Shown here in pieces: positions 1 to 64,000 of a stretch of 64,000 nt of DNA. The translations under genes and the position numbers were made by a program. The notes beneath the pieces are model-generated. The model worked only from the letters and a program-made list of their open reading frames with translations, was not told the DNA's origin and did not search any database. Source of the stretch: a virus; the IMG/VR virus record IMGVR_UViG_3300045988_174665. One strand, given 5' to 3'. How positions within the stretch are numbered: position 1 is the stretch's first letter; each line of letters opens with the position of its first letter.

Positions 1-9
1 CCAAAAGGG

Positions 10-414
10 TTAGATGAGTTCATTTAATTTTCCTCCTTTATTTATCAGAGTAGAGAGCTTTTTTTCTAGTTCTTCTACTCTTTTTTTATAACTTTGATAG
101 TCTGCTAATAAATTTGTTGTATCCGTTTCTTTTTCCTTTTCCTTTGGAGTTTCATATGGCATTAATTTATATGCCATAAACATTGGGCTTCCATTCTGCA
201 TTGTTTTTATATATAACAAGTTCTCGGAAGGACAAAGGGCTAACGATAAACCAACTCCCATTGGTACATTTGCCACCTCTAATGAGTTATTAATTGTGTA
301 TACACTACCTTGCGGCTGAGGGAATAACTGAGTAGGTTGAAATTGTACTGACGGAGAAGCGGAAGAGGGATTATTTTGTATTTGATTGTAAAGCTGTTGA
401 AAATTATTAGCCAT
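10..414 (-). CDS. hypothetical protein at distal end of the tail operon
   Basis: ORF 10..468. The AGGAGGA RBS abuts the first ATG, so the in-frame ATG at 414 (MANNFQQ...) was chosen. No recognisable motif. Confidence 0.45.
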   Translation of the reverse strand: MANNFQQLYNQIQNNPSSASPSVQFQPTQLFPQPQGSVYTINNSLEVANVPMGVGLSLALCPSENLLYIKTMQNGSPMFMAYKLMPYETPKEKEKETDTTNLLADYQSYKKRVEELEKKLSTLINKGGKLNELI

Positions 415-551
415 CACCATTCCTCCTTTATCACTTTTTCTCATCCGATTATAAGTAGAGAAAAGCATAAGTAAGTATAATTTTTTTGGTAAATTTTAAT
501 GAAAACTGAGATGTTTGTTTTAAAAAGAATGTGGAAAATCAACAAAATTTT

Positions 552-580
552 CTAAAAAAGAGAGGCATTAAGCCTCTCTT
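552..580 (-). terminator. rho-independent terminator after the 1642-aa tail gene
   Basis: Stem GAGAGGC/GCCTCTC (560-578) followed on the minus strand by a U-run (plus ctaaaaaag, 552-559). Confidence 0.6.
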
Positions 581-3500
581 TTATCTTATGATTTCATTAA
601 GTTGTTTTTGTAATATATTTATGTCTGTTGTAATATTATTTAATTGGTTTTGAGTCGTAAGTGAAGAAGAAACATTTGAATAATTACCCGTGCCATATTC
701 TACATTTTTTATGGTTGCAGCCATTCTTTGGAATAAATCTTCGTAATCAGTTCTATAATTTTGAATAGTAATTTTAGTTTCAGCAGGGTTATCTAAATTA
801 TGATTAATCTCAGATACAATAACTTCTTCTTTATAAGGAGTTATTTTTTCTTCATCTGACCAACCAAAAAATTCAGTATCTTCTATAAAGGTTTTATCTC
901 TAATCTTAAAATCATATAGTTTAAATTCTGGTAAGGCAGAAATTTCTAAAGCATCAATTGTATAGCTGACTTTAGGAAAAGCATTTTCTCGTGCCTTTTC
1001 TATTGCTGAGAAATAATATATATTATCATCCATAAAGTCTTCTGACATCCAAGTTCCTTCTTGAATAAAGGCAGCATATTTATCATAGAAATCTCGTAAA
1101 ATTTTAACTTTTTGTTGGCTAATCGAATTAATTGAAGTTAAAATGCTATTATAATTTTTGCGTGCTGTAGTGTACTTATTATTATAATCTCTGTAGATAC
1201 GCTTATAAGCGGGAATTAATTTTTTATAATATTTAATAGTTTCTATGTAGCTAGTAAATAGTTTGTTGTTTTTAAATTCTTTAAAATAAGAATCATTGTT
1301 TTTAGTCAGGTAGTTGGAATAGCTTTTACCAGTTAGTTCATAGAAATTATTATAGTATTCTGTTAATAGTTTATTTATATTATCTACACCAAGTTTATAA
1401 GTTTCAACCATAGCTAAATACTTACTTTTTAAAATGCTATAAGTACCCAGATTTTTACTGTATTGTCTATTATTATTATTTAATTGTCTTAATAAATAAC
1501 AACAATTATCATAATTCTTTAAAAATAGTTTTTTTGAAATTAATCCTTGGTTAATATAATAAGACAAATCTAATATAAAGTTTTCTCCAATCGGATTGTT
1601 TTCAGCTCTTGCAATAGAGCAGAATCCATTCTCTCCATATTCATTAGAATTACTTTTTACTATTAATTTTGTAGAAATATTAGAAGAATCTATCGACCTT
1701 TGAATTGATTTTAAGTTAATACCATATTTAAATCCTGCATTATTAACTTGATACTGTTTTCTTTTAAAATATAAATATTTTAAAGGTTTATAAGTTTGTG
1801 TGTCATATTCTATATCACCCCGTTCAGAATGAAGAATCTCAAAATCCATCCAACAATCAAAAGTTTCGCATAGTTTTAGTAAGATATCATAAACATTGCT
1901 TTCTGTTGCAACAATTGAATTTTTCTTTTCGTAGGTTAAATCAATTTTAGGAATAAAGCTTGGGTCATCATAATATCCTTTATATTCATAAATCATTTTA
2001 TTAGCTTCGATAACTCCCTCATTATCACCGGGATTAAAATAGTAATAAATTGTATTATTTACATTGTCATTAACTTCTGAAGGATAAATTAAATTACCGT
2101 CCTTATCTCTATATTCTTTAAACAACTGACAATCTGCAATTCCGACATAAGATTCTCCACCTGCGCTATAAACTACATCTCCAAGTATGAATAATCCAAA
2201 ATTATCCTTAATCAAATCAGAATATTCTAAATTACCATATTTTGAGTCATCATAATGATAATCTCCAAAAGCCACTAAATCATAAATTCCATATATTCCT
2301 TCACCTTTGACTGTTGATGTCTGAGTAAAACCTGATACATTCCAAATATTAGACATTATTAATAAATCTATCATATCCTCGTGAGGAATACCAGAAACTT
2401 CTTTAGTTAACCCCTTTGTTTTTGACCAAGTTGTGGAAGTATCCCTGTTATAATTTTCTTTATAGGCGTATGTGATATTTGTAGCGTGAGTTTTAGGATT
2501 ATAAAAAGAGTAATTATTAAAAATTCTAAACCCGTTATAGCTTAAACTCTTAGAAGTACTATCGTTCCATAAAGATTCTAAAGTAGTTTTTCTTTCTCCA
2601 TTTACATCATATCTAAAATAATTTTCATTCCAAATAATCATATTAATTGGAGAAAAATAATATTGTTTTCCATCTTGAGGAAAAGTATAGGTAAGTTTTG
2701 TATTTTTATTATTTATTAATTCTTGAAGAGTCCATTCTCTTAAATTTAAACCGTCCTTCGGCTTTTGTCCAGTATAGTCTCCATATCCACTAAAATACTT
2801 AATCATCTCTCTGCCCGGACCTTCTTCTCTAGAAGTTAATATATAAGCTATTCTACTAGTATCTGGGTCTCGCGGATTATATTCTGTGCCAGAGGGGAAA
2901 TTTACTTGTTTAATAAAATTAACGGCATTACTTTCTGTACTCCAATAATTAGCTAAATATCTTTGCACAAAAAATAATGGCGCCCCACCATCTTTTAATA
3001 CAGTATTATTATAATATACAGGCACAAGTGAATTTGTATATATATCTTTTTCTGAGGCTAAATTATTAGTATCATTATTAAAAGAGATATAAGGAGTTAT
3101 TAAGTTCTCTTTAGACTCATTTAAGGCAGCGTTTTCTATATTACTATTATATTTTGCGATAACTGGATGTAATAAATTAAGTGGTAACATATCATTATTT
3201 AAAACAGATATAGATAGAGCATATTTGTCACCCTTATTAAGTTGATTTATAGTATAACTATAATCAGAAAAACCAGTATTATACAAACAAGGAAAATAAA
3301 ATCTATTATATCTACTATGCAAAGTATTACCAAATAATTTCCAGTTTAAAATAGGAACTTCAGAAGCTTTTCTTGTTAATGCAGCATCTTTAGTTTTAAT
3401 TCTTGAAGTTAAATCTAAAGAAATTAAATTGGTAACTGCTGTTTTTCCATTTTGATTACATGTATCTAAAGTTTTCCAACCATCAGTAGAAATAAAATTA

Positions 3501-5509
3501 TTAGGATTAGTAATATAATTCTCTACTAATGGAGTAGCTTCATATTCTTTTTCTTGGTAACCATAATATGTTGTATTGCCCTTAGTATATAAATCACAGT
3601 ATTTATCTAATAGGGGATAATATCTTTTCTCTTGTGGGGAATAATATCTATCAGCTCGGTACAATAGATTTAGAGTGTAAGATAATATTAAAAAAGAACT
3701 ATTTTTAGTAGGAATTACAATATCATTATTTTTATAAGTAACATCACTAATCATATAATAATTTTGATTAGATATTTTATTACTACTTTCTAAAGGTGGG
3801 TCATCAAGATAATAAATACAAGACAAAGTATTTTTTTTAGCAGATACCTCTCCGTAGAAAAAGCATAATTTTCCTTCAGGCTTTAGATTAAGTGTTGTAT
3901 CTTCAAAAATTAATTGTCCTTTATTATTTAATTCACATTTTTTACAATTAATTGTATAAATTCCTTCTGGAATAGTAGCAATATAAATGTTATCTTCTAA
4001 GGTTTGAACCAAAAAATCTGATTTTGTTTTGTTTAAACTATAGTTCGTTTCTTGTATTGCCCGCTCTGCCAATTCAAAAATATTTCCTGTGTTATTTTCC
4101 AATTCTGTATTGTAAGTAATATTAAACCCTACCTTAGAAAGTTCATTTTTAATAAGGCTTTCTGCTTGGTAAGTAATCTTATAATTTTCAGTCATTTCGC
4201 TGATGTTTTTAATTATAAAATCATACCACTTATCTTTATATTTAAGTTTTACTTTTCTTTCATTAATTAAAAGAGGTAAATATGGGTTATCTATTAATTT
4301 TCCCGTTTTATTATCATAATATTTAGCATAGATAGAGAAAGTTAAAGTATTATCTTCATTTTCTTTTAGAGATAAATTACAATCAAATGCTGCGGCTGGA
4401 TTATTAGTATCTGCATCTTTTAGAGTACAAAGTTTGTTTTCTTTTATAAATGTATCTGGCTGATTTAATGGGGTAAATAGTAAATCAGTGATAGTTAGAT
4501 TGTCTAAAGCAGAAGAAATAGAATTTTCAGTTTCTCTACCTATTAATAATAGAAAATCTCCTTCTAACTTATAAGGGGTACACCAACCAATAAAAGTCTC
4601 GGGAAGGACAAAAACAGAATCTGTTCGTGGGCCAATACCCATTCTTTGCCAAAGACCAATGCGACGAGAATAACTACTGTTTAAACTAACAGTATCAATA
4701 ACGATATCAAAATTAAAAGTTTGGTTAAATACATCTCCTGTAGTTTGTAAAGATTGTAGCCAAAGTGATTGTTCACTATTTTCCCCGTTTTTCCAAACAA
4801 TATTTTGTTCTCCGGCTGAAACCATTGTTGTCATAGAGTCATCTGTGTATTGGATTAATTTAATTGAAGTAGCAGTCTTTCCTTCATTAGAAACCTTAAA
4901 ATAATATTTTGGAGGGATTATATCTTCCAGTGCATGAGAGCCTTTTTTAAATGAACCATCTTTAAAGAAGCTAACTAATTTATCTGTTCCAACTGGTTTT
5001 TGCAAATATAATTGTAATGTAAAGCCAAAAGAAGAGCGTGGGTCATCCAAAGTAAAATTATTTAATTGATAAATTACTCCATCTAAAGGAGTATTAGGTC
5101 GATACCCAACCTCAAGGCCCCTACTAATTTTATCCCACTCTTGTTGTGATAAAAATTGCCCAGTGGTAATTTTAAAATTTTTACATCTTAAAAAGATTTT
5201 ATGCCTTTTTTGTGGCTGTATCCAATAACTAGTAGTTCCTAAACCTTTTGCATAGGTTTTCAAAAAACTAAGGGAATATGATTGTGGAACTTCCGTAATG
5301 ATGTGACTAGACCCATATAAAGCTTCTTTTTTATTAATCATTTCAGGAGGATTTTTTTGAAATTTAAACTTATCATGAGTTGTAATAGGTTCTAAATAAT
5401 AACTTAAATCATTCAAGTCACTATAATATCCTTGACATATGTTTATATAATCATAATCTGTAGGCTTTTCCACATTTTCCCACAAACTAATCTCATATTC
5501 ATTATTCAT
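581..5509 (-). CDS. large distal tail / baseplate protein (Tal or receptor-binding type), 1642 aa
   Basis: Uninterrupted 1642-aa ORF directly downstream of the tape measure and Dit-like genes, which is the canonical siphophage order. Function assigned from position and size only. Confidence 0.55.
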   Translation of the reverse strand: MNNEYEISLWENVEKPTDYDYINICQGYYSDLNDLSYYLEPITTHDKFKFQKNPPEMINKKEALYGSSHIITEVPQSYSLSFLKTYAKGLGTTSYWIQPQKRHKIFLRCKNFKITTGQFLSQQEWDKISRGLEVGYRPNTPLDGVIYQLNNFTLDDPRSSFGFTLQLYLQKPVGTDKLVSFFKDGSFKKGSHALEDIIPPKYYFKVSNEGKTATSIKLIQYTDDSMTTMVSAGEQNIVWKNGENSEQSLWLQSLQTTGDVFNQTFNFDIVIDTVSLNSSYSRRIGLWQRMGIGPRTDSVFVLPETFIGWCTPYKLEGDFLLLIGRETENSISSALDNLTITDLLFTPLNQPDTFIKENKLCTLKDADTNNPAAAFDCNLSLKENEDNTLTFSIYAKYYDNKTGKLIDNPYLPLLINERKVKLKYKDKWYDFIIKNISEMTENYKITYQAESLIKNELSKVGFNITYNTELENNTGNIFELAERAIQETNYSLNKTKSDFLVQTLEDNIYIATIPEGIYTINCKKCELNNKGQLIFEDTTLNLKPEGKLCFFYGEVSAKKNTLSCIYYLDDPPLESSNKISNQNYYMISDVTYKNNDIVIPTKNSSFLILSYTLNLLYRADRYYSPQEKRYYPLLDKYCDLYTKGNTTYYGYQEKEYEATPLVENYITNPNNFISTDGWKTLDTCNQNGKTAVTNLISLDLTSRIKTKDAALTRKASEVPILNWKLFGNTLHSRYNRFYFPCLYNTGFSDYSYTINQLNKGDKYALSISVLNNDMLPLNLLHPVIAKYNSNIENAALNESKENLITPYISFNNDTNNLASEKDIYTNSLVPVYYNNTVLKDGGAPLFFVQRYLANYWSTESNAVNFIKQVNFPSGTEYNPRDPDTSRIAYILTSREEGPGREMIKYFSGYGDYTGQKPKDGLNLREWTLQELINNKNTKLTYTFPQDGKQYYFSPINMIIWNENYFRYDVNGERKTTLESLWNDSTSKSLSYNGFRIFNNYSFYNPKTHATNITYAYKENYNRDTSTTWSKTKGLTKEVSGIPHEDMIDLLIMSNIWNVSGFTQTSTVKGEGIYGIYDLVAFGDYHYDDSKYGNLEYSDLIKDNFGLFILGDVVYSAGGESYVGIADCQLFKEYRDKDGNLIYPSEVNDNVNNTIYYYFNPGDNEGVIEANKMIYEYKGYYDDPSFIPKIDLTYEKKNSIVATESNVYDILLKLCETFDCWMDFEILHSERGDIEYDTQTYKPLKYLYFKRKQYQVNNAGFKYGINLKSIQRSIDSSNISTKLIVKSNSNEYGENGFCSIARAENNPIGENFILDLSYYINQGLISKKLFLKNYDNCCYLLRQLNNNNRQYSKNLGTYSILKSKYLAMVETYKLGVDNINKLLTEYYNNFYELTGKSYSNYLTKNNDSYFKEFKNNKLFTSYIETIKYYKKLIPAYKRIYRDYNNKYTTARKNYNSILTSINSISQQKVKILRDFYDKYAAFIQEGTWMSEDFMDDNIYYFSAIEKARENAFPKVSYTIDALEISALPEFKLYDFKIRDKTFIEDTEFFGWSDEEKITPYKEEVIVSEINHNLDNPAETKITIQNYRTDYEDLFQRMAATIKNVEYGTGNYSNVSSSLTTQNQLNNITTDINILQKQLNEIIR

Positions 5510-5522
5510 TTTTTATACCTCC

Positions 5523-6512
5523 TTAATAATATAAATAATCATAATCTAAAGTTACATCACGACCAGACCAGTCTGGGTCAACCGCCCCGCCTAGACGGTC
5601 TATTTTTAAATAACTAACTCCACAAGGAATTTGAAAAATATCTCCCTTTGTAATATATCCATTTACTATTATTTCCAATCCTTTATTATTTTTTAAAGTT
5701 ATAAGTTTAGTTAAGCTATTGATACAATAAGATTTAAATTGGATTCCTTCAAAATCTTCTCTAATTGAGGTTAAGCTTAAAACAAAATATTTAGCTTCTT
5801 CTTTGTTTTCATTTAATAAACTAATTTTAATTTCTCCTATAGAGGAATCAGTAGATAAATAATTAAAATTTAAAATAAAAGAAGTTTCTATATCGCCGGG
5901 ATTATATAAATTTAGAAGGTGGTTATTATCCTTATTTATTGTATCCTTTTCTATTCCATTTGCAGTTTTTTCTTCTATTCCACTAGCTTCAATCCACTCA
6001 TCTTTATTATTATAAATGAAATCCCATTCTGGAATATTATATAGATTATATTTTTCCTCATATTTAAAACGACTTCTTGCATAAGGGAAGTATGCTATAA
6101 AATTCAAAGTTCCTTCACCCTTATAAATTCTCTCCCCGTTTTCTTCAAAACAAATATATTTTAAATTGGGAGTTCCATTAATCTTTACTTTATATACTTT
6201 ATAAGGGGTTTCATCAAAAATTAAATCTTGCGGCTCTGTGTTGCTTAAAACTTGCTTTAATAATCGCAACTGTTTTTCTGTTAAAGAATCAAAAGCAATG
6301 GGGATATCAAAAATTCTTTGAGTGTAATCAGAACCAAAATAAAAAGTTTCATTTCTTCCAGTTACTGTCGCTGTTCTATCGGTATAAGTTGGAAGTAGGT
6401 TTTCAGTAAACCTACTTCCATCACTTACTCTTAAAATTCCCAGTTCGGAAGAATGAAACTTGCCAATTGTAAAGCCGATATAATCGCCCTTTAAAAGTTG
6501 CATTTGTTTCAC
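5523..6512 (-). CDS. distal tail protein (Dit-like)
   Basis: 329-aa ORF immediately after the tape measure gene. The N-terminus (MKQMQLLKGDYIGFTIGKFHS...) is typical of phage tail family proteins. Assigned mainly by synteny. Confidence 0.5.
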   Translation of the reverse strand: MKQMQLLKGDYIGFTIGKFHSSELGILRVSDGSRFTENLLPTYTDRTATVTGRNETFYFGSDYTQRIFDIPIAFDSLTEKQLRLLKQVLSNTEPQDLIFDETPYKVYKVKINGTPNLKYICFEENGERIYKGEGTLNFIAYFPYARSRFKYEEKYNLYNIPEWDFIYNNKDEWIEASGIEEKTANGIEKDTINKDNNHLLNLYNPGDIETSFILNFNYLSTDSSIGEIKISLLNENKEEAKYFVLSLTSIREDFEGIQFKSYCINSLTKLITLKNNKGLEIIVNGYITKGDIFQIPCGVSYLKIDRLGGAVDPDWSGRDVTLDYDYLYY

Positions 6513-6516
6513 TCCT

Positions 6517-9500
6517 TTATCTCATAAAACTTATAGCGTTGACATTTCTATATCTTGCATCACTAGCAATAGATTTTTTTACTTGTTTTGCCAACTGTTC
6601 TACATCATAATCTTTCTCAATTTTATCTACATTTATGTTAACTTCTACATTAACATCTCCAGTAGATTGAGAAGGAATACTATTATTATTATTATTATTC
6701 TTCATTACACTAGATAACACTTCTTTTAGAGTTAAGAAATTTTGTGTATCTTTTGCGTTTAATATTAACTCTGGAGAACTCTTAGTACCATCTAACCAAG
6801 CTGGACCAGTAAAGTCTGCTAGACCACCTTTTTTATATTGAGGAACTGACTTGATGGCAGAAGATTTAAACCATCCAGTATATCCCGAAGTTTTGTGGTG
6901 TCTAACTAAAACATAACCATTCTGTTCGCTAAGTACAATATAATTAGGGTCATAATCAAAATATTGATGACCGCCGCCTTGTCCAGAAGAATTTGCATAA
7001 ATTCGAGTATTTGGGTCAACTTTAATTTTACTACCAACCCTATATTTTTTATTGTTAGAATTAGAACCTTGTTTTTTGCTTGAAGTAGAATTAGTTTTCT
7101 TACTTGTAGAAGTTTTAGTCCAATTTCCTCCAGTTTCTAAAGTTCTAAAGGTTCTACCATCGGGCATTAAGAATACATCATTATAAGTTGTGTAGCCTCC
7201 TTTACCCTTTACTCTAACACTACCATCTGATTGAATAACTCCAGTTTGTTGCTTACCATTACCATCAGTAAAAGTAATACCTTGACCGCCATAATAGCCT
7301 AATTTTTCGAGTTGCCTATCTTTTGCGTAGGTACTAATAGATATCTTAGCTGATTGTTCAAGAGTGTCTAACCAATCCATTTTTTGCATTGAAGATAAAC
7401 CAGAAAAAGTATCTTCTTTCTTTAACAATTTTTCTAATTCACTACCTTTTAATAACGCCCCAGTGGCAGTAGTTCCTTTGTTGATTAAAGTATAAACTTC
7501 ATTCCAATATTTACCTTCGTTTTTAGCAACATCTAATTGTGCCTGCATTATACTGATTTGAGTTTGACGTTGGTCAGAAGCTTTCTCGTTTTGTTGTTCT
7601 ATCTCACTCAATCTTTGGTCAATCAAATTATCAGTATAATCTTGTTCTTGATTAGTTAATTCTTCCTGTAATTGTTTTATAGCTAATTCGTTTGAACCCG
7701 AAGTATCTAATTGTAGATAAGCTAATTGTCTTTCTTTATCAGTAATTTCTTTTTCTGTTTTTTGATTATTGCGGTCTTGACGAATTTTATCTAAATTCTC
7801 TTGAATTGCACTCATCAAAGCATCATTACTATTATTAATAGTTTCATCTAAATTAGATAAGTTATCAATAATCTTTTGTTCTCGATTTAAAATAGCGTCA
7901 TAAACACGCTGTTCAAAATCCATCGTGTCTTCTCTACCTTGCTCTTCAAGTTCCTTTAAAGTATCAGTATATTCGTCAATTGCATCTTCTGCATCATTCA
8001 TAGAGTCTTGAAGTTCTTCCAATTTGGAAATATATTCTTCTATTCTATCCCCCAAATCATTATCAGTAACTCTATTAATATTGCCCCAATTAATTTCAAT
8101 TGTATTGTCTTTCCAGTTGTAAGCTGCGTATTTTTTAAGGTCAGAGTTCCAAGAAACAGTATCTTTGATTTCTTGTTTACGATTTACATACATTTGTTGT
8201 TGTAATCGTATTTCTTCTTCAAGAACTTTAACTTGACTTTTATAGTTTTTATAAATATCTTTTGCTGTTGATTTCCTATTCTCTAAAAGTCGGTCATATT
8301 TCTTTTCAAGTTTTTCTCTTTCCCTTAGTTTCGCATTAATATCAGCAGTTAAGTTATAAAGCCAATCATATGTATTTTTCCAAGGTTCTTCTTCTTTTGC
8401 AGAGGAAGACTTTTTTGTTGACGACTTTTTAGTCGAAGCCTTTTTGGTTGAGGCTTTTTTAGTTGAAGTATCGTAATCAGAAGTTTGACCTTCTTTTCTT
8501 TCATATCCACGAGCAAAACTAAAGAATTTTTGCTGATGACTTCCCTTTAAAATATCTTTGGTTTCATCAGCAGGGAAAATAACATCATCTTTATTAACTT
8601 TTGTAATTTCTGGGCCTTTCGCTCCCAGAAGTTTAGCTTCACCTTTTTTATTATAAGATAGCTCTGGACCTTCTTCACCAACCAAAGCATTGGAAGAAAC
8701 TGGAGCTTTTTTAGTTCCTTGGGCAAAAGACCAACCTTTTCCCGTTGAAAAAGTAGGGGGTTTATTTAAGTTGATTCCAAAAGTATTGGATAGAACTTTA
8801 CCGAATTGTTGAGGTGGTCCTTGTACTTCTAGGCTTTCATTATTTAAAATTTGATTTAACAGCTTAGCGTCTTCAATACAGTCTAAAATGGCCTGGTCTA
8901 TATTATTTCTAATATTAGTTCCCGCCTCACTAGTATCGACCGTAGTAAAACTATCTGTAATGGCTTGAGCATAAATAGTTGCGTCGGCTTTTGTTTGAGC
9001 TTCTTCTAAAGTTTTAGCAACCCCATTTTCTTGAACTTCAGTCAGCTCTAAATCATAACCCTTTAATTCAATTGTGCCATCTTTATTTTCTAAGTTATCA
9101 ATTTGTTTTTCTACTGCTTCGTAAATTAAATCATCTTTAACCCCTAAAGAAGAAAAGGTATTAACAAGTTCATCTAAAGAAGCTTTACCATTAATAAAGG
9201 GGTCTAGCCCTCTATTTTTCTTACCCCAAATTTCTTCCATAAGGGACTGGACATTTTTAAGTTGAGTTTCAGTATCGTCGTCGCTACCCAAATCAAAAAT
9301 TTTTATTTCTCCAGAATCTTTGATTCTTTTTTTAATGTCTTCTACGGTAGTTAATTTATCAATATTGATATCTAACTCTTTAGCTAAATCTTGCCATACT
9401 GTTAACTCATCTTTTCCATAAAGTTTACCATAATTAGTTAAATCTTTTGTATTGATAATAGTTTGTGTTTGTGTCTTTTGAACTTTTTCAACTGAACCAC

Positions 9501-12500
9501 TACCTACTTTAGTTTTCCATTCATTTTCTAAAGTACTAATTTGATATTCACTTTTCTTTAAGAAATCAGACCAACCTGCGGCATAATCATTCTCTCTTAA
9601 TTCTTGAGCTAAATCTCCAGAATAATTTTTAAAATCAGTGAGCATCATTTTAGCATATTCTTCGGTAACATTATAAGATTTAGCAATTTTTTTAACTACT
9701 TCATTAGTTGAAAATTTTCCGACATCTAAATCAATACTACCATTAGAAAGTAAAGATACTCCTAGCCCCTCTTTCTTTAGAGCTTGAGCATAATCGCTAT
9801 TTGTTGCCAAATCTTTCCAAGCACCATAAAGATTATTATAAAGTTTCTTTAACTTCTCTCCATAAACTTTAGTTGCTTTTTCTAAATCTTTATTAGCGGC
9901 TTTTTCAAAATCTTCACCAAAGAATAGGTCTAAATAGTTATATAATTGTGTATTACCATAAGCCCCTTCTTTAAGCCAATTGGCAACTTTTTCAACAATA
10001 TCATTAACTTTATCCCCAACCTCTCCTTCATCAATACCGGGGTCAAAATTGTCTAATAAATCAACTGATTCAGCTACTACATTATTTAACTGTTGAGTGC
10101 TATCTGCCAATTCTAACAATCCATTAGTTACATCCTCAATTCCTAAATCACCAGAACCAACTGCCGCAAGCGTATCTGCTAAAGTTTGGGCTGCTATATC
10201 TGTATTTTCTAAAACATTTTGAAGTTCAGTAGATTCTTCGGCATATTCTTCCACTTTAGAAGCAGTTATTTTATCGCCTTTTTTAAGGGTCTTAACAATG
10301 TCTTTCTGTATATCTTCAAAACTACTAGCTTTAAAGAATTCCTGCATTTGAGCACCGACACCATATGCTACTTGACCTACTTCTGCCATACCCTTAGCAA
10401 CTTTTCTAATTTCCTTGTTACTACTTGCTAATCCCTTTTTAATTGCAGTAGCACCCTCAATAGCGCTATCCCAATTAACATTTTCAAGGGTTGAAGAGAA
10501 TTTATCCATATATTCTTTAATGTATTTATCAGATTTATTAGATAGTCCATCAAAAACAGTGGATATTACTGAAGTAGTCCCTTTTTCTCCAAATTTTTTC
10601 AACAAAGTATTTTCAAAATTAGTTATAGAAGAGGCTTGTTGAGCGTTTAATTTTTGAATTACAGCGGAATAACTATTTAATCTTTTTTGGGTATTGTCAT
10701 TTTCAGTTGCTTTTATAGCTGTACCAAATAGTTGCTTTTTTTGCCGTAATTGCGTAGTATGTATATCGGTCTTTGCTTGCTCAAAAGCTTGAGTTAATTC
10801 TTCTACGGTTGTACCCATTTCAGAGGCTAGTTCACTTGCACTTTTATCCATTTTTTTCAAATAGGTATCAAAATTATCTAGTTTATTATAATCTAAAGTA
10901 GTATCTCGATTTAAAATTCCAATAAACTCTTTCTGGTCAGTTAATGCCATCTTAGAAATTGCCTCATAGGCATTATTTATATATTTTTGATAATTTTCGC
11001 CCACTTGTTGTGATGCTAATTGAAATCTCATCGCATCTTCTTCCATATCAGAAGCGATTTTAGAGATATCTCCACCGTAGAAAGCATCTGCATATTTTTT
11101 CTTTAGGTCGTCTCCGCCAACGCTATCAAGGTCTCTTTTTGCCTTTTCTACCTCTTCCTGTAAGTTGCCACTTATTTGAGATAATCCATTAGCTAATCCT
11201 TCTGATAAGCCAGAATTTTGTAAAGCGTCGCTAATCCCTTGTAACATTGTAGTTTTAATAGCAGAGGTATTTAATTGGTCTTTAGCCTCCTTCGCTAATC
11301 TACTTCCTTCAAAGTCAGCAGAACCATCTACACTTTTATAAGTAGCTGCAGAGCCACCACCTGCTGCTATTTTATCATTTAATGGAGAAAAAATATTTTT
11401 ATTTAAATCGGCTAGCATTGCTTGAATACTGTTAGCACTATAGGTAACACCATTAATTGTCAAATCTTTAGTATTAGCCTGAACCCAATTCCATACATCA
11501 GTTGATGTGTTTTCTAATCCAACTGCCGAATCTTTTAAAAGGTTTTGTTCTTCAACACTACGGTCGGTTGATGCCTGAGCCTCCTTTTTTATAGCTTCCA
11601 ATAAAGAATTATATTTTTCATAGCCTTCTTTAAAAGTTGCTCCCTCTTCAAGCGTCATTCCAGAATCCGAAAGCCCATAAACTTTTTCTCTTGCTGCACT
11701 TTCTTTTTCATTAATGTCTTTTTGCTGTTTTAAAAGTTCGGTATATTGAGAGCCAACAAGAGTGGAAGTTTGTAATTTAGAAACTTTTTCCCCTTCTTCT
11801 TTAAGAAGTTCATTTTGCCCCTCTTCATTTAAAGTTAACAGACCAGATTTATCAGTAGTAATATATTTGGCTAATTGAGGATAAGTTTCAAGCAACTTAA
11901 CAACTTCTTCATTAGCTTTAATTAATTGGTCCTTCCATTCACTTGTGCCAACTGTTAAATCTTCTAAAGATTTAACTATTTCATTATAATTATCAAAAGA
12001 TTCCTGTAAATCATCATAAGCCGTTTTCGCATCGTTAGCAGCTTCTTTAGAATCTTTTAAGGCTTGGGTGGCTTGCTCAATTTTATATTCAATTGAAGCT
12101 TTTTTAATTGCATCGGCAATCCACCAGATGGCTCCAGCTATAGCTGCTAGTCCTGCTAAAACCCAACCTACTGGCATTGATGCTATAGCGGCATTTAAAA
12201 CTGAGGTCGCACTTGCTGCACCATTGGCAGCAATAGCCTCTACCTCTTCTGCCGAAGCTAATCCTAAAGATTGCATTATTGCTAATCTTTTTGCTTTATT
12301 ACAGAATAGTAATGCTGCATAAGACCTTGCTTTTATACCAATACCAACATTTTCTTGATTATTTTCTGCGATTAAGTTTAAGAAATAACGCTTAGAACCA
12401 TCAGATAATTCATCATTAAGACTTATTCTCTCTGATATTTTTGCGGTATCTTTATTTAAATAAAGAAGAGATTGTTTATTGGTGTCAAGTCCTAACTTTT

Positions 12501-15168
12501 GAATTGAATTAAGACCTTGTTGTGTGGCACCTAAATTTTTAAAGATATTTGTTCTTTCTTTATATAAATTATTAAGAGAAGCTACAGATTGTTCGACTGC
12601 CTCACCTTTATTAGCTTTATCTGAACCCAAATATCCAAGTGCATTTCCTATAGCGAATTTATCATCTTCAGATATGGCATTTTTTAATTCGTCTCTAGCG
12701 GCTTGGAAAAGTTTTGCCGATTGTTGATATTCTAAAGTACTTTGTTTTACTTTGTCAGAGGCCTGTGATATTTGTCCTTCAAGTCCAGAAATCTTACCTA
12801 AATCATCCATAACTGAAACTTGAGCTTTTGAAGGCTCTGTATTTTTACCAATTAGAGAGTTAAATTTCTCTCCGAGTGTTTTAGCAGTTTTTTCGGTTTT
12901 GTCTTTATCTTTAAGGACGCCATCCATAAAGTTTCCAACCCAATCTAAACCTGCTTCAAAGCCTTTTTTGCCAAGCTTTAAGCCAACAATGATTGTACCA
13001 ACTCTAAAAAGTCCTCCACCAAAGTCGCCTAAGCTATCTGCAATATTATTAATAACTGATAGTAAGTTTGTTAACGCATCAACTACAAATTTAATAGCAT
13101 CACTGTTAGCCAGACCCATAGCGAATCTATCCCATTCATCTTTTAATCTAGCCAACTTGGCATCCATAGATTCCATAGTTTTTTCAAACTGAACGGCAGA
13201 TGCACCAGCACTGTTGTTTGCGGCATCAACCAATTCCATTGTACGGTCATAGTTATCCATCATTGCTATGAAACGTGACTGCTGTCTACTACCGGCTGCC
13301 ATAGTTGCAACATATCTTTGGGTTGCGATATCAAGACTATCCCATTTACTTGCTAACTCTAAGAAAATTTCATCCAGACCTTTAGCTCCAGTAAAGAAGT
13401 CTTTCAAAGAGATACCAACTGACTTTAATGCGGCGTCAACTTTATTGATATTAACTTCTTCTCCTTCCACATCAAAGATTTTAGAAGGACTGGATTTCAT
13501 TTCGGTAAAACGAGCGATGATTGTTTTCATAGCTGTACCTAGATTTTCAGCCGATTCACGAGTCGTTTCAATCATTTGAGCAAGAAAGGCTGTAGTTGTC
13601 TCAAATTCCATATTCGCTGAGTGAGCAATTGAAGCAGTCCTTGTCATAGCAGAAGCTAATTCATTAGTATCAGATGCAGTAACTGCGGCTAATTCAGAAT
13701 AAACATCATTAACTCTTTGAGCCGAAGTTTCATCTAATTCCATGTTAAAACCACGTAAGGCAGCTGTCATAAGGTCGGTAGCTTTTGCGTTATCCAAATT
13801 AGCAATACGAGCCATCTTCATCGTTTCAGTACCAATCTGGGTAGCCTCATTTACATCAAGACCTTGCTGGTAATAAAGAGTTAATGTTTCATATGCCCCT
13901 TTAATTGTAGTGCCTAAATCCTCTGCCATTCGAGTATATTGTGGTAATTTATCCCACATATCGCTGACATTAAAGTCGGTAACTACAGCAGTTTCTGTCA
14001 TAGCCTCATCTAGGTCTTGAACAGTTGTAAAAGCTGACCTTACTGCTCTTTGGAATAAATTAATTGTATTTTGTAGACCGAAGAAATATTTAACTTGTTG
14101 TCCTAATTGTTCGACTTCTTGTCTAGCATTTTTTAAAGTTTCAGCTGAACGACTAACTTGATTAATTGTAGTCCCCATATTTCGAATGGGCTCTTTAGTT
14201 TGTTCAGAAGCTGTACCAATTGATTTAATTGCAGAGCTAACTTTTTCTAAATCTTGCTCAGGCAAATTTAATATAGCACTTTTAATTTCTTCAATTCCTT
14301 TTCCAGAAAAATCTAAAGAGGTTATCTCAGTTAATTTTTGTCTTAAATTATTTAAATGAGTTTCAGAAGTAGAAAGGTTATCTATTTCTGTTTTTAATTC
14401 ACTAATTTTATTTTCCCAAGCAGATATTCTTGCTGTAACACTAGTAATACTACTATTATTATTATTAATTTGAGTATTAAGAGAGGTAAGATTTTGTTTT
14501 GCGATTTTAAGCTCTGCTCCTACTTTCTCTAAACTAGCACTTAAATCAGTATATTCTGATTTATTGTAGGCTTTTTGTCCACTTTCGTCACGAAGTTTTT
14601 GCTGTTGTTTTTTAATGTTGGTTTGCTCGTTTAATAGTTTATTATACTTATCGCTGGCTTGAACTTGTTGTTGAGCTAAAGCAGCACCCGACTTTTTTAA
14701 AGACTCTTCTTGAACTTTCGCATCTTCTAATTTCTTCTCATAGCTCTTTATAGAATTGATTTTATTTTCTATTGCTGTTTTTGTGTTATTAACAGCATTA
14801 TAATATTTTTTTAATTCAGTTGTAGCTTTACTTGTTTTTTCGATAGTATCTTTAGAAATTAAACTTCTTATAGGTTTTCCATTTAATTCGTCAGTGTATC
14901 CATTAATTATTTTAAGCAAGGCTTCTACTTTCTTATAAGAAGAAGTTATTTTATTAACATCAGAAGGTCCTTTTATTTCCATATTAGAAGCTTCTGTTAA
15001 TTTTTGTATTTCATTATTAATTTTTTTAAAGGTGCTATTAATTTCTGTAGTTAGACCTTTAGATAAATTAATTTTAGAAAAAGAATCTTGCATTGTTTGA
15101 ACGCTAGTTTTTAAGTTAGATAAATCTACTTTTGCGTCAAACACTATATTTACTCTTTTATCTCCCAT
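6517..15168 (-). CDS. tail tape measure protein, 2883 aa
   Basis: Giant coiled-coil-rich ORF with a TP901-type core-like segment (AMTRTASIAHSANMEFETTTAFLAQMIETTRES...), hydrophobic segments, an STKKA repeat and a C-terminal SH3b-like region. Lies between the tail tube and Dit-like genes. Confidence 0.85.
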   Translation of the reverse strand: MGDKRVNIVFDAKVDLSNLKTSVQTMQDSFSKINLSKGLTTEINSTFKKINNEIQKLTEASNMEIKGPSDVNKITSSYKKVEALLKIINGYTDELNGKPIRSLISKDTIEKTSKATTELKKYYNAVNNTKTAIENKINSIKSYEKKLEDAKVQEESLKKSGAALAQQQVQASDKYNKLLNEQTNIKKQQQKLRDESGQKAYNKSEYTDLSASLEKVGAELKIAKQNLTSLNTQINNNNSSITSVTARISAWENKISELKTEIDNLSTSETHLNNLRQKLTEITSLDFSGKGIEEIKSAILNLPEQDLEKVSSAIKSIGTASEQTKEPIRNMGTTINQVSRSAETLKNARQEVEQLGQQVKYFFGLQNTINLFQRAVRSAFTTVQDLDEAMTETAVVTDFNVSDMWDKLPQYTRMAEDLGTTIKGAYETLTLYYQQGLDVNEATQIGTETMKMARIANLDNAKATDLMTAALRGFNMELDETSAQRVNDVYSELAAVTASDTNELASAMTRTASIAHSANMEFETTTAFLAQMIETTRESAENLGTAMKTIIARFTEMKSSPSKIFDVEGEEVNINKVDAALKSVGISLKDFFTGAKGLDEIFLELASKWDSLDIATQRYVATMAAGSRQQSRFIAMMDNYDRTMELVDAANNSAGASAVQFEKTMESMDAKLARLKDEWDRFAMGLANSDAIKFVVDALTNLLSVINNIADSLGDFGGGLFRVGTIIVGLKLGKKGFEAGLDWVGNFMDGVLKDKDKTEKTAKTLGEKFNSLIGKNTEPSKAQVSVMDDLGKISGLEGQISQASDKVKQSTLEYQQSAKLFQAARDELKNAISEDDKFAIGNALGYLGSDKANKGEAVEQSVASLNNLYKERTNIFKNLGATQQGLNSIQKLGLDTNKQSLLYLNKDTAKISERISLNDELSDGSKRYFLNLIAENNQENVGIGIKARSYAALLFCNKAKRLAIMQSLGLASAEEVEAIAANGAASATSVLNAAIASMPVGWVLAGLAAIAGAIWWIADAIKKASIEYKIEQATQALKDSKEAANDAKTAYDDLQESFDNYNEIVKSLEDLTVGTSEWKDQLIKANEEVVKLLETYPQLAKYITTDKSGLLTLNEEGQNELLKEEGEKVSKLQTSTLVGSQYTELLKQQKDINEKESAAREKVYGLSDSGMTLEEGATFKEGYEKYNSLLEAIKKEAQASTDRSVEEQNLLKDSAVGLENTSTDVWNWVQANTKDLTINGVTYSANSIQAMLADLNKNIFSPLNDKIAAGGGSAATYKSVDGSADFEGSRLAKEAKDQLNTSAIKTTMLQGISDALQNSGLSEGLANGLSQISGNLQEEVEKAKRDLDSVGGDDLKKKYADAFYGGDISKIASDMEEDAMRFQLASQQVGENYQKYINNAYEAISKMALTDQKEFIGILNRDTTLDYNKLDNFDTYLKKMDKSASELASEMGTTVEELTQAFEQAKTDIHTTQLRQKKQLFGTAIKATENDNTQKRLNSYSAVIQKLNAQQASSITNFENTLLKKFGEKGTTSVISTVFDGLSNKSDKYIKEYMDKFSSTLENVNWDSAIEGATAIKKGLASSNKEIRKVAKGMAEVGQVAYGVGAQMQEFFKASSFEDIQKDIVKTLKKGDKITASKVEEYAEESTELQNVLENTDIAAQTLADTLAAVGSGDLGIEDVTNGLLELADSTQQLNNVVAESVDLLDNFDPGIDEGEVGDKVNDIVEKVANWLKEGAYGNTQLYNYLDLFFGEDFEKAANKDLEKATKVYGEKLKKLYNNLYGAWKDLATNSDYAQALKKEGLGVSLLSNGSIDLDVGKFSTNEVVKKIAKSYNVTEEYAKMMLTDFKNYSGDLAQELRENDYAAGWSDFLKKSEYQISTLENEWKTKVGSGSVEKVQKTQTQTIINTKDLTNYGKLYGKDELTVWQDLAKELDINIDKLTTVEDIKKRIKDSGEIKIFDLGSDDDTETQLKNVQSLMEEIWGKKNRGLDPFINGKASLDELVNTFSSLGVKDDLIYEAVEKQIDNLENKDGTIELKGYDLELTEVQENGVAKTLEEAQTKADATIYAQAITDSFTTVDTSEAGTNIRNNIDQAILDCIEDAKLLNQILNNESLEVQGPPQQFGKVLSNTFGINLNKPPTFSTGKGWSFAQGTKKAPVSSNALVGEEGPELSYNKKGEAKLLGAKGPEITKVNKDDVIFPADETKDILKGSHQQKFFSFARGYERKEGQTSDYDTSTKKASTKKASTKKSSTKKSSSAKEEEPWKNTYDWLYNLTADINAKLREREKLEKKYDRLLENRKSTAKDIYKNYKSQVKVLEEEIRLQQQMYVNRKQEIKDTVSWNSDLKKYAAYNWKDNTIEINWGNINRVTDNDLGDRIEEYISKLEELQDSMNDAEDAIDEYTDTLKELEEQGREDTMDFEQRVYDAILNREQKIIDNLSNLDETINNSNDALMSAIQENLDKIRQDRNNQKTEKEITDKERQLAYLQLDTSGSNELAIKQLQEELTNQEQDYTDNLIDQRLSEIEQQNEKASDQRQTQISIMQAQLDVAKNEGKYWNEVYTLINKGTTATGALLKGSELEKLLKKEDTFSGLSSMQKMDWLDTLEQSAKISISTYAKDRQLEKLGYYGGQGITFTDGNGKQQTGVIQSDGSVRVKGKGGYTTYNDVFLMPDGRTFRTLETGGNWTKTSTSKKTNSTSSKKQGSNSNNKKYRVGSKIKVDPNTRIYANSSGQGGGHQYFDYDPNYIVLSEQNGYVLVRHHKTSGYTGWFKSSAIKSVPQYKKGGLADFTGPAWLDGTKSSPELILNAKDTQNFLTLKEVLSSVMKNNNNNNSIPSQSTGDVNVEVNINVDKIEKDYDVEQLAKQVKKSIASDARYRNVNAISFMR

Positions 15169-15180
15169 TTTGTCCTCCTA

Positions 15181-15220
15181 ATAAAAAAATCGACATTAAC
15201 CAGTAAGTTAATGTCGATTT
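15181..15220 (-). terminator. strong hairpin terminator between the tail gene and the tape measure start
   Basis: 14-bp stem AAATCGACATTAAC/GTTAATGTCGATTT, followed by a U-run on the minus strand and then the AGGAGG RBS of the tape measure gene. Confidence 0.6.
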
Positions 15221-15221
15221 A

Positions 15222-16007
15222 TTATAAATCACTATCTATATCATCATTTAAAAAATATTGTTCAAGAACAATTTTATTACCTCTTGAACCAACGGGAATT
15301 CCAACTAATGAAAAATTAGCTACCATTGGTGAAGCATTCTCTCCCAGAGTCATAGATAAATCAGACATCAACTTTACTTTAGGAATTTTTATTATTCCTG
15401 TTTTTATATGTCCAGTAACATCATCCTGAGTCTTTGTCTTAGCTTCTAAGCTTAAAAACCCAGAAATTAATTGTTGTCCAATTACTACTTTTTCTCCACC
15501 ATTAGTATAGTTAAAGTTATAAATTGCCCTAATATTTGTGAAAGGGGTATTAATTTTATAGACTTTATCTTCTACTTTGCTATAATTAATTTTTTCTTGC
15601 GTTTCTTTATCATAAAGAAATAATTTATCAGCTGGAATATATTTTAAAGTAACCAATCCGTTTTCATCACTTTCAAGATTATTTTCAGTTTGTGTTACCT
15701 TTATTGGAGTTTTTGTGTATTTTAAAATTTTAGAGTTACTTAATAGAGCAAACTGTTCTTTAGAAAAAATTCCGTTTGAAAAATTAACAGTAACTTCCTT
15801 AGTTTCTTCCCAAAAAACTCTATCTTGGTTGTTATATCCGCCTGATGCACGAACTTTATTTTTAATTTCATTAAAGTTAGAAATGGTGATTTTATCAAAA
15901 AGAGCAATTGTTTCTCCTTCCTCAAATACTTTTCCAAGTATCTCTATAGGATAAGTAAGTTTTAAATGCATATCATACAACTCTTTGAAACCTAATTCTT
16001 TCTCCAT
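15222..16007 (-). CDS. tail protein in the chaperone position (function unknown)
   Basis: ORF 15222..16034. Start moved to the ATG at 16007 (MEKELGF...), preceded by AGGAGG. Located between the tube and tape measure genes. Confidence 0.4.
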   Translation of the reverse strand: MEKELGFKELYDMHLKLTYPIEILGKVFEEGETIALFDKITISNFNEIKNKVRASGGYNNQDRVFWEETKEVTVNFSNGIFSKEQFALLSNSKILKYTKTPIKVTQTENNLESDENGLVTLKYIPADKLFLYDKETQEKINYSKVEDKVYKINTPFTNIRAIYNFNYTNGGEKVVIGQQLISGFLSLEAKTKTQDDVTGHIKTGIIKIPKVKLMSDLSMTLGENASPMVANFSLVGIPVGSRGNKIVLEQYFLNDDIDSDL

Positions 16008-16016
16008 AATTCCTCC

Positions 16017-16043
16017 TAAAAAAATAAACGGCAAAAGCCGTTT
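16017..16043 (-). terminator. rho-independent terminator after the tail tube gene
   Basis: Stem AAACGGC/GCCGTTT (16026-16043) followed by U7 on the minus strand. Confidence 0.6.
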
Positions 16044-16051
16044 ATTTTATA

Positions 16052-16828
16052 TTAGATTTGTGTGTCTTCAGTAGCTCCTGTTATACTATACTTAACAAGC
16101 TTCATCATCTTACCGTCTGATGGACGCATAACACGAAGATTCATATTAAATACTGAGGGGTCTCCTTCAGCCTCAAGAGTAATTGTGTTCTCTGACTGAA
16201 CCTTAGCCTTTTGTATTATGAATTGGAAAAATTCATCCTTACCTGTTACTTCAGAACGAGCATAAGTATCTCCTGTTACATAATAAGTGCCAGGGAAAGA
16301 ATTAGCTGAAATTTCAATCTCTTGACCATCTACTGCTAATTCAGAAACTAAGAAATAAGTTTCACCGGCTGTTAAAGTTGTTGAAGCTGTTGAATCTGCG
16401 AGAGTTTTCTTAGTACCCTTTTCTACTCCCTTCGCATCATAAACCTTTGCGTCATCCGGAACTGCTACTACCTTTCCGCCCGGAAGTTCAATATTTGTAG
16501 GAACTGTTTTTCCTTTAAAAGTGATTGTTTTAGTGATTTTTGTAGCTGATGAAAGAGTAGAATCACCAAACATAATAGCTAAAGATTTAGCAGAGAATAG
16601 AGCATCTTCTAGAGTAACTGTAATTTCCTTACCATAGTCCCAAATAATAAGTGGCGGATTACCTTTACCACCTCTAGCTTCAGCTTCTTCTGCTGTTTGT
16701 TCTATTGTTGATACTTTTAAGGTATCTAAATAGAGAACTGCAGCACCACGAGTACCATCGGAATTAATATCATAAAAAGTTACATCAGCGACTTCTTTGA
16801 TACCATATCTTTCTAGTATGTTAGCCAT
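16052..16828 (-). CDS. putative major tail (tube) protein
   Basis: 258-aa ORF with a strong RBS and a flanking terminator. Sits upstream of the tape measure module. No sheath gene is visible. Confidence 0.5.
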   Translation of the reverse strand: MANILERYGIKEVADVTFYDINSDGTRGAAVLYLDTLKVSTIEQTAEEAEARGGKGNPPLIIWDYGKEITVTLEDALFSAKSLAIMFGDSTLSSATKITKTITFKGKTVPTNIELPGGKVVAVPDDAKVYDAKGVEKGTKKTLADSTASTTLTAGETYFLVSELAVDGQEIEISANSFPGTYYVTGDTYARSEVTGKDEFFQFIIQKAKVQSENTITLEAEGDPSVFNMNLRVMRPSDGKMMKLVKYSITGATEDTQI

Positions 16829-16839
16829 ATTATAGCCTC

Positions 16840-17604
16840 CTATTCATTTAAATTTTCTATCCAATATTTAGGTTTAACTTTTTTGGAGTCGGCGCCGGCT
16901 AATAAACTCTGGATATCTAAGTTATAAGCCTCTTGATGTCTTTTTCTATCCATAAGTCGGACTCCTGCGACATATGGTATCTGCCTAATATTAAGTGGAT
17001 TAATACCCAAATCCATACAGCAAATTGACTCCATTACAGTATTTAAAGAAATTCCCTTTCCAGATTTTGCTTTAATTTTATCTCTATAACGAGCTTTTGC
17101 TTTAATACGAGCAATACGTGGGTCTTCATCTGCAACATATTCTTCAACCATTTCAGCCCCAGAAGCAAGTCTGATTAAGTTTTGAAAGTCAAAAAAGTCT
17201 TCTTTGTTTATCAATCGTAACTCATCTAAAGAGGAGATTGAGATTATAGTTTTATTAAAATCGCCAACCATAATTGCGTTAGCATTAAATAAAAGAGTTA
17301 CTGGTTCTTTAATAAAAAATTCTATACCTTTTTGAACTTTTTGGGCATAATCTTCATTGCTGGCTGCAGTAGCCATTATATACTCAAACGGAGTTGGCAT
17401 TTTCTCCACTTTATCAAATAAGTTTTGTTCATTAAACATATCTAATATATCTTCTTGTTGAAGGAACAAAATTGAACGATACAAAGGAAAAAATTTATCT
17501 TTTATATCTAAAAAAGTTGGAGGATAAATAAAAATATCTTTTTTTTTAAATTCAACAGGTAAATTTAAAAAAAATAAAGATAAAGCTTCAGATTTATTAA
17601 TCAT
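16840..17604 (-). CDS. head-tail joining / tail completion region protein
   Basis: 254-aa ORF in the connector block between the capsid and tube genes. Assigned by position only. Confidence 0.35.
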   Translation of the reverse strand: MINKSEALSLFFLNLPVEFKKKDIFIYPPTFLDIKDKFFPLYRSILFLQQEDILDMFNEQNLFDKVEKMPTPFEYIMATAASNEDYAQKVQKGIEFFIKEPVTLLFNANAIMVGDFNKTIISISSLDELRLINKEDFFDFQNLIRLASGAEMVEEYVADEDPRIARIKAKARYRDKIKAKSGKGISLNTVMESICCMDLGINPLNIRQIPYVAGVRLMDRKRHQEAYNLDIQSLLAGADSKKVKPKYWIENLNE

Positions 17605-18085
17605 AGCTAGTTATTTTAAAAACCTGCTGATAACAGGATACTTCTGTAGTTAAAAAATTTAAAGAAAAATCTCCTCCACTAATTTTTCCTAACCCATTTA
17701 CACTTTTATCTTTTAAGCTTTTTTGAATTTCACCCATTATAGCAAATGGGCGTAAATTACTATCTTTTATAGTCCATTCGGTAAAAGGAACAAAATTTTC
17801 TACTACAATTGTAATATCTTTAAATTCAGAATTAATTAAATTAATATCGCCGCCCTCAACTCTAATTGCAACAATAGAGTTAGCGGTTTCTTTAGTATCT
17901 ACATAAGGAACTATTTTAATTAATTTACTTTTTATTTCTTTATTTACTATATCTAAAGGAATATCATTCTCAGCTAAAGGATTTTTATTATTATAATATA
18001 ATAATTTAATAAGATTTTGATTAGCTAAAAGCCTCTGCATAATTTTTTGTAGGTTAAGACCTATTTCCATACAATTTCTAACCAT
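17597..18085 (-). CDS. head-tail connector region protein
   Basis: 162-aa ORF. GGAGGG RBS lies 8 nt upstream. The ATG directly abuts the upstream stop codon (TAA then ATG). Confidence 0.4.
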   Translation of the reverse strand: MVRNCMEIGLNLQKIMQRLLANQNLIKLLYYNNKNPLAENDIPLDIVNKEIKSKLIKIVPYVDTKETANSIVAIRVEGGDINLINSEFKDITIVVENFVPFTEWTIKDSNLRPFAIMGEIQKSLKDKSVNGLGKISGGDFSLNFLTTEVSCYQQVFKITSYD

Positions 18086-18805
18086 TTATTCACCCTCCTC
18101 TAACCAATAAATGTCCTCTTTTTTATCTTCTTCATTGATTTCAGGTAAAGGACTCTTATCCATTATATAAATAGGGTCAACTGTAACATATTCAACACCT
18201 GGGGTTGAAATAATATCATATCCAGTTACTCGATAGCCTTGTTTAATATTTTTAATCGTAATTTCAAAATAGCTTTGTTTTTGGAGATTTTCGTTTAATG
18301 GTAGGATTAAAAAATTAGAATTACTATCTTCTAAATATATTACATTAGCACTACTTGATTTAATAGTATCTGTAATGGCTGCTGTACCTTTACCGTGAAA
18401 ATATGCCCAACTTTTTACTATTGTACCTTCTTTATTTTTCCACATAATCTTATGTGTCATTTTTAATACTACATAACGGTTATAGCCGCTGGTTCGCATA
18501 TTTTCTAACCAATATACCATCCATTTCTCTTCTTCTTTTGTTTCTTCATTGGTAATTTCTAAAATTGTTCCATTAGGAATAATCAATTTTCTTCTGGTCA
18601 ATAGATAATGTAAAGTTTCTGTGGAATCTTGTTTATAAGGTTCTAAACTACCTACCTGCTCTTCTTCTCCAAGTAAAAAAGTTACTCGATAAATTGTCTT
18701 CTTCAAATAGTATTCAAACTGATGTTCTCTCTCCCCTTGAATCCTTGTTTGATAAGTAGAACCAAATTTATTTAATCTTTTTCTATAAATATCATTATAA
18801 TACAT
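18086..18805 (-). CDS. head-tail connector region protein
   Basis: ORF 18086..18829. Start set to the ATG at 18805 (MYYNDIY...), forming a TAATG overlap with the upstream stop. Confidence 0.4.
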   Translation of the reverse strand: MYYNDIYRKRLNKFGSTYQTRIQGEREHQFEYYLKKTIYRVTFLLGEEEQVGSLEPYKQDSTETLHYLLTRRKLIIPNGTILEITNEETKEEEKWMVYWLENMRTSGYNRYVVLKMTHKIMWKNKEGTIVKSWAYFHGKGTAAITDTIKSSSANVIYLEDSNSNFLILPLNENLQKQSYFEITIKNIKQGYRVTGYDIISTPGVEYVTVDPIYIMDKSPLPEINEEDKKEDIYWLEEGE

Positions 18806-19077
18806 TATTTTTCGACCAAAGACATACAATCAAAGATTGTACTTCTAAAATATTTATATTTTAAATATCGGAGAGAAGATAATTTATAAAATAATATATA
18901 ATAATTTATTGTTTTTTGCTCATTAGAATATCCTAATAATTCGCAGAGAATAGAATCTAAAAAAGTTTCCCATTCCCCATTTTTTTCAAACTCGCATAAT
19001 AAACCATATAATTTACTTTTAAATTTATTAGTATACCCCTCTTTCATATCTGCCACATAGTCACTCATCTTTACCAC
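18805..19077 (-). CDS. small structural-module protein
   Basis: 90-aa ORF translationally coupled to its neighbours. Confidence 0.35.
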   Translation of the reverse strand: MVKMSDYVADMKEGYTNKFKSKLYGLLCEFEKNGEWETFLDSILCELLGYSNEQKTINYYILFYKLSSLRYLKYKYFRSTIFDCMSLVEK

Positions 19078-19495
19078 CTGCCAATTTCTGATATGGAAAA
19101 GGTTTATTATCTATTGCTCGATAATAAATACTTTCATAATCTTTCGCATTTTTCTTTTCTTGTAATAGTAAATTACTAAATTTATCAATTAAATTAGCCT
19201 GAGAAAAATCCCTTTCATCGTATAAAGGTTTAACATTTTTCCAATCCATTATTACTCGATTTAACCACTCAACTTTCATATAAGTAGCTAAAATCTGAAT
19301 TTCTCTATTGTTTAAGCTTGAAACAAAATTATTTTCCTCAATTTCTAAACTTTTTTTAGGGAATTTAAACCATGGTATGGCGGCGTCAAGAATAATTCTC
19401 CAATCTTCATTAACCTCGTTGCTTGTCCAAAGTTCCCATTCGTCTTCTGTCATTCTCCCTAAAAAAGCATCATACACTTTTTTTAAAGGAGTCAT
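19061..19495 (-). CDS. head-tail adaptor region protein
   Basis: 144-aa ORF in the connector block. Assigned by position only. Confidence 0.35.
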   Translation of the reverse strand: MTPLKKVYDAFLGRMTEDEWELWTSNEVNEDWRIILDAAIPWFKFPKKSLEIEENNFVSSLNNREIQILATYMKVEWLNRVIMDWKNVKPLYDERDFSQANLIDKFSNLLLQEKKNAKDYESIYYRAIDNKPFPYQKLAGGKDE

Positions 19496-19496
19496 A

Positions 19497-19970
19497 TTAG
19501 TCCTCCTTACTATCTCGGCTTAGTTTAATAGCAGAAATTATATCTATATCCGTATATTTTTTAAGTAGGTCACATCTGTTTAAGTCAGAAATTTCGTGTT
19601 CGATAGCATAATCAACTAATTGAAAAATCTGCTCTCTGGGAAGTTTCTTTAAAAGTTCTCTTAGCTCTTGAACTGGGGCAAGAGTTAAGTACCTTTTTTT
19701 CTGAGAATCAGTTAAAACAATAATATGAGGTTCTTCACCCTCTTCCTCTAAGCCTAAATCAATTTTATCTCTTAATTCATCAATTCCAAGTATGCCTTGC
19801 TTGAACATATATTCTACACCATCTTCATAAAGAAGTTGCTGTAAAGTTTCAAAAGGAATAGCTTTTACTGCTCCTTTCTTTTCCCAAGTCCTTGAAAATC
19901 TTAAATCATTGCTCTTAATACCAACTCTACCGTTGGTTAAATTTTTAACCTTTACAATTCTATTTTCCAT
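19497..19970 (-). CDS. structural-module protein following the capsid gene
   Basis: 157-aa ORF with an AGGAG RBS. Confidence 0.35.
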   Translation of the reverse strand: MENRIVKVKNLTNGRVGIKSNDLRFSRTWEKKGAVKAIPFETLQQLLYEDGVEYMFKQGILGIDELRDKIDLGLEEEGEEPHIIVLTDSQKKRYLTLAPVQELRELLKKLPREQIFQLVDYAIEHEISDLNRCDLLKKYTDIDIISAIKLSRDSKED

Positions 19971-19996
19971 TCTAATTACTCCTTTTACTCTTTATT

Positions 19997-20025
19997 TTTT
20001 AAAAGGAGGAGAGAACCTCTCCTCC
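19997..20025 (-). terminator. hairpin terminator/attenuator after the capsid gene
   Basis: Stem GGAGGAGAG/CTCTCCTCC (20005-20025) followed by UUUU on the minus strand. Confidence 0.5.
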
Positions 20026-20037
20026 CTTTCTTATATA

Positions 20038-21081
20038 TTAAAGGTCATAAACCTCTGAATATGTTTGTGCGATACCAGTATTCTGATAAATTGCCCAATC
20101 ATGATGACTATGAATAGCAGCACCAATTTTTCTATATACATGCATTTCTAAAGAATTATCTCTATTCTTAAAGTCATTGATTTGAGTACCACCCTCAAGA
20201 ACAAGTTTAACTACCTTTTCCTTACCTGTTGGTAAAATATAAGCGATTTGAGGGTCAATTTGAGTCTTTGTGTTAGTTTCATCAATGAAAGACTGAGGAA
20301 TCTGAACAATTGTTGTACCACGGAAAATATTAATGTATCCAGTCTTATGAATTGCATCAATATCATCTGGATGGTATACACCTTGATAATTTGTTCCTAC
20401 AGGAACGATTGCATCAGGACCCATTGCCGCAATGAACTCAGGCGGTGCAAAAATAATTGCATTGCTACCATAAGCTCTAACTACATTAATAAGCTTAACC
20501 ATTTCTTCTCCATTAAACGAAGAACCTGTAAACTTATTTGCTGCCGGACGACCCTTAGCATTAATTGCTGCACGAAGAGCCTTTTGTACTTCTCCGAACA
20601 TAGAATCAGTAAGTCCTTCAGTAATAATTTCCATTACATCTGACATTACTTCAGCACCATCTAACAGTCTTTCAAAATCAACTGTTACAGCACCACCTAC
20701 TGCGTAAGCAGATACTTCATAGCTACCTCTGTCAAGTCTAAAGGTTTCGTATACACCAGAAAGACCAACTTGAGTAAGGAACTGTTTTGCTCTATTTTTA
20801 CCAAGTCTTGTCTTAAAGATAGCTTTTTGATTTTGTCCAACTACCTGAATATCAGCAAAACCACCCATTGCAGAAATAACATTATTAGGAACGATTTCAT
20901 CAGCAGTATCAATTATAATCTGATAAATGTCGTATCTGTTTTTCATAAACATATTTACTGAGCCAGCTAATTCTTTTAATCCATCTTGTATAGCTTGGTT
21001 AACCGAATTAACAGAAAAGTTTGCCGGAGCAGTCTTTTTTGCAGAGTACATAGCTAACTCTTTTAATTTTTCTAAAGTCAT
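20038..21081 (-). CDS. putative major capsid protein
   Basis: 347-aa ORF downstream of the portal and scaffold genes. It has a strong RBS and its own terminator. Assigned from position and size. Confidence 0.6.
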   Translation of the reverse strand: MTLEKLKELAMYSAKKTAPANFSVNSVNQAIQDGLKELAGSVNMFMKNRYDIYQIIIDTADEIVPNNVISAMGGFADIQVVGQNQKAIFKTRLGKNRAKQFLTQVGLSGVYETFRLDRGSYEVSAYAVGGAVTVDFERLLDGAEVMSDVMEIITEGLTDSMFGEVQKALRAAINAKGRPAANKFTGSSFNGEEMVKLINVVRAYGSNAIIFAPPEFIAAMGPDAIVPVGTNYQGVYHPDDIDAIHKTGYINIFRGTTIVQIPQSFIDETNTKTQIDPQIAYILPTGKEKVVKLVLEGGTQINDFKNRDNSLEMHVYRKIGAAIHSHHDWAIYQNTGIAQTYSEVYDL

Positions 21082-21099
21082 AATCTATTTTCCTCCTTA

Positions 21100-21660
21100 T
21101 TAACCAATACACTGGAATTTTATACCAAATTGTCCATCTGGCATTGTAGTACCTTTTACTACCTTGAGAATTGGAGAAGTTGTAGGTTTAGTATCACTAA
21201 CTACATGAGTACCATCTGTATGATAAGTAGCATAAAGTGGTGTAGTCTTTAACTTTTCTACGGTACAAGCTTCTTTAAGTTTATCATCATCTGTAAATTT
21301 TTCAGCATCATAACTAATTGTATTAACCGTATAAGTATCTCCTAAAGTAAGGTAACCCATACGAGGTAAAAAAGTGCCGGGTACTAGACAGAAATTTTTT
21401 AAACCGTCTTCTCTCTCGTCATACATATGTTCCGATGAATAGTTTAATGCAATTGGTAAAACAGTGGCAGCTGTAGGTAAGCCAATAGTACGAGTAGTTT
21501 TATCAACTGTATAAAGCATGCCATTTTCAGCCGGCTTAGCTTTTGTAAAAGAAGCTGAATCTAATTTACATTGAGCTTCAATTCTGCCATCTCTACGAAA
21601 AGTTACATTATTTAATTCAACTTGTCCATAGCCATCAATTGCTAGTCTTTGAATTGCCAT
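21100..21660 (-). CDS. head-module protein (decoration or accessory)
   Basis: 186-aa ORF between the scaffold-like and capsid genes. Confidence 0.3.
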   Translation of the reverse strand: MAIQRLAIDGYGQVELNNVTFRRDGRIEAQCKLDSASFTKAKPAENGMLYTVDKTTRTIGLPTAATVLPIALNYSSEHMYDEREDGLKNFCLVPGTFLPRMGYLTLGDTYTVNTISYDAEKFTDDDKLKEACTVEKLKTTPLYATYHTDGTHVVSDTKPTTSPILKVVKGTTMPDGQFGIKFQCIG

Positions 21661-21676
21661 TATTATTTCCTCCTAT

Positions 21677-23068
21677 TTACTTGTGTTCATAACGAGATAA
21701 GATTTCTTCAATTCCTGTAGTAGGCTCATATTTTGGGATTTTAAATCCCGGCTGTGTTTCAAGAGCAAAAACAGAAGGATTTTCTTTAACTGCGGCATAA
21801 GCCAGCTCTTTATCTAAGTCTTCTACAGTATACTTATCTTTGTTTTCTTTGAAATTAACTAAAACATCTTCTGAAATAGTTTTAGAATACTTTTGAAGTA
21901 AATTATCTTTTTCAGAATTTTCTATATTAGTTTTGTAAGTTACAAGCTCTTGGTTGTTTTGTTTTAATGTTTCAATTTCTCCTTGAGCCTGAGTAAGTTT
22001 TCCCTCAACAGCTTCTTTTTCTTCCGTTAAAGTACTTTTCTCTATTTCTAAAGTAGAAATAGTATCTTCTTTCTCTTTAATTTTGATTTCAAAATTAGAA
22101 ATTTTTTCTTTTGAATCTTTAGCCTCTTGTAAAGTATTACTAAAGTTTTCATCTACTTTTTCCAAAGTATTGTTATTTAAAGTGCGTAAAGTTTCAACAG
22201 CAGATTTTTCTGATTCGCTAAGATATTCTACATATACTAATGTAATATCTCCTAATTGAACTGCATCGTTATCTTTTGTATAACAAACTTTATAGGTTTT
22301 CTCATCCTCATACTTTTTTACAATAGCATAATCGTCATACACATCTAAAATACTATATTCTACGATATGGTCGTTTTCTTCATTGTACTTAGTATTTAAT
22401 GCATACCAAATTTGCTCATACTTTTGAGAATCTGATAAATTAAATTTAAATTTCATAAATTTCTTTCCTCCGTCATTCTGTTTTTTTGTTTCGAGTTGTT
22501 GAATAAATTTTGTCATTTTATCATATAAAGTAAAGAACGCCGCCCCTTCAAAACAAGGCTCTACATCCTCTCCTAATACTTGTAAACCTAAAAAACAAGC
22601 ATCTTGATAAACAAAATATCTACCGCCATCAATAATTGACCATTCCCCTTTTATAGAGGGAACATATAATTCCATAGATTGCGGTTTTCCAACAATCTCT
22701 GACGCTTCTTTATATAAACTTGTAAATAATAAAACATCCACACAAGCATAAGTCCGTTCTATTCCGTCTTCATCTAAAAAGTTTTCCCATTTTAGATTAG
22801 GATTTTCCGGAACTATACCATAAATTTTTCCAATATCATTCGCCGCACCGTGGTCAGTAAAATCTTCATCAGACTGACTATAAATACCCTTGATTGGTAC
22901 ATAACTAATGGTTGATAAAAGTTTGTCAGCAAATTCATCAGTAATATATCCACCATTACGATTAGCTTTTTTATAAAAAATTCTGCATCTAGCTTTAGAT
23001 AAAACTTCATTATATCTTTCCAGTTGACTATAGACAACCACTTGGAAATTATTAATATTTTGATTCAT
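21677..23068 (-). CDS. scaffolding-like protein (globular N-terminal domain, C-terminal coiled coil)
   Basis: The C-terminal half is E/K-rich heptad-like sequence (EKISNFEIKIKEKEDTISTLEIEKSTLTEEKEAVEGKL...). Lies directly after the portal gene. Confidence 0.45.
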   Translation of the reverse strand: MNQNINNFQVVVYSQLERYNEVLSKARCRIFYKKANRNGGYITDEFADKLLSTISYVPIKGIYSQSDEDFTDHGAANDIGKIYGIVPENPNLKWENFLDEDGIERTYACVDVLLFTSLYKEASEIVGKPQSMELYVPSIKGEWSIIDGGRYFVYQDACFLGLQVLGEDVEPCFEGAAFFTLYDKMTKFIQQLETKKQNDGGKKFMKFKFNLSDSQKYEQIWYALNTKYNEENDHIVEYSILDVYDDYAIVKKYEDEKTYKVCYTKDNDAVQLGDITLVYVEYLSESEKSAVETLRTLNNNTLEKVDENFSNTLQEAKDSKEKISNFEIKIKEKEDTISTLEIEKSTLTEEKEAVEGKLTQAQGEIETLKQNNQELVTYKTNIENSEKDNLLQKYSKTISEDVLVNFKENKDKYTVEDLDKELAYAAVKENPSVFALETQPGFKIPKYEPTTGIEEILSRYEHK

Positions 23069-24573
23069 TAGCTGCCTCCTTGATTATCTGAAGATTTTTC
23101 ATTATCAATGGTTCGTGGTGACTTCTCATCTTCTTCTTTTTTAGGAGCACCACCGACATCGCCACTTTGAGTGTATGCAGTAGATAGAGGGATTAATAAA
23201 TCAGATAGTTTTAAAACATCATTTTCTAAAGTTTTTATATTACACAAATCACTTTGAGAAAGTCCTGCCGCAATCGCTGGCAGAATAAAGCTATATCCAG
23301 AATTAGCTAAAGATAAAGAAGATTTTAAATAGTCTTGATAATTATAATTAGTAATTGGTAATATGTTATATTTAAATTCTATAATATTATTAGCAAAAAC
23401 AATATTAACAATATTAGTTAAATAATTAGAAAATTTATCAATTAAGGGACTCATAAAAGCTGTATCATTAGTAATCGAATTTTCTAAAGATAAATTACCG
23501 GTGGCCGCAAATAGTTGACTACTAGCACCAGCTTCATAATAAATATTATTAACCATTTTTTCTAAATTACTAATATTATTATCATTGGTAGTTTTTGAAG
23601 TAGCTATTTCTGCATCGGTATAAGTTGTTAAAATATCAACATTCTTATTCTTTCTGAGCATCTGTACTGCACCATTATGCATAACTTCTGCTTCTTCTGG
23701 TTCAAATAATAATGTTCCGTCATTTGTGTGAGGAACTTTTTGGATAAGAATTTTTTTAATTTCATCCTTATCTCTTTCCATATCAAGTTGTACAGCTTCG
23801 TCATAAAGAATCGTAGCCGGAATCAATGATAAAAATAAAGGTCTACCATCATACATAGAAAAACAAATAGTTTTTTCAACTGGAAGCATTACCCATTTAT
23901 TTGCTGTTTTTCCGTCACGAAATCTTTTATAAGCCCTTTGAACATTTTTCGGATAGGCGGCAAGAGCACTGGCTCTATCACCCTCATCATTAATTCTACT
24001 AAAATAAGTTACATCAAATTCTATTAAATCATTATTATTTGCATCTTTAAAATTAGAAGAACAATATCTTATTGGCAGGTCTAAAACTGAAAAATTTTTA
24101 TTATCTAAATTAACTACCAATCCATAATAAGCTCCATTAATTAAAGCTTTTAAGGCACAATTATTTAAAAAACTAGGAATACCAATTTTCTCGCAAAAAG
24201 ATAAAGCTTTATAATACCTATCCTGTAAACTGTCTTCTGTTAATTTTCTTTTTCTCTTTAATATCTTTGGAATTAATATTCCTTCATATTTAAAAATGGT
24301 TGCATAATAAATTAAAATTCTGCGATAAAAACCGTTTTTATAAAAATAATTTTGAGATAAAGCTCTCTGTTCAGTTAGAGAGCCTGACTCAATAATCTTC
24401 TTTATTTCATCTAAACTATAATCTTTACAAGGCTGCCTTAAATTTCGATTACTCCATATTCCATTGGAATAACTGTTATCATTCGTGGCAATCATATCTG
24501 TAAAAGCTTTTTTAAAAGTTTCTAATGTAAAATGTTTTATTTGTTCAGGTTTATTTACTTGACTTTCATCCAT
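23068..24573 (-). CDS. portal protein
   Basis: 501-aa ORF immediately downstream of the large terminase, with an acidic C-terminal tail. Assigned from synteny and size. Confidence 0.65.
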   Translation of the reverse strand: MDESQVNKPEQIKHFTLETFKKAFTDMIATNDNSYSNGIWSNRNLRQPCKDYSLDEIKKIIESGSLTEQRALSQNYFYKNGFYRRILIYYATIFKYEGILIPKILKRKRKLTEDSLQDRYYKALSFCEKIGIPSFLNNCALKALINGAYYGLVVNLDNKNFSVLDLPIRYCSSNFKDANNNDLIEFDVTYFSRINDEGDRASALAAYPKNVQRAYKRFRDGKTANKWVMLPVEKTICFSMYDGRPLFLSLIPATILYDEAVQLDMERDKDEIKKILIQKVPHTNDGTLLFEPEEAEVMHNGAVQMLRKNKNVDILTTYTDAEIATSKTTNDNNISNLEKMVNNIYYEAGASSQLFAATGNLSLENSITNDTAFMSPLIDKFSNYLTNIVNIVFANNIIEFKYNILPITNYNYQDYLKSSLSLANSGYSFILPAIAAGLSQSDLCNIKTLENDVLKLSDLLIPLSTAYTQSGDVGGAPKKEEDEKSPRTIDNEKSSDNQGGS

Positions 24574-24576
24574 AAA

Positions 24577-26409
24577 TTAACCTCCCGAAAAGAAAATAAG
24601 TTTACGAGTACCAGAACCGTTTCCAAATCTTCTTCTACGCTTATAACTTTCTTCTTCAAGTTCCTTAATTCTCCATAAGCCATAAGCAAATGAATAATAC
24701 TTATCATCTGGAAAACGAGTATTAATTGATTCTAAAACAATGTCCATTCCTGTTCTTTTTAAGCGTAAATTAGCCATTTCCTCAAAAAGTTTTGTTGTCA
24801 TTTCGTGAGGTAAAAGTCTTTTTATACGCTGCTCAGGTTTCATTTTTTGACCAATCTTTGTTTCAAGTAAGGCATTTTTTGCTGATTGTTCAGTAATCAA
24901 AAAACGAACCGTGCCGCCGTTTAAACGAGAATAGGCATTACCATTAATTTGAGATTTTAAACTACCGCTAGCCTTAATTCCATACAAAATTTGTGGAGCT
25001 TCTTTTGGTTGAACTTTCTTATAAGTATCATCATTATGAAAACCATATGCAGGATAAGATTCTCCGAACTCATCTATTTGTGTTCTAATCATCTCATCTG
25101 CAAAGCCAACACCTAAGCCATTTGTATCAATAACTACTTCTTTTGGCTTAAAATCTCTAATAATTCTTTTTAATTCAATTGCTTGTTGATAGAAAGTTTT
25201 TGCCTTTATGTTTTTACCCAATACAAAAATATTAACCAAAGAACAGTAATATTTTCCACCTTGAATTTTAACTTTAAAGACACTACAAACTGTTTGGTCG
25301 TGAATTCTACCTACGTCTACTGATAATAAGTAAAATTGTGAAGTTCCTCGTCTAACAGAAAAGTGCGTTTCTGGATTTTTTAATTTTCGATATTTTTGTA
25401 ATTTATCAAAATTAAACCAAGAATCTTCTCCTCCGCCAGTCCAGACCGACATATACTCACGAGCAAAAGTCTCTTCATTATAAGAAGGTGACATTTGCAA
25501 TTCTTTAATAAAAGAACGGTCTAGTAAACCGTGCATTACAGGAACTCGATAATCACAACCCCAAACAAAGGCTTCTTTAGGATTAATAATTTGCATTTCT
25601 AGTAAATCAATAAGCTTCATATAGGCATATGAAGACTTAACGCCCGCCGAAGTCATATAAAGTTGTTGTTGGTTGGGTTCATTTGGATTAACTTTTCCCA
25701 GTGCAGTTCTTCTTGAAACATTCATTAAAGGAAGGACTACTGAATTTAAAATTTCGCCATCGTGGTCACGGACCTCGTCAATGAGTCCTCCCTGACGTCT
25801 TCCTCCACGTTCCGAGTCTAAAGCACCAACTACATCAAAGATAGACTTATTACGAAAAAGTAAACTAATATAATCTTTTCCAAAAGAACCCTCCCCAATA
25901 ATTTCTTTTTTAAGAAGAGGATATTTATCCCAGATTTCAAAAATTTTATCTTTAGCTATTTTCGCAGATTGATTTTTACCAGGGGCGCAAATGAATCTTT
26001 TTGTTCCGGGCAAAAAAATACATTGCAAATAAATTGCTAAAATAGAAAGAAAAGTTTTAGAAAAAGCACGACAAGCTGTAACATAATGATATCTATATCT
26101 AAAGCACGCCCGCAAGAAAATTCTTTGGTAAAAGAATAAATGGAAATTTGAATCCGATGGGGCAATGATATCAAGAAAAATATCTGGATAGGCAATAAAT
26201 AAATCCATATAACGCTCAAAAAGCTCAATATGTTCTAAAAGATAACTTTCAGTTAAAATAAAACCTTTGTCAATTTCAATTCCATCTTTCTTTTCTTTTA
26301 TGACCGTTTCTTCTAATTTATCTAATGTTGATTGGGAGAAAAGACTAAATTCTTCCACCGTCTTCCACCTCCGCAACAAAGCCATCATCGTCATCAAAGA
26401 CTTCATCAA
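24577..26409 (-). CDS. terL: terminase large subunit
   Basis: About 600 aa with a deviant Walker A (ACRAFSKT) and a downstream acidic nuclease-like region. Precedes the portal gene. The true start is probably inside the overlap with the upstream ORF. Confidence 0.75.
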   Translation of the reverse strand: MMKSLMTMMALLRRWKTVEEFSLFSQSTLDKLEETVIKEKKDGIEIDKGFILTESYLLEHIELFERYMDLFIAYPDIFLDIIAPSDSNFHLFFYQRIFLRACFRYRYHYVTACRAFSKTFLSILAIYLQCIFLPGTKRFICAPGKNQSAKIAKDKIFEIWDKYPLLKKEIIGEGSFGKDYISLLFRNKSIFDVVGALDSERGGRRQGGLIDEVRDHDGEILNSVVLPLMNVSRRTALGKVNPNEPNQQQLYMTSAGVKSSYAYMKLIDLLEMQIINPKEAFVWGCDYRVPVMHGLLDRSFIKELQMSPSYNEETFAREYMSVWTGGGEDSWFNFDKLQKYRKLKNPETHFSVRRGTSQFYLLSVDVGRIHDQTVCSVFKVKIQGGKYYCSLVNIFVLGKNIKAKTFYQQAIELKRIIRDFKPKEVVIDTNGLGVGFADEMIRTQIDEFGESYPAYGFHNDDTYKKVQPKEAPQILYGIKASGSLKSQINGNAYSRLNGGTVRFLITEQSAKNALLETKIGQKMKPEQRIKRLLPHEMTTKLFEEMANLRLKRTGMDIVLESINTRFPDDKYYSFAYGLWRIKELEEESYKRRRRFGNGSGTRKLIFFSGG

Positions 26410-27337
26410 AGCCGGCCTTTTCGTACATATCTAAATCATATTCTTTGTTAGTGTTATAATAATCTTCTGATTGTTTAGCTTCTTTTAATTGCTTAACTCT
26501 CCGTTCAATATCTTCTGAAATTCCACTTTCATTAGTATAAAGTCTTCGATTAAAAGTTTCAATATTTTGCATAGTTTCATCAACTATATCTTTACTAACA
26601 TCATCATAAAATTTAGGTTGCCATCCTTTCTTTTCCAACCAGCGGCAAAGTTCTCCAACCGATTCAAAGTCACTAGCACTTTTTACATTCTTAGGAGTAA
26701 AATCAGCCAGTTTAACCAATTTATCATATGAAGCTAATAATTTATCGAAATCTGTTCCAGACCTTATTCGGCTATCAATTAAAAGAGAAATCTTACAAAT
26801 TTTCTTAGCTTGGTCCATTGAAATTTTTCCATTAACATTTTGAGTATTTAGAATACCTTGTAATAAGTCTTCCAAATATTCGAGTTCTTCTTCACAATAG
26901 TCTGGACCCCACTTAGCCTGAAGTTCTTTTAAGTGTTTTTCCCTAATTTCGGGTAATTCGCTTTCGATGACCTTGGCGTCCTGTAACTCTTTGAATTTTC
27001 GGAAATAATCTCCCCATCCTAAACTTTCGTATTCTTGAGCCTTAAAGACATTACAATAAACAGGAAAAACATCATCCCCGTTATCTTTATGAAGTCTCTC
27101 AAACTCTTGAGGAACAAAAGGTATATCTAAATATTGACAAAGTTTATCGACATAAGTCCAATTAAAATCGTTTTCTCTTAATAAATTTTTAAGACAACTT
27201 GTACAAAAAGGAATAACCCCGTCTGGATAAAAAAGTGACCGTGTCGGCAGAAATTCCTCTATTGATAAGGTACTGCCGCAATGCTCACATTTTTTAAACA
27301 AAACTTTTTTAACTTTAACTTTAGGCTGAAGGCTCAT
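26345..27337 (-). CDS. Zn-ribbon protein in the small-terminase position
   Basis: CEHCGS...CTSC motif at the N-terminus and an acidic C-terminus. Lies directly upstream of terL. Function inferred from position only. Confidence 0.3.
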   Translation of the reverse strand: MSLQPKVKVKKVLFKKCEHCGSTLSIEEFLPTRSLFYPDGVIPFCTSCLKNLLRENDFNWTYVDKLCQYLDIPFVPQEFERLHKDNGDDVFPVYCNVFKAQEYESLGWGDYFRKFKELQDAKVIESELPEIREKHLKELQAKWGPDYCEEELEYLEDLLQGILNTQNVNGKISMDQAKKICKISLLIDSRIRSGTDFDKLLASYDKLVKLADFTPKNVKSASDFESVGELCRWLEKKGWQPKFYDDVSKDIVDETMQNIETFNRRLYTNESGISEDIERRVKQLKEAKQSEDYYNTNKEYDLDMYEKAGFDEVFDDDDGFVAEVEDGGRI

Positions 27338-27698
27338 TTTCTTTGCCCCCTTTTTTAACCCCTTTTTCCGTTATCTTTTTGTTAATTAAATTGGTTTTTT
27401 TTCTTTTTGAAGAGTCAACCGCTTGTTTTAGAACTTTAATTGTATCTCTTCTTTTCTTTTTACTCGAAAGGCAAAATTGTTCTGTGGTGTCTGCTAAAAT
27501 TTCATAAAAGTCTTTGGGAATTGATTTACCTTCTTTGTCCTTTTCTTTCTTAACCATTTCAACTTTAAAGAATCTAACCAACCCCAGAAATTCAATTTCT
27601 GAAAGTTTAGAAACTAAAAGAAGAAAATTAGTAATTTCTTTTTCGGGAATCTTAATTTGCTTTTGTTGAGAATTTGAGTTTTTTTCGATTACGCTCAT
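27321..27698 (-). CDS. hypothetical basic protein
   Basis: ORF 27321..27734. Start uncertain: MSVIEKN at 27698 still overlaps the upstream gene. Confidence 0.3.
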   Translation of the reverse strand: MSVIEKNSNSQQKQIKIPEKEITNFLLLVSKLSEIEFLGLVRFFKVEMVKKEKDKEGKSIPKDFYEILADTTEQFCLSSKKKRRDTIKVLKQAVDSSKRKKTNLINKKITEKGVKKGGKENEPSA

Positions 27699-28995
27699 CT
27701 CTATCACACTCCTTACATCTATTAGAAAATCCATCTTTAGAACGACTTTTTCTACAATAATTTTTGGTGGAAATTAAAAAGGTGCGGCCGCATACTCTGC
27801 AATTTTTAAAGTTCTCTGGAAAAAATAAATTCTTAATAAGCTCTTCGTGGTAAGCGGCGGCGGCGTTAATTTCCCCTATAATTTTTTGTTTGAAAAGTGT
27901 TGAAATATAATTTGCAGTATAAGTTTTTTGAAATTTTTGATTAATAAAATCCGCTATTTTTTGGTTTGGAACTTTCTTTAATTTTAAGTCTAAAATTTGT
28001 TGTAGGTAATCTGGTAAATTGGCTTCCTTTATGTAAAATTTTAAAGTTTTAAAAAGAAAAGGAGAGGTTTCTTCTATATCTTCTAAAATAATTGAATCAT
28101 AAACTTCGTAAAAGTGAGTAAAAAATCCGTAAAGGTGGTCTGGATTTTTAAAGTCAAAAAAGTTTTGGTTTTTTCTTTGGTCTTGAAGTTTCCAATAAAG
28201 AGAAGAAATTAATTCGAGTTCTTCCTCTGAATAAAGCGACGGCCGCAATTCAGAAAAGGGTTTAAAAATCAATTGAGAGAAAGAAGAATTATCTTGAAAT
28301 CCTAAAGGGAAAACGGGAATTTCAACTCCAAATTTGGGAATCTCTTCTGGGGTTATAACCAAATTAAAACTCTCAACCAAAACTGGCGTTGAATAGTTAT
28401 CTCTAAGTGTGTATTGCTCCGTTCTAAGTTCAACAAGACGATGGCGAAGTTTTAGGTAAGAAAATTGGTTGAGAGAAGTGGCTTTTTCTTTAAGAGAAAG
28501 CTGTTTTTCCTCATCAATGCGGGAAAGAAGTTCTGGTCGAGGTGGTAACTTTCTTTTCCCCGTTTTTAAATCGTAAAAGTTAAGGAGAAGTTCAAGCTCA
28601 TCAATTTGTTTAAAAAGGGAAGTGAAAGCTTTTTGAAGTTCAGGAGAGGCTTCTTTTAAGGCTTCTTCTCGAGAAAATTTTTCCTTCTTAACTTTAAGAG
28701 GGGTAGAGTTAATGTGGCGAACTTGGTTTTCGTTAAAGGTCGGGGATTCAATTAAGGCATTAAGGCTTTCTTCTGGTCGCCGAGTCCAAGTTTTATTCTT
28801 TGTTTCAATTTGAATTTCTTTTTTTTGATTACAATTTAAACCATCTTTATCTTTTCCCCACAAGAGGTAGTTAGAAATCGTTTCTAATTCTGTAGGGGTT
28901 AGGTTTTGTAACTTTGGGTTAGTGAGATATTTTTGTAAAAATTTTGACCTTTCTTCTCCAGATTCGAGAGAGAAGTCAAGGTTTAGTCTGTTCAT
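27652..28995 (-). CDS. first gene of the late operon; C-terminal Zn-ribbon protein, possibly DNA-binding
   Basis: 447-aa ORF with a C-terminal CRVCG...CKEC motif. GGAGG RBS and a consensus promoter lie upstream. Confidence 0.4.
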   Translation of the reverse strand: MNRLNLDFSLESGEERSKFLQKYLTNPKLQNLTPTELETISNYLLWGKDKDGLNCNQKKEIQIETKNKTWTRRPEESLNALIESPTFNENQVRHINSTPLKVKKEKFSREEALKEASPELQKAFTSLFKQIDELELLLNFYDLKTGKRKLPPRPELLSRIDEEKQLSLKEKATSLNQFSYLKLRHRLVELRTEQYTLRDNYSTPVLVESFNLVITPEEIPKFGVEIPVFPLGFQDNSSFSQLIFKPFSELRPSLYSEEELELISSLYWKLQDQRKNQNFFDFKNPDHLYGFFTHFYEVYDSIILEDIEETSPFLFKTLKFYIKEANLPDYLQQILDLKLKKVPNQKIADFINQKFQKTYTANYISTLFKQKIIGEINAAAAYHEELIKNLFFPENFKNCRVCGRTFLISTKNYCRKSRSKDGFSNRCKECDRDERNRKKLKFSTKAN

Positions 28996-29045
28996 TTTAT
29001 TCCTCCATTTTAGATTAAAGTTATCCTTTAAGTTAATTATACACT

Positions 29046-29074
29046 AAAAAAGTTCCAAAGTCAAATTTTAGAAA
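29046..29074 (-). promoter_or_regulatory. sigma-70/SigA-type promoter of the structural operon
   Basis: Minus strand: TTGACT (29074-29069), 17 bp, TATAAT (29051-29046). Confidence 0.6.
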
Positions 29075-29278
29075 TTGTGGATTTTAGATAAAATGTATAA
29101 TTTTAAAGGTAGAATTTTAGAAAAAATTGCTAAAGAAATGAAAATTGAGTTCAGTGGGATTTTTTGCCAGGCCATTTCTGAACCGTCCAAAAAAAGTAGG
29201 TTATTTCATAAAACATACCCGCCCTTTATAAATTTTATAAATATATAAGTAAAAAAATAAAGAGGCTATATAGCCTCT

Positions 29279-29533
29279 TTACTTTATATTTATTATTGTA
29301 TATTTTTCTGGACTATTTGTAAAGCCTTTATAAAAAGTAACTGTTAATTCATCACCATTTACAAAATTATTAGTATCATTATAAAAACTATAAACATCGC
29401 TATTTGTACTAATATAAATTATATTTTTATCTACATTAACAACTGTTGCGGTTTTAGTTTCTGTAGTTGTTGCAAAAAGTGCAACAACTACAACAAATAT
29501 TAAACTTAAAATAATTATAATTTTTCTTTTCAT
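29279..29533 (-). CDS. small secreted or membrane-anchored protein
   Basis: N-terminal signal/anchor sequence MKRKIIIILSLIFVVVVALFA. Confidence 0.45.
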   Translation of the reverse strand: MKRKIIIILSLIFVVVVALFATTTETKTATVVNVDKNIIYISTNSDVYSFYNDTNNFVNGDELTVTFYKGFTNSPEKYTIINIK

Positions 29534-29547
29534 TTTTTAAACTCCTT

Positions 29548-30231
29548 TTACTTTTCGCAAGTCAAGTTGTACTCTTGTACAAATTCTTCAAGCGTTGGAA
29601 AAGTTTTGAACAATTCCATAATTTTATTAACGCTTTTAAAACTGTTAATGTTTTGTATGCTTTTCTTTAAAGTTTTTGCATTTGTTTTTTTTGTTCTTAA
29701 TAAATTGTTTTCTTTTAAAAACATTAGAAATAAACCCGTAGGAATAACTACACTTGCCCTCATTACTGGAAGGTTCGGACTATATATGGGACAATAAATT
29801 ATGAAGTTAGTCTTTATCATTTTAAAGTCTTGTAAATCTATACTGTAATAACCCAAATCGGCGGAATTTTGTTTACAGTCTAAATTAATTTTAGTTTTTT
29901 TACCTTCCATATTTTTATAATATTTAATAATATCATCTTGGTTTTTTGGTGAAACTCTGACTTTATTTTTTAAATAACGACTAACCGCCAACTCAAACTC
30001 TTCACCCCTTTTTCCGTTCTGATTACCGCCCACGCTCACGCAGTCAACAGAGCCAAAATCAAAAAAAATGTTGCCCGTAAGCTTGCACATTTTAAGAGCA
30101 AGTAAAGCCCTTGACCTTTGTGTGCTTATGGTTTTAGTATCGTTTATAACCTCTTGCAAATCTTCAAGAGTATATAAACCGTTTAAATTATAATCGTGCT
30201 TATTATTTGTTGTGATTTCAAAATTCGTCAT
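29548..30231 (-). CDS. hypothetical protein
   Basis: 227-aa ORF with its own consensus promoter. No confident motif. Confidence 0.4.
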   Translation of the reverse strand: MTNFEITTNNKHDYNLNGLYTLEDLQEVINDTKTISTQRSRALLALKMCKLTGNIFFDFGSVDCVSVGGNQNGKRGEEFELAVSRYLKNKVRVSPKNQDDIIKYYKNMEGKKTKINLDCKQNSADLGYYSIDLQDFKMIKTNFIIYCPIYSPNLPVMRASVVIPTGLFLMFLKENNLLRTKKTNAKTLKKSIQNINSFKSVNKIMELFKTFPTLEEFVQEYNLTCEK

Positions 30232-30287
30232 TGTTAGTTACCTCTTTTTTAAATTGTCAAAGGATTTCTTGTTCCCTTGCAAGTCCT

Positions 30288-30316
30288 ATTATATAGCCGT
30301 TTCAAGTAATTGTCAA
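30288..30316 (-). promoter_or_regulatory. consensus promoter for the 29548..30231 gene
   Basis: Minus strand: TTGACA (30316-30311), 17 bp, TATAAT (30293-30288). Confidence 0.55.
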
Positions 30317-30352
30317 TACTTATTTAGAATATTTTTTCAAAAACTTGCAACC

Positions 30353-30446
30353 TTGTACAATATATACAATACAAAAAAATTGTACTATTTAAAAACTGTA
30401 CAATTTATCTAAAAAAATCAATCTTCTAACAATCTTTTTGTACAAT
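30353..30446. promoter_or_regulatory. cluster of TTGTACAAT palindrome-core boxes (candidate operators)
   Basis: TGTACA at 30354, 30397 and 30439, plus the variant TGTACT at 30381. All lie in the divergent intergenic region. Confidence 0.4.
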
Positions 30447-30865
30447 ATCACTAATCGTACTTTAGACGCAAAGTGCATATTGCACAAAAGCCTATTTTAT
30501 AGTATAATAGAGTGGTAAAAGGTTAGATAAAATTAAAATAAACATATTTATAATTTTATAATCTATTCTAATAATGCAATGAATAATTATATAAAATATT
30601 AGAATATATAGAAAGAAAATAATAGATAATAAATTATATAAATATATCAATAAAATATAAATATATACCATCTTTTTATCAGTAGTTCAGGTGGCAAGGT
30701 GTGTATAAAAATAATGGCGAGGGAGGTAAAAATTACCTCTTTTTGTTTTTGTTTTCTTATTTTTATTTTTTAAAAAGTTCAAAAAAGCTGCGTTTCGGTT
30801 TTGAATGAGCTGCGTCGCCGCTGCAAAAAATTTTTTAAATTTTTAAAATTTTTTTTAAAAAACTA

Positions 30866-30894
30866 TTGACTTTTTAAAAAAGTTATGTTATAAT
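30866..30894 (+). promoter_or_regulatory. consensus promoter of the first plus-strand early unit
   Basis: TTGACT (30866-71), 17 bp, TATAAT (30889-94), then the conserved leader ...aaataaagaaagga. Confidence 0.6.
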
Positions 30895-30926
30895 ATAGTT
30901 ACAAAATAAAGAAAGGAATTTTAAAA

Positions 30927-31136
30927 ATGAAAGCTACAAAAAAAATTACAATGACAAAAAAAGAAAAGAACGCTATTATTAACGGCTTAAATCTACTTAT
31001 TGAATACGGCTATGCCTATGAAGAGATTTTCGGGTGTAATTTGACTGATGATTATGCGGTATGTTTACCAGATGAAATGTTAGAGGCTTTTAAAGCCTCT
31101 TTAGATAGTTCTTATATTAATATTATTAAAGACTAA
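30927..31136 (+). CDS. small acidic early protein
   Basis: 69-aa ORF with an AAAGGA RBS. Confidence 0.5.
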   Translation: MKATKKITMTKKEKNAIINGLNLLIEYGYAYEEIFGCNLTDDYAVCLPDEMLEAFKASLDSSYINIIKD

Positions 31137-31177
31137 AATAAAATATTCATAAGATAAAGAAAAGAGGTGAAAAACAA

Positions 31178-31387
31178 ATGGCTACAATTGTTATTTCAGT
31201 TTTTGCAACTTGGTTTATAATTAGTATTTTAATTGCAATAGGTGATACTTTTTTAAAACAAGATGTATTGTGGGACGATTGGTTTATTATAATTGTATGT
31301 TTCCCATATATTATCATATCCATACCGTTTGAATTGATTGTGAAAACAATAAAAAAATTAAAAAAGAAAAGAGGTAAAAAACAATGA
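31178..31387 (+). CDS. small two-TM membrane protein (paralog family 1)
   Basis: Two hydrophobic segments and a basic tail. Paralog of 31810..32058 (shared W.DW..I..FPY motif). Confidence 0.55.
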   Translation: MATIVISVFATWFIISILIAIGDTFLKQDVLWDDWFIIIVCFPYIIISIPFELIVKTIKKLKKKRGKKQ

Positions 31388-31605
31388 AAATAGCTACCGT
31401 TACGGCTCTTCACGGGCGAGACTCGGACGAATATTCAAAAATTGAAAATGCTATTAATACTCTAACAGATTTTCAGGAGTTTTTAAAAAATAATAGCGTT
31501 GATATGAGCAAAATTGATGAAAATACACTTTGTGTTTTCCGTAGGCAATTACAAAGATTATTCTCTCCAAAAGGTTTGGTTATTGATTGGGTAGATAATG
31601 ATTGA
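31384..31605 (+). CDS. small early protein
   Basis: 73-aa ORF whose ATG overlaps the upstream stop. A terminator follows. Confidence 0.5.
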   Translation: MKIATVTALHGRDSDEYSKIENAINTLTDFQEFLKNNSVDMSKIDENTLCVFRRQLQRLFSPKGLVIDWVDND

Positions 31606-31657
31606 TATAATAAGAAAATAAACGGTTTATATAACCGTTTATTTTTTAACTAAAATT

Positions 31658-31728
31658 GCGTCTAAACTTTGGATTGTTCTTTAGACGACAACCGTCTAAA
31701 ACTTAAAAACTAAAATCATTTTAGACGC
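31658..31728. repeat. boundary cassette 1 (four TTTAGACG half-sites)
   Basis: GCGTCTAAA 31658-66; TTAGACGACAACCGTCTAA 31681-99; TTTAGACGC 31720-28. Terminator hairpin 31621-47 upstream. TTGACA 31749-54 / TATAAT 31772-77 downstream. Confidence 0.85.
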
Positions 31729-31809
31729 AAAATTAATTATAAATTCTATTGACAAATTCAAATTTATAGTGTATAATATATTCATAAGATAAGGAAAGAG
31801 GTGAAAGCA

Positions 31810-32058
31810 ATGACAATCGCAGTAATGATAATTTTAACAAGTTTGATAACTTGGCTTCTTCTTGACATAATCCTTGCTATTTATGACTATAATAAAAATC
31901 AATTTTATATGTGGGAAGATTGGTACACTTTTATAGTATTTTTCCCTTATTTGATTTTTATTTGCCCATTTGGTATGGCAATTTGTACAATAAAGAAAAT
32001 TCTTCGTAACTACAGAAAAGAAAGAAAATATAATTCAAAACATAGAAAGGATAGATAA
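31810..32058 (+). CDS. small two-TM membrane protein (paralog family 1)
   Basis: ORF 31801..32058. The ATG at 31810 follows a GAAAGAGG RBS. Paralog of 31178..31387. Confidence 0.55.
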   Translation: MTIAVMIILTSLITWLLLDIILAIYDYNKNQFYMWEDWYTFIVFFPYLIFICPFGMAICTIKKILRNYRKERKYNSKHRKDR

Positions 32059-32060
32059 TA

Positions 32061-32200
32061 ATGACCGCTGGAGCATTTGTACTTGTAATATATTTTGGGT
32101 TCTTATTTCTTTTTACCCTCGCAAATCGTTAATTTGTGCAATAAAGAAAACCATTCATAAGTATAAGAAAAATAATTCAAAACATAGGAAGGATTGATAA
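32061..32200 (+). pseudogene. degenerate third copy of the membrane-protein family
   Basis: A 23-codon hydrophobic ORF (32061-32132) is followed by about 70 nt (32132-32205) that is roughly 80 percent identical by eye to the 3' end of 31810..32058, including the aattcaaaacatag[a/g]aagga...taataATG junction. Confidence 0.45.
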
Positions 32201-32202
32201 TA

Positions 32203-32424
32203 ATGAAAGCAACTTATATTAGAGAATTAGTAATCACCACAGAAGAAATCGAAACAATTACAAGAGGTCTTGAAAAACTTGAAGAATTTATAGATAGTGC
32301 TAACGAGTTGGAACTTGACCTTTTTGACATTTACGAAATGGATACTATTTCAAGCTTACGCAACAGGGCGGAAGATAACGACTTATTTCTTGATGATAAT
32401 ATTACAATTAAAGAAACGGAGTAA
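32203..32424 (+). CDS. small, highly acidic early protein
   Basis: ORF 32194..32424. ATG at 32203 follows AGGAAGGA. D/E-rich along its whole length. Confidence 0.5.
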   Translation: MKATYIRELVITTEEIETITRGLEKLEEFIDSANELELDLFDIYEMDTISSLRNRAEDNDLFLDDNITIKETE

Positions 32425-32450
32425 TCCGTTTCTTTTTTTTACCTTGTTTT

Positions 32451-32522
32451 GCGTCTAAACTTTTAATTTACTTCTTAGACGGCAACCGTCTAAAGTTATT
32501 TAATCAAAATCAATTTAGACGC
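32451..32522. repeat. boundary cassette 2
   Basis: GCGTCTAAA 32451-59; TTAGACGGCAACCGTCTAA 32475-93; TTTAGACGC 32514-22. Terminator 32413-40. Promoter TTGACA 32564-69 / TATAAT 32587-92. Confidence 0.85.
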
Positions 32523-32624
32523 AAAATCACTAAAAATTTTTTAAAATTTTTTTTAAAAAACTATTGACAAATTCAATTTTATAATGTATAATTAGTATAT
32601 CAAATAAAGAAAGAGGTTTTCACT

Positions 32625-33077
32625 ATGACAACTATCGCAACAATTTTAACTACCTTAATTATATGTGCCGTGACAGGACTTTTACCTTTAATAATAGTCA
32701 AAACTTATTTGGCTATTGAAAGTCATTTCATCAAGAAAGATATTTTAAATAATAAGTTCCTTTATCTGGCTTATTTAAATAAAGCCGAGGAAAGGGAAAA
32801 ATACGGTAGAAGAGCTTGGTACATTGGGAAAAGAAAAAAAGCTTTAAAAAATAAGGTTGATAACTATTACAATGAGATTCATTATTTACCAAAATATATG
32901 GTATCTTGTAAAGAAACAGAAATCGAACAGACTAAAATTTATATTAGTGAATGGGAAACTATCCGTCAACGCAACTGGGAAAAATTAGATAAAATTGATA
33001 CAGAATTAAATAAATGGAAAAAATTCCATTCATTAAAAACTTATGACGAGGAAAAAATCAGGCAGATACTTGCCTGA
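32625..33077 (+). CDS. membrane-anchored coiled-coil protein
   Basis: N-terminal TM segment (TIATILTTLIICAVTGLLPLIIV) followed by a charged helical region. Confidence 0.5.
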   Translation: MTTIATILTTLIICAVTGLLPLIIVKTYLAIESHFIKKDILNNKFLYLAYLNKAEEREKYGRRAWYIGKRKKALKNKVDNYYNEIHYLPKYMVSCKETEIEQTKIYISEWETIRQRNWEKLDKIDTELNKWKKFHSLKTYDEEKIRQILA

Positions 33078-33095
33078 TTTTTTTTATTGTAAATT

Positions 33096-33165
33096 GCGTC
33101 TAAACTTTAAGAAATTAAGACTTAGACGGCAACCGTCTAAAATAAAGAATTGAAAGTTTAGACGC
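33096..33165. repeat. boundary cassette 3
   Basis: GCGTCTAAA 33096-104; central inverted repeat 33122-40; TTTAGACGC 33157-65. Terminator 33057-87. Followed by an ORF-less promoter-leader (33208-36) and then an active promoter TTGACA 33315-20 / TATAAT 33338-43. Confidence 0.85.
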
Positions 33166-33420
33166 AAAATTACTCAAAAAATTTTTAAAAAATTTTTTAA
33201 AAAACTATTGACTTTTAAAAGTTTTTGCTATATAATATATACATAAGATAAAGAAAGGAAAGACAAAAACTTAAAAAACTTTTAAAAAAATTTTTAAAAA
33301 ATTTTAAAAAACTATTGACAAATAAAAAATTCTATGATATAATAAGTACAGAAAGTTAAGAGATTAACTTTTAAATAAAAATAGGGTTGCGACCTAACGC
33401 TAAAAAAGAAAGGATATATT

Positions 33421-33810
33421 ATGACAAACAGAGAATTTTTGAACAGCGTAATTAACAACAACATTGACACTGCCGTTATTGATTTTGCCGAAAATCAGCT
33501 TGCAAAGCTTGATGAACGCAATAAAAAGCGTTCAAGCACAATGAACGCAAGACAGAAAGAGAACGAAAGCATCAAGGCTGAAATTATTGATTTTATCAAG
33601 GAAAACGGTCAGAGTGTTGTCGCAAGTGAAATCGGCGAACAGTTCGGCTTTTCTACTCAGAAAGCAAGTGCATTGCTCAGACAGCTTGCTGAAAGTGGTA
33701 CGCTTGCCGTTGACACCGTAAAAATTCCAAAGAAAGGAAAGGTAAAGGCTTATAGCCTTGCGGGCAATGAAATGACTGCGGACACCGAAAACGATACCGA
33801 AAATGAATAA
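33421..33810 (+). CDS. winged-helix (wHTH) DNA-binding protein, paralog A
   Basis: 129 aa. The segment ...VASEIGEQFGFSTQKASALLRQLAESGTL... is HTH-like. Paralog of 40957..41316 (shared REF...N, KRN.KR, STQKASALLRQL and KIPKKGK). Confidence 0.6.
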   Translation: MTNREFLNSVINNNIDTAVIDFAENQLAKLDERNKKRSSTMNARQKENESIKAEIIDFIKENGQSVVASEIGEQFGFSTQKASALLRQLAESGTLAVDTVKIPKKGKVKAYSLAGNEMTADTENDTENE

Positions 33811-33856
33811 GTAAAAATAAGGTGGGCAACAGTCCACCTTATTTTTACCCAAATTT

Positions 33857-33933
33857 GCGTCTAAACTATTAGTTAAAAAATTTAGACGACAACCGTCTAA
33901 AGGTTATTTTATCGAAAAATAAACTTTAGACGC
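33857..33933. repeat. boundary cassette 4
   Basis: GCGTCTAAA 33857-65; TTAGACGACAACCGTCTAA 33882-900; TTTAGACGC 33925-33. Terminator 33817-46. Promoter TTGATT 33954-59 / TATAAT 33977-82. Confidence 0.85.
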
Positions 33934-34017
33934 AAAATTAACTTAAAAAACTATTGATTTTTTAAAAAATTTATTGTATAATTATTATAGAAAATAAAAG
34001 AAAGGAGTTTATCAAAA

Positions 34018-34455
34018 ATGAATATTATGGTAAAATCACAAATTGAACTTGACAAAATTCCACTCGATACAAAAGCACAAATTTCTATTAAATTTGGAAC
34101 TATTAAAAATCCCGCTGTTGTAAAAAATAAATATTTTTACAATATTTTAGTATATGGTAAAAGCGTGGTAAAAGTATATGGCAATAGCAATATTGTAGCA
34201 TTTGATAATAGTACTATTCTAACATATGATAATAGTATTGTTGAGGCATTTGGCAATAGTACTGTTATAGCTTGTAACAATAGTTTTGTTAGAACATATG
34301 ATAATAGCACTATTACAGCATATGATAATAGTATTGTTGAAGCATTTGATAATAGTACAGTTGAAGCATTTGACAATAGTACTATTATAGCTTGTCATAA
34401 TAGTTTTGTTAAAACATATGATAATAGTACTATTAAAGTATATAATAATGCTTAA
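34018..34455 (+). CDS. octapeptide-repeat protein (V.AFDNST periodicity)
   Basis: About 12 consecutive 8-aa repeats (IVAFDNST ILTYDNSI VEAFGNST VIACNNSF VRTYDNST ...). The antisense ORF 34137..34376 is an artefact of the repeat. Confidence 0.55.
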   Translation: MNIMVKSQIELDKIPLDTKAQISIKFGTIKNPAVVKNKYFYNILVYGKSVVKVYGNSNIVAFDNSTILTYDNSIVEAFGNSTVIACNNSFVRTYDNSTITAYDNSIVEAFDNSTVEAFDNSTIIACHNSFVKTYDNSTIKVYNNA

Positions 34456-34548
34456 AAAAATATTAAAAAAGTAATATAATTTTAATAAATAAATTAATTT
34501 TAAAAATAAACGATTTATCTAAAATCGTTTATTTTTTTAACTTAAATT

Positions 34549-34621
34549 GCGTCTAAACTATTAGTTAAGAATTTAGACGCTAACCGTCTAAAGCCATTTA
34601 ATTGAGATAGAGTTTAGACGC
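34549..34621. repeat. boundary cassette 5
   Basis: GCGTCTAAA 34549-57; TTAGACGCTAACCGTCTAA 34573-91; TTTAGACGC 34613-21. Terminator 34508-38. Followed by an ORF-less promoter-leader (TTGACA 34665-70 / TATAAT 34688-93) and then a second promoter at 34747-74. Confidence 0.85.
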
Positions 34622-34795
34622 AAAATTTGCCCTAAAAATTTTTTAAAAATTTTTTAAAAAGCTATTGACAAAATCAATTTTATAATGTATAATATATACA
34701 TAAGATAAAGAAAGGAAAAACAAGAAACTTAAAAAATTAAAAACTATTGATAAATAAAAAATCTATAATATAATAAATACAAAGGTGGAATTACA

Positions 34796-35089
34796 ATGAA
34801 AAAATTTGAGATTGAAACTATGCAAATAAACGAAACTATATATACAGAAAGTGTATTTGTGGGTACAGGTAGAGAAATATTAAATCTATACAAAAATTTA
34901 ATGAAGCACACCGAAAGAGTGTGTAATAAATGGGAAAACAATAACGGACTCCCATATGTTGATATAAGAGGAATCCAAGGTATAGAATTGTATCTCACAC
35001 AAGAATATTCCATAAACTGGACACCTCGTGTTCGGATTATGGGAAAGAATGAAACGGCAAAATTCCTATTAGAGAGATGTGAAATGTAG
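34796..35089 (+). CDS. hypothetical early protein
   Basis: 97-aa ORF with an AAAGGTGG RBS. Confidence 0.5.
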   Translation: MKKFEIETMQINETIYTESVFVGTGREILNLYKNLMKHTERVCNKWENNNGLPYVDIRGIQGIELYLTQEYSINWTPRVRIMGKNETAKFLLERCEM

Positions 35090-35177
35090 GAATCAGCCTA
35101 TTCTTTCAAAAAATAAAATAACAAAAATATAATCAAAGGGTGGGTAATAACTCACCTTTTATTTTTTATTATAATTT

Positions 35178-35253
35178 GCGTCTAAACTATTAATTAGACA
35201 AAGTTTAGACGATAGCCGTCTAAAGATTATTTTATTAAAACAACTTTAGACGA
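35178..35253. repeat. boundary cassette 6
   Basis: GCGTCTAAA 35178-86; TTAGACGATAGCCGTCTAA 35205-23; variant right arm TTTAGACGA 35245-53. Promoter TTGACT 35264-69 / TATAAT 35287-92. Confidence 0.8.
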
Positions 35254-35314
35254 AAAAAAAGTCTTGACTTTTAAAAGAAAATATATTATAATATAGTTAC
35301 AGAATAAAGAAAGG

Positions 35315-35761
35315 GTGCTTATTGTGACAGATGAAAGTTTAATGTTATTAGTATATTTTGGTGTTACCGCTTTTATACTTTTTGGAGTGCTATTTGAATT
35401 ACTATATAGCAAATTAAAATATATTAAAAAAATTAAAAAACAGCCACATAAATTCACGCAATTGTTGTATTATTATAATACAATACAAAAATACACTAAA
35501 ATGTGTATAGATTCACATAATATACTAATTAAAAAAATAACAGAACTAAATAATATATATAAAGCATTATTAACAGCAAGTAAAATAGAAGATATTGATA
35601 AAGTGACTTTATCAAAAAAAGTAGAAATTCAAAAACTTGTCATAAAAGACAACCTTTTGGAAACCTTGTTAAAAGAACAGGAAAATGCTTTTGAAGAATT
35701 AAAAAAAGAATTAAAAGTTGATAATTGTGATGAAAAACTAATTAAAAGGCTTACTAAATAA
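35315..35761 (+). CDS. membrane-anchored coiled-coil protein
   Basis: GTG start at 35315 or 35324. One TM segment followed by a K/E-rich helix. Confidence 0.45.
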   Translation: MLIVTDESLMLLVYFGVTAFILFGVLFELLYSKLKYIKKIKKQPHKFTQLLYYYNTIQKYTKMCIDSHNILIKKITELNNIYKALLTASKIEDIDKVTLSKKVEIQKLVIKDNLLETLLKEQENAFEELKKELKVDNCDEKLIKRLTK

Positions 35762-35783
35762 GCCTTTTATTTTTTGAAGAAAA

Positions 35784-35853
35784 GCGTCTAAACTATTATA
35801 ACCTTTAGACGGCAACCGTCTAAATCAGCTTTAAAATAAAAAAGTTTAGACGC
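35784..35853. repeat. boundary cassette 7
   Basis: GCGTCTAAA 35784-92; TTAGACGGCAACCGTCTAA 35805-23; TTTAGACGC 35845-53. Promoter TTGACT 35864-69 / TATAAT 35887-92. Confidence 0.85.
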
Positions 35854-35928
35854 AAAAATTATCTTGACTTTTTTAAAAAAATATATTATAATTACTATAG
35901 AAAATAAAAGAAAAGAGGAAATTCAAAA

Positions 35929-36357
35929 ATGATTTATTTCGATATGGACGGAACAATCGCAGACTTTTATGGTGTTAATGGTTGGCTTGATTGCTTAAAC
36001 AATGAGGACACAATGCCTTATAAAAGGGCTAAACCGTTAATAAAAATGAATGTTCTTGCAAGGGTATTAAACAATTTACAGAAAAGAGGTTTTGAAATCG
36101 GTATAATTTCTTGGACTGCTAAAGACAGTTCTGAAAGCTATCATAAAGCTGTCGCAAGAGAAAAAGAACAATGGTTGCATACTCATTTGAAAAGTGTAAA
36201 ATTTAATGAAATTAATATTCTTAAATATGGTGTTCCAAAAAGCACCGTAGCAACCGAAAACGATATTCTTTTTGATGACGACAAAAGAGTTAGAAAAGAA
36301 TTTTGCGGGCGGGCATTTGATGAAACAAAAATATTTGAAATCTTAAAGGCTCTTTAA
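35929..36357 (+). CDS. HAD-superfamily 5'(3')-deoxyribonucleotidase-like phosphatase
   Basis: N-terminal DMDGT (DxDxT) motif, a later SW motif and a C-terminal FDDD, arranged as in NT5C-type phage nucleotidases. Confidence 0.65.
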   Translation: MIYFDMDGTIADFYGVNGWLDCLNNEDTMPYKRAKPLIKMNVLARVLNNLQKRGFEIGIISWTAKDSSESYHKAVAREKEQWLHTHLKSVKFNEINILKYGVPKSTVATENDILFDDDKRVRKEFCGRAFDETKIFEILKAL

Positions 36358-36382
36358 AGAGCCTTTAATTTTGCTATAATTT

Positions 36383-36448
36383 GCGTCTAAACTGCCGCTG
36401 CGACTTAGACGCTAACCGTCTAAAATAAAGAATTAAAAGTTTAGACGC
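36383..36448. repeat. boundary cassette 8
   Basis: GCGTCTAAA 36383-91; TTAGACGCTAACCGTCTAA 36405-23; TTTAGACGC 36440-48. Promoter TTGACT 36491-96 / TATAAT 36514-19. Confidence 0.85.
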
Positions 36449-36549
36449 AAAATTCATTTTTAAAATTTTAAAAAATTTTCAAAAAACTATTGACTTTTTA
36501 AAGTTTTTACTATATAATATATACATAAGATAAAGAAAGGAAAATAACA

Positions 36550-36783
36550 ATGAAAAAGAAAAAGATATTTTGGGAACTTATGGGGTATATAACCTTAACA
36601 GGTTTAATTATCGGACAAATTACTGTAGGCTACTGGTATTTATTTGCACAGCTTATTTATTTATTTTGTAATGCAGTTAATGTGCTTAGGGATTTCTCAG
36701 AGCATATGCCATATTCTTATAGAGTAAAGGATATTTGTTTTACTGCTATTACAATTGGTTTAATTTGTCTTTGGATTTTTTAA
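36550..36783 (+). CDS. small multi-TM membrane protein
   Basis: 77 aa with three hydrophobic segments. Confidence 0.5.
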   Translation: MKKKKIFWELMGYITLTGLIIGQITVGYWYLFAQLIYLFCNAVNVLRDFSEHMPYSYRVKDICFTAITIGLICLWIF

Positions 36784-36797
36784 AGGGGAGAAAATAA

Positions 36798-37217
36798 ATG
36801 TTAAATAATATTTTATATATCGCTATTGCCGCACTTATTACAATAATTATGGTATGGATTATTGAAATTTTTATTTATATTTCTAAAGTAAAAAAGAATA
36901 AAAATATTTTCAAAAGAATTGTAAGGTTGGAAAGAAGAATTTCAATTTACAACAAAAAATTAAAAAAATTGCATACAAGTTATATTGCAGTTAAAGAGTT
37001 TGAAAAAATTACAGCCAATAGCTATTATAATAAAAAGTCCTCTTTCGCTGAATATAGTAGAGATATGGACAAAACATTAGATATTATGGAATTGATACAA
37101 ATTACTATAAAAACTATTACAATAAGAAAACAAGAGGCAGAGAGAGAACGAAAAAGATTACAAGGCATTATAAAGGTTGATAAATTAAGATTTAAAATAA
37201 TTGCAAGGTTCATTTGA
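36798..37217 (+). CDS. membrane-anchored basic coiled-coil protein
   Basis: N-terminal TM segment followed by a K/R-rich helix. GGGGAG RBS. Confidence 0.5.
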   Translation: MLNNILYIAIAALITIIMVWIIEIFIYISKVKKNKNIFKRIVRLERRISIYNKKLKKLHTSYIAVKEFEKITANSYYNKKSSFAEYSRDMDKTLDIMELIQITIKTITIRKQEAERERKRLQGIIKVDKLRFKIIARFI

Positions 37218-37243
37218 GCCTTGCTTTTTATTTTCGTCAAAAA

Positions 37244-37376
37244 GCGTCTAAATCTTTAAGTTTCAGGGTTTAGACGCTAACCGTCTAAATTTTATTTTAA
37301 GATTTTAGACGCAAAAATTTGCTTTCTTTATAAAATTTTATTATAATTATCTTAAAGAAAAAGAAATTTTAGACGC
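37244..37376. repeat. boundary cassette 9 (with extra right arm)
   Basis: GCGTCTAAA 37244-52; TTAGACGCTAACCGTCTAA 37270-88; TTTAGACGC 37304-12. A further TTTAGACGC at 37368-76 follows a leader-like remnant. Promoter TTGACA 37416-21 / TATAAT 37439-44. Confidence 0.8.
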
Positions 37377-37477
37377 AAATTTTTTAGAAATTCTAAAATT
37401 ATTTTTAAAAAACTATTGACAAACTAAAATTTCTAATGTATAATATAATTGAAATTAAAAGAAAGGTGGCTACTTTT

Positions 37478-37837
37478 ATGGCAACACGCAAACAATTGAG
37501 AGAAGAAATCAAAAAGCATTATATGGAAAAATTCATTGACTTTTTGGATAAAAGTGGTGAAGATGTTTTGATTGTAGGTTCAAACAAGCTGGCTTTCCCT
37601 GTTACTGACAGCGAAAACAATGAAGATTTTATCGAGCTTACAATTAAAATTCCGATAGGTGCTAATAAAGGCACTGAACCATATGATGGATATGCAATGG
37701 CGGAAGACTACGAAATCCATCAGCGTGAAATGGCTGAAAAGAAAGAGAAAGCTAAGAAACTCAAAGAAGAAAAAATCAAAAGAGATAAGTTGTACAGAGA
37801 AAACAAAAAAAGACAGAAAGAAGGAAGAGCGGTTTAA
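37478..37837 (+). CDS. hypothetical protein, paralog family 2 (GANKGTEPYDGYAMAEDYE motif)
   Basis: ORF 37436..37837, whose first ATG lies inside the -10 box. Start set to 37478 after AAAGGTGG. Paralog of 38969..39331. Confidence 0.55.
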   Translation: MATRKQLREEIKKHYMEKFIDFLDKSGEDVLIVGSNKLAFPVTDSENNEDFIELTIKIPIGANKGTEPYDGYAMAEDYEIHQREMAEKKEKAKKLKEEKIKRDKLYRENKKRQKEGRAV

Positions 37838-37877
37838 CCGCTCTTTTTTTAAAACCTTTTTAAATTTGCGTCTAAAC

Positions 37878-37949
37878 TATTAATTAGACAAAGTTTAGAC
37901 GGTTGCCGTCTAAAGGTTAAAGATTAGAACTTTAGACGCAAAATTTGCC
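37878..37949. repeat. boundary cassette 10 (central spacer inverted)
   Basis: GCGTCTAAA 37878-86; TTAGACGGTTGCCGTCTAA 37905-23, with core GGTTGCC instead of GGCAACC; TTTAGACGC 37941-49. Promoter TTGACA 37984-89 / TATAAT 38007-12. Confidence 0.85.
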
Positions 37950-38044
37950 TTAAAAAAATTTTTAAAAAACTTTTAAAAAACTATTGACAAAATCAATTTT
38001 ATAGTGTATAATAAGTACATAAATTAAAGAAAGGGTGTTCAAAA

Positions 38045-38722
38045 ATGAACGAGATAAAAATTGATAAACGAAAAAATTATTATATGGTGTTTGATACGGA
38101 AACATCAAATTCACTTGATGACCCGATTATGTATGACTTGGGCGGTGCTATCATTGATAAAAAAGGTCAAGTATATGAAACATTTTCTTTTGTAATATGG
38201 GATACTTTCTGTAATATGCGAGAGCTGATGAAAACTGCTTATTATTACGAAAAAGTACCGCAATACTGGGACGAAATCAAAAGCGGTCAGCGTAAAATCG
38301 TATCACTTTTTACTGCAAAAAAATATTTTTATGACTTATGCAAAAAGTATAATGTAACGGCTATTATGGCACATAACGCAAGGTTTGATTATAAGTCAAC
38401 TAATGGTACTTTACGCTACTTGACAAAATCAAAATACCGCTATTTTTTGCCGTATGGCATACCACTATGGGACACTTTAAGAATGGCAAAAAGTACGGTG
38501 TGCAAACAAAAGTCATATATAAAGTGGTGCAATAAATACGGTTATGTACAAAAAAACGGTCAGGTCAGGGCAACGGCTGAAATTTTATACCGTTATATGG
38601 TAGGTAATAACAATTATACAGAGTGCCACACTGGACTTGAAGATGTGTTAATTGAAAAAGAAATTTTTGTGTGGTGTATGCGACAGCACAAAAAAATGAA
38701 TAAAAATTGTTTTAAGAAATAA
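38045..38722 (+). CDS. DnaQ-like DEDDh 3'-5' exonuclease
   Basis: Motifs FDTET (ExoI), HNARFD (ExoII) and H..LED (ExoIII) in the canonical order. Confidence 0.7.
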   Translation: MNEIKIDKRKNYYMVFDTETSNSLDDPIMYDLGGAIIDKKGQVYETFSFVIWDTFCNMRELMKTAYYYEKVPQYWDEIKSGQRKIVSLFTAKKYFYDLCKKYNVTAIMAHNARFDYKSTNGTLRYLTKSKYRYFLPYGIPLWDTLRMAKSTVCKQKSYIKWCNKYGYVQKNGQVRATAEILYRYMVGNNNYTECHTGLEDVLIEKEIFVWCMRQHKKMNKNCFKK

Positions 38723-38786
38723 GGGCAATCGCCCTTATTTTTTTACTTTAATACTTTAACACTTTAAAGCATTAAAATCTCAAATT

Positions 38787-38862
38787 CCGTCTAAACCGCA
38801 ACGCCTAAGTTGAATTTTAGACGACAACCGTCTAAGTTTTTAACTGCTCAAAGTTTAGACGC
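38787..38862. repeat. boundary cassette 11
   Basis: Variant left arm CCGTCTAAA 38787-95; TTAGACGACAACCGTCTAA 38817-35; TTTAGACGC 38854-62. Promoter TTGACA 38908-13 / TATAAT 38931-36. Confidence 0.8.
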
Positions 38863-38968
38863 AAAACTCCTTTTAAAAAATTTTTTAAAAAAACTTTTAA
38901 AAAACTATTGACAAAATAGGCTTTATAGTATATAATATATACATAAGATAAAGAGAGGAGTTAATCTA

Positions 38969-39331
38969 ATGAAAGTTTCAAGAAAGGTATTGCGTGACAA
39001 AAAGCGTAATGAATATGTCGAATTACTAACCGAGTTATTAAAACCCCGTGAAGATGTTTTGCGAGTCGGCAGTAATGAGATTGCCTTTCCGATTGTTGAT
39101 GACGAGGGCAACGAGGATTTTATTGTAATCACCGTCAAAGTACCGACTGGAGCAAATAAGGGAACAGAACCCTATGACGGCTATGCAATGGCGGAGGACT
39201 ATGAAATGCACCTCAAAGAAAAAGCCGAGAAAAAAGCAAAAGCCGAAAAAGCAAAGGCTGAAAAAATTGCCCGTGATAAGGCATATCGAGAGGCAAAAAA
39301 GAAGCAAAAAGAAAAAAGAGTAGAGCAGTAA
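38969..39331 (+). CDS. hypothetical protein, paralog family 2
   Basis: Shares ...VGSN.(L/I)AFP(V/I).D.E.NEDFI..T.K(I/V)P.GANKGTEPYDGYAMAEDYE.H and a K/E-rich tail with 37478..37837. Confidence 0.55.
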   Translation: MKVSRKVLRDKKRNEYVELLTELLKPREDVLRVGSNEIAFPIVDDEGNEDFIVITVKVPTGANKGTEPYDGYAMAEDYEMHLKEKAEKKAKAEKAKAEKIARDKAYREAKKKQKEKRVEQ

Positions 39332-39386
39332 TGCTCTACTTTTTTAGCCTATTACTTTAGTGCTTTAAAGCGTTGAAGTCTAAAAC

Positions 39387-39469
39387 CCGTCTAAACTGCC
39401 GTAACGATAAAGATTAAAGTTTAGACGACAACCGTCTAAAGTTAACCCATATTGAAAGAGTTTAGACGC
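39387..39469. repeat. boundary cassette 12
   Basis: CCGTCTAAA 39387-95; TTAGACGACAACCGTCTAA 39421-39; TTTAGACGC 39461-69. Promoter TTGACA 39504-09 / TATAAT 39527-32. Confidence 0.8.
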
Positions 39470-39567
39470 AAAATTTATTTTAAAAAAAATTTTCTAAAAA
39501 GACTTGACAAAATTTTCATTCTATGGTATAATTTATAAAGAATTAAAGAAAGGCGGTTTGATAACCA

Positions 39568-39939
39568 ATGCAACAAATTTATACAAGTAAATACGGCTCT
39601 ATTTTTTCACGCACTAAAATTCCGAAAAAAGAGGGCGACTATGTTTATTTTATTCAAATCGGAACAACAAACGAACGGCTTTTCAAAGTTGGCACAACAA
39701 ATAATGTACTGCGGAGAATGAAAGAACATAACAAATACTATAAAAAAGATATTTATATTTTGTGGGTATCGCCCTGTTACTCAAAATATACCACTTTAAG
39801 GGTAGAGGATAACACAAAAAAAATATGGTCAACATTAACGGGATTTACCTATAAAAGAAATGACCGTTTTATAATAAGTCCTGTTATAACCAAAGTACAA
39901 ATAAAAGTCAGAAAAATTTATGAGATTGCACTTGAATAA
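39568..39939 (+). CDS. GIY-YIG / T5orf172-like domain protein
   Basis: YVYFIQIG...KVGTTNNVLRRMKEH resembles the GIY...YIG...R..EH core. Weak call made by eye. Confidence 0.4.
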   Translation: MQQIYTSKYGSIFSRTKIPKKEGDYVYFIQIGTTNERLFKVGTTNNVLRRMKEHNKYYKKDIYILWVSPCYSKYTTLRVEDNTKKIWSTLTGFTYKRNDRFIISPVITKVQIKVRKIYEIALE

Positions 39940-39963
39940 AGTGCAATCTTTTTTTATTAATAG

Positions 39964-40071
39964 TTTAGACGGGTTTTTAAGTTTAGACGCAAAGATGTTT
40001 AGACGGGTGCCGTCTAAACTCGTCAAAATTTAAGGGGTGTCAAAATTCTTCTCTTGTCAATTTTTAGACGC
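39964..40071. repeat. boundary cassette 13 (rearranged, no promoter)
   Basis: TTTAGACGG 39964-72; TTTAGACGC 39982-90; TTAGACGGGTGCCGTCTAA 39999-40017; TTTAGACGC 40063-71. Confidence 0.7.
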
Positions 40072-40704
40072 AAAATTTTTTATTTCAAATTCCCAGCTCT
40101 GTCAAATTTTAAGTTAAAATAAGCTGCGTTCAAATTTTCTTTATAATCACTGCCGCTGCAAATTTTTTTAATTGAAAAAAAGCTACGATTAAGACAAATT
40201 TTTTCTTCTTTAAAATTTCAGCAGGGAACTCTTTTTTTAGAGAAGTTGCTTTCATTTTTAACTTAAGAAAAAAACGCAAATTTTTTTGAAGGTCAAATTA
40301 ATTTTAAAGTCAAATTTCAGCTAGCGGCCCTAAGCTTTCTCTTCGATTAAGTCTAAATCCTTCCTCAGTTAGAACTCTAAAAATTTTTTAGGAGAAAAGG
40401 AAAAGAAAAAGATAACCAAATTAGCGTCAAATTTACGCTAAATTGACTATCTAAACTAAATTAATTATACTCTTTACTTTATTTATAAAGTTAAAGCCAA
40501 ATTAGCGTTAACTTTAAATTAAGATTAGATTATTTTTAAAGACTCAGCGGCCACAGTCAAATTCTTAAAGAAATCAACTTTTCAATATCGGAAAGTTTAG
40601 TCAACTTTTCTAAAGCGTCAAACTTCTTATCGTGTCAAATTTTAAGCCCGCAGCGGCAACTAATTTTAACTTTAATCTTAATTTGAAAGAAAAGAAAATT
40701 TGAC
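40022..40704. repeat. iteron field: at least 10 GTCAAA(T/A)TT boxes plus variants
   Basis: GTCAAA at 40022, 40039, 40101, 40292, 40309, 40426, 40556, 40617 and 40634. GTCAAT at 40056 and GTCAAC at 40600. Inverted copies near 40441 and 40696. No ORF in the region. Confidence 0.7.
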
Positions 40705-40956
40705 TTGGCGGCTTCACCTTTAAATTAAATTAATTCTTAAATTTTAGAAATTAAATTTTGATTTTTCTTTAAAAAACCACTATAATATATATAGAAAATA
40801 AAGAGAGAAGAAAGGAGAAAAGAAAAGGGAAAAAGAGGAGAAAGAAAATTTGAAAAAACCTCAAAAACCTTATATAATATAAGTGTAATAAAGAGAAAGA
40901 AAAGAAAAACTAATTTTAAAGTTGCCAACTACTAAGTGTTGGAGAAAGAGGTCTAT

Positions 40957-41316
40957 ATGACACAGAGAGAATTTTTCAACGCAATCGCAGAGAACGAAAC
41001 TTTGACTGAGGAAATGAGAGATTTCGCAAAGAATCAGATTGTTCTTCTTGATAAGAGAAATGAAAAGAGAAGAGAGGCAACTTCCCGAAAGGCAAAAGAG
41101 AACGCACCTATTATCGCCGCTATTCTTGAAACCCTTACAACAGAACCTCAGACAGCAGCGGAAATCGCCGAAGTTGTAGAAATCTCTACACAGAAAGCAA
41201 GTGCTCTTCTTCGTCAGCTTGAAGAAAAGGGAGAAATTTTGACAACTGAACTCAAAATACCGAAGAAGGGTAAGAGAAAATCTTACTTTATAGTAGAATC
41301 GAAAGAAGCCGATTAA
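40957..41316 (+). CDS. winged-helix (wHTH) DNA-binding protein, paralog B
   Basis: ORF 40936..41316. The ATG at 40957 follows GGAGAAAGAGG. Contains STQKASALLRQLEEKGEI. Lies between the two iteron fields. Confidence 0.6.
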   Translation: MTQREFFNAIAENETLTEEMRDFAKNQIVLLDKRNEKRREATSRKAKENAPIIAAILETLTTEPQTAAEIAEVVEISTQKASALLRQLEEKGEILTTELKIPKKGKRKSYFIVESKEAD

Positions 41317-41365
41317 GGCTTCTTTTCTTTTACGCTTTAAACGCTCCTTTGCGTTTTAAACGCTC

Positions 41366-41452
41366 TTATTATTATATTATTATTATAATATTATTATAAT
41401 ATTATTATACTATTTATTTTTTTATTTATTTTTTTATTTATTTTTAAAATTT
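41366..41452. other. nearly 100 percent A+T stretch (candidate DNA-unwinding element)
   Basis: 87 bp containing a single C (41410), built from ATT/TTA microrepeats and T-runs. Confidence 0.5.
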
Positions 41453-41486
41453 GATTTTCTGCGATTTTTGAGCCAGACACTCATAC

Positions 41487-41613
41487 CTATAAAATAACAC
41501 AACTATCTATCAAATAACCCCTATTCCTATAAATCAATACTCATACTTATAAAATAATACTCATACCTATAAATCAACACAATTATCTATAAATCATTGT
41601 TAACTTCTATAAA
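41487..41613. repeat. seven CTATAAA-type boxes at exact 20-bp phasing
   Basis: Boxes start at 41487, 41507, 41527, 41547, 41567, 41587 and 41607 (CTATAAA, CTATCAA, CTATAAA, TTATAAA, CTATAAA, CTATAAA, CTATAAA). Confidence 0.75.
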
Positions 41614-41706
41614 GAAACTAATCTTAATTTTTCTAGCCTCTTGCCGTGCCTCTTTATTGCTATGGGAAGGACTCTTACTCTAATAACTACCGAGGAATCG
41701 CCTAAG

Positions 41707-42190
41707 ATTTCTCTTTTTTTTTATTCTTTTTTCCTCTTTCATTTTCTTTTTATTCCTTTATTCTTTTATCTTTATTCTTCTTTATTATTATTCCTCTTAT
41801 TTATTATTATTATTATTATTATACTATTATTAACCTTCTCTCTCTCTTTTCCTTCCTTTTCTTTCCTTTTCTTTATTATTACTATTAAATTAATTTTCCT
41901 TATACCTTCTCCTTCTTTTCCTTATACCTTCTTCTTTTCTTTTCTTATTATTATACTATTATTATATTATACTATTTCTTCTTCTTTCCTCTTTCTTTCT
42001 TCTTTTTATTTTTATACTTATATTAATCCTTCTTTTTTATTTATTATTATTATATTATTATACTAATTTCTTTTCCTTTCTTTTTCCTTTTCTTCTCTTC
42101 CCTCTTTTATCTTATTATACTATTATTATATTATTATTATACTATTATTATAATTAATCTTATACTATTATTATAATAATATAATAATAA
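41707..42190. repeat. 484-nt G-free low-complexity tract (C-free on the minus strand)
   Basis: No G between 41706 and 42191 on the plus strand. The minus strand reads as repeated GTATAAT plus purine-rich leader-like runs (AAGAAAGGA...). ORF 41641..42066 is a low-complexity artefact. Confidence 0.8.
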
Positions 42191-42376
42191 GATAAATTCC
42201 TCCTTAATTCTCCTATAAGTAATCTTTTTCTAATAATCTCTCTAAAATTTTAAGAAATTTTATTCTGAGAAATTTTCTCTTCCTTTACCTTTTCTAACCT
42301 TAATCTTTTAATCCTAATCTTTAACTAAGTCGCCGCAAGTCTTTATAAATTTTATTATATAAAAAAGATAGACTAC

Positions 42377-42673
42377 TTAAAAGCCTATCTTTTTAACCTC
42401 TTTAGGAGTTGACGAGAGGAAGCTTTCCATTTTTAGCTCCCAATCATCTTCGTCAAAACTATAAAATTTTCTTTCCGTAATTGCCGCCATCGCTGTAAAA
42501 AAGCTACACTTAGGAAAGTCCCGTCTTACCTTATCCATTTCTCTTACCTCAACAGAATTTCCATTCCGAAAAGTTAAAACAAGCTCTTCCTTTCCGGCAA
42601 CAGAATGACTACCAAAATTTTTAATTCCTTCTGTTGAATATACCATTCCATTTACTTTAATAAACATTAGCAT
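42377..42673 (-). CDS. hypothetical protein
   Basis: 98-aa ORF followed by the hairpin AAGATAG/CTATCTT and a U-run (about 42362-42392). Confidence 0.45.
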   Translation of the reverse strand: MLMFIKVNGMVYSTEGIKNFGSHSVAGKEELVLTFRNGNSVEVREMDKVRRDFPKCSFFTAMAAITERKFYSFDEDDWELKMESFLSSTPKEVKKIGF

Positions 42674-42703
42674 CTTCCTTTCTTTTTATAACTATATTAA
42701 TTA

Positions 42704-43051
42704 CTATATATCTTCATCCAAATAAAATGATTGAGGCAGTCTCTTACTATAGTAAGCTCTTTTTCCATAAAGCACTTCCATATATCGAGATAAGTCAAAA
42801 CCTTCCTGACCTAAATTATACAACTTATCTCTAAAATAATGAAGAATTTTCTGCAAGTATTGTTCTCCAATTTCTTTTGATGCCGCACCGGTCACACCAA
42901 CTCTCAAACCATTATTTAAGAGAAGAATAATTGCATAAGGTTGTATAGCAATATCAAATCGCTCATAGTCCTCTTTATTAACTAAAACGACTTCGCCGCC
43001 GAGGACATTATCAACATTAAAGAAAACATTCCTTACTTTAACTACATCCAT
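42704..43051 (-). CDS. hypothetical protein
   Basis: 115-aa ORF with an AGGAG RBS. Confidence 0.45.
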   Translation of the reverse strand: MDVVKVRNVFFNVDNVLGGEVVLVNKEDYERFDIAIQPYAIILLLNNGLRVGVTGAASKEIGEQYLQKILHYFRDKLYNLGQEGFDLSRYMEVLYGKRAYYSKRLPQSFYLDEDI

Positions 43052-43106
43052 TTAACTACTCCTTTGAATTTTCGTTAATTAATTTGTAATAATATTTCAT
43101 TAAATA

Positions 43107-43272
43107 TCACTTACTATAAAACAATTTCGAATCCTTAATGGGATAATAAAATATTCGTCCATCAGCGGCTGTAATAAAGGTAGTTAAACCATAATAACCT
43201 TTTTACGACTGTTAAAATACCATTAATATCGTGAATTGTTTCTACAAAGTCTCCTATTGTGATTTCTCCCAT
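43107..43272 (-). pseudogene. small gene interrupted by a 1-nt frameshift in an A5 run
   Basis: MGEITIGDFVETIHDINGILTVVK continues as GYYGLTTFITAADGRIFYYPIKDSKLFYSK only if one A is removed at 43200-43204. GGAG RBS upstream. Confidence 0.3.
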
Positions 43273-43286
43273 TCTATATTACTCCT

Positions 43287-43493
43287 TTATAAATGCCTTA
43301 TTGCTTGGCTCTGAAAATTTAATACAACCTCATCCTTTATATCTATTACTTTTTGACAAGCTCTTTCTACCATTTTATAAGAATCGTAATTAGTGGTTTC
43401 AAATTGAATTTTATATTCTCCCTTTTCATTATCAATTTGAACTTTATATGATGTTCCCATTTGTGTCACCCCTATCTCAACATACTCCGACAA
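43287..43493 (-). CDS. hypothetical small protein
   Basis: 68-aa ORF. Confidence 0.45.
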   Translation of the reverse strand: MSEYVEIGVTQMGTSYKVQIDNEKGEYKIQFETTNYDSYKMVERACQKVIDIKDEVVLNFQSQAIRHL

Positions 43494-43855
43494 TGAAAAT
43501 ATATATGTTTTTTATAAATTTTTGCTCCACAAGGTTTGCCAATAACTTTATGGGGTCTTGGTAAAACTTCGTTATAATTTTTCTGGGCTTCGTCATAATT
43601 TTTCTGGACTTCATAGTACTTTGCCAGAGCTTCGCTATACTTTTCCAGAGCTTCACTACACTTTTTTAGAGCTTCACTACACTCTTTTAGAGCTTCATTA
43701 TACTTTTCTTGTGCAGTGGCGACATCCTGATTTACTTGTATTTTTTCTTTATACAGCTCTTCATATTGGTCAGCCAATACTTCTGTAGTATCTTTACCAC
43801 AATATTCCTCGATTTTTATAAAATCTGTAACTCTTATCGAAGTTTGCTCATTCAT
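43472..43855 (-). CDS. coiled-coil repeat protein
   Basis: Start set to MNEQTS (43855). Internal repeats KECSEALKKCSEALEKYSEALAKYYEVQKNYDEAQKNY. Confidence 0.45.
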   Translation of the reverse strand: MNEQTSIRVTDFIKIEEYCGKDTTEVLADQYEELYKEKIQVNQDVATAQEKYNEALKECSEALKKCSEALEKYSEALAKYYEVQKNYDEAQKNYNEVLPRPHKVIGKPCGAKIYKKHIYFHCRSMLR

Positions 43856-44016
43856 TTTTCTTCCTTTCCATCCATTTTTACGCCGCAACCAGGACATTCA
43901 TTAGGTATTGTCAAATGTGGTAATAATTCATACGGTTCTAAATAATGTCCACATTCAGAGCAATAATAATAATCTCCATCATAATCATAGTCTTTTATCC
44001 ATTCAGCCATTTTCAT
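43852..44016 (-). CDS. small Zn-ribbon protein
   Basis: CSECG...CPGCG motif. Resembles the C-terminus of the next gene. Confidence 0.45.
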   Translation of the reverse strand: MKMAEWIKDYDYDGDYYYCSECGHYLEPYELLPHLTIPNECPGCGVKMDGKEEK

Positions 44017-44233
44017 CGTCCTTTTTATCCATTTTTGCACCACAATAAGGGCAATATGGGTATAACGGATTATTCTTAGAATCTAAGAATAAGTAATTAT
44101 CACATTCTGAGCAACGATATTTGGTGTGCCATAAAGTTTTTCCAGTCGGTATCCACTTTCCGTGTTTAACTTGTTGAATATAGAGCCTGAAAAGTGCCTT
44201 ATCTGGCTCATTTTTTAACTCTTTTTCAATCAT
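44003..44233 (-). CDS. small Zn-ribbon protein
   Basis: CSECD...CPYCG motif. Start set to MIEKELK, which follows a GGGAGAG RBS. Confidence 0.45.
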   Translation of the reverse strand: MIEKELKNEPDKALFRLYIQQVKHGKWIPTGKTLWHTKYRCSECDNYLFLDSKNNPLYPYCPYCGAKMDKKDDENG

Positions 44234-44453
44234 TACCTTTACGCTCTCCCTTTTTCGGCACCAATTCACCAATGAGGTTTAAACCCTTGTAACACTCATC
44301 GCATAGATGTATTTTAACTTTTCTCTTACTTTCGATAGGAAATCGCAACCCGCTAAGACAATCAGTATCAACTCCTATATAAAATTCTTTCATTTTAACT
44401 ATGTAAGGATTTTCGATAATTTTGTAACAACTATCGCATTGGTAAATTTTCAT
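44226..44453 (-). CDS. small Zn-ribbon protein
   Basis: CDSC...CDEC motif. Confidence 0.45.
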   Translation of the reverse strand: MKIYQCDSCYKIIENPYIVKMKEFYIGVDTDCLSGLRFPIESKRKVKIHLCDECYKGLNLIGELVPKKGERKGND

Positions 44454-44651
44454 TTATTTCACTTCACTTTTCTTGTAGAACTCATATCTATTATCTTTAT
44501 TATCGTGCTTAAAAACTTTTACAAGGCTATCTACACTCATATTATTTACCCATATAGCATCGTTTGCTGCTCTATCGAGCAAAAAGATAGTTTCCCCACT
44601 CTTAATTCCATCAAGCACATCAGAATTACAAACATTTTCATACTTTATCAT
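44454..44651 (-). CDS. hypothetical small protein
   Basis: 65-aa ORF, translationally coupled to its neighbours. Confidence 0.4.
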   Translation of the reverse strand: MIKYENVCNSDVLDGIKSGETIFLLDRAANDAIWVNNMSVDSLVKVFKHDNKDNRYEFYKKSEVK

Positions 44652-44905
44652 TTGCTTTCACCGTCCTCGACACGCTGATTCCATTTTTCAGCGTACTGTC
44701 CAATATATCCGGTTTCTTCATCAGCATCTCCTGCAGGGATAGTAAACGGCATATCGAATTTATCAAGTATACAATTTTGTTCCGTATCTTCATGTTGGTA
44801 GTATTGATGAATAACTGTTTGCCCATATTTATTTACAAAAGAGTCTCTATGAAATTTCATTTCACTGCCGCAGAACGGACAAGATTTGAGTTTTAATTCA
44901 AACAT
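44648..44905 (-). CDS. Lar-like restriction-alleviation family protein (tentative)
   Basis: N-terminal LKSCPFCGSE and C-terminal AEKWNQR match the CPFCG ... WN.R pattern of Lar_restr_allev proteins, as recalled from memory. Confidence 0.45.
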   Translation of the reverse strand: MFELKLKSCPFCGSEMKFHRDSFVNKYGQTVIHQYYQHEDTEQNCILDKFDMPFTIPAGDADEETGYIGQYAEKWNQRVEDGESK

Positions 44906-45309
44906 TACTTTTCACTACCTCCAACAATCTGATTCCAACATTCAACACATTTGTTAGAATCTTTTTTGCAATCCTCTACGCTCATCAACCCTAATTTGCA
45001 ATTCTCTGCACTCATCAACCCTAAGTCATGAGGACACACATAGGAGGGCTTACCGTTGTTATCGAGAGGAATATTTGGATATTTCTCTAATAAATCCGTA
45101 AGATAAGTTTTTTGTGGGTGCGCATCACTCCACTGCTGAACGACTTCGATTGCTTTTTTGGGGTATTGTTCCTCGAAATCAAAACAAGTCATATTATCAG
45201 CACCATTATTGTCTTGACTAAGAGGGCACTTAGTACAACAGATTTGACAATTATTAGTCATCCTGCATTTTTCTTTTATAAAATTAGCCGTCTTACTACA
45301 ATCAATCAT
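44905..45309 (-). CDS. Cys-rich protein, tandem paralog 1
   Basis: Start set to MIDCSK by analogy with the paralog. Shares QQWSD.HPQKTYLT..L..YPN and 8 conserved Cys with 45302..45715. Confidence 0.5.
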   Translation of the reverse strand: MIDCSKTANFIKEKCRMTNNCQICCTKCPLSQDNNGADNMTCFDFEEQYPKKAIEVVQQWSDAHPQKTYLTDLLEKYPNIPLDNNGKPSYVCPHDLGLMSAENCKLGLMSVEDCKKDSNKCVECWNQIVGGSEK

Positions 45310-45715
45310 TTTCTTCACCCTCTTCATTGTTTTTAATAGGCAGATTCCAGCATTTTACGCAGTCACCGCCACAGTCATTATCTATTTCTTTCACTCCTAA
45401 GTCACATGGGATTACACCATCAGGTATTCCTCTTTCATCAAGAATAGCGTTTGGATAATGACTTAGAAATTCAGTTAAGTAAGTCTTCTGTGGGTGCGTA
45501 TCGCTCCACTGCTGTACAATTAAAATTGCTTGTTCAGGGCAGAGTACTTCAAACTCCCCACATGTCATCCTATCGGTTGCATCATTATTCCAACCACTCA
45601 GAGGGCAATCATGGCAATCAATTCCGCACTGATATATACCAGCACATACTTTACGCTTTTTTGTCATTCTTCGCTTCTCATTAAAATAGTTTTTAGCGAT
45701 ATTACAATCAATCAT
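45302..45715 (-). CDS. Cys-rich protein, tandem paralog 2
   Basis: 137 aa with CGIDCHDCP ... C.KCWN motifs. Confidence 0.5.
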   Translation of the reverse strand: MIDCNIAKNYFNEKRRMTKKRKVCAGIYQCGIDCHDCPLSGWNNDATDRMTCGEFEVLCPEQAILIVQQWSDTHPQKTYLTEFLSHYPNAILDERGIPDGVIPCDLGVKEIDNDCGGDCVKCWNLPIKNNEEGEEND

Positions 45716-45764
45716 TATTAATCTTCCTTTCCCTCAATAGAGCAACTGTCAAAATTTTAAGTAT

Positions 45765-46163
45765 TTATGCTCTACGCTTTCCATTCCAATCATATTTAGC
45801 AATCATATCTTGTGCCTTTTTAAATCTAACTTGTTGAGCTTTATATGTAGCAATCATATCTTGTGCTTTTTTAATTGCGTGTTTCTCATCTGGGGCATAA
45901 ACATAGACGCTGCAAACTTTACCTTTTCTATGCTTTATAATATTTCCTTTTCTGTTACATTCACTTATTTTTGCCGTATTATTAACAGGATTATATACCC
46001 AATGATAACATTCTTTTTTCCCATCCTCATATATTTCAATACGAGCATCACCCCAATTAGTGGAATAAGCTTCTTTATATCGTTTTGCTTTTTCGTAATT
46101 GGTTGTTGCTGTACAAATATGATAGTCTGAATAGTCTCCTTTTGTAATAATATAAATTTTCAT
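45765..46163 (-). CDS. hypothetical protein
   Basis: 132 aa with a C-terminal duplicated KKAQDMIA.Y motif. Confidence 0.45.
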   Translation of the reverse strand: MKIYIITKGDYSDYHICTATTNYEKAKRYKEAYSTNWGDARIEIYEDGKKECYHWVYNPVNNTAKISECNRKGNIIKHRKGKVCSVYVYAPDEKHAIKKAQDMIATYKAQQVRFKKAQDMIAKYDWNGKRRA

Positions 46164-47275
46164 ACTGTCCCCTTTTTGACTAACGATACAATTTTTTCTT
46201 TTGCCTCCACAAGCTCACCATATTCAAGCTTATATGGCGTATCTTCTTTAATCTTCTCTCCGTCAACTTGAACAGCTTTAAAATTAACAATATTCAGATT
46301 GCTATCTCTTTCAATTAATACAATTATAGAACCTTTCTTCCCTTTTGCGGTACTATCATTATCACCTACAATTACAGCGTTACTACCTCCTGCAAGCGTT
46401 GTACCACAATCGCCTAAAAGCTTAGCATTATTGCCGCCTACAAGTGTTGAACCGCAATCACCTACAAGCATAGCATTATATCCTCCTGTAAGTTCAGCAC
46501 AGAACTTACCTATAATTGTTGTATAGTCACCACCTGTAAGTATTGCACCATCGCCTCCTATAAGTTTAGCACCTTTGCCTCCTATAAGTTTAGCATAATT
46601 ATTACCCACAAGCTTAGTACGGTCGCCACCCACAAGCTCAGTCCAATCATCACCTACAAGTGTTGAATATTCATCACCTATAAGTTTAGCACCTTTGCCT
46701 CCTATAAGTTTAGCACTGCACCTGCCTACAATTGTTGCGTGGTCACCACCCACAAGCTTAGTGTTATTGTCTCCTACAAGCTTACTATTGTTGCCGCCCA
46801 TAAGCTTAGCACAATCACCTCCTACAAGGTTAGCGCAACTACCGCCCACAAGCTTGGCACAGGTGCCACCTATAAGTTTATCATTGTATCCACCTATAAG
46901 TTTAGCATAAGAGCCACCTATAAGTGTTTCATCATCTGACGCTTCTACATTAGATTTCATCTTCTGAGAAGCAAAATCAAGACTTGCATCAATAAACTGT
47001 GATAAACTTAGCTTTGAACCGATTTTTAACTTTTTTGTACAAAACTTTTCATTGTTATCTGTTTCAACACTGGATAACGCTTCAACTTCTGTAAATTCTG
47101 TAACATTACCTTTATAATCAATAAGATGATAATAGTCAAGTGTATCAATAGGGTTTTTACAAAAGTGCATCCCGCTTTTGCAAATTTCTGCATTATCTTC
47201 TTCAAATACGGTGTTTTCTTTATATACCTTATCCCTGCAAATTAATCCTTTTCTAAACGCTTTATAACCCTTCAT
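46160..47275 (-). CDS. octapeptide-repeat protein (.KL.GG.. periodicity) with a conserved N-terminal domain
   Basis: ORF 46160..47344 starts at TTG; the ATG at 47275 (MKGYKAFRKGL.CR...) is more likely. Contains about 28 consecutive 8-aa repeats (AKLIGGKG AKLIGGDG ...). Plus-strand ORFs at 46299-46939 are repeat artefacts. Confidence 0.55.
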   Translation of the reverse strand: MKGYKAFRKGLICRDKVYKENTVFEEDNAEICKSGMHFCKNPIDTLDYYHLIDYKGNVTEFTEVEALSSVETDNNEKFCTKKLKIGSKLSLSQFIDASLDFASQKMKSNVEASDDETLIGGSYAKLIGGYNDKLIGGTCAKLVGGSCANLVGGDCAKLMGGNNSKLVGDNNTKLVGGDHATIVGRCSAKLIGGKGAKLIGDEYSTLVGDDWTELVGGDRTKLVGNNYAKLIGGKGAKLIGGDGAILTGGDYTTIIGKFCAELTGGYNAMLVGDCGSTLVGGNNAKLLGDCGTTLAGGSNAVIVGDNDSTAKGKKGSIIVLIERDSNLNIVNFKAVQVDGEKIKEDTPYKLEYGELVEAKEKIVSLVKKGTV

Positions 47276-47376
47276 TGTATATATACACTCCTTTAAACTT
47301 TTACTATTCTTTTTGATAAATTTCTTACGGGCGTTACTTTTCAAATAAAATACTTAAATATTATCTTTCTTCCGTA

Positions 47377-47613
47377 TCACAGTTCAAAAATTCCTTCCAT
47401 AATAGCAATAACTATACCCAAACCGCCGCAAAGGCAATAAAAACCAACATTAAAAGGAACAATAAAACAAGAAGATAGAAATAGCATTATTCCGCCAAAA
47501 ATCGCCCAAATTACTATAAAGACAATTGTTTCAGCAAAAACCCTCTTAAAGAGTGAATTACTATGTAGTAATTCTGTTAAAAAATTTGAAATTGTTTTTA
47601 AAAAATCTTTCAT
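47377..47613 (-). CDS. small membrane protein
   Basis: 78 aa with two or three hydrophobic segments. Confidence 0.45.
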   Translation of the reverse strand: MKDFLKTISNFLTELLHSNSLFKRVFAETIVFIVIWAIFGGIMLFLSSCFIVPFNVGFYCLCGGLGIVIAIMEGIFEL

Positions 47614-47623
47614 ATAAATCTCC

Positions 47624-47947
47624 TTAATCTACAAATTGATAACTTACACTATGAACTTTATAACTACTTGGATAATTGTCAAGGTCAATTAAATATTCGA
47701 TATGATGAATAAATTTTTCTAACAATTCTTCTGCGTTATCTTTAACTACTAAAAACATATCCGTTTTTAAAGTTGTAAAAAATATTGTATCATTAGGAAT
47801 TTCTTCCATTTCAACGCTAGAAATTTCAATGATTTCTGGATACTTACCTAAATGAAATAAATACTCGATATGATGAGCAAATTTCTTAAAAGTTTCAATC
47901 GAATCTTTGTCAATACCAAGACAAATAGTAAGTTTAACATTCCTCAT
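47624..47947 (-). CDS. hypothetical protein with an internal duplication
   Basis: FKKFAHHIEYLFHLGKYP and LEKFIHHIEYLIDLDNYP halves. ATG at 47947. Confidence 0.45.
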   Translation of the reverse strand: MRNVKLTICLGIDKDSIETFKKFAHHIEYLFHLGKYPEIIEISSVEMEEIPNDTIFFTTLKTDMFLVVKDNAEELLEKFIHHIEYLIDLDNYPSSYKVHSVSYQFVD

Positions 47948-47988
47948 GGACCTTACTCTCACTTTCTTCTATATTATAAAAGATTTGC

Positions 47989-48552
47989 TTAAAGGTCGTT
48001 AGGAATAAAAGTTTCCTCAACCTCGTCATTGGGGCGGTCAGAATACATAATAATCTCATCCAAGGTTAACGGAGTATAATCAAAACCCTCCATCATACAA
48101 CCACAATTATAAGCATTTTTTAATCCCATTAAATTAAAACATTTTGCAACTCTTTCAGCTTCTTTAGAATTATGCACGTGACCATAAAGATGATATCCGC
48201 CGTAATGCATTCGGTTATAACTTAAAATTGGATAATGGCAAAGAACAACACTTCTACCATTATCAACCACCTCCAGATAAGAATGATATTCAACCTTTTC
48301 TTTTAACCACTTGCCATCGTGGTTGCCGCAGATTAAGATAATCTTTCCGTTTAATCGAGGAAGATAAGCAAGCATATCTTTTCTTTTCCAGAAGAAATCA
48401 CCAAGAACATAAACAGTATCTTCGGGACTAACTGCTTTATTCCAGTTCTGAACCAAGGTTTCATTCATTTCTTCTACTGAAGAAAAAGGTCTGTTATCAA
48501 ATTTAATTGCATTTTCGTGTCCAAAATGGAGGTCAGAAATATAAAAATTCAT
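47989..48552 (-). CDS. calcineurin-type metallophosphoesterase
   Basis: Motifs DLHFGH, GD, GNHD and GHVH in the canonical order. Confidence 0.75.
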   Translation of the reverse strand: MNFYISDLHFGHENAIKFDNRPFSSVEEMNETLVQNWNKAVSPEDTVYVLGDFFWKRKDMLAYLPRLNGKIILICGNHDGKWLKEKVEYHSYLEVVDNGRSVVLCHYPILSYNRMHYGGYHLYGHVHNSKEAERVAKCFNLMGLKNAYNCGCMMEGFDYTPLTLDEIIMYSDRPNDEVEETFIPNDL

Positions 48553-48587
48553 AAGTTTCCTCTTTTCTTTCTTTATTTTCTATATAT

Positions 48588-48616
48588 ATTATATAAAAAT
48601 TTTTTTAAAAAATCAA
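48588..48616 (-). promoter_or_regulatory. conserved promoter-leader (minus strand)
   Basis: TTGATT (48616-11), 17 bp, TATAAT (48593-88), then the leader atatatagaaaataaagaaag. Confidence 0.55.
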
Positions 48617-48633
48617 GCTTTTTCTTAAAATTT

Positions 48634-48723
48634 TTAGAGGTAGAGAAAGATGCCCAAGAAAATGCCGACCCAAATACCTAAAACAAAAACGCCTGCCATT
48701 GTTACCCAGAATAATAAATCCAT
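48634..48723 (-). CDS. possible 29-aa hydrophobic micro-protein
   Basis: ATG at 48723 with GGAG upstream; sequence MDLLFWVTMAGVFVLGIWVGIFLGIFLYL. Below the ORF-track cutoff, so speculative. Confidence 0.25.
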   Translation of the reverse strand: MDLLFWVTMAGVFVLGIWVGIFLGIFLYL

Positions 48724-48894
48724 TTAATCCAACTCCACTTCTTTTAATTCACTTTTTAAACTCATTAAAACTTTATTATACTTTTTATTTTAAAATCAAT
48801 TAAAGTTATCTCTGCTTTAAGATGGCACAAATAAAAAAGCCAAACCAAAAGCCTCCCAGAAATAACATTATATTTATAAACAAGCCCATTTATA

Positions 48895-49185
48895 CTATAC
48901 CTCCTTCTTCTCTTTTTCTTCAAGATACGGCTTTTCTTTACAGCACTGCCATTTTACACTTGAATAACTTTTGTCAAGAACCTTCCAAAATTCCCTATAA
49001 AGTCGCCGCAGTTCCTTCTTTCTTACTCTATCCTTTTTAGAGTTCATCATTAAATTGAGAGTCCTCCTCATTCCCTTCTTCTCCATCATTACTAAATATA
49101 CTATAGGATAAGGGAATTGTAACCAATTGCGAACTCCTAATTTATCTCTTAAAATTTCTGGAGGTAACCATTTCTCTTTTCCCAT
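48895..49185 (-). CDS. hypothetical basic protein
   Basis: 96 aa. Shares the motif SKK.R.RKK.L.R with the upstream ORF and overlaps it by 37 nt. Confidence 0.35.
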   Translation of the reverse strand: MGKEKWLPPEILRDKLGVRNWLQFPYPIVYLVMMEKKGMRRTLNLMMNSKKDRVRKKELRRLYREFWKVLDKSYSSVKWQCCKEKPYLEEKEKKEV

Positions 49186-49448
49186 TTTATCAACTCCTTC
49201 GCTACCCTATGAAGATTTTTCTTACGAGTTCTTTTCTTCTTGGAATGATAGCTTAAATGCAAAATATGTCCTTTTACGCCCTTTTCTGCAATAAAAACAT
49301 CAAGTAACTCATAGAAAGTTTTTAAAGGATGTGCTGGTTTTTCTGTCAATCTTAATTTTTCAATGATATATGACTGATTAGTATGAAGAAGTAATTCAGT
49401 TCTTACTTCATTTAATTTTAAAGGTGTATTTTTGTACCAAGTTATCAT
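49149..49448 (-). CDS. hypothetical basic protein
   Basis: 99 aa. See 48895..49185. Confidence 0.4.
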   Translation of the reverse strand: MITWYKNTPLKLNEVRTELLLHTNQSYIIEKLRLTEKPAHPLKTFYELLDVFIAEKGVKGHILHLSYHSKKKRTRKKNLHRVAKELIKWEKRNGYLQKF

Positions 49449-49492
49449 TTAGCTCTTCCTTTCTTATCAATTTGTTAAGATTTAAAATTAAT

Positions 49493-50080
49493 TTAATCTT
49501 CTTTAACTTTAAAATCAAAACCATAAAGTCTTCGGGAGGGTTTATTACCTAAAGCGGTAATAATTTTTTCAGTCACTTCTTTTTTAGACTGGGTGGTTGA
49601 AGCAATTCCCTTAATAATTTTTATTGTATATTTTAATGGCATTAAAACTCCATTAAAATAAACAAGAGTATTTTCATTTATAACACACTTCTTTTCTTCT
49701 CCGTTTGTTGAAAAAGAAGCTTCTTGATAATCCAACTCATATTCTTCAATTTTGGTTAGTCTATCTCTTTTTGCTCTTTCTAAATTAGTTTCTCTTGTTA
49801 CCCATTCAAGATTATTCAAACTATTATCCCTTTTATTATGATTTAAATGGTCAACAGTTAAGTCTTCGGCATTTGGAATAGGGCGAAAAGTTAATAAAAC
49901 CAATCTATGAGCTAATTTCTTACCCGATTCAGTCTGAATGGCACAGTAGCCACTCTGATTAATTCGATAAGAAAGATTTCTTTTTCGGCGGTCTTTAAAA
50001 TGTCCTAAACTAGATACCCATACACCAAACTCTTTATTAAACTTCCAAGTTTCAAGACTAAAAATAATTTTAGGTAACAT
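49493..50080 (-). CDS. HNH homing endonuclease (NUMOD4-like N-terminus plus HNH_3)
   Basis: ...LAHRLVLLTF...DHLNHNKRDNSLNNLEWVTRETN... is the classic HNH_3 core. Confidence 0.85.
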   Translation of the reverse strand: MLPKIIFSLETWKFNKEFGVWVSSLGHFKDRRKRNLSYRINQSGYCAIQTESGKKLAHRLVLLTFRPIPNAEDLTVDHLNHNKRDNSLNNLEWVTRETNLERAKRDRLTKIEEYELDYQEASFSTNGEEKKCVINENTLVYFNGVLMPLKYTIKIIKGIASTTQSKKEVTEKIITALGNKPSRRLYGFDFKVKED

Positions 50081-50114
50081 AAAATCAACCTTTCTTTTCT
50101 TATTTTCTATATAT

Positions 50115-50143
50115 ATTATATAAAAAATTTTTTAAAAAGTCAA
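50115..50143 (-). promoter_or_regulatory. conserved promoter-leader (minus strand)
   Basis: TTGACT (50143-38), 17 bp, TATAAT (50120-15). Confidence 0.6.
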
Positions 50144-50158
50144 ATAAAAAATGGTGTA

Positions 50159-50860
50159 TTAAGATACACCATTTTCTCTATTCTTATACAATTGTACTTT
50201 TTCTTCTTCCCTTAAACCTCTTAAAGCTTCCATAATCTCTTCCTTAATCCCAGAACTATTTATCTTGTCAACAGCCGCATCTATCATTTCTGTATAACTT
50301 GCACCTAATGGCATATCATCAATTGCTTCTCCAACTATCTTATCAAGTTTATCCAAAGCTTCGTGTAAAGAAGGGGCTTCTTTAGTGGTTTCTTCTTTAG
50401 TGGTTTCTTCTTTAGTGGTTTCTTCTTCGGGAGTTTCTTCAAGAGTAGAAAATTCCCAAGAACCTCCATCTCCATTTCCCCCAAAAGTTGGAACAGAAAT
50501 CCACTTATAAAAATTGTCATCTTCTGTCTTATTCTTATCTTTATTCTCGTCCTTACAAGAAGAAAACCGAGAAGTTAATTCCTTTAAGGCTTTACCAGTG
50601 AAATTGGTTTGCACTGTCCAATCTTCTGTTTTTGGAAACTTTTCTTTAATCATCATTTGAGGCAGAGCATCATTCTTTTTACTATCTACCTTTTTTCTTG
50701 GGTTAGTAATAAACTCATAAAACTCTTTTTCACATTCTGGACAAAGCACAGGACTTTCTTTCTCGAATCTTATAAAAACTTTCCTCATTTCACCATCAAA
50801 ATCATTAGATGAAATTGTTTCAAACAGGTTGCCGCAACGGTCACAAAAAACTTTAATCAT
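50159..50860 (-). CDS. Zn-ribbon protein with an acidic EETTK repeat
   Basis: CDRCG...CPEC at the N-terminus and EETTKEETTKEETTKE in the middle. Confidence 0.45.
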   Translation of the reverse strand: MIKVFCDRCGNLFETISSNDFDGEMRKVFIRFEKESPVLCPECEKEFYEFITNPRKKVDSKKNDALPQMMIKEKFPKTEDWTVQTNFTGKALKELTSRFSSCKDENKDKNKTEDDNFYKWISVPTFGGNGDGGSWEFSTLEETPEEETTKEETTKEETTKEAPSLHEALDKLDKIVGEAIDDMPLGASYTEMIDAAVDKINSSGIKEEIMEALRGLREEEKVQLYKNRENGVS

Positions 50861-50875
50861 TATAAACCTCCAAAT

Positions 50876-51535
50876 TTACCAATTTACATAAACATCTAAT
50901 ACGCCCGAGGCACAGCCGCAGTCATAAATTTTTCCCATTTTTCCAAAGGGAGTACTTACAACTGTACCCTTACTTAAATCTGATGAAGCCAAACAAATAT
51001 ATCCGTCTCCATCACACACAAAACCGTCACCGTCGGTATGACGATAAGGTATATTTAATCCATAACCCGGCAATATCCTTTCGGAATACCAAGTCCATTT
51101 ATAACCTCCCCAATACAATACTCCAGAATATTGTAAATCTGTAGGATTATAATAAGTTTCTATCTTATTGTAATTTTCTTCTTCAACCTCAACCTCAACA
51201 GGCTTAGTTGCCTCAACTTCTTCAACAATCTTTTGTTCTGGAGCTTTTTCTTCGATTTTCTTTTCTTCTTTCTTCTCTTCTTTCTTTTTTTCTTTCTTTT
51301 CTTCTTTCTTCTGAGAAACCTTTGTTGGTTTTTGTGTTGTAGAAATTCCTTGAGTTGTTGGTTGTGTTTTCTCCACTTTTTTTGTAGTGGGTTGCGTTAC
51401 TTTACTTTCTATTACTTTAGTAGAAACGGTGGCATTAGACTCTTCTCCTTTATTTGTTTGAGTACTACAGGCACAAACAGTAAATAATGTAAAAATTACC
51501 ATAAGTGCAGTTATAAGTTGAACTATATTTTTCAA
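50876..51535 (-). CDS. secreted/lipoprotein with a C-terminal 3D (RlpA/MltA-like DPBB) domain; putative cell-wall hydrolase
   Basis: TTG start after AAGGAG. Signal peptide with LFTVCAC. K/E/T-rich linker. The C-terminus ...HTDGDGFVCDGDGYICLASS...GKIYDCG... resembles 3D-domain proteins. Confidence 0.55.
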   Translation of the reverse strand: MKNIVQLITALMVIFTLFTVCACSTQTNKGEESNATVSTKVIESKVTQPTTKKVEKTQPTTQGISTTQKPTKVSQKKEEKKEKKKEEKKEEKKIEEKAPEQKIVEEVEATKPVEVEVEEENYNKIETYYNPTDLQYSGVLYWGGYKWTWYSERILPGYGLNIPYRHTDGDGFVCDGDGYICLASSDLSKGTVVSTPFGKMGKIYDCGCASGVLDVYVNW

Positions 51536-51549
51536 ATAAACACTCCTTA

Positions 51550-52476
51550 TTAATGTGCCAATACATCATAAGTAGAAATTACACTTAAATCTTTATAAAT
51601 ATTATTACCAATAAGGGCTTTGAATTTCTCTTTAGATGTCTGACTTTTTCTTAATCTTAATTCCATATGAAATTGAATTAAAACTGTTATATATAAATCT
51701 CTTTCGAGAATTGTTTTATACATATCGTGATGATAAGGAACTGTCGTTTTATTAACTAAATATGCGTATGCAGAAACAAATTGATGGTTATAATAATGAG
51801 ATATTCCTTTATCATCTTTAGTTTCCGTAAATATCTTTCCAATATCGTGATACTGTAAAACTTCTACAAGAATGTCTTTTTCATAATTTTCTTTTGCTAA
51901 AGTAGCCGCAGTATCCATATGTAATCCGATTGGAAAAGAATGATGTGGATTGTTATGATTGATTGTTCGTGAAATACTTAATAGACTATCTAAATCCTGT
52001 GTTGGCAAAAGGTTATTCTTATTTTGAATGATTCTAATATCATCCCAACCTTCATAGTAATAAGGAACAGTAAAATGCTGTAGCTGTTTGTAAATTACTT
52101 CAGCTGGAACAACAACCTCTCGGGTTGAATCTGCTTTTCTTTTAAAAATTTCCTTTAAAGATGCAATTGCCACTACACATATCTTTTTACACGGTATTTT
52201 TTCAATACTTTTTAAAAAGTGAACTCGTCTTTTAAAGCTGAGATTTGTTGCATCATAAATAACATTTTTGCCCTCTTTTAAATCCGCAATAACACGATTT
52301 CCTAACTTTGAAAAAATCTTTTGCGGGTTCGCTTGTATATTGGCATCACCATAAAGCTCCTTTCTAATAGCATCAGAGGAATGAATGACGCCATTATATT
52401 TAATTGCAATTTCTTTTGCTAAAGTTGACTTGCCGCTGTAGCTAAGTCCAACCATCATAATAAAATAATTCGTCAT
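51550..52476 (-). CDS. P-loop polynucleotide-kinase-like domain fused to an HD phosphohydrolase domain
   Basis: Walker A GLSYSGKST, SSDAIR and YDATN...KRR (PNK-like). The C-terminal half has H...HD...D residues (HHSFPIGLH, YHDIGK). Confidence 0.65.
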   Translation of the reverse strand: MTNYFIMMVGLSYSGKSTLAKEIAIKYNGVIHSSDAIRKELYGDANIQANPQKIFSKLGNRVIADLKEGKNVIYDATNLSFKRRVHFLKSIEKIPCKKICVVAIASLKEIFKRKADSTREVVVPAEVIYKQLQHFTVPYYYEGWDDIRIIQNKNNLLPTQDLDSLLSISRTINHNNPHHSFPIGLHMDTAATLAKENYEKDILVEVLQYHDIGKIFTETKDDKGISHYYNHQFVSAYAYLVNKTTVPYHHDMYKTILERDLYITVLIQFHMELRLRKSQTSKEKFKALIGNNIYKDLSVISTYDVLAH

Positions 52477-52490
52477 TTCTCTTTCTCTCC

Positions 52491-53309
52491 TTAACCAAAA
52501 TAACCACTATAATCTAAGATTACTGGCTGATTAGTTTTAAAATCAAAACCTACATTACCTGCGTGAATATCATTTATATGCATCTCATTAATAAAAATGG
52601 ACAATTCTTCAAAATCCTGCCAATTCAAGCGGTTCTGAAAAAGATTGTCAATTGCAATATTATCCCCAACCTCTCCTTTTTCAGATGGAGTTGACCAAGA
52701 AACCAGTGATGAGGGAGCCTTAGAACAGGGAGTACAAAAAACATAAGAACCTGTACAATATCCCTCTTCACTATCGTATCTCTGCTCGTGAGCATAATAC
52801 TTTTCTACCTCTTCAGTGCAAACCCTTACTCTTTCAGAGATATAAAAAGGATAACCATAAAAATATCCTAAAAAATAAGTTCCCGCAAAGCATTGCCTTA
52901 CTTGTGAAAAATCAGCTTCCAGAATTTGAGTTAAGATAGCTTCTTTTTTACAATAATCAATTGCTTCTTTGTAGTCATCTTTAGTAAGATTATGATAATC
53001 TTTATTAAAGTTACTAATCAAATGAGAAGTATATTCCTCATTTGGAATTGTACAATTTCTTTCATCAGTAAAAGGAACTTTAATTACATAATCTTTACCA
53101 AACTGGTATTTTATAATAATAACCCCTTTTGTTGCCCCACTGTCACTTTCATACCAAGCGTTACCAGTTTCATATCTTCCGAAAGCTTTCCTTTGCCAGT
53201 TATGAAAACTGGTACTTGTGCCATTAAGTATAAAAGTATCAAAAGAATACTTTTTTACCAAGTCTTCAATTACTTTTTTAAAAAATAAACGAACTTTATT
53301 TTCAATCAT
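52491..53309 (-). CDS. protein-kinase-like fold protein (tentative)
   Basis: YVIKVP (VAIK-like Lys), INDIHAGNVG (catalytic D.H..N) and ILDYSG (DFG-like). Confidence 0.35.
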   Translation of the reverse strand: MIENKVRLFFKKVIEDLVKKYSFDTFILNGTSTSFHNWQRKAFGRYETGNAWYESDSGATKGVIIIKYQFGKDYVIKVPFTDERNCTIPNEEYTSHLISNFNKDYHNLTKDDYKEAIDYCKKEAILTQILEADFSQVRQCFAGTYFLGYFYGYPFYISERVRVCTEEVEKYYAHEQRYDSEEGYCTGSYVFCTPCSKAPSSLVSWSTPSEKGEVGDNIAIDNLFQNRLNWQDFEELSIFINEMHINDIHAGNVGFDFKTNQPVILDYSGYFG

Positions 53310-53341
53310 TCTTTTCTCGCCTTTCTTTATTTTCTATATAT

Positions 53342-53370
53342 ATTATATAAAAAATTTTTTAAAAAAACAA
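53342..53370 (-). promoter_or_regulatory. conserved promoter-leader (minus strand)
   Basis: TTGTTT (53370-65), 17 bp, TATAAT (53347-42). Confidence 0.5.
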
Positions 53371-53622
53371 GTTTTAAAAAATTACCTGATATGAAACACC
53401 ATAATTAATAATTGAACAAGATAAATCAATTTTATTTTTAAAAGCTATCTTAAATACCTGACATATAGAAGGAGGGAATAAGGAAAACTCTGGTGAATAC
53501 TGAATATAGACCTTAAAAAATTTCAAAAATTTTCTGCTGTTTTTTAGGAGTGACTTTAAAGCAATCACCACCAACCTCTTGTGTGAATATGTTTTTCTTT
53601 AAAAAAATATAATCTCCTATCT

Positions 53623-54495
53623 TCATTTTAATGCTCCTTTCTCCTTCATTTCTGTTAATCTTACTGCTACTTCTACAGTTATAGTATCAAAATACTCAAG
53701 AAAAATCTGTTGCAAAAGTCCTGATGCGTTTTTTTCTGACCATTTTTTATCTGTGTCTAAAGTATAGGTTTTATCGTCTTCAAATAATTCTATCGAAGGA
53801 ATCTCATAAAATTTTTCTGGCGACAAATCTTCTTTAAATATATTGATTAAATTATTAACATTAGAAAAAGTGATTGCTTTATATTCTTCTGCATTATATT
53901 TATATTCAAGAATCATGCGAGAAGAAAAACCAGAAAAATTTGTGTACATTTCTGAAATTGAGACACCGTCGAAAATTGCAAATAACCAATTAATATGGTA
54001 AAAAACTCTATACCACTTTTGTTTGCAACGAGAACAACTAGTTATCATTCCCATCACTTGACGATAAAGAACAGAATAATTTTGAAAAAATACCTGATTA
54101 ACTTTTGATTTAAGCTGTTCGTAAAATTCTTTATATAATGGATTAACTCTTATTGTGCTACTTAGAATTGGTTCAAAATAGGTAAAATTTCCTTTAAAGA
54201 AACTTGTAATAAACTTTCTGATATCAACAGTCTTAATCTTTCCATTATTTACTACAAGCTCATGGCAATCAATCTGTTTGTTTAGACAAAATTCTTCATA
54301 GGTTGGAAAAATGACCGCCACAGCATCATAATCACTTAGATTTGTTGCTAATTCATAATTTTGACTGCCAATTAAAGATATAAAGAAAATTTCTCTGCCA
54401 CCGTCGCTTAAAATTTTTTCATAACCCCTTAATATTGCATCTACTTTATCTGCATAGTCCTTATTTAACAGACTTACCCTATCGTATCTATACAT
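53623..54495 (-). CDS. Pol-beta-superfamily nucleotidyltransferase (RlaP / PF10127-like)
   Basis: GSQNYELATNLSDYD matches the GS-x(9-13)-DxD nucleotidyltransferase motif. Adjacent to the RNA ligase gene. Confidence 0.55.
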   Translation of the reverse strand: MYRYDRVSLLNKDYADKVDAILRGYEKILSDGGREIFFISLIGSQNYELATNLSDYDAVAVIFPTYEEFCLNKQIDCHELVVNNGKIKTVDIRKFITSFFKGNFTYFEPILSSTIRVNPLYKEFYEQLKSKVNQVFFQNYSVLYRQVMGMITSCSRCKQKWYRVFYHINWLFAIFDGVSISEMYTNFSGFSSRMILEYKYNAEEYKAITFSNVNNLINIFKEDLSPEKFYEIPSIELFEDDKTYTLDTDKKWSEKNASGLLQQIFLEYFDTITVEVAVRLTEMKEKGALK

Positions 54496-54524
54496 TTTTT
54501 CGCCCCTTTTTATTTTCTATATAT

Positions 54525-54553
54525 ATTATATAAAAAATTTTTTAAAAAAGCAA
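54525..54553 (-). promoter_or_regulatory. conserved promoter-leader (minus strand)
   Basis: TTGCTT (54553-48), 17 bp, TATAAT (54530-25). Confidence 0.5.
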
Positions 54554-54575
54554 AAAAAGAGAGGTTAACCTCTCT

Positions 54576-55769
54576 TTAATCGTGATGCTTAAGCAGATAT
54601 TCTCTCGAAACATTTTTAAAGCTAAAATCAGTCTTTGGATTTCTCAATACAATTCCCTCTCTATATACAGAAGGATTAACAACCGACTTCGCAGTCGCAA
54701 CTTTCTTAAATTCGTCCAAATCTTTAGGAAGCTTATAATGAGCATCGAGAATTGGGACAAATTTCATTCCCATTTCATTTACCACCAATTGTGCCTCAGT
54801 AGAAGGTACTCTACCTCTGTCTGAACGAATAAAATTAAAGATGTATAAATCATCTTCTTTGAGCTTCAAAGGATTACCTTGAACGCTGCCTACAGATTCG
54901 CCTTGAACACAAACATAATCAAGCTCAGGATTCTGTTTTAAATATGTTTCAAGTTGCTCTCTAATATGGTATTTAAAAGCCATATCCCAATAAATGTTAT
55001 GGTCGTGATAGCAATTTTGTTTCTCATCTTTCTGTCTTATATTTCGAGAAAGAACATAAAATTCAAACTTATTTCTTCTCTTCTTTTTTCTTTCAAGAAT
55101 ATAAGTTGAAGAAGTACCGTCCAACTTCTCAGTTACAATCCAATCATCCTCATTATTAAGAATAAAGGGAATGTTCTCAACTCTCTCTTCGTCGGTTTTA
55201 TGAATATAAGGGAAGTGAGTTGGAAAAGCCTTTGGACTATCTTTCTTTTTGCCCAAAAAGACAAAGAGAAGTTTTCTACCCCACTCCCTCTTCATAAGCC
55301 AACGGAATGGCTTCTTTTTCATAATATTTTTATGTCTTGCCGCCATTGACATATATTTAATATCTTTAGCTTTGTTAGCCTTACGAATATTATCATCTTG
55401 AGAAATATAAGTTACTCCAAGCTTCTGTCCAACATCAGAATGAAGTGGTAAATCTTTAAATTCTGGAAAAGCAGACAGCGGCATTAGAAGTCCTTGTGAA
55501 ATAACTTTACACATTCTTTGAGTCTTTACTTTAAAATTACGCTTTGCCATAAAAGTAAATCTCTCATCGTTGTCAGGAACTTTTGAGTCAATTTCAAAGT
55601 AAATACCTTTCTTTTTAGTTTCGTCATTAGGGTCAAAGTCGCCCTTTCCTACTACGCAATGCCAGCCACCAACAGTTGCTAATTCAACCCTATCGTAACC
55701 TTCCAATGGAGTGACCTTATCAACCTCTACAATATAAGCTAACATTCTCTCGCCTTTTTCGTTTAACAT
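54576..55769 (-). CDS. ATP-dependent RNA ligase with an N-terminal OB/tRNA_bind-like domain (Rnl5/DraRnl-like)
   Basis: N-terminus AYIVEVDKVTPLEGYDRVELATVGGWHCVV is OB-like. Nucleotidyltransferase motif I is TEKLDGTS (KxDG). Confidence 0.75.
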   Translation of the reverse strand: MLNEKGERMLAYIVEVDKVTPLEGYDRVELATVGGWHCVVGKGDFDPNDETKKKGIYFEIDSKVPDNDERFTFMAKRNFKVKTQRMCKVISQGLLMPLSAFPEFKDLPLHSDVGQKLGVTYISQDDNIRKANKAKDIKYMSMAARHKNIMKKKPFRWLMKREWGRKLLFVFLGKKKDSPKAFPTHFPYIHKTDEERVENIPFILNNEDDWIVTEKLDGTSSTYILERKKKRRNKFEFYVLSRNIRQKDEKQNCYHDHNIYWDMAFKYHIREQLETYLKQNPELDYVCVQGESVGSVQGNPLKLKEDDLYIFNFIRSDRGRVPSTEAQLVVNEMGMKFVPILDAHYKLPKDLDEFKKVATAKSVVNPSVYREGIVLRNPKTDFSFKNVSREYLLKHHD

Positions 55770-56035
55770 TATACATCATCCTTCCATTTTTTCGTTCTCA
55801 TTTCAATAATATAATCTATTACTTTTTCATATTCTGTTTCTGTTAAAGAAAGTAGTGGCACGACTGTCTTATCAAAATTTGAAAAACCCGCCATTTTCAT
55901 AAAGTCATTAACAAATTCTCCGATTACCCTATAGGTATCAATTCCCAATTCGGGGTATGTATCTCTTGATACTCTACTCACTGTTTTAGAACCAATCTCA
56001 TTGGTATTTTCATAGCTCATTTTTAACTTAATCAT
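55769..56035 (-). CDS. hypothetical small protein
   Basis: 88-aa ORF coupled to the ligase gene. Confidence 0.4.
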   Translation of the reverse strand: MIKLKMSYENTNEIGSKTVSRVSRDTYPELGIDTYRVIGEFVNDFMKMAGFSNFDKTVVPLLSLTETEYEKVIDYIIEMRTKKWKDDV

Positions 56036-56273
56036 TTTTATAATCCTCCAACTTAACGAGTTTTAAAACTCGATAGACCTCGGGAGGTACAAAACCAAGT
56101 TTTTGCAAATCTTCATCCTTTTCTATTTGGTGGTATACAGAAATTCCATCTTCAAGAAAAACAATACTATCTCCTACAATAAGTTCTGACCAATTAACAG
56201 CGTCACTTAATTCAAATAACTGACCGTCAATTTTTAAAACTATATTATCAAACTTTATTGGTCTGGTTATCAT
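56028..56273 (-). CDS. hypothetical small protein
   Basis: ORF 56028..56333. Start set to MITRPIKF (56273), downstream of the conserved promoter-leader. Confidence 0.4.
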   Translation of the reverse strand: MITRPIKFDNIVLKIDGQLFELSDAVNWSELIVGDSIVFLEDGISVYHQIEKDEDLQKLGFVPPEVYRVLKLVKLEDYKND

Positions 56274-56304
56274 TTTAAAACTCCTTTTCTTATTTTCTAT
56301 AAAT

Positions 56305-56333
56305 ATTATATAGAATTTTTTTAAAAAAAGCAA
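56305..56333 (-). promoter_or_regulatory. conserved promoter-leader (minus strand)
   Basis: TTGCTT (56333-28), 17 bp, TATAAT (56310-05). Confidence 0.5.
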
Positions 56334-56334
56334 A

Positions 56335-57987
56335 TTATAAATATTGTTTAATTAACTCAGAAAAGTTTCTTAAAAAATGAATCGAAATGGTGTCTTTTTG
56401 TAGGGCCGCTGTTCGCTGTATATCCCAAGCATTTTTAATGCCTGCCTGAGATTGCTGCGTTGGATAAAGTATTTCTGGAGTTGTAATAGTAACTCGAACC
56501 AATTTAGATAAATTTTTTTCTTTTGTATAATCTGTAATTGCCCGATAAATTAAATATAAGAAAAAGGACAAGGGAATTAATATACCGTTCAAGTTCATAA
56601 TGTGAATAGCATTTGTGGTTGTTTCTTTAAAATCTCCAATAGAAGAGGCATCGTCAAATAATAAATATGCCACATCCTGAGCTAATAAACGGCTTAAATC
56701 TTCTTTATAATTTTCTTGATTACCAATTGCCCCTTTTCCTAATTGTAAAATTGCTCCAACCACATAAACAAAATTTTTATCTATATTAGAGAAAATTTCT
56801 TTAAAAGAATCCATTTTAATAGCTGTGCCGGCGGAGTAACCTCTCTTAGAAAAGTTTTCATTTAAGGTATATAATTTAGAAGAACTATAAACAATAAAGC
56901 CATTATTAATTTTATCTAATCTCTGTCTTAAAATTTCAAATGCTCTATTATTATCCACATAATTACCTAAAGAGTTTTCTTTTGTAATTTTTTCTATAGC
57001 GTCTTTATCTATACCATAAGTATAAATATTATCCGCTTTAATCTTTTTCTCTCCAGAACCAATTCCTTCAATTTTGTATCCTTGATTTTTATTGTTTTGT
57101 AACATAAAGATGAAGTTTTCCAAAAATTCTTGTTCTAAACCGCCTTGACCAGCCGCTGTCTGCATAGCAACTTTGTTCTTTCTAGTGTTACCCAAAATCG
57201 CCTGTTTACAACTCATTAAGCTAACTCCTCTTTTACTTTTACTTTCTTTAATTCTCTTTTTAATTGAATTTTTAATTTTATCAACTTGATACACTTGGCA
57301 CATATTCCGCACGAAGGGGTTGGTGGCAGCCTTGCCTCTATATTTTTCTAAAGCTTCTACAACTTCGGCATAAGCGTTAGAATAATCTTTCCCAGTTTTA
57401 TTTAATCCATTTTCTTGATTAGCACTGAATTGTAAAATTAAAGCTTCTTGTACAATTTCTGGCATTACCTCGTCAATTACATTTTCAATTGCTGAATTAA
57501 TTTTTACTCCTTTTTTAATTTGACTAATAATTTTTCGAGAAATTTTTCCCTCATATTTATCCCAAACCTTACCAAAATAAGTGCCAAAAAAGGCAGTAAC
57601 TGTTTTTTGTCCCTTGGTATTCTTTATTAAGGCTACATTTCTTTCATAAACTTTTTTTAAGTTCATCGTTTCATTAAGAAGCTCAATTATTTTCTTTGCT
57701 CCATCTGCGGAGGCTGTCGAATCTTTTACTCCCCTTCCTACATTAATACCATAAACTTTTCTTAAAAGGGCTTTTTCTTTCTTTTCTTCATTTTGAGCTA
57801 GTCTTAATAATTGCTTGGCAGCGGTGACGTCTTCTGAACCCAGAGCATTTCTGAATTTACCACCGTCCCTCAAATTTCTTTTAATTGTATCGTAAGTTTT
57901 TCTATAAGTCGGTCCACTGTCTTTTAATCTTTCGTAAAAAACATACATACTAGACAAAGAGCGACTTTGTATGTCTAAAGCTGGCAT
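56335..57987 (-). CDS. large hypothetical protein (550 aa)
   Basis: Long ORF with an AGGAGG RBS. No motif recognised by eye. Confidence 0.5.
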   Translation of the reverse strand: MPALDIQSRSLSSMYVFYERLKDSGPTYRKTYDTIKRNLRDGGKFRNALGSEDVTAAKQLLRLAQNEEKKEKALLRKVYGINVGRGVKDSTASADGAKKIIELLNETMNLKKVYERNVALIKNTKGQKTVTAFFGTYFGKVWDKYEGKISRKIISQIKKGVKINSAIENVIDEVMPEIVQEALILQFSANQENGLNKTGKDYSNAYAEVVEALEKYRGKAATNPFVRNMCQVYQVDKIKNSIKKRIKESKSKRGVSLMSCKQAILGNTRKNKVAMQTAAGQGGLEQEFLENFIFMLQNNKNQGYKIEGIGSGEKKIKADNIYTYGIDKDAIEKITKENSLGNYVDNNRAFEILRQRLDKINNGFIVYSSSKLYTLNENFSKRGYSAGTAIKMDSFKEIFSNIDKNFVYVVGAILQLGKGAIGNQENYKEDLSRLLAQDVAYLLFDDASSIGDFKETTTNAIHIMNLNGILIPLSFFLYLIYRAITDYTKEKNLSKLVRVTITTPEILYPTQQSQAGIKNAWDIQRTAALQKDTISIHFLRNFSELIKQYL

Positions 57988-58056
57988 AATTCCTCCTATA
58001 AAAAAAGAGCGTTATTCACGCTCTTATGTATATAAAACAGCCTCTATTGAAGCCGA

Positions 58057-58818
58057 TTAGGACAATTGTACAACCTCGTCCAGTAATAAAGTCATATTGG
58101 AAGTTAATGGTTGGTTTGCGTGGAAATGCCCACAATACCAATGTGTGAAAGTAATTTTATCATAAACCTCTTCTAAAAATTCTTCCATAGAAGTATCCGC
58201 TTCTCCATAATTAAAAGGAAGAAATAATTCTGTGGGTTCATATTTAAGTGGACAAGTATGACTAAAAATATAATCATATGAGTTATTTTTTGAAATAATT
58301 TCAAAAATTTCCTTTTTCTTCTCTTCATCCATTTGTTCATCGGGATACCAATATCCCCTTTTATGAACTACTCTCCAATATTTATCAATTGAATACGCCC
58401 CACCAAGTACAAGACACTTTTTCCCTAAAATTGTAATTACTCCATCATCAGGGAATAAAATATTAGAATACTTTTTTTCTACCCAACAATTACATTTTAA
58501 ATCTCCTCTACATTGAATTTTTTGATAAGAAGGAATATGCTCGGGGCGGCAATCGTGATTACCTTGAATACAAATTAAAGTAATTGGTAAATTACTAATT
58601 TTTTGCTTAATCTTTTCTCTATAAGACTTACTTTTATCTATAAGAGGCTCTCCCCATTTTAAACCAGTATTCATTTCATCATAAATATATCCATAATTGA
58701 TTCCAGTATCACCCAAAAGAATTAAATAATCTTCTTTAGTGGTATTATTTTCCCTGCAAAATTGAGGTAAAAAGCCAAACTGACCGTGAGTATCCCCTCT
58801 TACAAAAATTCTTCCCAT
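58057..58818 (-). CDS. Ser/Thr-phosphatase-type metallophosphoesterase
   Basis: ORF 58057..58911 runs into the tRNA-Gln gene. Start set to MGRIFVRGDTHG (58818), which follows GAGGAGAAAGGA. Motifs GDTHG, GD, GNHD and GHFH. Confidence 0.75.
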   Translation of the reverse strand: MGRIFVRGDTHGQFGFLPQFCRENNTTKEDYLILLGDTGINYGYIYDEMNTGLKWGEPLIDKSKSYREKIKQKISNLPITLICIQGNHDCRPEHIPSYQKIQCRGDLKCNCWVEKKYSNILFPDDGVITILGKKCLVLGGAYSIDKYWRVVHKRGYWYPDEQMDEEKKKEIFEIISKNNSYDYIFSHTCPLKYEPTELFLPFNYGEADTSMEEFLEEVYDKITFTHWYCGHFHANQPLTSNMTLLLDEVVQLS

Positions 58819-58863
58819 TCCTTTCTCCTCTCTTATATACAAAAATCCCTTATAAAGGGAACT

Positions 58864-58938
58864 TGGCAGCGGAGAAGAGAATCGAACTCCTACCCGTTGG
58901 GTCAAAGCCAACTGTACTAACCGTTATACTACTCCGCT
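58864..58938 (-). tRNA. tRNA-Gln (anticodon UUG)
   Basis: Hand-folded cloverleaf: acceptor AGCGGAG/CTCCGCT, anticodon arm GTTGG-CTTTGAC-CCAAC, T-loop TTCGATT, G73, CCA encoded. Confidence 0.85.
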
Positions 58939-59574
58939 ATATTTAATTTAATAACTTATTTTAGCCATATAAAGACCTTCGCCTTACTTTGATTTAGTTT
59001 TCTTCTATATTCAGCCACTAAGAAAACATACTTGAGCCTTGGGGAGCTACCCCAAAACGATATGCCCTATACCTCTTTAGAGGCAACTAAGCTTAGAAGG
59101 GAATGATTACCCTTAACTTTCACCCACCATCCAAAAAATATAATATCTTTTTAACATAAAAGGTATTTTCATCATTGTTTTTCTATTTACGGTATTGAGC
59201 TACTCGCACATTAAACTTGCCTTATAGTTAAGTTACCTTAACATCACTACCACACCCCTTATTTGAGTTACTAAGGTTTGCTAATTTCTCAGGTTAGCCT
59301 AACTTAGCTTATTCTTTCACTGAAAGCGTCTATTACGGAGCGGACAAGAATTTGCCTTTAAAAGCAACTAATCAAGCACATCTTTCCCACCAAGAAGACC
59401 CGTCTTTTATCTCCGCCCTTATTAGGTCACCCTAATAAGTTCTCGTTGATTTAAAGTATCCTTAAAATCCTTACTAATTGGAATTATTGGAAAGATTCTC
59501 GGCACGATGGCATTCGTCTTCACCGAGGTTTATATGATTAAAATAAACTATTAAATTTTCAAGGTACAATTAAA
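58939..59574 (-). ncRNA. about 636-nt ORF-free structured spacer: candidate large ncRNA (ROOL/GOLLD-like context)
   Basis: No ORF of 60 aa or more on either strand. Many hairpins on the minus strand, e.g. CUUAUUAGG-GUGA-CCUAAUAAG, UUGGGG-UAGC-UCCCCAA, CUCGG...CCGAG and GGCGGA...UCCGCU. Flanked by tRNA genes. Confidence 0.4.
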
Positions 59575-59648
59575 TGGAGTGGATAAAGGGAATCGAACCC
59601 TCATCCTCGGTTTGGAAGACCAATGTTTTACCATTAAACTATATCCAC
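59575..59648 (-). tRNA. tRNA-Gly (anticodon UCC)
   Basis: Acceptor GTGGATA/TATCCAC, anticodon arm TTGGT-CTTCCAA-ACCGA, U73, CCA encoded. Confidence 0.85.
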
Positions 59649-59684
59649 ATTTATTACCTTAAATTTTATAAGGCAAAATAAATT

Positions 59685-59924
59685 TTAATCTTCTTTAATC
59701 TCTGGCTCAATAATAATAAAATCTCTTATCTTCATCCAGATATCATTTTCACTTTCTACCCACAGCTCATTAAATTCAAGAGCGTGCAAAGCACCTAAAA
59801 CAGATTTTGCATTAACACAAAAACCATTACTATCCTTTACCACGATTTTACCCTCAAGCTGTGAAGTAATATGAGCAAAATTAATTGCATCACTTGAAGT
59901 ATCTAATCTAATCTTTGCTCTCAT
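59685..59924 (-). CDS. small HPr-like domain protein (tentative)
   Basis: 79 aa. VNAKSVLGALHALEF..L.VESEND resembles the HPr core (NAKS...L....G....I.A.G.D). Embedded in the tRNA island with its own promoter-leader. Confidence 0.35.
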   Translation of the reverse strand: MRAKIRLDTSSDAINFAHITSQLEGKIVVKDSNGFCVNAKSVLGALHALEFNELWVESENDIWMKIRDFIIIEPEIKED

Positions 59925-59959
59925 TTTTTTTATCCTTCCTTTCTTAACTTTCTATAAAT

Positions 59960-59988
59960 ATTATATAGAAATTTTAAAAGATTTTCAA
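59960..59988 (-). promoter_or_regulatory. conserved promoter-leader (minus strand)
   Basis: TTGAAA (59988-83), 17 bp, TATAAT (59965-60). Confidence 0.45.
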
Positions 59989-59992
59989 ATTT

Positions 59993-60069
59993 TGGTGCTC
60001 TTGAAAGGATTCGAACCTTCACTTGATAGAGCCTAAATCTATTGCCTCTTCCAATTGGGCTACAAGAGC
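59993..60069 (-). tRNA. tRNA with anticodon UAG (Leu by anticodon) but a short variable loop
   Basis: Acceptor GCTCTTG/CAAGAGC, anticodon arm ATAGA-TTTAGGC-TCTAT, 5-nt variable loop, A73, CCA. The acceptor stem nearly matches that of the tRNA-Ile(UAU) gene. Confidence 0.6.
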
Positions 60070-60190
60070 ATATAAAGCTTTTAATTAAGCGAATACATTT
60101 TTCAGTATTACTTTAAATGCGGAGGCTATCAAATCTCACTTCCCTCACATACTTAATTTGGCGATTTGACCTAACCATAAGCTTTTTTAA

Positions 60191-60264
60191 TGGAGATACT
60201 ATTTGGAATTGAACCAAAAATCAAGCTTTTGCAGAGCCTTGCCTTACCATTTGGCTATAGTATC
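60191..60264 (-). tRNA. tRNA-Cys (anticodon GCA)
   Basis: Acceptor GATACTA/TAGTATC, anticodon loop CTGCAAA, U73, CCA. Confidence 0.8.
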
Positions 60265-60267
60265 ATA

Positions 60268-60343
60268 TGGAGCTTCTAGTCAGATTCGAACTGACGGTCT
60301 TTGGATTACTAAACCAATGCTTTACCAACTAAGCTACAGAAGC
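60268..60343 (-). tRNA. tRNA-Thr (anticodon AGU, tentative)
   Basis: Acceptor GCTTCTG/TAGAAGC, anticodon arm TTGGT-TTAGTAA-TCCAA with a U-U at positions 31-39. G1-C72 and C2-G71 fit Thr identity. A34 is unusual for bacteria. Confidence 0.6.
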
Positions 60344-60528
60344 ATAATCTTATTGTCTAGACTTTGACCACACTTAATGTTTGGATAAGATACTCAAACT
60401 TGGGTTTACCTATATCGTCGCTCCCTCAAACCACGGAGTATTTTTCGATTATACTCAACGCCTTCTTTCATCGCCCAAATATGGCAGGTATTTATTCCAT
60501 TATTATAATTTTAAAATTATAATATAAT

Positions 60529-60612
60529 TGGTAGGAGAGGATGGATTCGAACCATCGAAGCGAAACGCAACAGATTTACAGTCTGCCCCTTTTACCACTC
60601 AGGAACTCTCCT
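60529..60612 (-). tRNA. tRNA-Tyr (anticodon GUA), class II
   Basis: Acceptor AGGAGAG/CTCTCCT, anticodon arm GCAGA-CTGTAAA-TCTGT, long variable arm, CCA. Directly abuts tRNA-Lys. Confidence 0.8.
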
Positions 60613-60688
60613 TGGTGTGCCATCGGAGATTCGAACTCCGGACTTCTTGATTAAAAGTCAAGTATTCTACCAACTGAATTAATGGCAC
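60613..60688 (-). tRNA. tRNA-Lys (anticodon UUU)
   Basis: Acceptor GTGCCAT/ATGGCAC, anticodon arm CTTGA-CTTTTAA-TCAAG, A73, CCA. Confidence 0.85.
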
Positions 60689-60827
60689 AAATTTAATAAG
60701 AATGACACTCTTTGCTTGTATATTCGCAATGACCATCTCATTCTTATCTTTAAATTACTTAAAACCAGAGGGTGACAATCCTCATTTCCATAAAGGCGAT
60801 AGATGCCCGTTCTATCCTTGGTTTTAA

Positions 60828-60904
60828 TGGTGCTCTTAGATAGGATTGAACTATCAACCTCTCACTTATAAGGTGAGTGCTCTAACCAACTGAGCTATAA
60901 GAGC
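60828..60904 (-). tRNA. tRNA-Ile (anticodon UAU)
   Basis: Acceptor GCTCTTA/TAAGAGC, D arm GCTC-AGTTGGTTA-GAGC, anticodon arm CTCAC-CTTATAA-GTGAG, A73, CCA. Confidence 0.8.
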
Positions 60905-61212
60905 ATTTAAACTAAATAAGACGCATCTTATTTAGTTAGGCTTTATCCGCAGAATCAGCCGCAATTCATCATTTTAGTCTTACAAACCCACTTACTAAGA
61001 CTTGCTTTGATTTCGTTCAAAGGTTTTTCTAAAGCGGTTACGCCAATTTTTTAAAATTGGAAAAACTAATTAAATTAATTAGACAGAGAATCTTCTCTTT
61101 TTTAAGAATAGATATAATACTGGTAATTTACATCCGCTTTTAGTTATTTCTTCTTTTAAAGAAATCCCTTCAATTACAGTCCTATTGCGGCAAGGGCTAA
61201 CAGTATTTTTAG
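60905..61212 (-). ncRNA. about 308-nt ORF-free structured spacer (candidate ncRNA)
   Basis: Minus-strand hairpins CCAAUUUU/AAAAUUGG, GUCUUA...UAAGAC, AUUUCUU...AAGAAAU, an 11-bp stem ACUAAAUAAGA/UCUUAUUUAGU, and long-range AAGCGG/CCGCUU. Confidence 0.3.
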
Positions 61213-61280
61213 GGGAAGCAACGAGGCTTGAACTCGTACCAATCCTAGGAATTATTCTAACCAATTGAAACTATACTTCC
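61213..61280 (-). tRNA. tRNA-like gene with a truncated anticodon arm (no usable anticodon loop, no encoded CCA)
   Basis: Acceptor GGAAGTA/TGCTTCC, D arm GTTT-CAATTGGTTA-GAAT and T arm ACGAG-TTCAAGC-CTCGT are present. Only 15 nt (ATTCCTAGGATTGGT) occupy the place of the anticodon arm plus variable loop. Confidence 0.45.
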
Positions 61281-61309
61281 CTTAACAGTCAACTTAATCA
61301 TTGACTTAA

Positions 61310-61385
61310 TGGCTCTTACAGCAGGACTCGAACCTGCAACTCTCTGATTAACAGTCAGATGCTCTACCGATTGAACTATGTAAGA
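61310..61385 (-). tRNA. tRNA-Asn (anticodon GUU)
   Basis: Acceptor TCTTACA/TGTAAGA, anticodon arm TCTGA-CTGTTAA-TCAGA, G73, CCA. Confidence 0.8.
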
Positions 61386-61767
61386 ATATTTAAAGGTGCA
61401 GGGATAGCCTAACCCCACATCGAGCAGGAAAACACCAAGAATTTTTCTGCTCATTGTTTAAGCATCCCGACCAGTTTCTCGGTAACTGCGGCCAAGGCTT
61501 CCTTTTCGTTATATCCCGTTAGTAGAAACCATCAATTTTTCTTCTAAGGCAGATAACTCCAGTACTGCACTAACTTCTGGATATACGTTCAAGCAAGTAT
61601 CACTTACCAAGTTTAACGACATTGACAAGTCGGCTAGATTAGATATAGAATTTTAATCTATACCCTACATATGGGAAGGACAATGACCTGGCTGTTTTTA
61701 CTCTATAGGTTTCAGCCTAACTATTAGAGTAAGGAATCTCATCTTTCTGAGGCGTCACATTGTCCTC
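61386..61767 (-). ncRNA. about 382-nt ORF-free structured spacer (candidate ncRNA)
   Basis: Long-range GGACAAUG/CAUUGUCC, hairpins UACUCUAAUAG...CUAUAGAGUA, GAGCAG...CUGCUC and CCGA-GAAACUGG-UCGG. The track ORFs here (61079-61454) are spurious. Confidence 0.35.
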
Positions 61768-61848
61768 TGGAGCAGATGAAGAGAATCGAACTCCTGCTAT
61801 CAGTTTCAGTTCGGAGAACTGATGTACTAACCACTATACTACATCTGC
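61768..61848 (-). tRNA. non-canonical tRNA-like gene (anticodon loop UCUCCGA with C33; 10-nt variable region)
   Basis: Good acceptor (GCAGATG/CATCTGC), D and T arms, and CCA. The anticodon stem 3' strand is duplicated (ACTGA-A-ACTGA). Reads as UCC only if C33 is tolerated. Confidence 0.45.
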
Positions 61849-61860
61849 ATATAAGATAAT

Positions 61861-61936
61861 TGGCTGTTCATTGGAGATTCGAACTCCAGACCACCGTGTA
61901 CACCAGTAGCTCTTCCTAACTGAGACTTAATGAACA
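61861..61936 (-). tRNA. non-canonical tRNA-like gene (anticodon uncertain)
   Basis: Acceptor TGTTCAT/ATGAACA, T arm TGGAG-TTCGAAT-CTCCA, CCA. The best anticodon arm, TACTG-GTGTACA-CGGTG, has pyrimidine 37 and a 3-nt variable loop. Confidence 0.4.
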
Positions 61937-62304
61937 ATATATTATAAATACTAGATTCAGATAAGCAAGACTTTACAAATCTCTAGAATATCCGTGAAAT
62001 AATCGTTATGTCTGCAGAACATATAATTATTTCATCCTACTTATCTGGTAAGCTTTCTTGGGCGAGATGAACTTACTAACTCTACCTTAGAATAAAAATA
62101 GCATCTAACATCATTTTATCCCTCTATAGAGATTTACTTAAATTTTAGTTATACAAGCAGCCCGTGTTTACCGTTACACTAACAACCGCATATATTGCCT
62201 TGCTTGTGATATAAGCTCTGCAAAGCATAGAGTTTGTATCGTACCACTCAATCCCTTATTTATTCGCTTTATTTTAGGTATCTAATAATTGCGATTAGAT
62301 TTAC
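61937..62304 (-). ncRNA. about 368-nt ORF-free structured spacer (candidate ncRNA)
   Basis: Hairpins GAAAUAAU...AUUAUUUC (with a nested AUGU...ACAU), ACAAGCA...UGCUUGU, GCUU-AUAUCAC-AAGC and UCUAAU...AUUAGA. Confidence 0.3.
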
Positions 62305-62395
62305 TGGCGGCGAGGGTGAGATTCGAACTCACACACCTCTTTCCAGCTACTAACAGTTTAGCAAACTGCTTCCTTACCATTAGGATTACCTCGCC
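62305..62395 (-). tRNA. tRNA-Ser (anticodon GCU), class II
   Basis: Acceptor GGCGAGG/CCTCGCC, anticodon arm GCAGT-TTGCTAA-ACTGT, long variable arm, G73, CCA. Confidence 0.8.
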
Positions 62396-62398
62396 ATA

Positions 62399-62426
62399 TG
62401 GCTAGAGTGGTTGGACTCGAACCAAC
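62399..62426 (-). other. isolated tRNA 3' half (T arm, acceptor 3' strand, GCCA) fused to ncRNA unit B
   Basis: GTTGG-TTCGAGT-CCAAC-CACTCTA-G-CCA, with no complementary TAGAGTG 5' strand anywhere nearby. Lies 2 nt after unit B and 3 nt before tRNA-Ser. Confidence 0.5.
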
Positions 62427-62428
62427 TT

Positions 62429-62512
62429 ATATTCGGAAATTTAAAGTTCTTATAATATAGATTAAAAGTCTATTCCTAATGGGTAGAAGGATGAACCTCA
62501 ACAGCCGAATAT
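62429..62512 (-). ncRNA. structured RNA unit B of a five-member paralogous array
   Basis: Outer helix AUAUUCGG/CCGAAUAU; internal loop CUGU/AAUUU; inner helix UGAGGUUC/GAACUUUA (two G-U pairs); AUCCUUCUA; hairpins UCCU...AGGA and AUAGA-CUUUUAA-UCUAU. Confidence 0.6.
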
Positions 62513-62532
62513 TTATTTAACTTACATTAAAT

Positions 62533-62561
62533 ATTATAGCATATATTTTATTATTTGTCAA
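62533..62561 (-). promoter_or_regulatory. consensus promoter driving ncRNA unit B and downstream tRNAs
   Basis: Minus strand: TTGACA (62561-56), 17 bp, TATAAT (62538-33). Lies about 20 nt upstream of the unit B outer helix. Confidence 0.6.
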
Positions 62562-62591
62562 ATATTTTTTATTATTTAAAATTTGTTCGAT

Positions 62592-62721
62592 GCGGTAATT
62601 TTAACATCTACATAATACTATTGCACTACCAACTGTGCTACATCCCGCTTTAATGGGATGGTGGGAATCGAACCCACATCACATAGTCCCCTGATATAGA
62701 AGGATGATGTTAGTCAGCCGC
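62592..62721 (-). ncRNA. structured RNA unit A carrying a circularly permuted tRNA-like module
   Basis: GCGG-CUGAC-UAACAUC-AUCCUUCUAUAUCAGG-GG-ACUAU-GUGAU-[GUGGG UUCGAUU CCCAC]-[CAUCCC AUUAAAGC GGGAUG]-UA-[GCAC AGUUGGUA GUGC]-A-AUAGU-...-GAUGUUA-AAAUUA-CCGC. Confidence 0.65.
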
Positions 62722-62735
62722 ATATTTTTTATATT

Positions 62736-62812
62736 GTGGAAATTTGTTTCTCTAAAATCTTAATCCCAAATCAAGTGCTTGTTAGCGTAGAAGGATGAAA
62801 AACAATAGCCAC
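62736..62812 (-). ncRNA. structured RNA unit C
   Basis: GUGG-CUAU-UGUUUUUC-AUCCUUCUA...GAGAAACA-AAUUU-CCAC, with one G-U pair in the inner helix. Confidence 0.55.
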
Positions 62813-62825
62813 TTTGAGAAAGAGA

Positions 62826-62888
62826 TGTGGGAATTTAATGCTCTTTTAAAACCGTTTATTATATAGAAGGATGAGCATTACAGCCACA
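62826..62888 (-). ncRNA. structured RNA unit D
   Basis: GUGG-CUG-UAAUGCUC-AUCCUUCUA...GAGCAUUA-AAUUC-CCAC. Confidence 0.55.
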
Positions 62889-62899
62889 AATTATAAATA

Positions 62900-62991
62900 G
62901 TGGAAATCGGACTTTCTATCTTATTATTATGGAGGTGGCTAAACCACCGAAATTCTTTTTTTTTCTTAGAAGGAAGAAAGTCCATAGCCAC
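62900..62991 (-). ncRNA. structured RNA unit E
   Basis: GUGG-CUAU-GGACUUUC-UUCCUUCUA...GAAAGUCC-GAUUU-CCAC, with an internal hairpin GGUGG-UUUAG-CCACC. Confidence 0.55.
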
Positions 62992-63015
62992 AATAACTTC
63001 ATTTTATTTCACAAA

Positions 63016-64000
63016 TTATAACAAAGCAAATAGTTCATCGGTATCAAAAGCTGTGACAATCGGAACTTCTGGCTTTTCCTTTATAACGGGTTTTGTGGTA
63101 CCCGTAACCTCGTCAAACTCTTTTGCAATTTCATAAGGTACTGTTGTATCATTACTAAAAATGATATCCGCTTCATTTCTATTTGTAACAATACTACCTC
63201 TTGCAATAGCGTTCATCATTACAAGGTCATAAATATTTGCCTTATTAAGATGTGTTAAACCATAGCAGGTTGCAGTTACACCCTGTAAATTACTTTCAAG
63301 ATTATTGCCATAAAACCTCGGACTTCCATTCTGAAGGTTCATATCACACCAGATGAACTTACGCTCAACACAATCAAATATAACAGGTATAGCAACAGTA
63401 CTATCAGCAGTTAAGTCAATCTTCATTTCAACTGTTTTCGGCTCGAATATCTCACCGCTATTTACATCTTCTCTTTCCATCCATCCGAAACGGCAATTGG
63501 GAAGCGTAGAAAAATGCTGTCGTGTAAAACTATAAACCTGAAATGCAATGTATCTACCAGCGTTTTTAGCAACTGCATCAATGTCCACATCAATAAACTC
63601 TGCTACACCATCACCGTTAATATTTCCGCCATTGGTAATGTCACCCGAATGATATGCTCTATATTTTGCAGAGCGAAGTTGTGTATATGATACACGGTCA
63701 ACATACTGCCAATTTTCGTCATAAATGGTTGCAGAAAGGTCAATATCAACCCTGTCTTCACCCCAACCATTTCTCGCCTTATCGGTATTAGTCCACCAGA
63801 TAAAACCACGAACAGCTGTAGCGTCTTTCTTAATGGGCAACTTACTACCACGAACAATGGTCTTAACAGCCTTACTTGCACTTCTCTGACTAAACGGAAC
63901 AAGATAATTTTTGAAATCCTCATCAATATAAACTTTTCCGAGGAAATCTTTTTCCTTATACTGTTCAATTAAAGCATCACGGCAAATCGTTGCAATATTG
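63016..64000 (-). CDS. TerD-domain protein (partial; N-terminus lies beyond the window)
   Basis: The track ORF 63016..63840 begins at a TTG, but the frame stays open to 64000. DIDLSATIYDENWQYVDRVSY...YHSGDITNGGNINGDGVAEFIDVDIDAV...YIAFQVYSF matches the TerD fold pattern. ORF 63603..63968 is an out-of-frame artefact. Confidence 0.6.
   Translation of the reverse strand, partial: NIATICRDALIEQYKEKDFLGKVYIDEDFKNYLVPFSQRSASKAVKTIVRGSKLPIKKDATAVRGFIWWTNTDKARNGWGEDRVDIDLSATIYDENWQYVDRVSYTQLRSAKYRAYHSGDITNGGNINGDGVAEFIDVDIDAVAKNAGRYIAFQVYSFTRQHFSTLPNCRFGWMEREDVNSGEIFEPKTVEMKIDLTADSTVAIPVIFDCVERKFIWCDMNLQNGSPRFYGNNLESNLQGVTATCYGLTHLNKANIYDLVMMNAIARGSIVTNRNEADIIFSNDTTVPYEIAKEFDEVTGTTKPVIKEKPEVPIVTAFDTDELFALL

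Follow-up and report, generated by a model that had tools for sequence, protein, structure and literature searches.

Organization of the locus

The window analyzed here, a 64,000-nucleotide stretch of viral DNA (IMG/VR record IMGVR_UViG_3300045988_174665), ends within a gene on the minus strand that encodes a TerD-family protein. The gene terminates at 63016 and is followed on the same strand by RNA units built on a shared stem, termed here the handle; the window holds five copies of the handle's signature strand, all inside 62433–62991. A sequence-only reading had described one of these units, unit A, as a circularly permuted tRNA-like module embedded in a noncoding RNA, with a stem common to all five units and a TerD domain in the adjacent gene. 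Re-reading bore out its exact coordinates and every element listed for it, as well as the common stem and the TerD nature of the gene. The features are as follows.

63016–64000, minus strand: presumed partner gene, C-terminal 327 codons, truncated where the window stops (named "TerD family protein" at NCBI; homologs)
62900–62991, minus strand: unit 1, handle with a UUCCUUCUA variant and the module hairpin GGUGG-UUUAG-CCACC (38 bits)
62827–62887, minus strand: unit 2, handle and a short degenerate module (sequence comparison)
62736–62812, minus strand: unit 3, handle and the anticodon-arm mimic CUUGA-UUUGGGA-UUAAG, Pro-UGG type with G at position 37 (sequence comparison)
62592–62721, minus strand: unit A, whole 130-nt scaffolded tRNA-mimic RNA (covariance model R1 match with identical ends, 128 bits; helices covary in homologs)
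62533–62561, minus strand: predicted sigma-70-type promoter TTGACA, 17 nt, TG-TATAAT, between unit A and unit 5 (consensus match, 12 of 12)
62433–62508, minus strand: unit 5, handle and the anticodon-arm mimic AUAGA-CUUUUAA-UCUAU, Lys-UUU type (51 bits)

The predicted promoter would start the transcript of unit 5 and the tRNA array, and relatives show a like arrangement. The RNA-repair genes noticed earlier some 7 kb away are confirmed as an RNA ligase, an RlaP-like nucleotidyltransferase, an AAA_33 kinase, and a metallophosphatase; the window also holds 11 tRNAs and a ROOL RNA. In a near-identical contig, Thg1, PTH2, and DHHA1 adjoin the array. An orphan T-arm/CCA fragment lies near the units (62396–62432). 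A megablast search for near-identical phage records returned only one 79-bp tRNA match.

Structure and conservation of unit A

Read 5′ to 3′ on the minus strand, the 5′ part of unit A comprises GCGG, CUGAC, UAACAUC, AUCCUUCUA, UAUCAGGGG, ACUAU, GUGAU, and GUGGG-UUCGAUU-CCCAC, and the 3′ part CAUCCC, AUUAAAGC, GGGAUG, U, A, GCAC-AGUUGGUA-GUGC, A, AUAGU, AUUAUGUA, GAUGUUA, AAAUUA, and CCGC. The outer strands pair into two helices, P1 and P2, and the inner ones form the tRNA-like module.

62718–62721, minus strand: P1 5′ strand GCGG, partner 62592–62595 (CCGC); fully paired (100%) in both the 21- and the 43-sequence sets
62706–62712, minus strand: P2 5′ strand UAACAUC, partner 62602–62608 (GAUGUUA); two-sided changes in 6 of 7 pairs, 97% of cells paired
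62697–62705, minus strand: handle signature strand AUCCUUCUA (family consensus CUUCCUUCUA), immediately 3′ of P2; conservation
62617–62687, minus strand: tRNA-like module, ACUAU, variable GUGAU, T arm, closed acceptor hairpin, U8 A9, D arm, A26, AUAGU; YrlA local match, ARAGORN after un-permuting, four covarying stems
62661–62677, minus strand: T arm GUGGG-UUCGAUU-CCCAC; 3 of 5 stem pairs covary
62641–62660, minus strand: acceptor-like hairpin CAUCCC-AUUAAAGC-GGGAUG, 6 bp; covariation
62623–62638, minus strand: D arm GCAC-AGUUGGUA-GUGC, preceded by U8 A9 at 62639–62640; A14, G18, G19, and A21 conserved, stem covaries
62602–62608, minus strand: P2 3′ strand GAUGUUA; alignments
62592–62595, minus strand: P1 3′ strand CCGC; before it comes AAAUUA, a conserved strand of the internal loop (family consensus A/CUUUCC); alignments

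The weight of the structural evidence is comparative, since single-sequence folding of unit A gives only a mild signal against shuffles (z = −2.3), which is unconvincing alone. In a structure-blind MAFFT alignment of 21 homologous units, 93% of cells are paired (37–51% with slid partners), and two-sided changes are found in 24 of 36 pairs. When 37 units from phage and bacterial contigs, representing more than 20 loci and several phyla, are placed on the covariance model, standard pairs occupy 96.3% of the proposed pairs, as against 37–43% in slid controls. The handle alone was followed in a set of 43 short units, of which three come from the window and the other 40 from one cultured phage and a range of bacterial phyla; in this set 94.6% of cells are paired, compared with 44–51% after sliding. 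Every helix of the unit A structure has compensatory changes.

Within the handle, the outer two pairs of P1 covary and its two G-C pairs are invariant or nearly so in both the 21- and the 43-sequence sets, while two-sided changes occur in 7 of 9 P2 pairs of the 43 short units. The TCCTTCT of the signature strand is invariant in alignment A2, and the matching stretch is invariant or nearly so in alignment A5. A third helix, pairing AUCCUU with a GGGR before the module, is a weak possibility (70% paired, without covariation). In the module, the acceptor-like hairpin has 7 bp in nearly all homologs, with two-sided changes at all seven pairs, 97–98% of cells paired, and a capping loop of mostly 4–8 nt that is longer in a few. 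GGUUCGA of the T arm and the next CC are invariant in A2, and position 57 is G or A over the 37 units, giving GGUUCRA. The tertiary-contact (elbow) nucleotides of the D and T loops, on whose conservation among homologs the earlier reading had staked its case, are kept: U8, A14, G18, G19, A21, and the T-loop series G53-U54-U55-C56-R57-A58. Taken together, the alignments indicate that unit A is a real, conserved structured small RNA.

That unit A might instead be a decayed or scrambled, functionless remnant of tRNA genes in the phage array, conserved nowhere else, had been raised at the outset. Its location in a tRNA array and the orphan T-arm/CCA fragment would fit such an origin. Neutral decay is, however, incompatible with the compensatory changes seen in each helix over 37 units drawn from more than 20 loci and several phyla, and we give this explanation almost no credence.

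A permuted tRNA body

The permuted architecture proposed for the module proved to be right: a T arm leads into a closed acceptor hairpin and then a D arm, and the body is open at the site of the anticodon loop. Neither ARAGORN nor the Rfam tRNA model (RF00005) calls a tRNA in the native sequence (62592–62721). When the two halves are rejoined through any of four 7-nt anticodon loops and the acceptor is opened, ARAGORN calls a tRNA in 4 of 4 cases, and a homolog un-permuted in the same manner is called as well. Set against a canonical tRNA, the module has the tertiary nucleotides, the canonical spacings, and a conserved GGUUCRA..CC; it lacks a continuous cloverleaf, its acceptor being capped and its anticodon loop absent. 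One class of modules, termed here class B, is nearest to tRNA-Gln (12 of its 15 best matches). As the acceptor end is sealed by a loop, unit A cannot be charged or obtain a CCA end; as the anticodon loop is missing, it cannot be cut there.

The order of the halves, 3′ before 5′, is shared with the permuted tRNA genes of Cyanidioschyzon merolae and with two-piece or permuted tmRNA, and the Rfam permuted-tmRNA model finds a weak local match on unit A (19 bits). It could thus be supposed that unit A is a circularly permuted pre-tRNA of the Cyanidioschyzon kind, cut, circularized (perhaps by the phage RNA ligase), and reopened to a working tRNA. The canonical body, the acceptance of its un-permuted form by ARAGORN, and the phage-encoded RNA ligase and end-healing enzymes would be in keeping with this. 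Permuted tRNA and tmRNA are, however, processed to open a functional acceptor, whereas unit A is capped by a short loop and has no anticodon loop or mRNA-like part. No discriminator or CCA was found in the acceptor-like hairpins or capping loops of the units, so that a removable linker of the expected kind is missing, and a loop of mostly 4–8 nt leaves scant room for RNase P or RNase Z. Conserved anticodon-loop halves are likewise missing from the outer ends, where the flanks are the strands of the handle. Finally, the same handle bears modules that are not tRNA bodies, and in bacteria it has no tRNA part. A pre-tRNA is on these grounds very improbable.

A family of RNAs defined by the handle

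Comparison of the units indicates that unit A belongs to a modular RNA family of its own, defined by the handle, for which Rfam 15 has no match. The handle comprises a 4-bp P1 (NNGG/CCNN), an asymmetric internal loop (CUAU or CUGN opposite NNUUUC), a P2 of 7–9 bp, and a (C)UUCCUUCUA strand, and its apex carries a variable module. Three points had escaped the sequence-only reading: that the handle sets apart a large family, that this family is tied to the TerD-family gene, and that sibling units carry anticodon stem-loops. Unit A has all the marks of the family, namely the succession of P1, internal loop, and P2, the signature strand AUCCUUCUA at 62697–62705, and adjacency to the gene on the same strand.

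In phage arrays, which reach eight units and may lie on both sides of the gene, the modules are either tRNA bodies or bare anticodon stem-loops (Lys, Cys, Pro, Ser, Phe). A hairpin with a canonical 7-nt anticodon-type loop is present in 46 of the 165 units not classed as fully tRNA-like, against 7.8 ± 2.6 after shuffling. The recurrent loops sit on covarying stems and include CUUUUAA (11 times), CUGCAAA (seven times), and UUUGGGA (five times), as well as CUUGAAA and CUGAAAA. Unit 2 has a degenerate module in the window; its close relatives carry a Cys-type anticodon stem-loop, AAGAA-CUGCAAA-UUCUU.

The bacterial handle RNA is a single RNA of about 60 nt with a short loop at its apex, and bacteria have one to three units. 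Many bacterial units have a −10 box about 7 nt upstream of the 5′ end, and many have a U tract past the 3′ end, features from which an independent sRNA is predicted. None of the bacterial units carries a tRNA-like module; tRNA mimicry therefore cannot be what the RNA–gene pair did ancestrally, and its use in phages is an elaboration. Anticodon-like loops in short bacterial units are marginal (7 of 50, against 1.9 ± 1.3, a level reached by some shuffles) and are not claimed here.

Linkage with the TerD-family gene

Proteins of the partner family are about 700–750 aa long. A full-length relative of 749 aa has an alpha-solenoid in its N-terminal half and a TerD-like beta-sandwich, and the predicted protein structure likewise shows an alpha-solenoid followed by a beta-sandwich. 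The latter aligns to TerD-like phage proteins with TM-scores of 0.69–0.72 (target-normalized), and Pfam TerD is matched in 6 of 23 family members. The NCBIfam model NF041916 (MXAN_6230/SCO0854 family RING domain-containing protein) gives 276–481 bits, with E down to 7e-144, below its curated cut-off of 600. The N-terminal part of NF041916 is left unmatched, and Pfam found no RING domain. By these profile matches the partner is a clear NF041916 homolog over roughly the C-terminal two thirds, yet a separate branch.

Foldseek searches of the PDB with a full-length model of the protein and an AlphaFold model of the N-terminal part alone gave no significant match, only generic ARM/HEAT repeats (E at least 0.016), and Ro60 was absent from the best 50. 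Pfam detected no TROVE domain in the protein, sequence and profile searches of the PDB gave no match, and in BFVD one weak match to a phage TROVE protein was obtained (E = 5.7e-3, TM about 0.2). Given only a generic ARM/HEAT likeness and a single weak BFVD match, we do not claim homology to Ro. No nuclease domain was found. PADLOC has no model for the protein, so that it has no known link to defense or anti-defense. The family is large, with about 2,900 clusters at 50% identity.

The association of RNA and gene is strict. Among viral loci fetched through the protein, 79 of 80 bear units, and all 292 model matches at the 104 gene-oriented loci fall on the strand of the TerD-family gene. This comprises 208 of 208 matches at 51 viral loci, the majority immediately flanking the gene, and 84 of 84 at 52 bacterial loci. 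Gene and RNA still occur together at a protein identity of about 33%, in Rhodococcus phage Weasels2, which is in culture: two units at record positions about 85640–85833, one short and one tRNA-like (62 bits), occupy the unannotated interval that follows gp266, with RtcB 3 kb away. No other conserved protein-coding neighbor was found in 80 viral and 80 bacterial loci; RtcB is nearby in 6 of the 80 bacterial ones.

Conserved RNAs adjacent to a gene can be cis-regulatory, and the units, always on the same strand and immediately beside the gene, could be leaders, attenuators, or autoregulatory operator sites of the TerD-family mRNA rather than trans-acting RNAs. Many bacteria in fact have a single unit ending in a U tract just before the start codon, much like a terminator leader. 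By contrast, many bacterial loci have their unit solely on the downstream side of the gene, those of Niallia, Heyndrickxia, Saprospiraceae, and Saccharibacteria among them, and in phages up to eight units may flank it. The −10 box of many bacterial units is placed for a start at the first nucleotide of P1, and it is not obvious what a leader would do with modules as elaborate as the tRNA-like and anticodon-arm ones. Cis-regulation is accordingly improbable as an account of the family.

Relationship to YrlA and other Y RNAs

YrlA carries a tRNA-like domain on a terminal stem (Chen 2014, PMC4201824; Wang 2018, bioRxiv 10.1101/312249). The Rfam YrlA model (RF02553) matches unit A locally at 62619–62685 (model positions 23–85 of 114; 37.0 bits, E = 4e-6). 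Seven homologous units score 34–44 bits against this model, mostly through the tRNA-like core alone, and its gathering score is 69 bits. The 5′ motif GNCGAAN0-1G, the proposed Rsr contact of YrlA (PMC4201824), occurs in neither unit A nor the consensus of the family; NNGGCUAU... is found in the 5′ region instead. The sequence-only reading saw no TROVE ORF, and Pfam agrees for 10 of the 11 window ORFs of at least 330 aa, all but the one of 2883 aa; none is listed in a 22-kb relative either. Because the match is below threshold and limited to the core, because the Rsr-binding motif is absent, and because no TROVE gene was found among these ORFs, we do not count unit A as a YrlA member. The earlier likening to Y RNAs consequently survives as regards topology, the module being recognized by the YrlA model, while membership of the Y RNA family is not supported by score, motif, or neighboring gene.

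The parallels are nonetheless extensive. As in YrlA, the paired 5′ and 3′ ends form a protein-binding stem (putative in unit A), the apex is tRNA-like, and the T arm, closed acceptor, and D arm follow in that order. There is no free CCA end, the equivalent of the anticodon stem enters the handle, and tRNA tertiary nucleotides are kept. Each RNA is encoded beside a large protein in which an alpha-solenoid is joined to a second domain of metal-binding type, and both are associated with RNA-repair genes. In contrast to YrlA, unit A has the handle sequence GGCUAU...CUUCCUUCUA...UUUCC without GNCGAA, its neighbor is of the TerD family rather than TROVE plus vWA, and handle units score under the Rfam threshold. 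They further differ in forming arrays of up to eight, in having an exchangeable apical module that is often a bare anticodon stem-loop, and in the short loop of the bacterial form; to our knowledge, arrays, an exchangeable module, and a short-loop bacterial form are undescribed for Y RNAs.

Should unit A be a genuine but divergent YrlA, it would work with a Ro60 or Rsr from elsewhere in the phage or host and tether Ro to an effector, as in Deinococcus and Salmonella. In its favor are the common topology of the tRNA-like domain and its recognition by the YrlA model, the RNA-repair genes nearby, the weak BFVD match of the neighboring protein, and the precedent of phages that bear both Ro60 and Y RNA (PMC4201824, PMC12135203). 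Yet the scores lie far below the threshold and come from the core alone in most units, a different conserved handle sequence is found where GNCGAAN0-1G is missing, and neither the scanned large ORFs of the window nor the best PDB fold matches point to TROVE or Ro60. Across phyla, the position of the RNA tracks the TerD-family gene, not rsr. We regard a divergent YrlA as quite improbable.

Proposed role of the handle RNA and its partner

We lean towards a reading, slightly better than even in our estimate, in which the modular handle RNA and the TerD-family protein form a Ro/Y-RNA-like particle that displays tRNA mimics in conflicts over tRNA damage. The handle would be the binding site of the neighboring alpha-solenoid and TerD-like protein, and the resulting ribonucleoprotein would be organized on the principle of Ro60 and Y RNA; the units would be transcribed and processed. 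Phages would have swapped the apical loop for pieces of tRNA and multiplied the units into arrays within their tRNA and RNA-repair region. Unit A would then present an intact elbow together with the acceptor, T, and D arms, and its siblings bare anticodon stem-loops. Such look-alikes may soak up or competitively block host effectors that target tRNA, for instance anticodon nucleases, while phage tRNAs and repair enzymes sustain translation. Alternatively, the particle could serve to bring in tRNA-repair enzymes, a platform role already proposed for Ro-YrlA. Taken by itself, the decoy role is tentative, and we place it somewhat short of an even chance. The broadest version of the proposal is rather unlikely: a widespread and apparently undescribed ribonucleoprotein of a handle sRNA of about 60 nt and an alpha-solenoid/TerD-like protein, from which large phages built racks of tRNA parts as decoys or uncleavable inhibitors of anticodon nucleases and other tRNA-targeting immune effectors. 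Several points count against the favored reading: the partner has no recognizable RNA-binding domain, links to the known repair partners Band_7 and RtcB are sparse, bacterial units bear no tRNA-like module, PADLOC has no model for the protein, and conserved RNAs beside a gene may act in cis.

Phage T4 Pnkp and Rnl1 counter PrrC, and phage T5 tRNA-Lys counters PARIS. The CUUUUAA displayed by unit 5 corresponds to the Lys-UUU loop, the target of PrrC and PARIS. In the same field of conflict, the phage studied here encodes tRNAs, Lys-UUU among them, together with end-healing enzymes and an RNA ligase. Whereas the T4 and T5 systems repair or replace cleaved tRNAs, an array of handle-mounted mimics would amount to a third strategy, that of a decoy or inhibitor. 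The arrangement also recalls type III toxin–antitoxin systems (ToxI/ToxN), in which tandem structured RNA units lie by the gene of their binding protein, here a presumed one. ToxI repeats are, however, near-identical and processed by the endoribonuclease toxin; handle units differ in their modules, number one to three in bacteria, and adjoin a protein without a nuclease domain.

A Band-7-associated tRNA-like RNA, b7a-tRNA, was reportedly predicted by Burroughs and Aravind in 2016. Unit A resembles it as a predicted tRNA-like noncoding RNA in an RNA-repair neighborhood, and this phage's lineage has a Band_7 gene upstream of the partner gene, at a distance of 1.4 kb. Unlike b7a-tRNA, which is said to strongly resemble authentic tRNA, unit A is permuted and set on a handle. 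A preprint citing that prediction remarks that YrlA-like RNAs occasionally adjoin Band-7 genes (bioRxiv 10.1101/312249), and the RNAs of that remark may be units of the present kind. We do not take Band-7 to be the conserved partner, which would make the units b7a-tRNA, since it adjoins just 5 of the 80 viral loci and none of the 80 bacterial ones. Literature searches on SCO0854/MXAN_6230, on TerD with tRNA-like RNAs, and on permuted tRNA-like RNAs in phages found nothing.

If the proposed particle exists, the principle of Ro and Y RNA was either invented twice or has diverged past recognition, with another protein and another handle. The phage arrays would be the first case known to us of a virus fitting a set of separate tRNA parts to one shared protein handle, with a bearing on how large phages survive host defenses that cleave tRNA. 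A possible function is also suggested for a "TerD family" protein that is annotated in many genomes and is not known to have been studied, and the exchangeable apical loop would make the handle a natural scaffold for RNA display. Experiments are directly possible, since the pair is carried by cultivable bacteria (Priestia megaterium, Paenibacillus, Brevibacillus, Niallia) and by isolated phages (Rhodococcus phage Weasels2, Xanthomonas XacN1, Lactobacillus LpeD).

A shared handle with variable modules

Repeat and pattern searches, together with inspection, confirmed that the stem noted in the sequence-only reading is common to five units:

62900-62991, minus strand, unit 1
62827-62887, minus strand, unit 2
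62736-62812, minus strand, unit 3, with a Pro-UGG-type arm as module
62592-62721, minus strand, unit A, with a tRNA body as module
62433-62508, minus strand, unit 5, with a Lys-UUU-type arm as module

The shared handle comprises helix P1, an internal loop, helix P2 and a conserved strand, and carries a variable apical module. The layout runs NNGG, CUR(N), a 7-nt strand, (A/U)UCCUUCUA, the module, the complement of the 7-nt strand, AAAUUN, and CCNN. Units A and 5 are separated by a stretch that includes a perfect sigma-70-type promoter (12/12 matches, extended -10 TG). The handle matched no family in Rfam 15, even at E up to 10. Its invariant strand (e.g., 62697-62705; bacterial consensus CUUCCUUCUA) resembles the Bacillus-type 16S rRNA 3' end (CCUCCUUUCUA), the anti-Shine-Dalgarno region; since Bacteroidota conserve it just as well, the strand would more likely be a protein contact.

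Unit A reads GCGG-CUGAC-UAACAUC-AUCCUUCUA-UAUCAGGGG-ACUAU-GUGAU-GUGGG-UUCGAUU-CCCAC, followed by CAUCCC-AUUAAAGC-GGGAUG-U-A-GCAC-AGUUGGUA-GUGC-A-AUAGU-AUUAUGUA-GAUGUUA-AAAUUA-CCGC (minus strand). All elements of the proposed permuted tRNA-like order, with their spacings, are present. ARAGORN identified 11 ordinary tRNAs in the window and made no call at unit A in its native order. When the two halves were rejoined through a 7-nt loop and the acceptor end was opened, a tRNA was called with all four loops tried. The single-sequence fold gains modestly over shuffles (z = -2.3). A permuted pre-tRNA was rejected as a reading of unit A, which lacks the discriminator, CCA, and anticodon-loop halves.

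At gathering thresholds, Rfam models matched tRNAs, a ROOL RNA, and a skipping-rope RNA in the window, and nothing at unit A. The sole meaningful match at permissive thresholds within 61700-63200 was the bacterial Y RNA YrlA (RF02553) at 62619-62685 (37 bits, E = 4e-6, gathering score 69), spanning model positions 23-85 of 114, the tRNA-like core only; tRNA-like units of other loci likewise score just 34-44 bits. The suggested link to the YrlA family is not supported: membership was rejected on the Rfam score, the absence of the Rsr motif, and the lack of an rsr neighborhood among the window ORFs scanned. Unit A works like YrlA yet falls outside its membership, and is best described, on our analysis, as a putative Y-RNA-like tRNA-mimic RNP element different from known Y RNAs. 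The handle, its link to a TerD-family gene, and anticodon-arm arrays were not found described in the literature searched. Part of this RNA family may have been glimpsed before, since YrlA-like RNAs are occasionally noted beside Band-7 genes (Burroughs and Aravind 2016, as cited in bioRxiv 10.1101/312249).

Conservation and linkage to a presumed partner gene

In a structure-blind MAFFT alignment of 21 units with a tRNA-like module, 93% of cells in the proposed structure are standard pairs, compared with 37-51% when 3' partners are slid, and both sides change at 24 of the 36 pairs. Covariation is seen in P1, P2, the anticodon-stem equivalent, and the T, D, and acceptor stems (7/7 pairs in the last), and is the reason for rejecting debris as an explanation of unit A. 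A candidate helix 5' of the module (AUCCUU/GGGR) is weak, being 70% paired without covariation. The match in the window to R1, a covariance model built from this alignment, ends exactly at 62592 and 62721. The 37 R1 hits with a tRNA-like module, including one that lacks the T arm (L130 5888-5991), are 96.3% paired (37-43% in slid controls). The sequence-only reading could have been dismissed had the D- and T-loop tertiary nucleotides varied in homologs or the element not been conserved elsewhere; neither is the case, because homologous units keep U8, A14, G18, G19, and A21 as well as the T loop GGUUCRA..CC, and the element recurs in relatives.

When viral contigs were scanned with the unit pattern, eight proved to hold four to seven units apiece, other matches being single and chance-like. 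In these eight, the units flank a gene of approximately 2.2 kb whose product starts ...ILLRRKHK...; the window ORF ending at 63016 encodes the C-terminal 327 residues of this presumed partner protein, which is 749 residues long in the nearest relative. Units are present in 79 of 80 viral loci fetched via the partner protein. Across 51 gene-oriented viral loci, all 208 R1 hits (E < 0.01) lie on the gene's strand, mostly clustered directly before or after it. The isolated Rhodococcus phage Weasels2 encodes a homolog (gp266, 33% identity) followed by an unannotated 390-bp gap containing two units, one tRNA-like (62 bits) and one short, with RtcB 3 kb beyond.

The partner family, which comprises approximately 2,900 clusters at 50% identity, is also found in bacteria from many phyla, cultivated as well as uncultivated, for example Priestia, Niallia, Paenibacillus, Brevibacillus, cyanobacteria, Chloroflexota, Acidobacteriota, Planctomycetota, Bacteroidota, and Saccharibacteria. 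All 84 hits in 52 bacterial loci share the gene's strand, and nearly all fall no more than a few hundred bases to either side of it. These units are 51-85 nt long, most of them shorter than 70. A -10 box lies approximately 7 nt 5' of the first P1 nucleotide in many, and in many a U tract lies directly 3' of P1, giving them, judged by sequence, the look of an independent small RNA. In 43 aligned short units (MAFFT; 39 bacterial, one from a cultured phage, three from the window), P1 and P2 show 94.6% pairing (44-51% in slid controls) and numerous compensatory changes; GGCU, (C)UUCCUUCU, UAG, and UUUCC are near-invariant. The handle RNAs are a structured, modular family whose position and orientation are, across phyla, strictly tied to a single protein family.

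On the Priestia megaterium chromosome, one handle RNA of approximately 60 nt adjoins the partner gene (L237 4840-4900). Other cultivable bacteria likewise have a single such RNA, at many loci with the promoter-like -10 box and U tract. All these bacteria offer a ready experimental system.

The presumed partner protein

The adjacent gene had been described as containing a TerD domain, and this is borne out: Pfam TerD (PF02342) matches 6 of 23 family members (best E 5e-6), and the NCBI name is 'TerD family protein'. The nearest relative itself has no Pfam match, PADLOC gave none, and scores for NCBIfam NF041916 (MXAN_6230/SCO0854 family) are 276-481 bits, under its 600 cut-off. The motif YHSGDITNGG...GVAEFIDVD resembles the calcium-binding TerD signature. 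In AlphaFold models (pLDDT 74-77), a largely alpha-helical repeat N-terminal half precedes a β-sandwich. Foldseek searches of BFVD returned family members in Lactobacillus and Campylobacter phages, stand-alone TerD-like proteins (TM-score normalized to target approximately 0.7), and a single TROVE protein, from a phage, that matched weakly (E = 5.7e-3). The best PDB matches were generic ARM/HEAT repeats, and Ro60 was absent from the top 50 for both the whole protein and its N-terminal half. The predicted plan, an alpha-solenoid plus a metal-binding-type domain, parallels the HEAT-repeat ring and vWA domain of Ro60, a parallel that need not mean homology. As the sequence-only reading had it, no TROVE ORF was found among the window ORFs scanned.

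Displayed tRNA parts and proposed function

In phages, the apical loop is replaced by tRNA bodies and anticodon arms. There are at least three kinds of tRNA body: one clearly tRNA-Gln-like (D arm GCCAAGCGGUAAGGC; tRNA-Gln is 12 of the 15 best matches), another with an Arg-like D loop (AAUCGGAUA), and that of unit A, nearest, weakly, to tRNA-Lys(UUU). Modules resembling different tRNAs are seen at L126 4991-5130, L125 7592-7728, and L123 3261-3395. Of 165 distinct non-tRNA-body units, 46 contain a hairpin closed by a canonical 7-nt loop of anticodon type, against 7.8 ± 2.6 in shuffles, and identical loops recur on different, compensating stems (distinct units in parentheses): CUUUUAA, Lys (11); CUGCAAA, Cys (7); UUUGGGA, Pro (5); CUUGAAA, Ser (3); CUGAAAA, Phe (3); CUGGUAA, Thr (1); and CUGUAAA, Tyr (1). 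Some units display a T arm alone. Short bacterial units showed no convincing enrichment of such hairpins, so the tRNA parts are mainly a phage elaboration.

We infer that the handle binds the neighboring TerD-family protein, that phage units would be excised from longer transcripts, and that the particle may act in a conflict over tRNA integrity. A decoy or competitive-inhibitor role is tentatively favored, as anticodon nucleases recognize exactly such parts as the units display. Alternatively, within the same frame, the particle could be a platform gathering tRNA-repair enzymes, a role suggested for Ro-YrlA and likewise for the pairing of Band-7 and b7a-tRNA (bioRxiv 10.1101/312249, citing Burroughs and Aravind 2016). 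As decoys, the anticodon arms would be possible sponges, and the tRNA body would allow no cut in the anticodon loop and no modification at the acceptor end.

Genomic surroundings

The window does encode the nearby RNA repair set previously reported:

54576-55769, minus strand, RNA ligase with a PHA02142-type OB domain
53623-54495, minus strand, RlaP-like nucleotidyltransferase
51550-52476, minus strand, AAA_33 kinase
58057-58911, minus strand, calcineurin-like phosphoesterase (metallophosphatase)

A 550-residue ORF among them (56335-57987) has no family match. A near-identical contig carries, in order, Band_7, RNA genes over 1.4 kb, the 749-residue gene, RNA genes over 1.8 kb, and then Thg1, PTH2, DUF488, metallophosphatase, and DHHA1. 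Band_7 was rejected as a general partner, being adjacent in 5/80 viral and 0/80 bacterial loci; no other conserved protein neighbor was found in bacteria, RtcB being nearby in 6/80 loci.

Downstream of the units lie the 11 tRNAs and, inside this array and a few kb from the scaffolded units, two further RNAs:

58954-59551, minus strand, full-length ROOL RNA (301.6 bits)
60760-60826, minus strand, skipping-rope RNA (44.3 bits)

In a related phage contig, the array of tRNAs and handle RNAs has a tmRNA upstream of it (L152 963-1362, 76.9 bits). Two tRNA-like sequences accompany the units in the window:

62396-62432, minus strand, orphan tRNA 3' part (T arm, 7-nt acceptor strand, GCCA; AAGUUGGUUCGAGUCCAACCACUCUAGCCA)
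61861-61936, minus strand, uncalled 76-nt cloverleaf-like sequence

The orphan has unit 5 on one side and tRNA-Ser on the other and looks like what a deletion left behind; in close relatives its place is taken by a sixth complete unit whose tRNA body has the D arm GCCAAGAGGUAAGGC (L123 6361-6500). Some 350 nt between tRNA-Ser and the cloverleaf-like sequence (61940-62300, minus strand) contain no ORF or Rfam match. The cloverleaf-like sequence, called neither by ARAGORN nor by the Rfam tRNA model, could be a further tRNA mimic or a tRNA that is aberrant. Its acceptor stem pairs perfectly over 7 bp (UGUUCAU/AUGAACA), its T arm reads UGGAG-UUCGAAU-CUCCA, its GCCA end is encoded, and GUGUACA is a possible loop.
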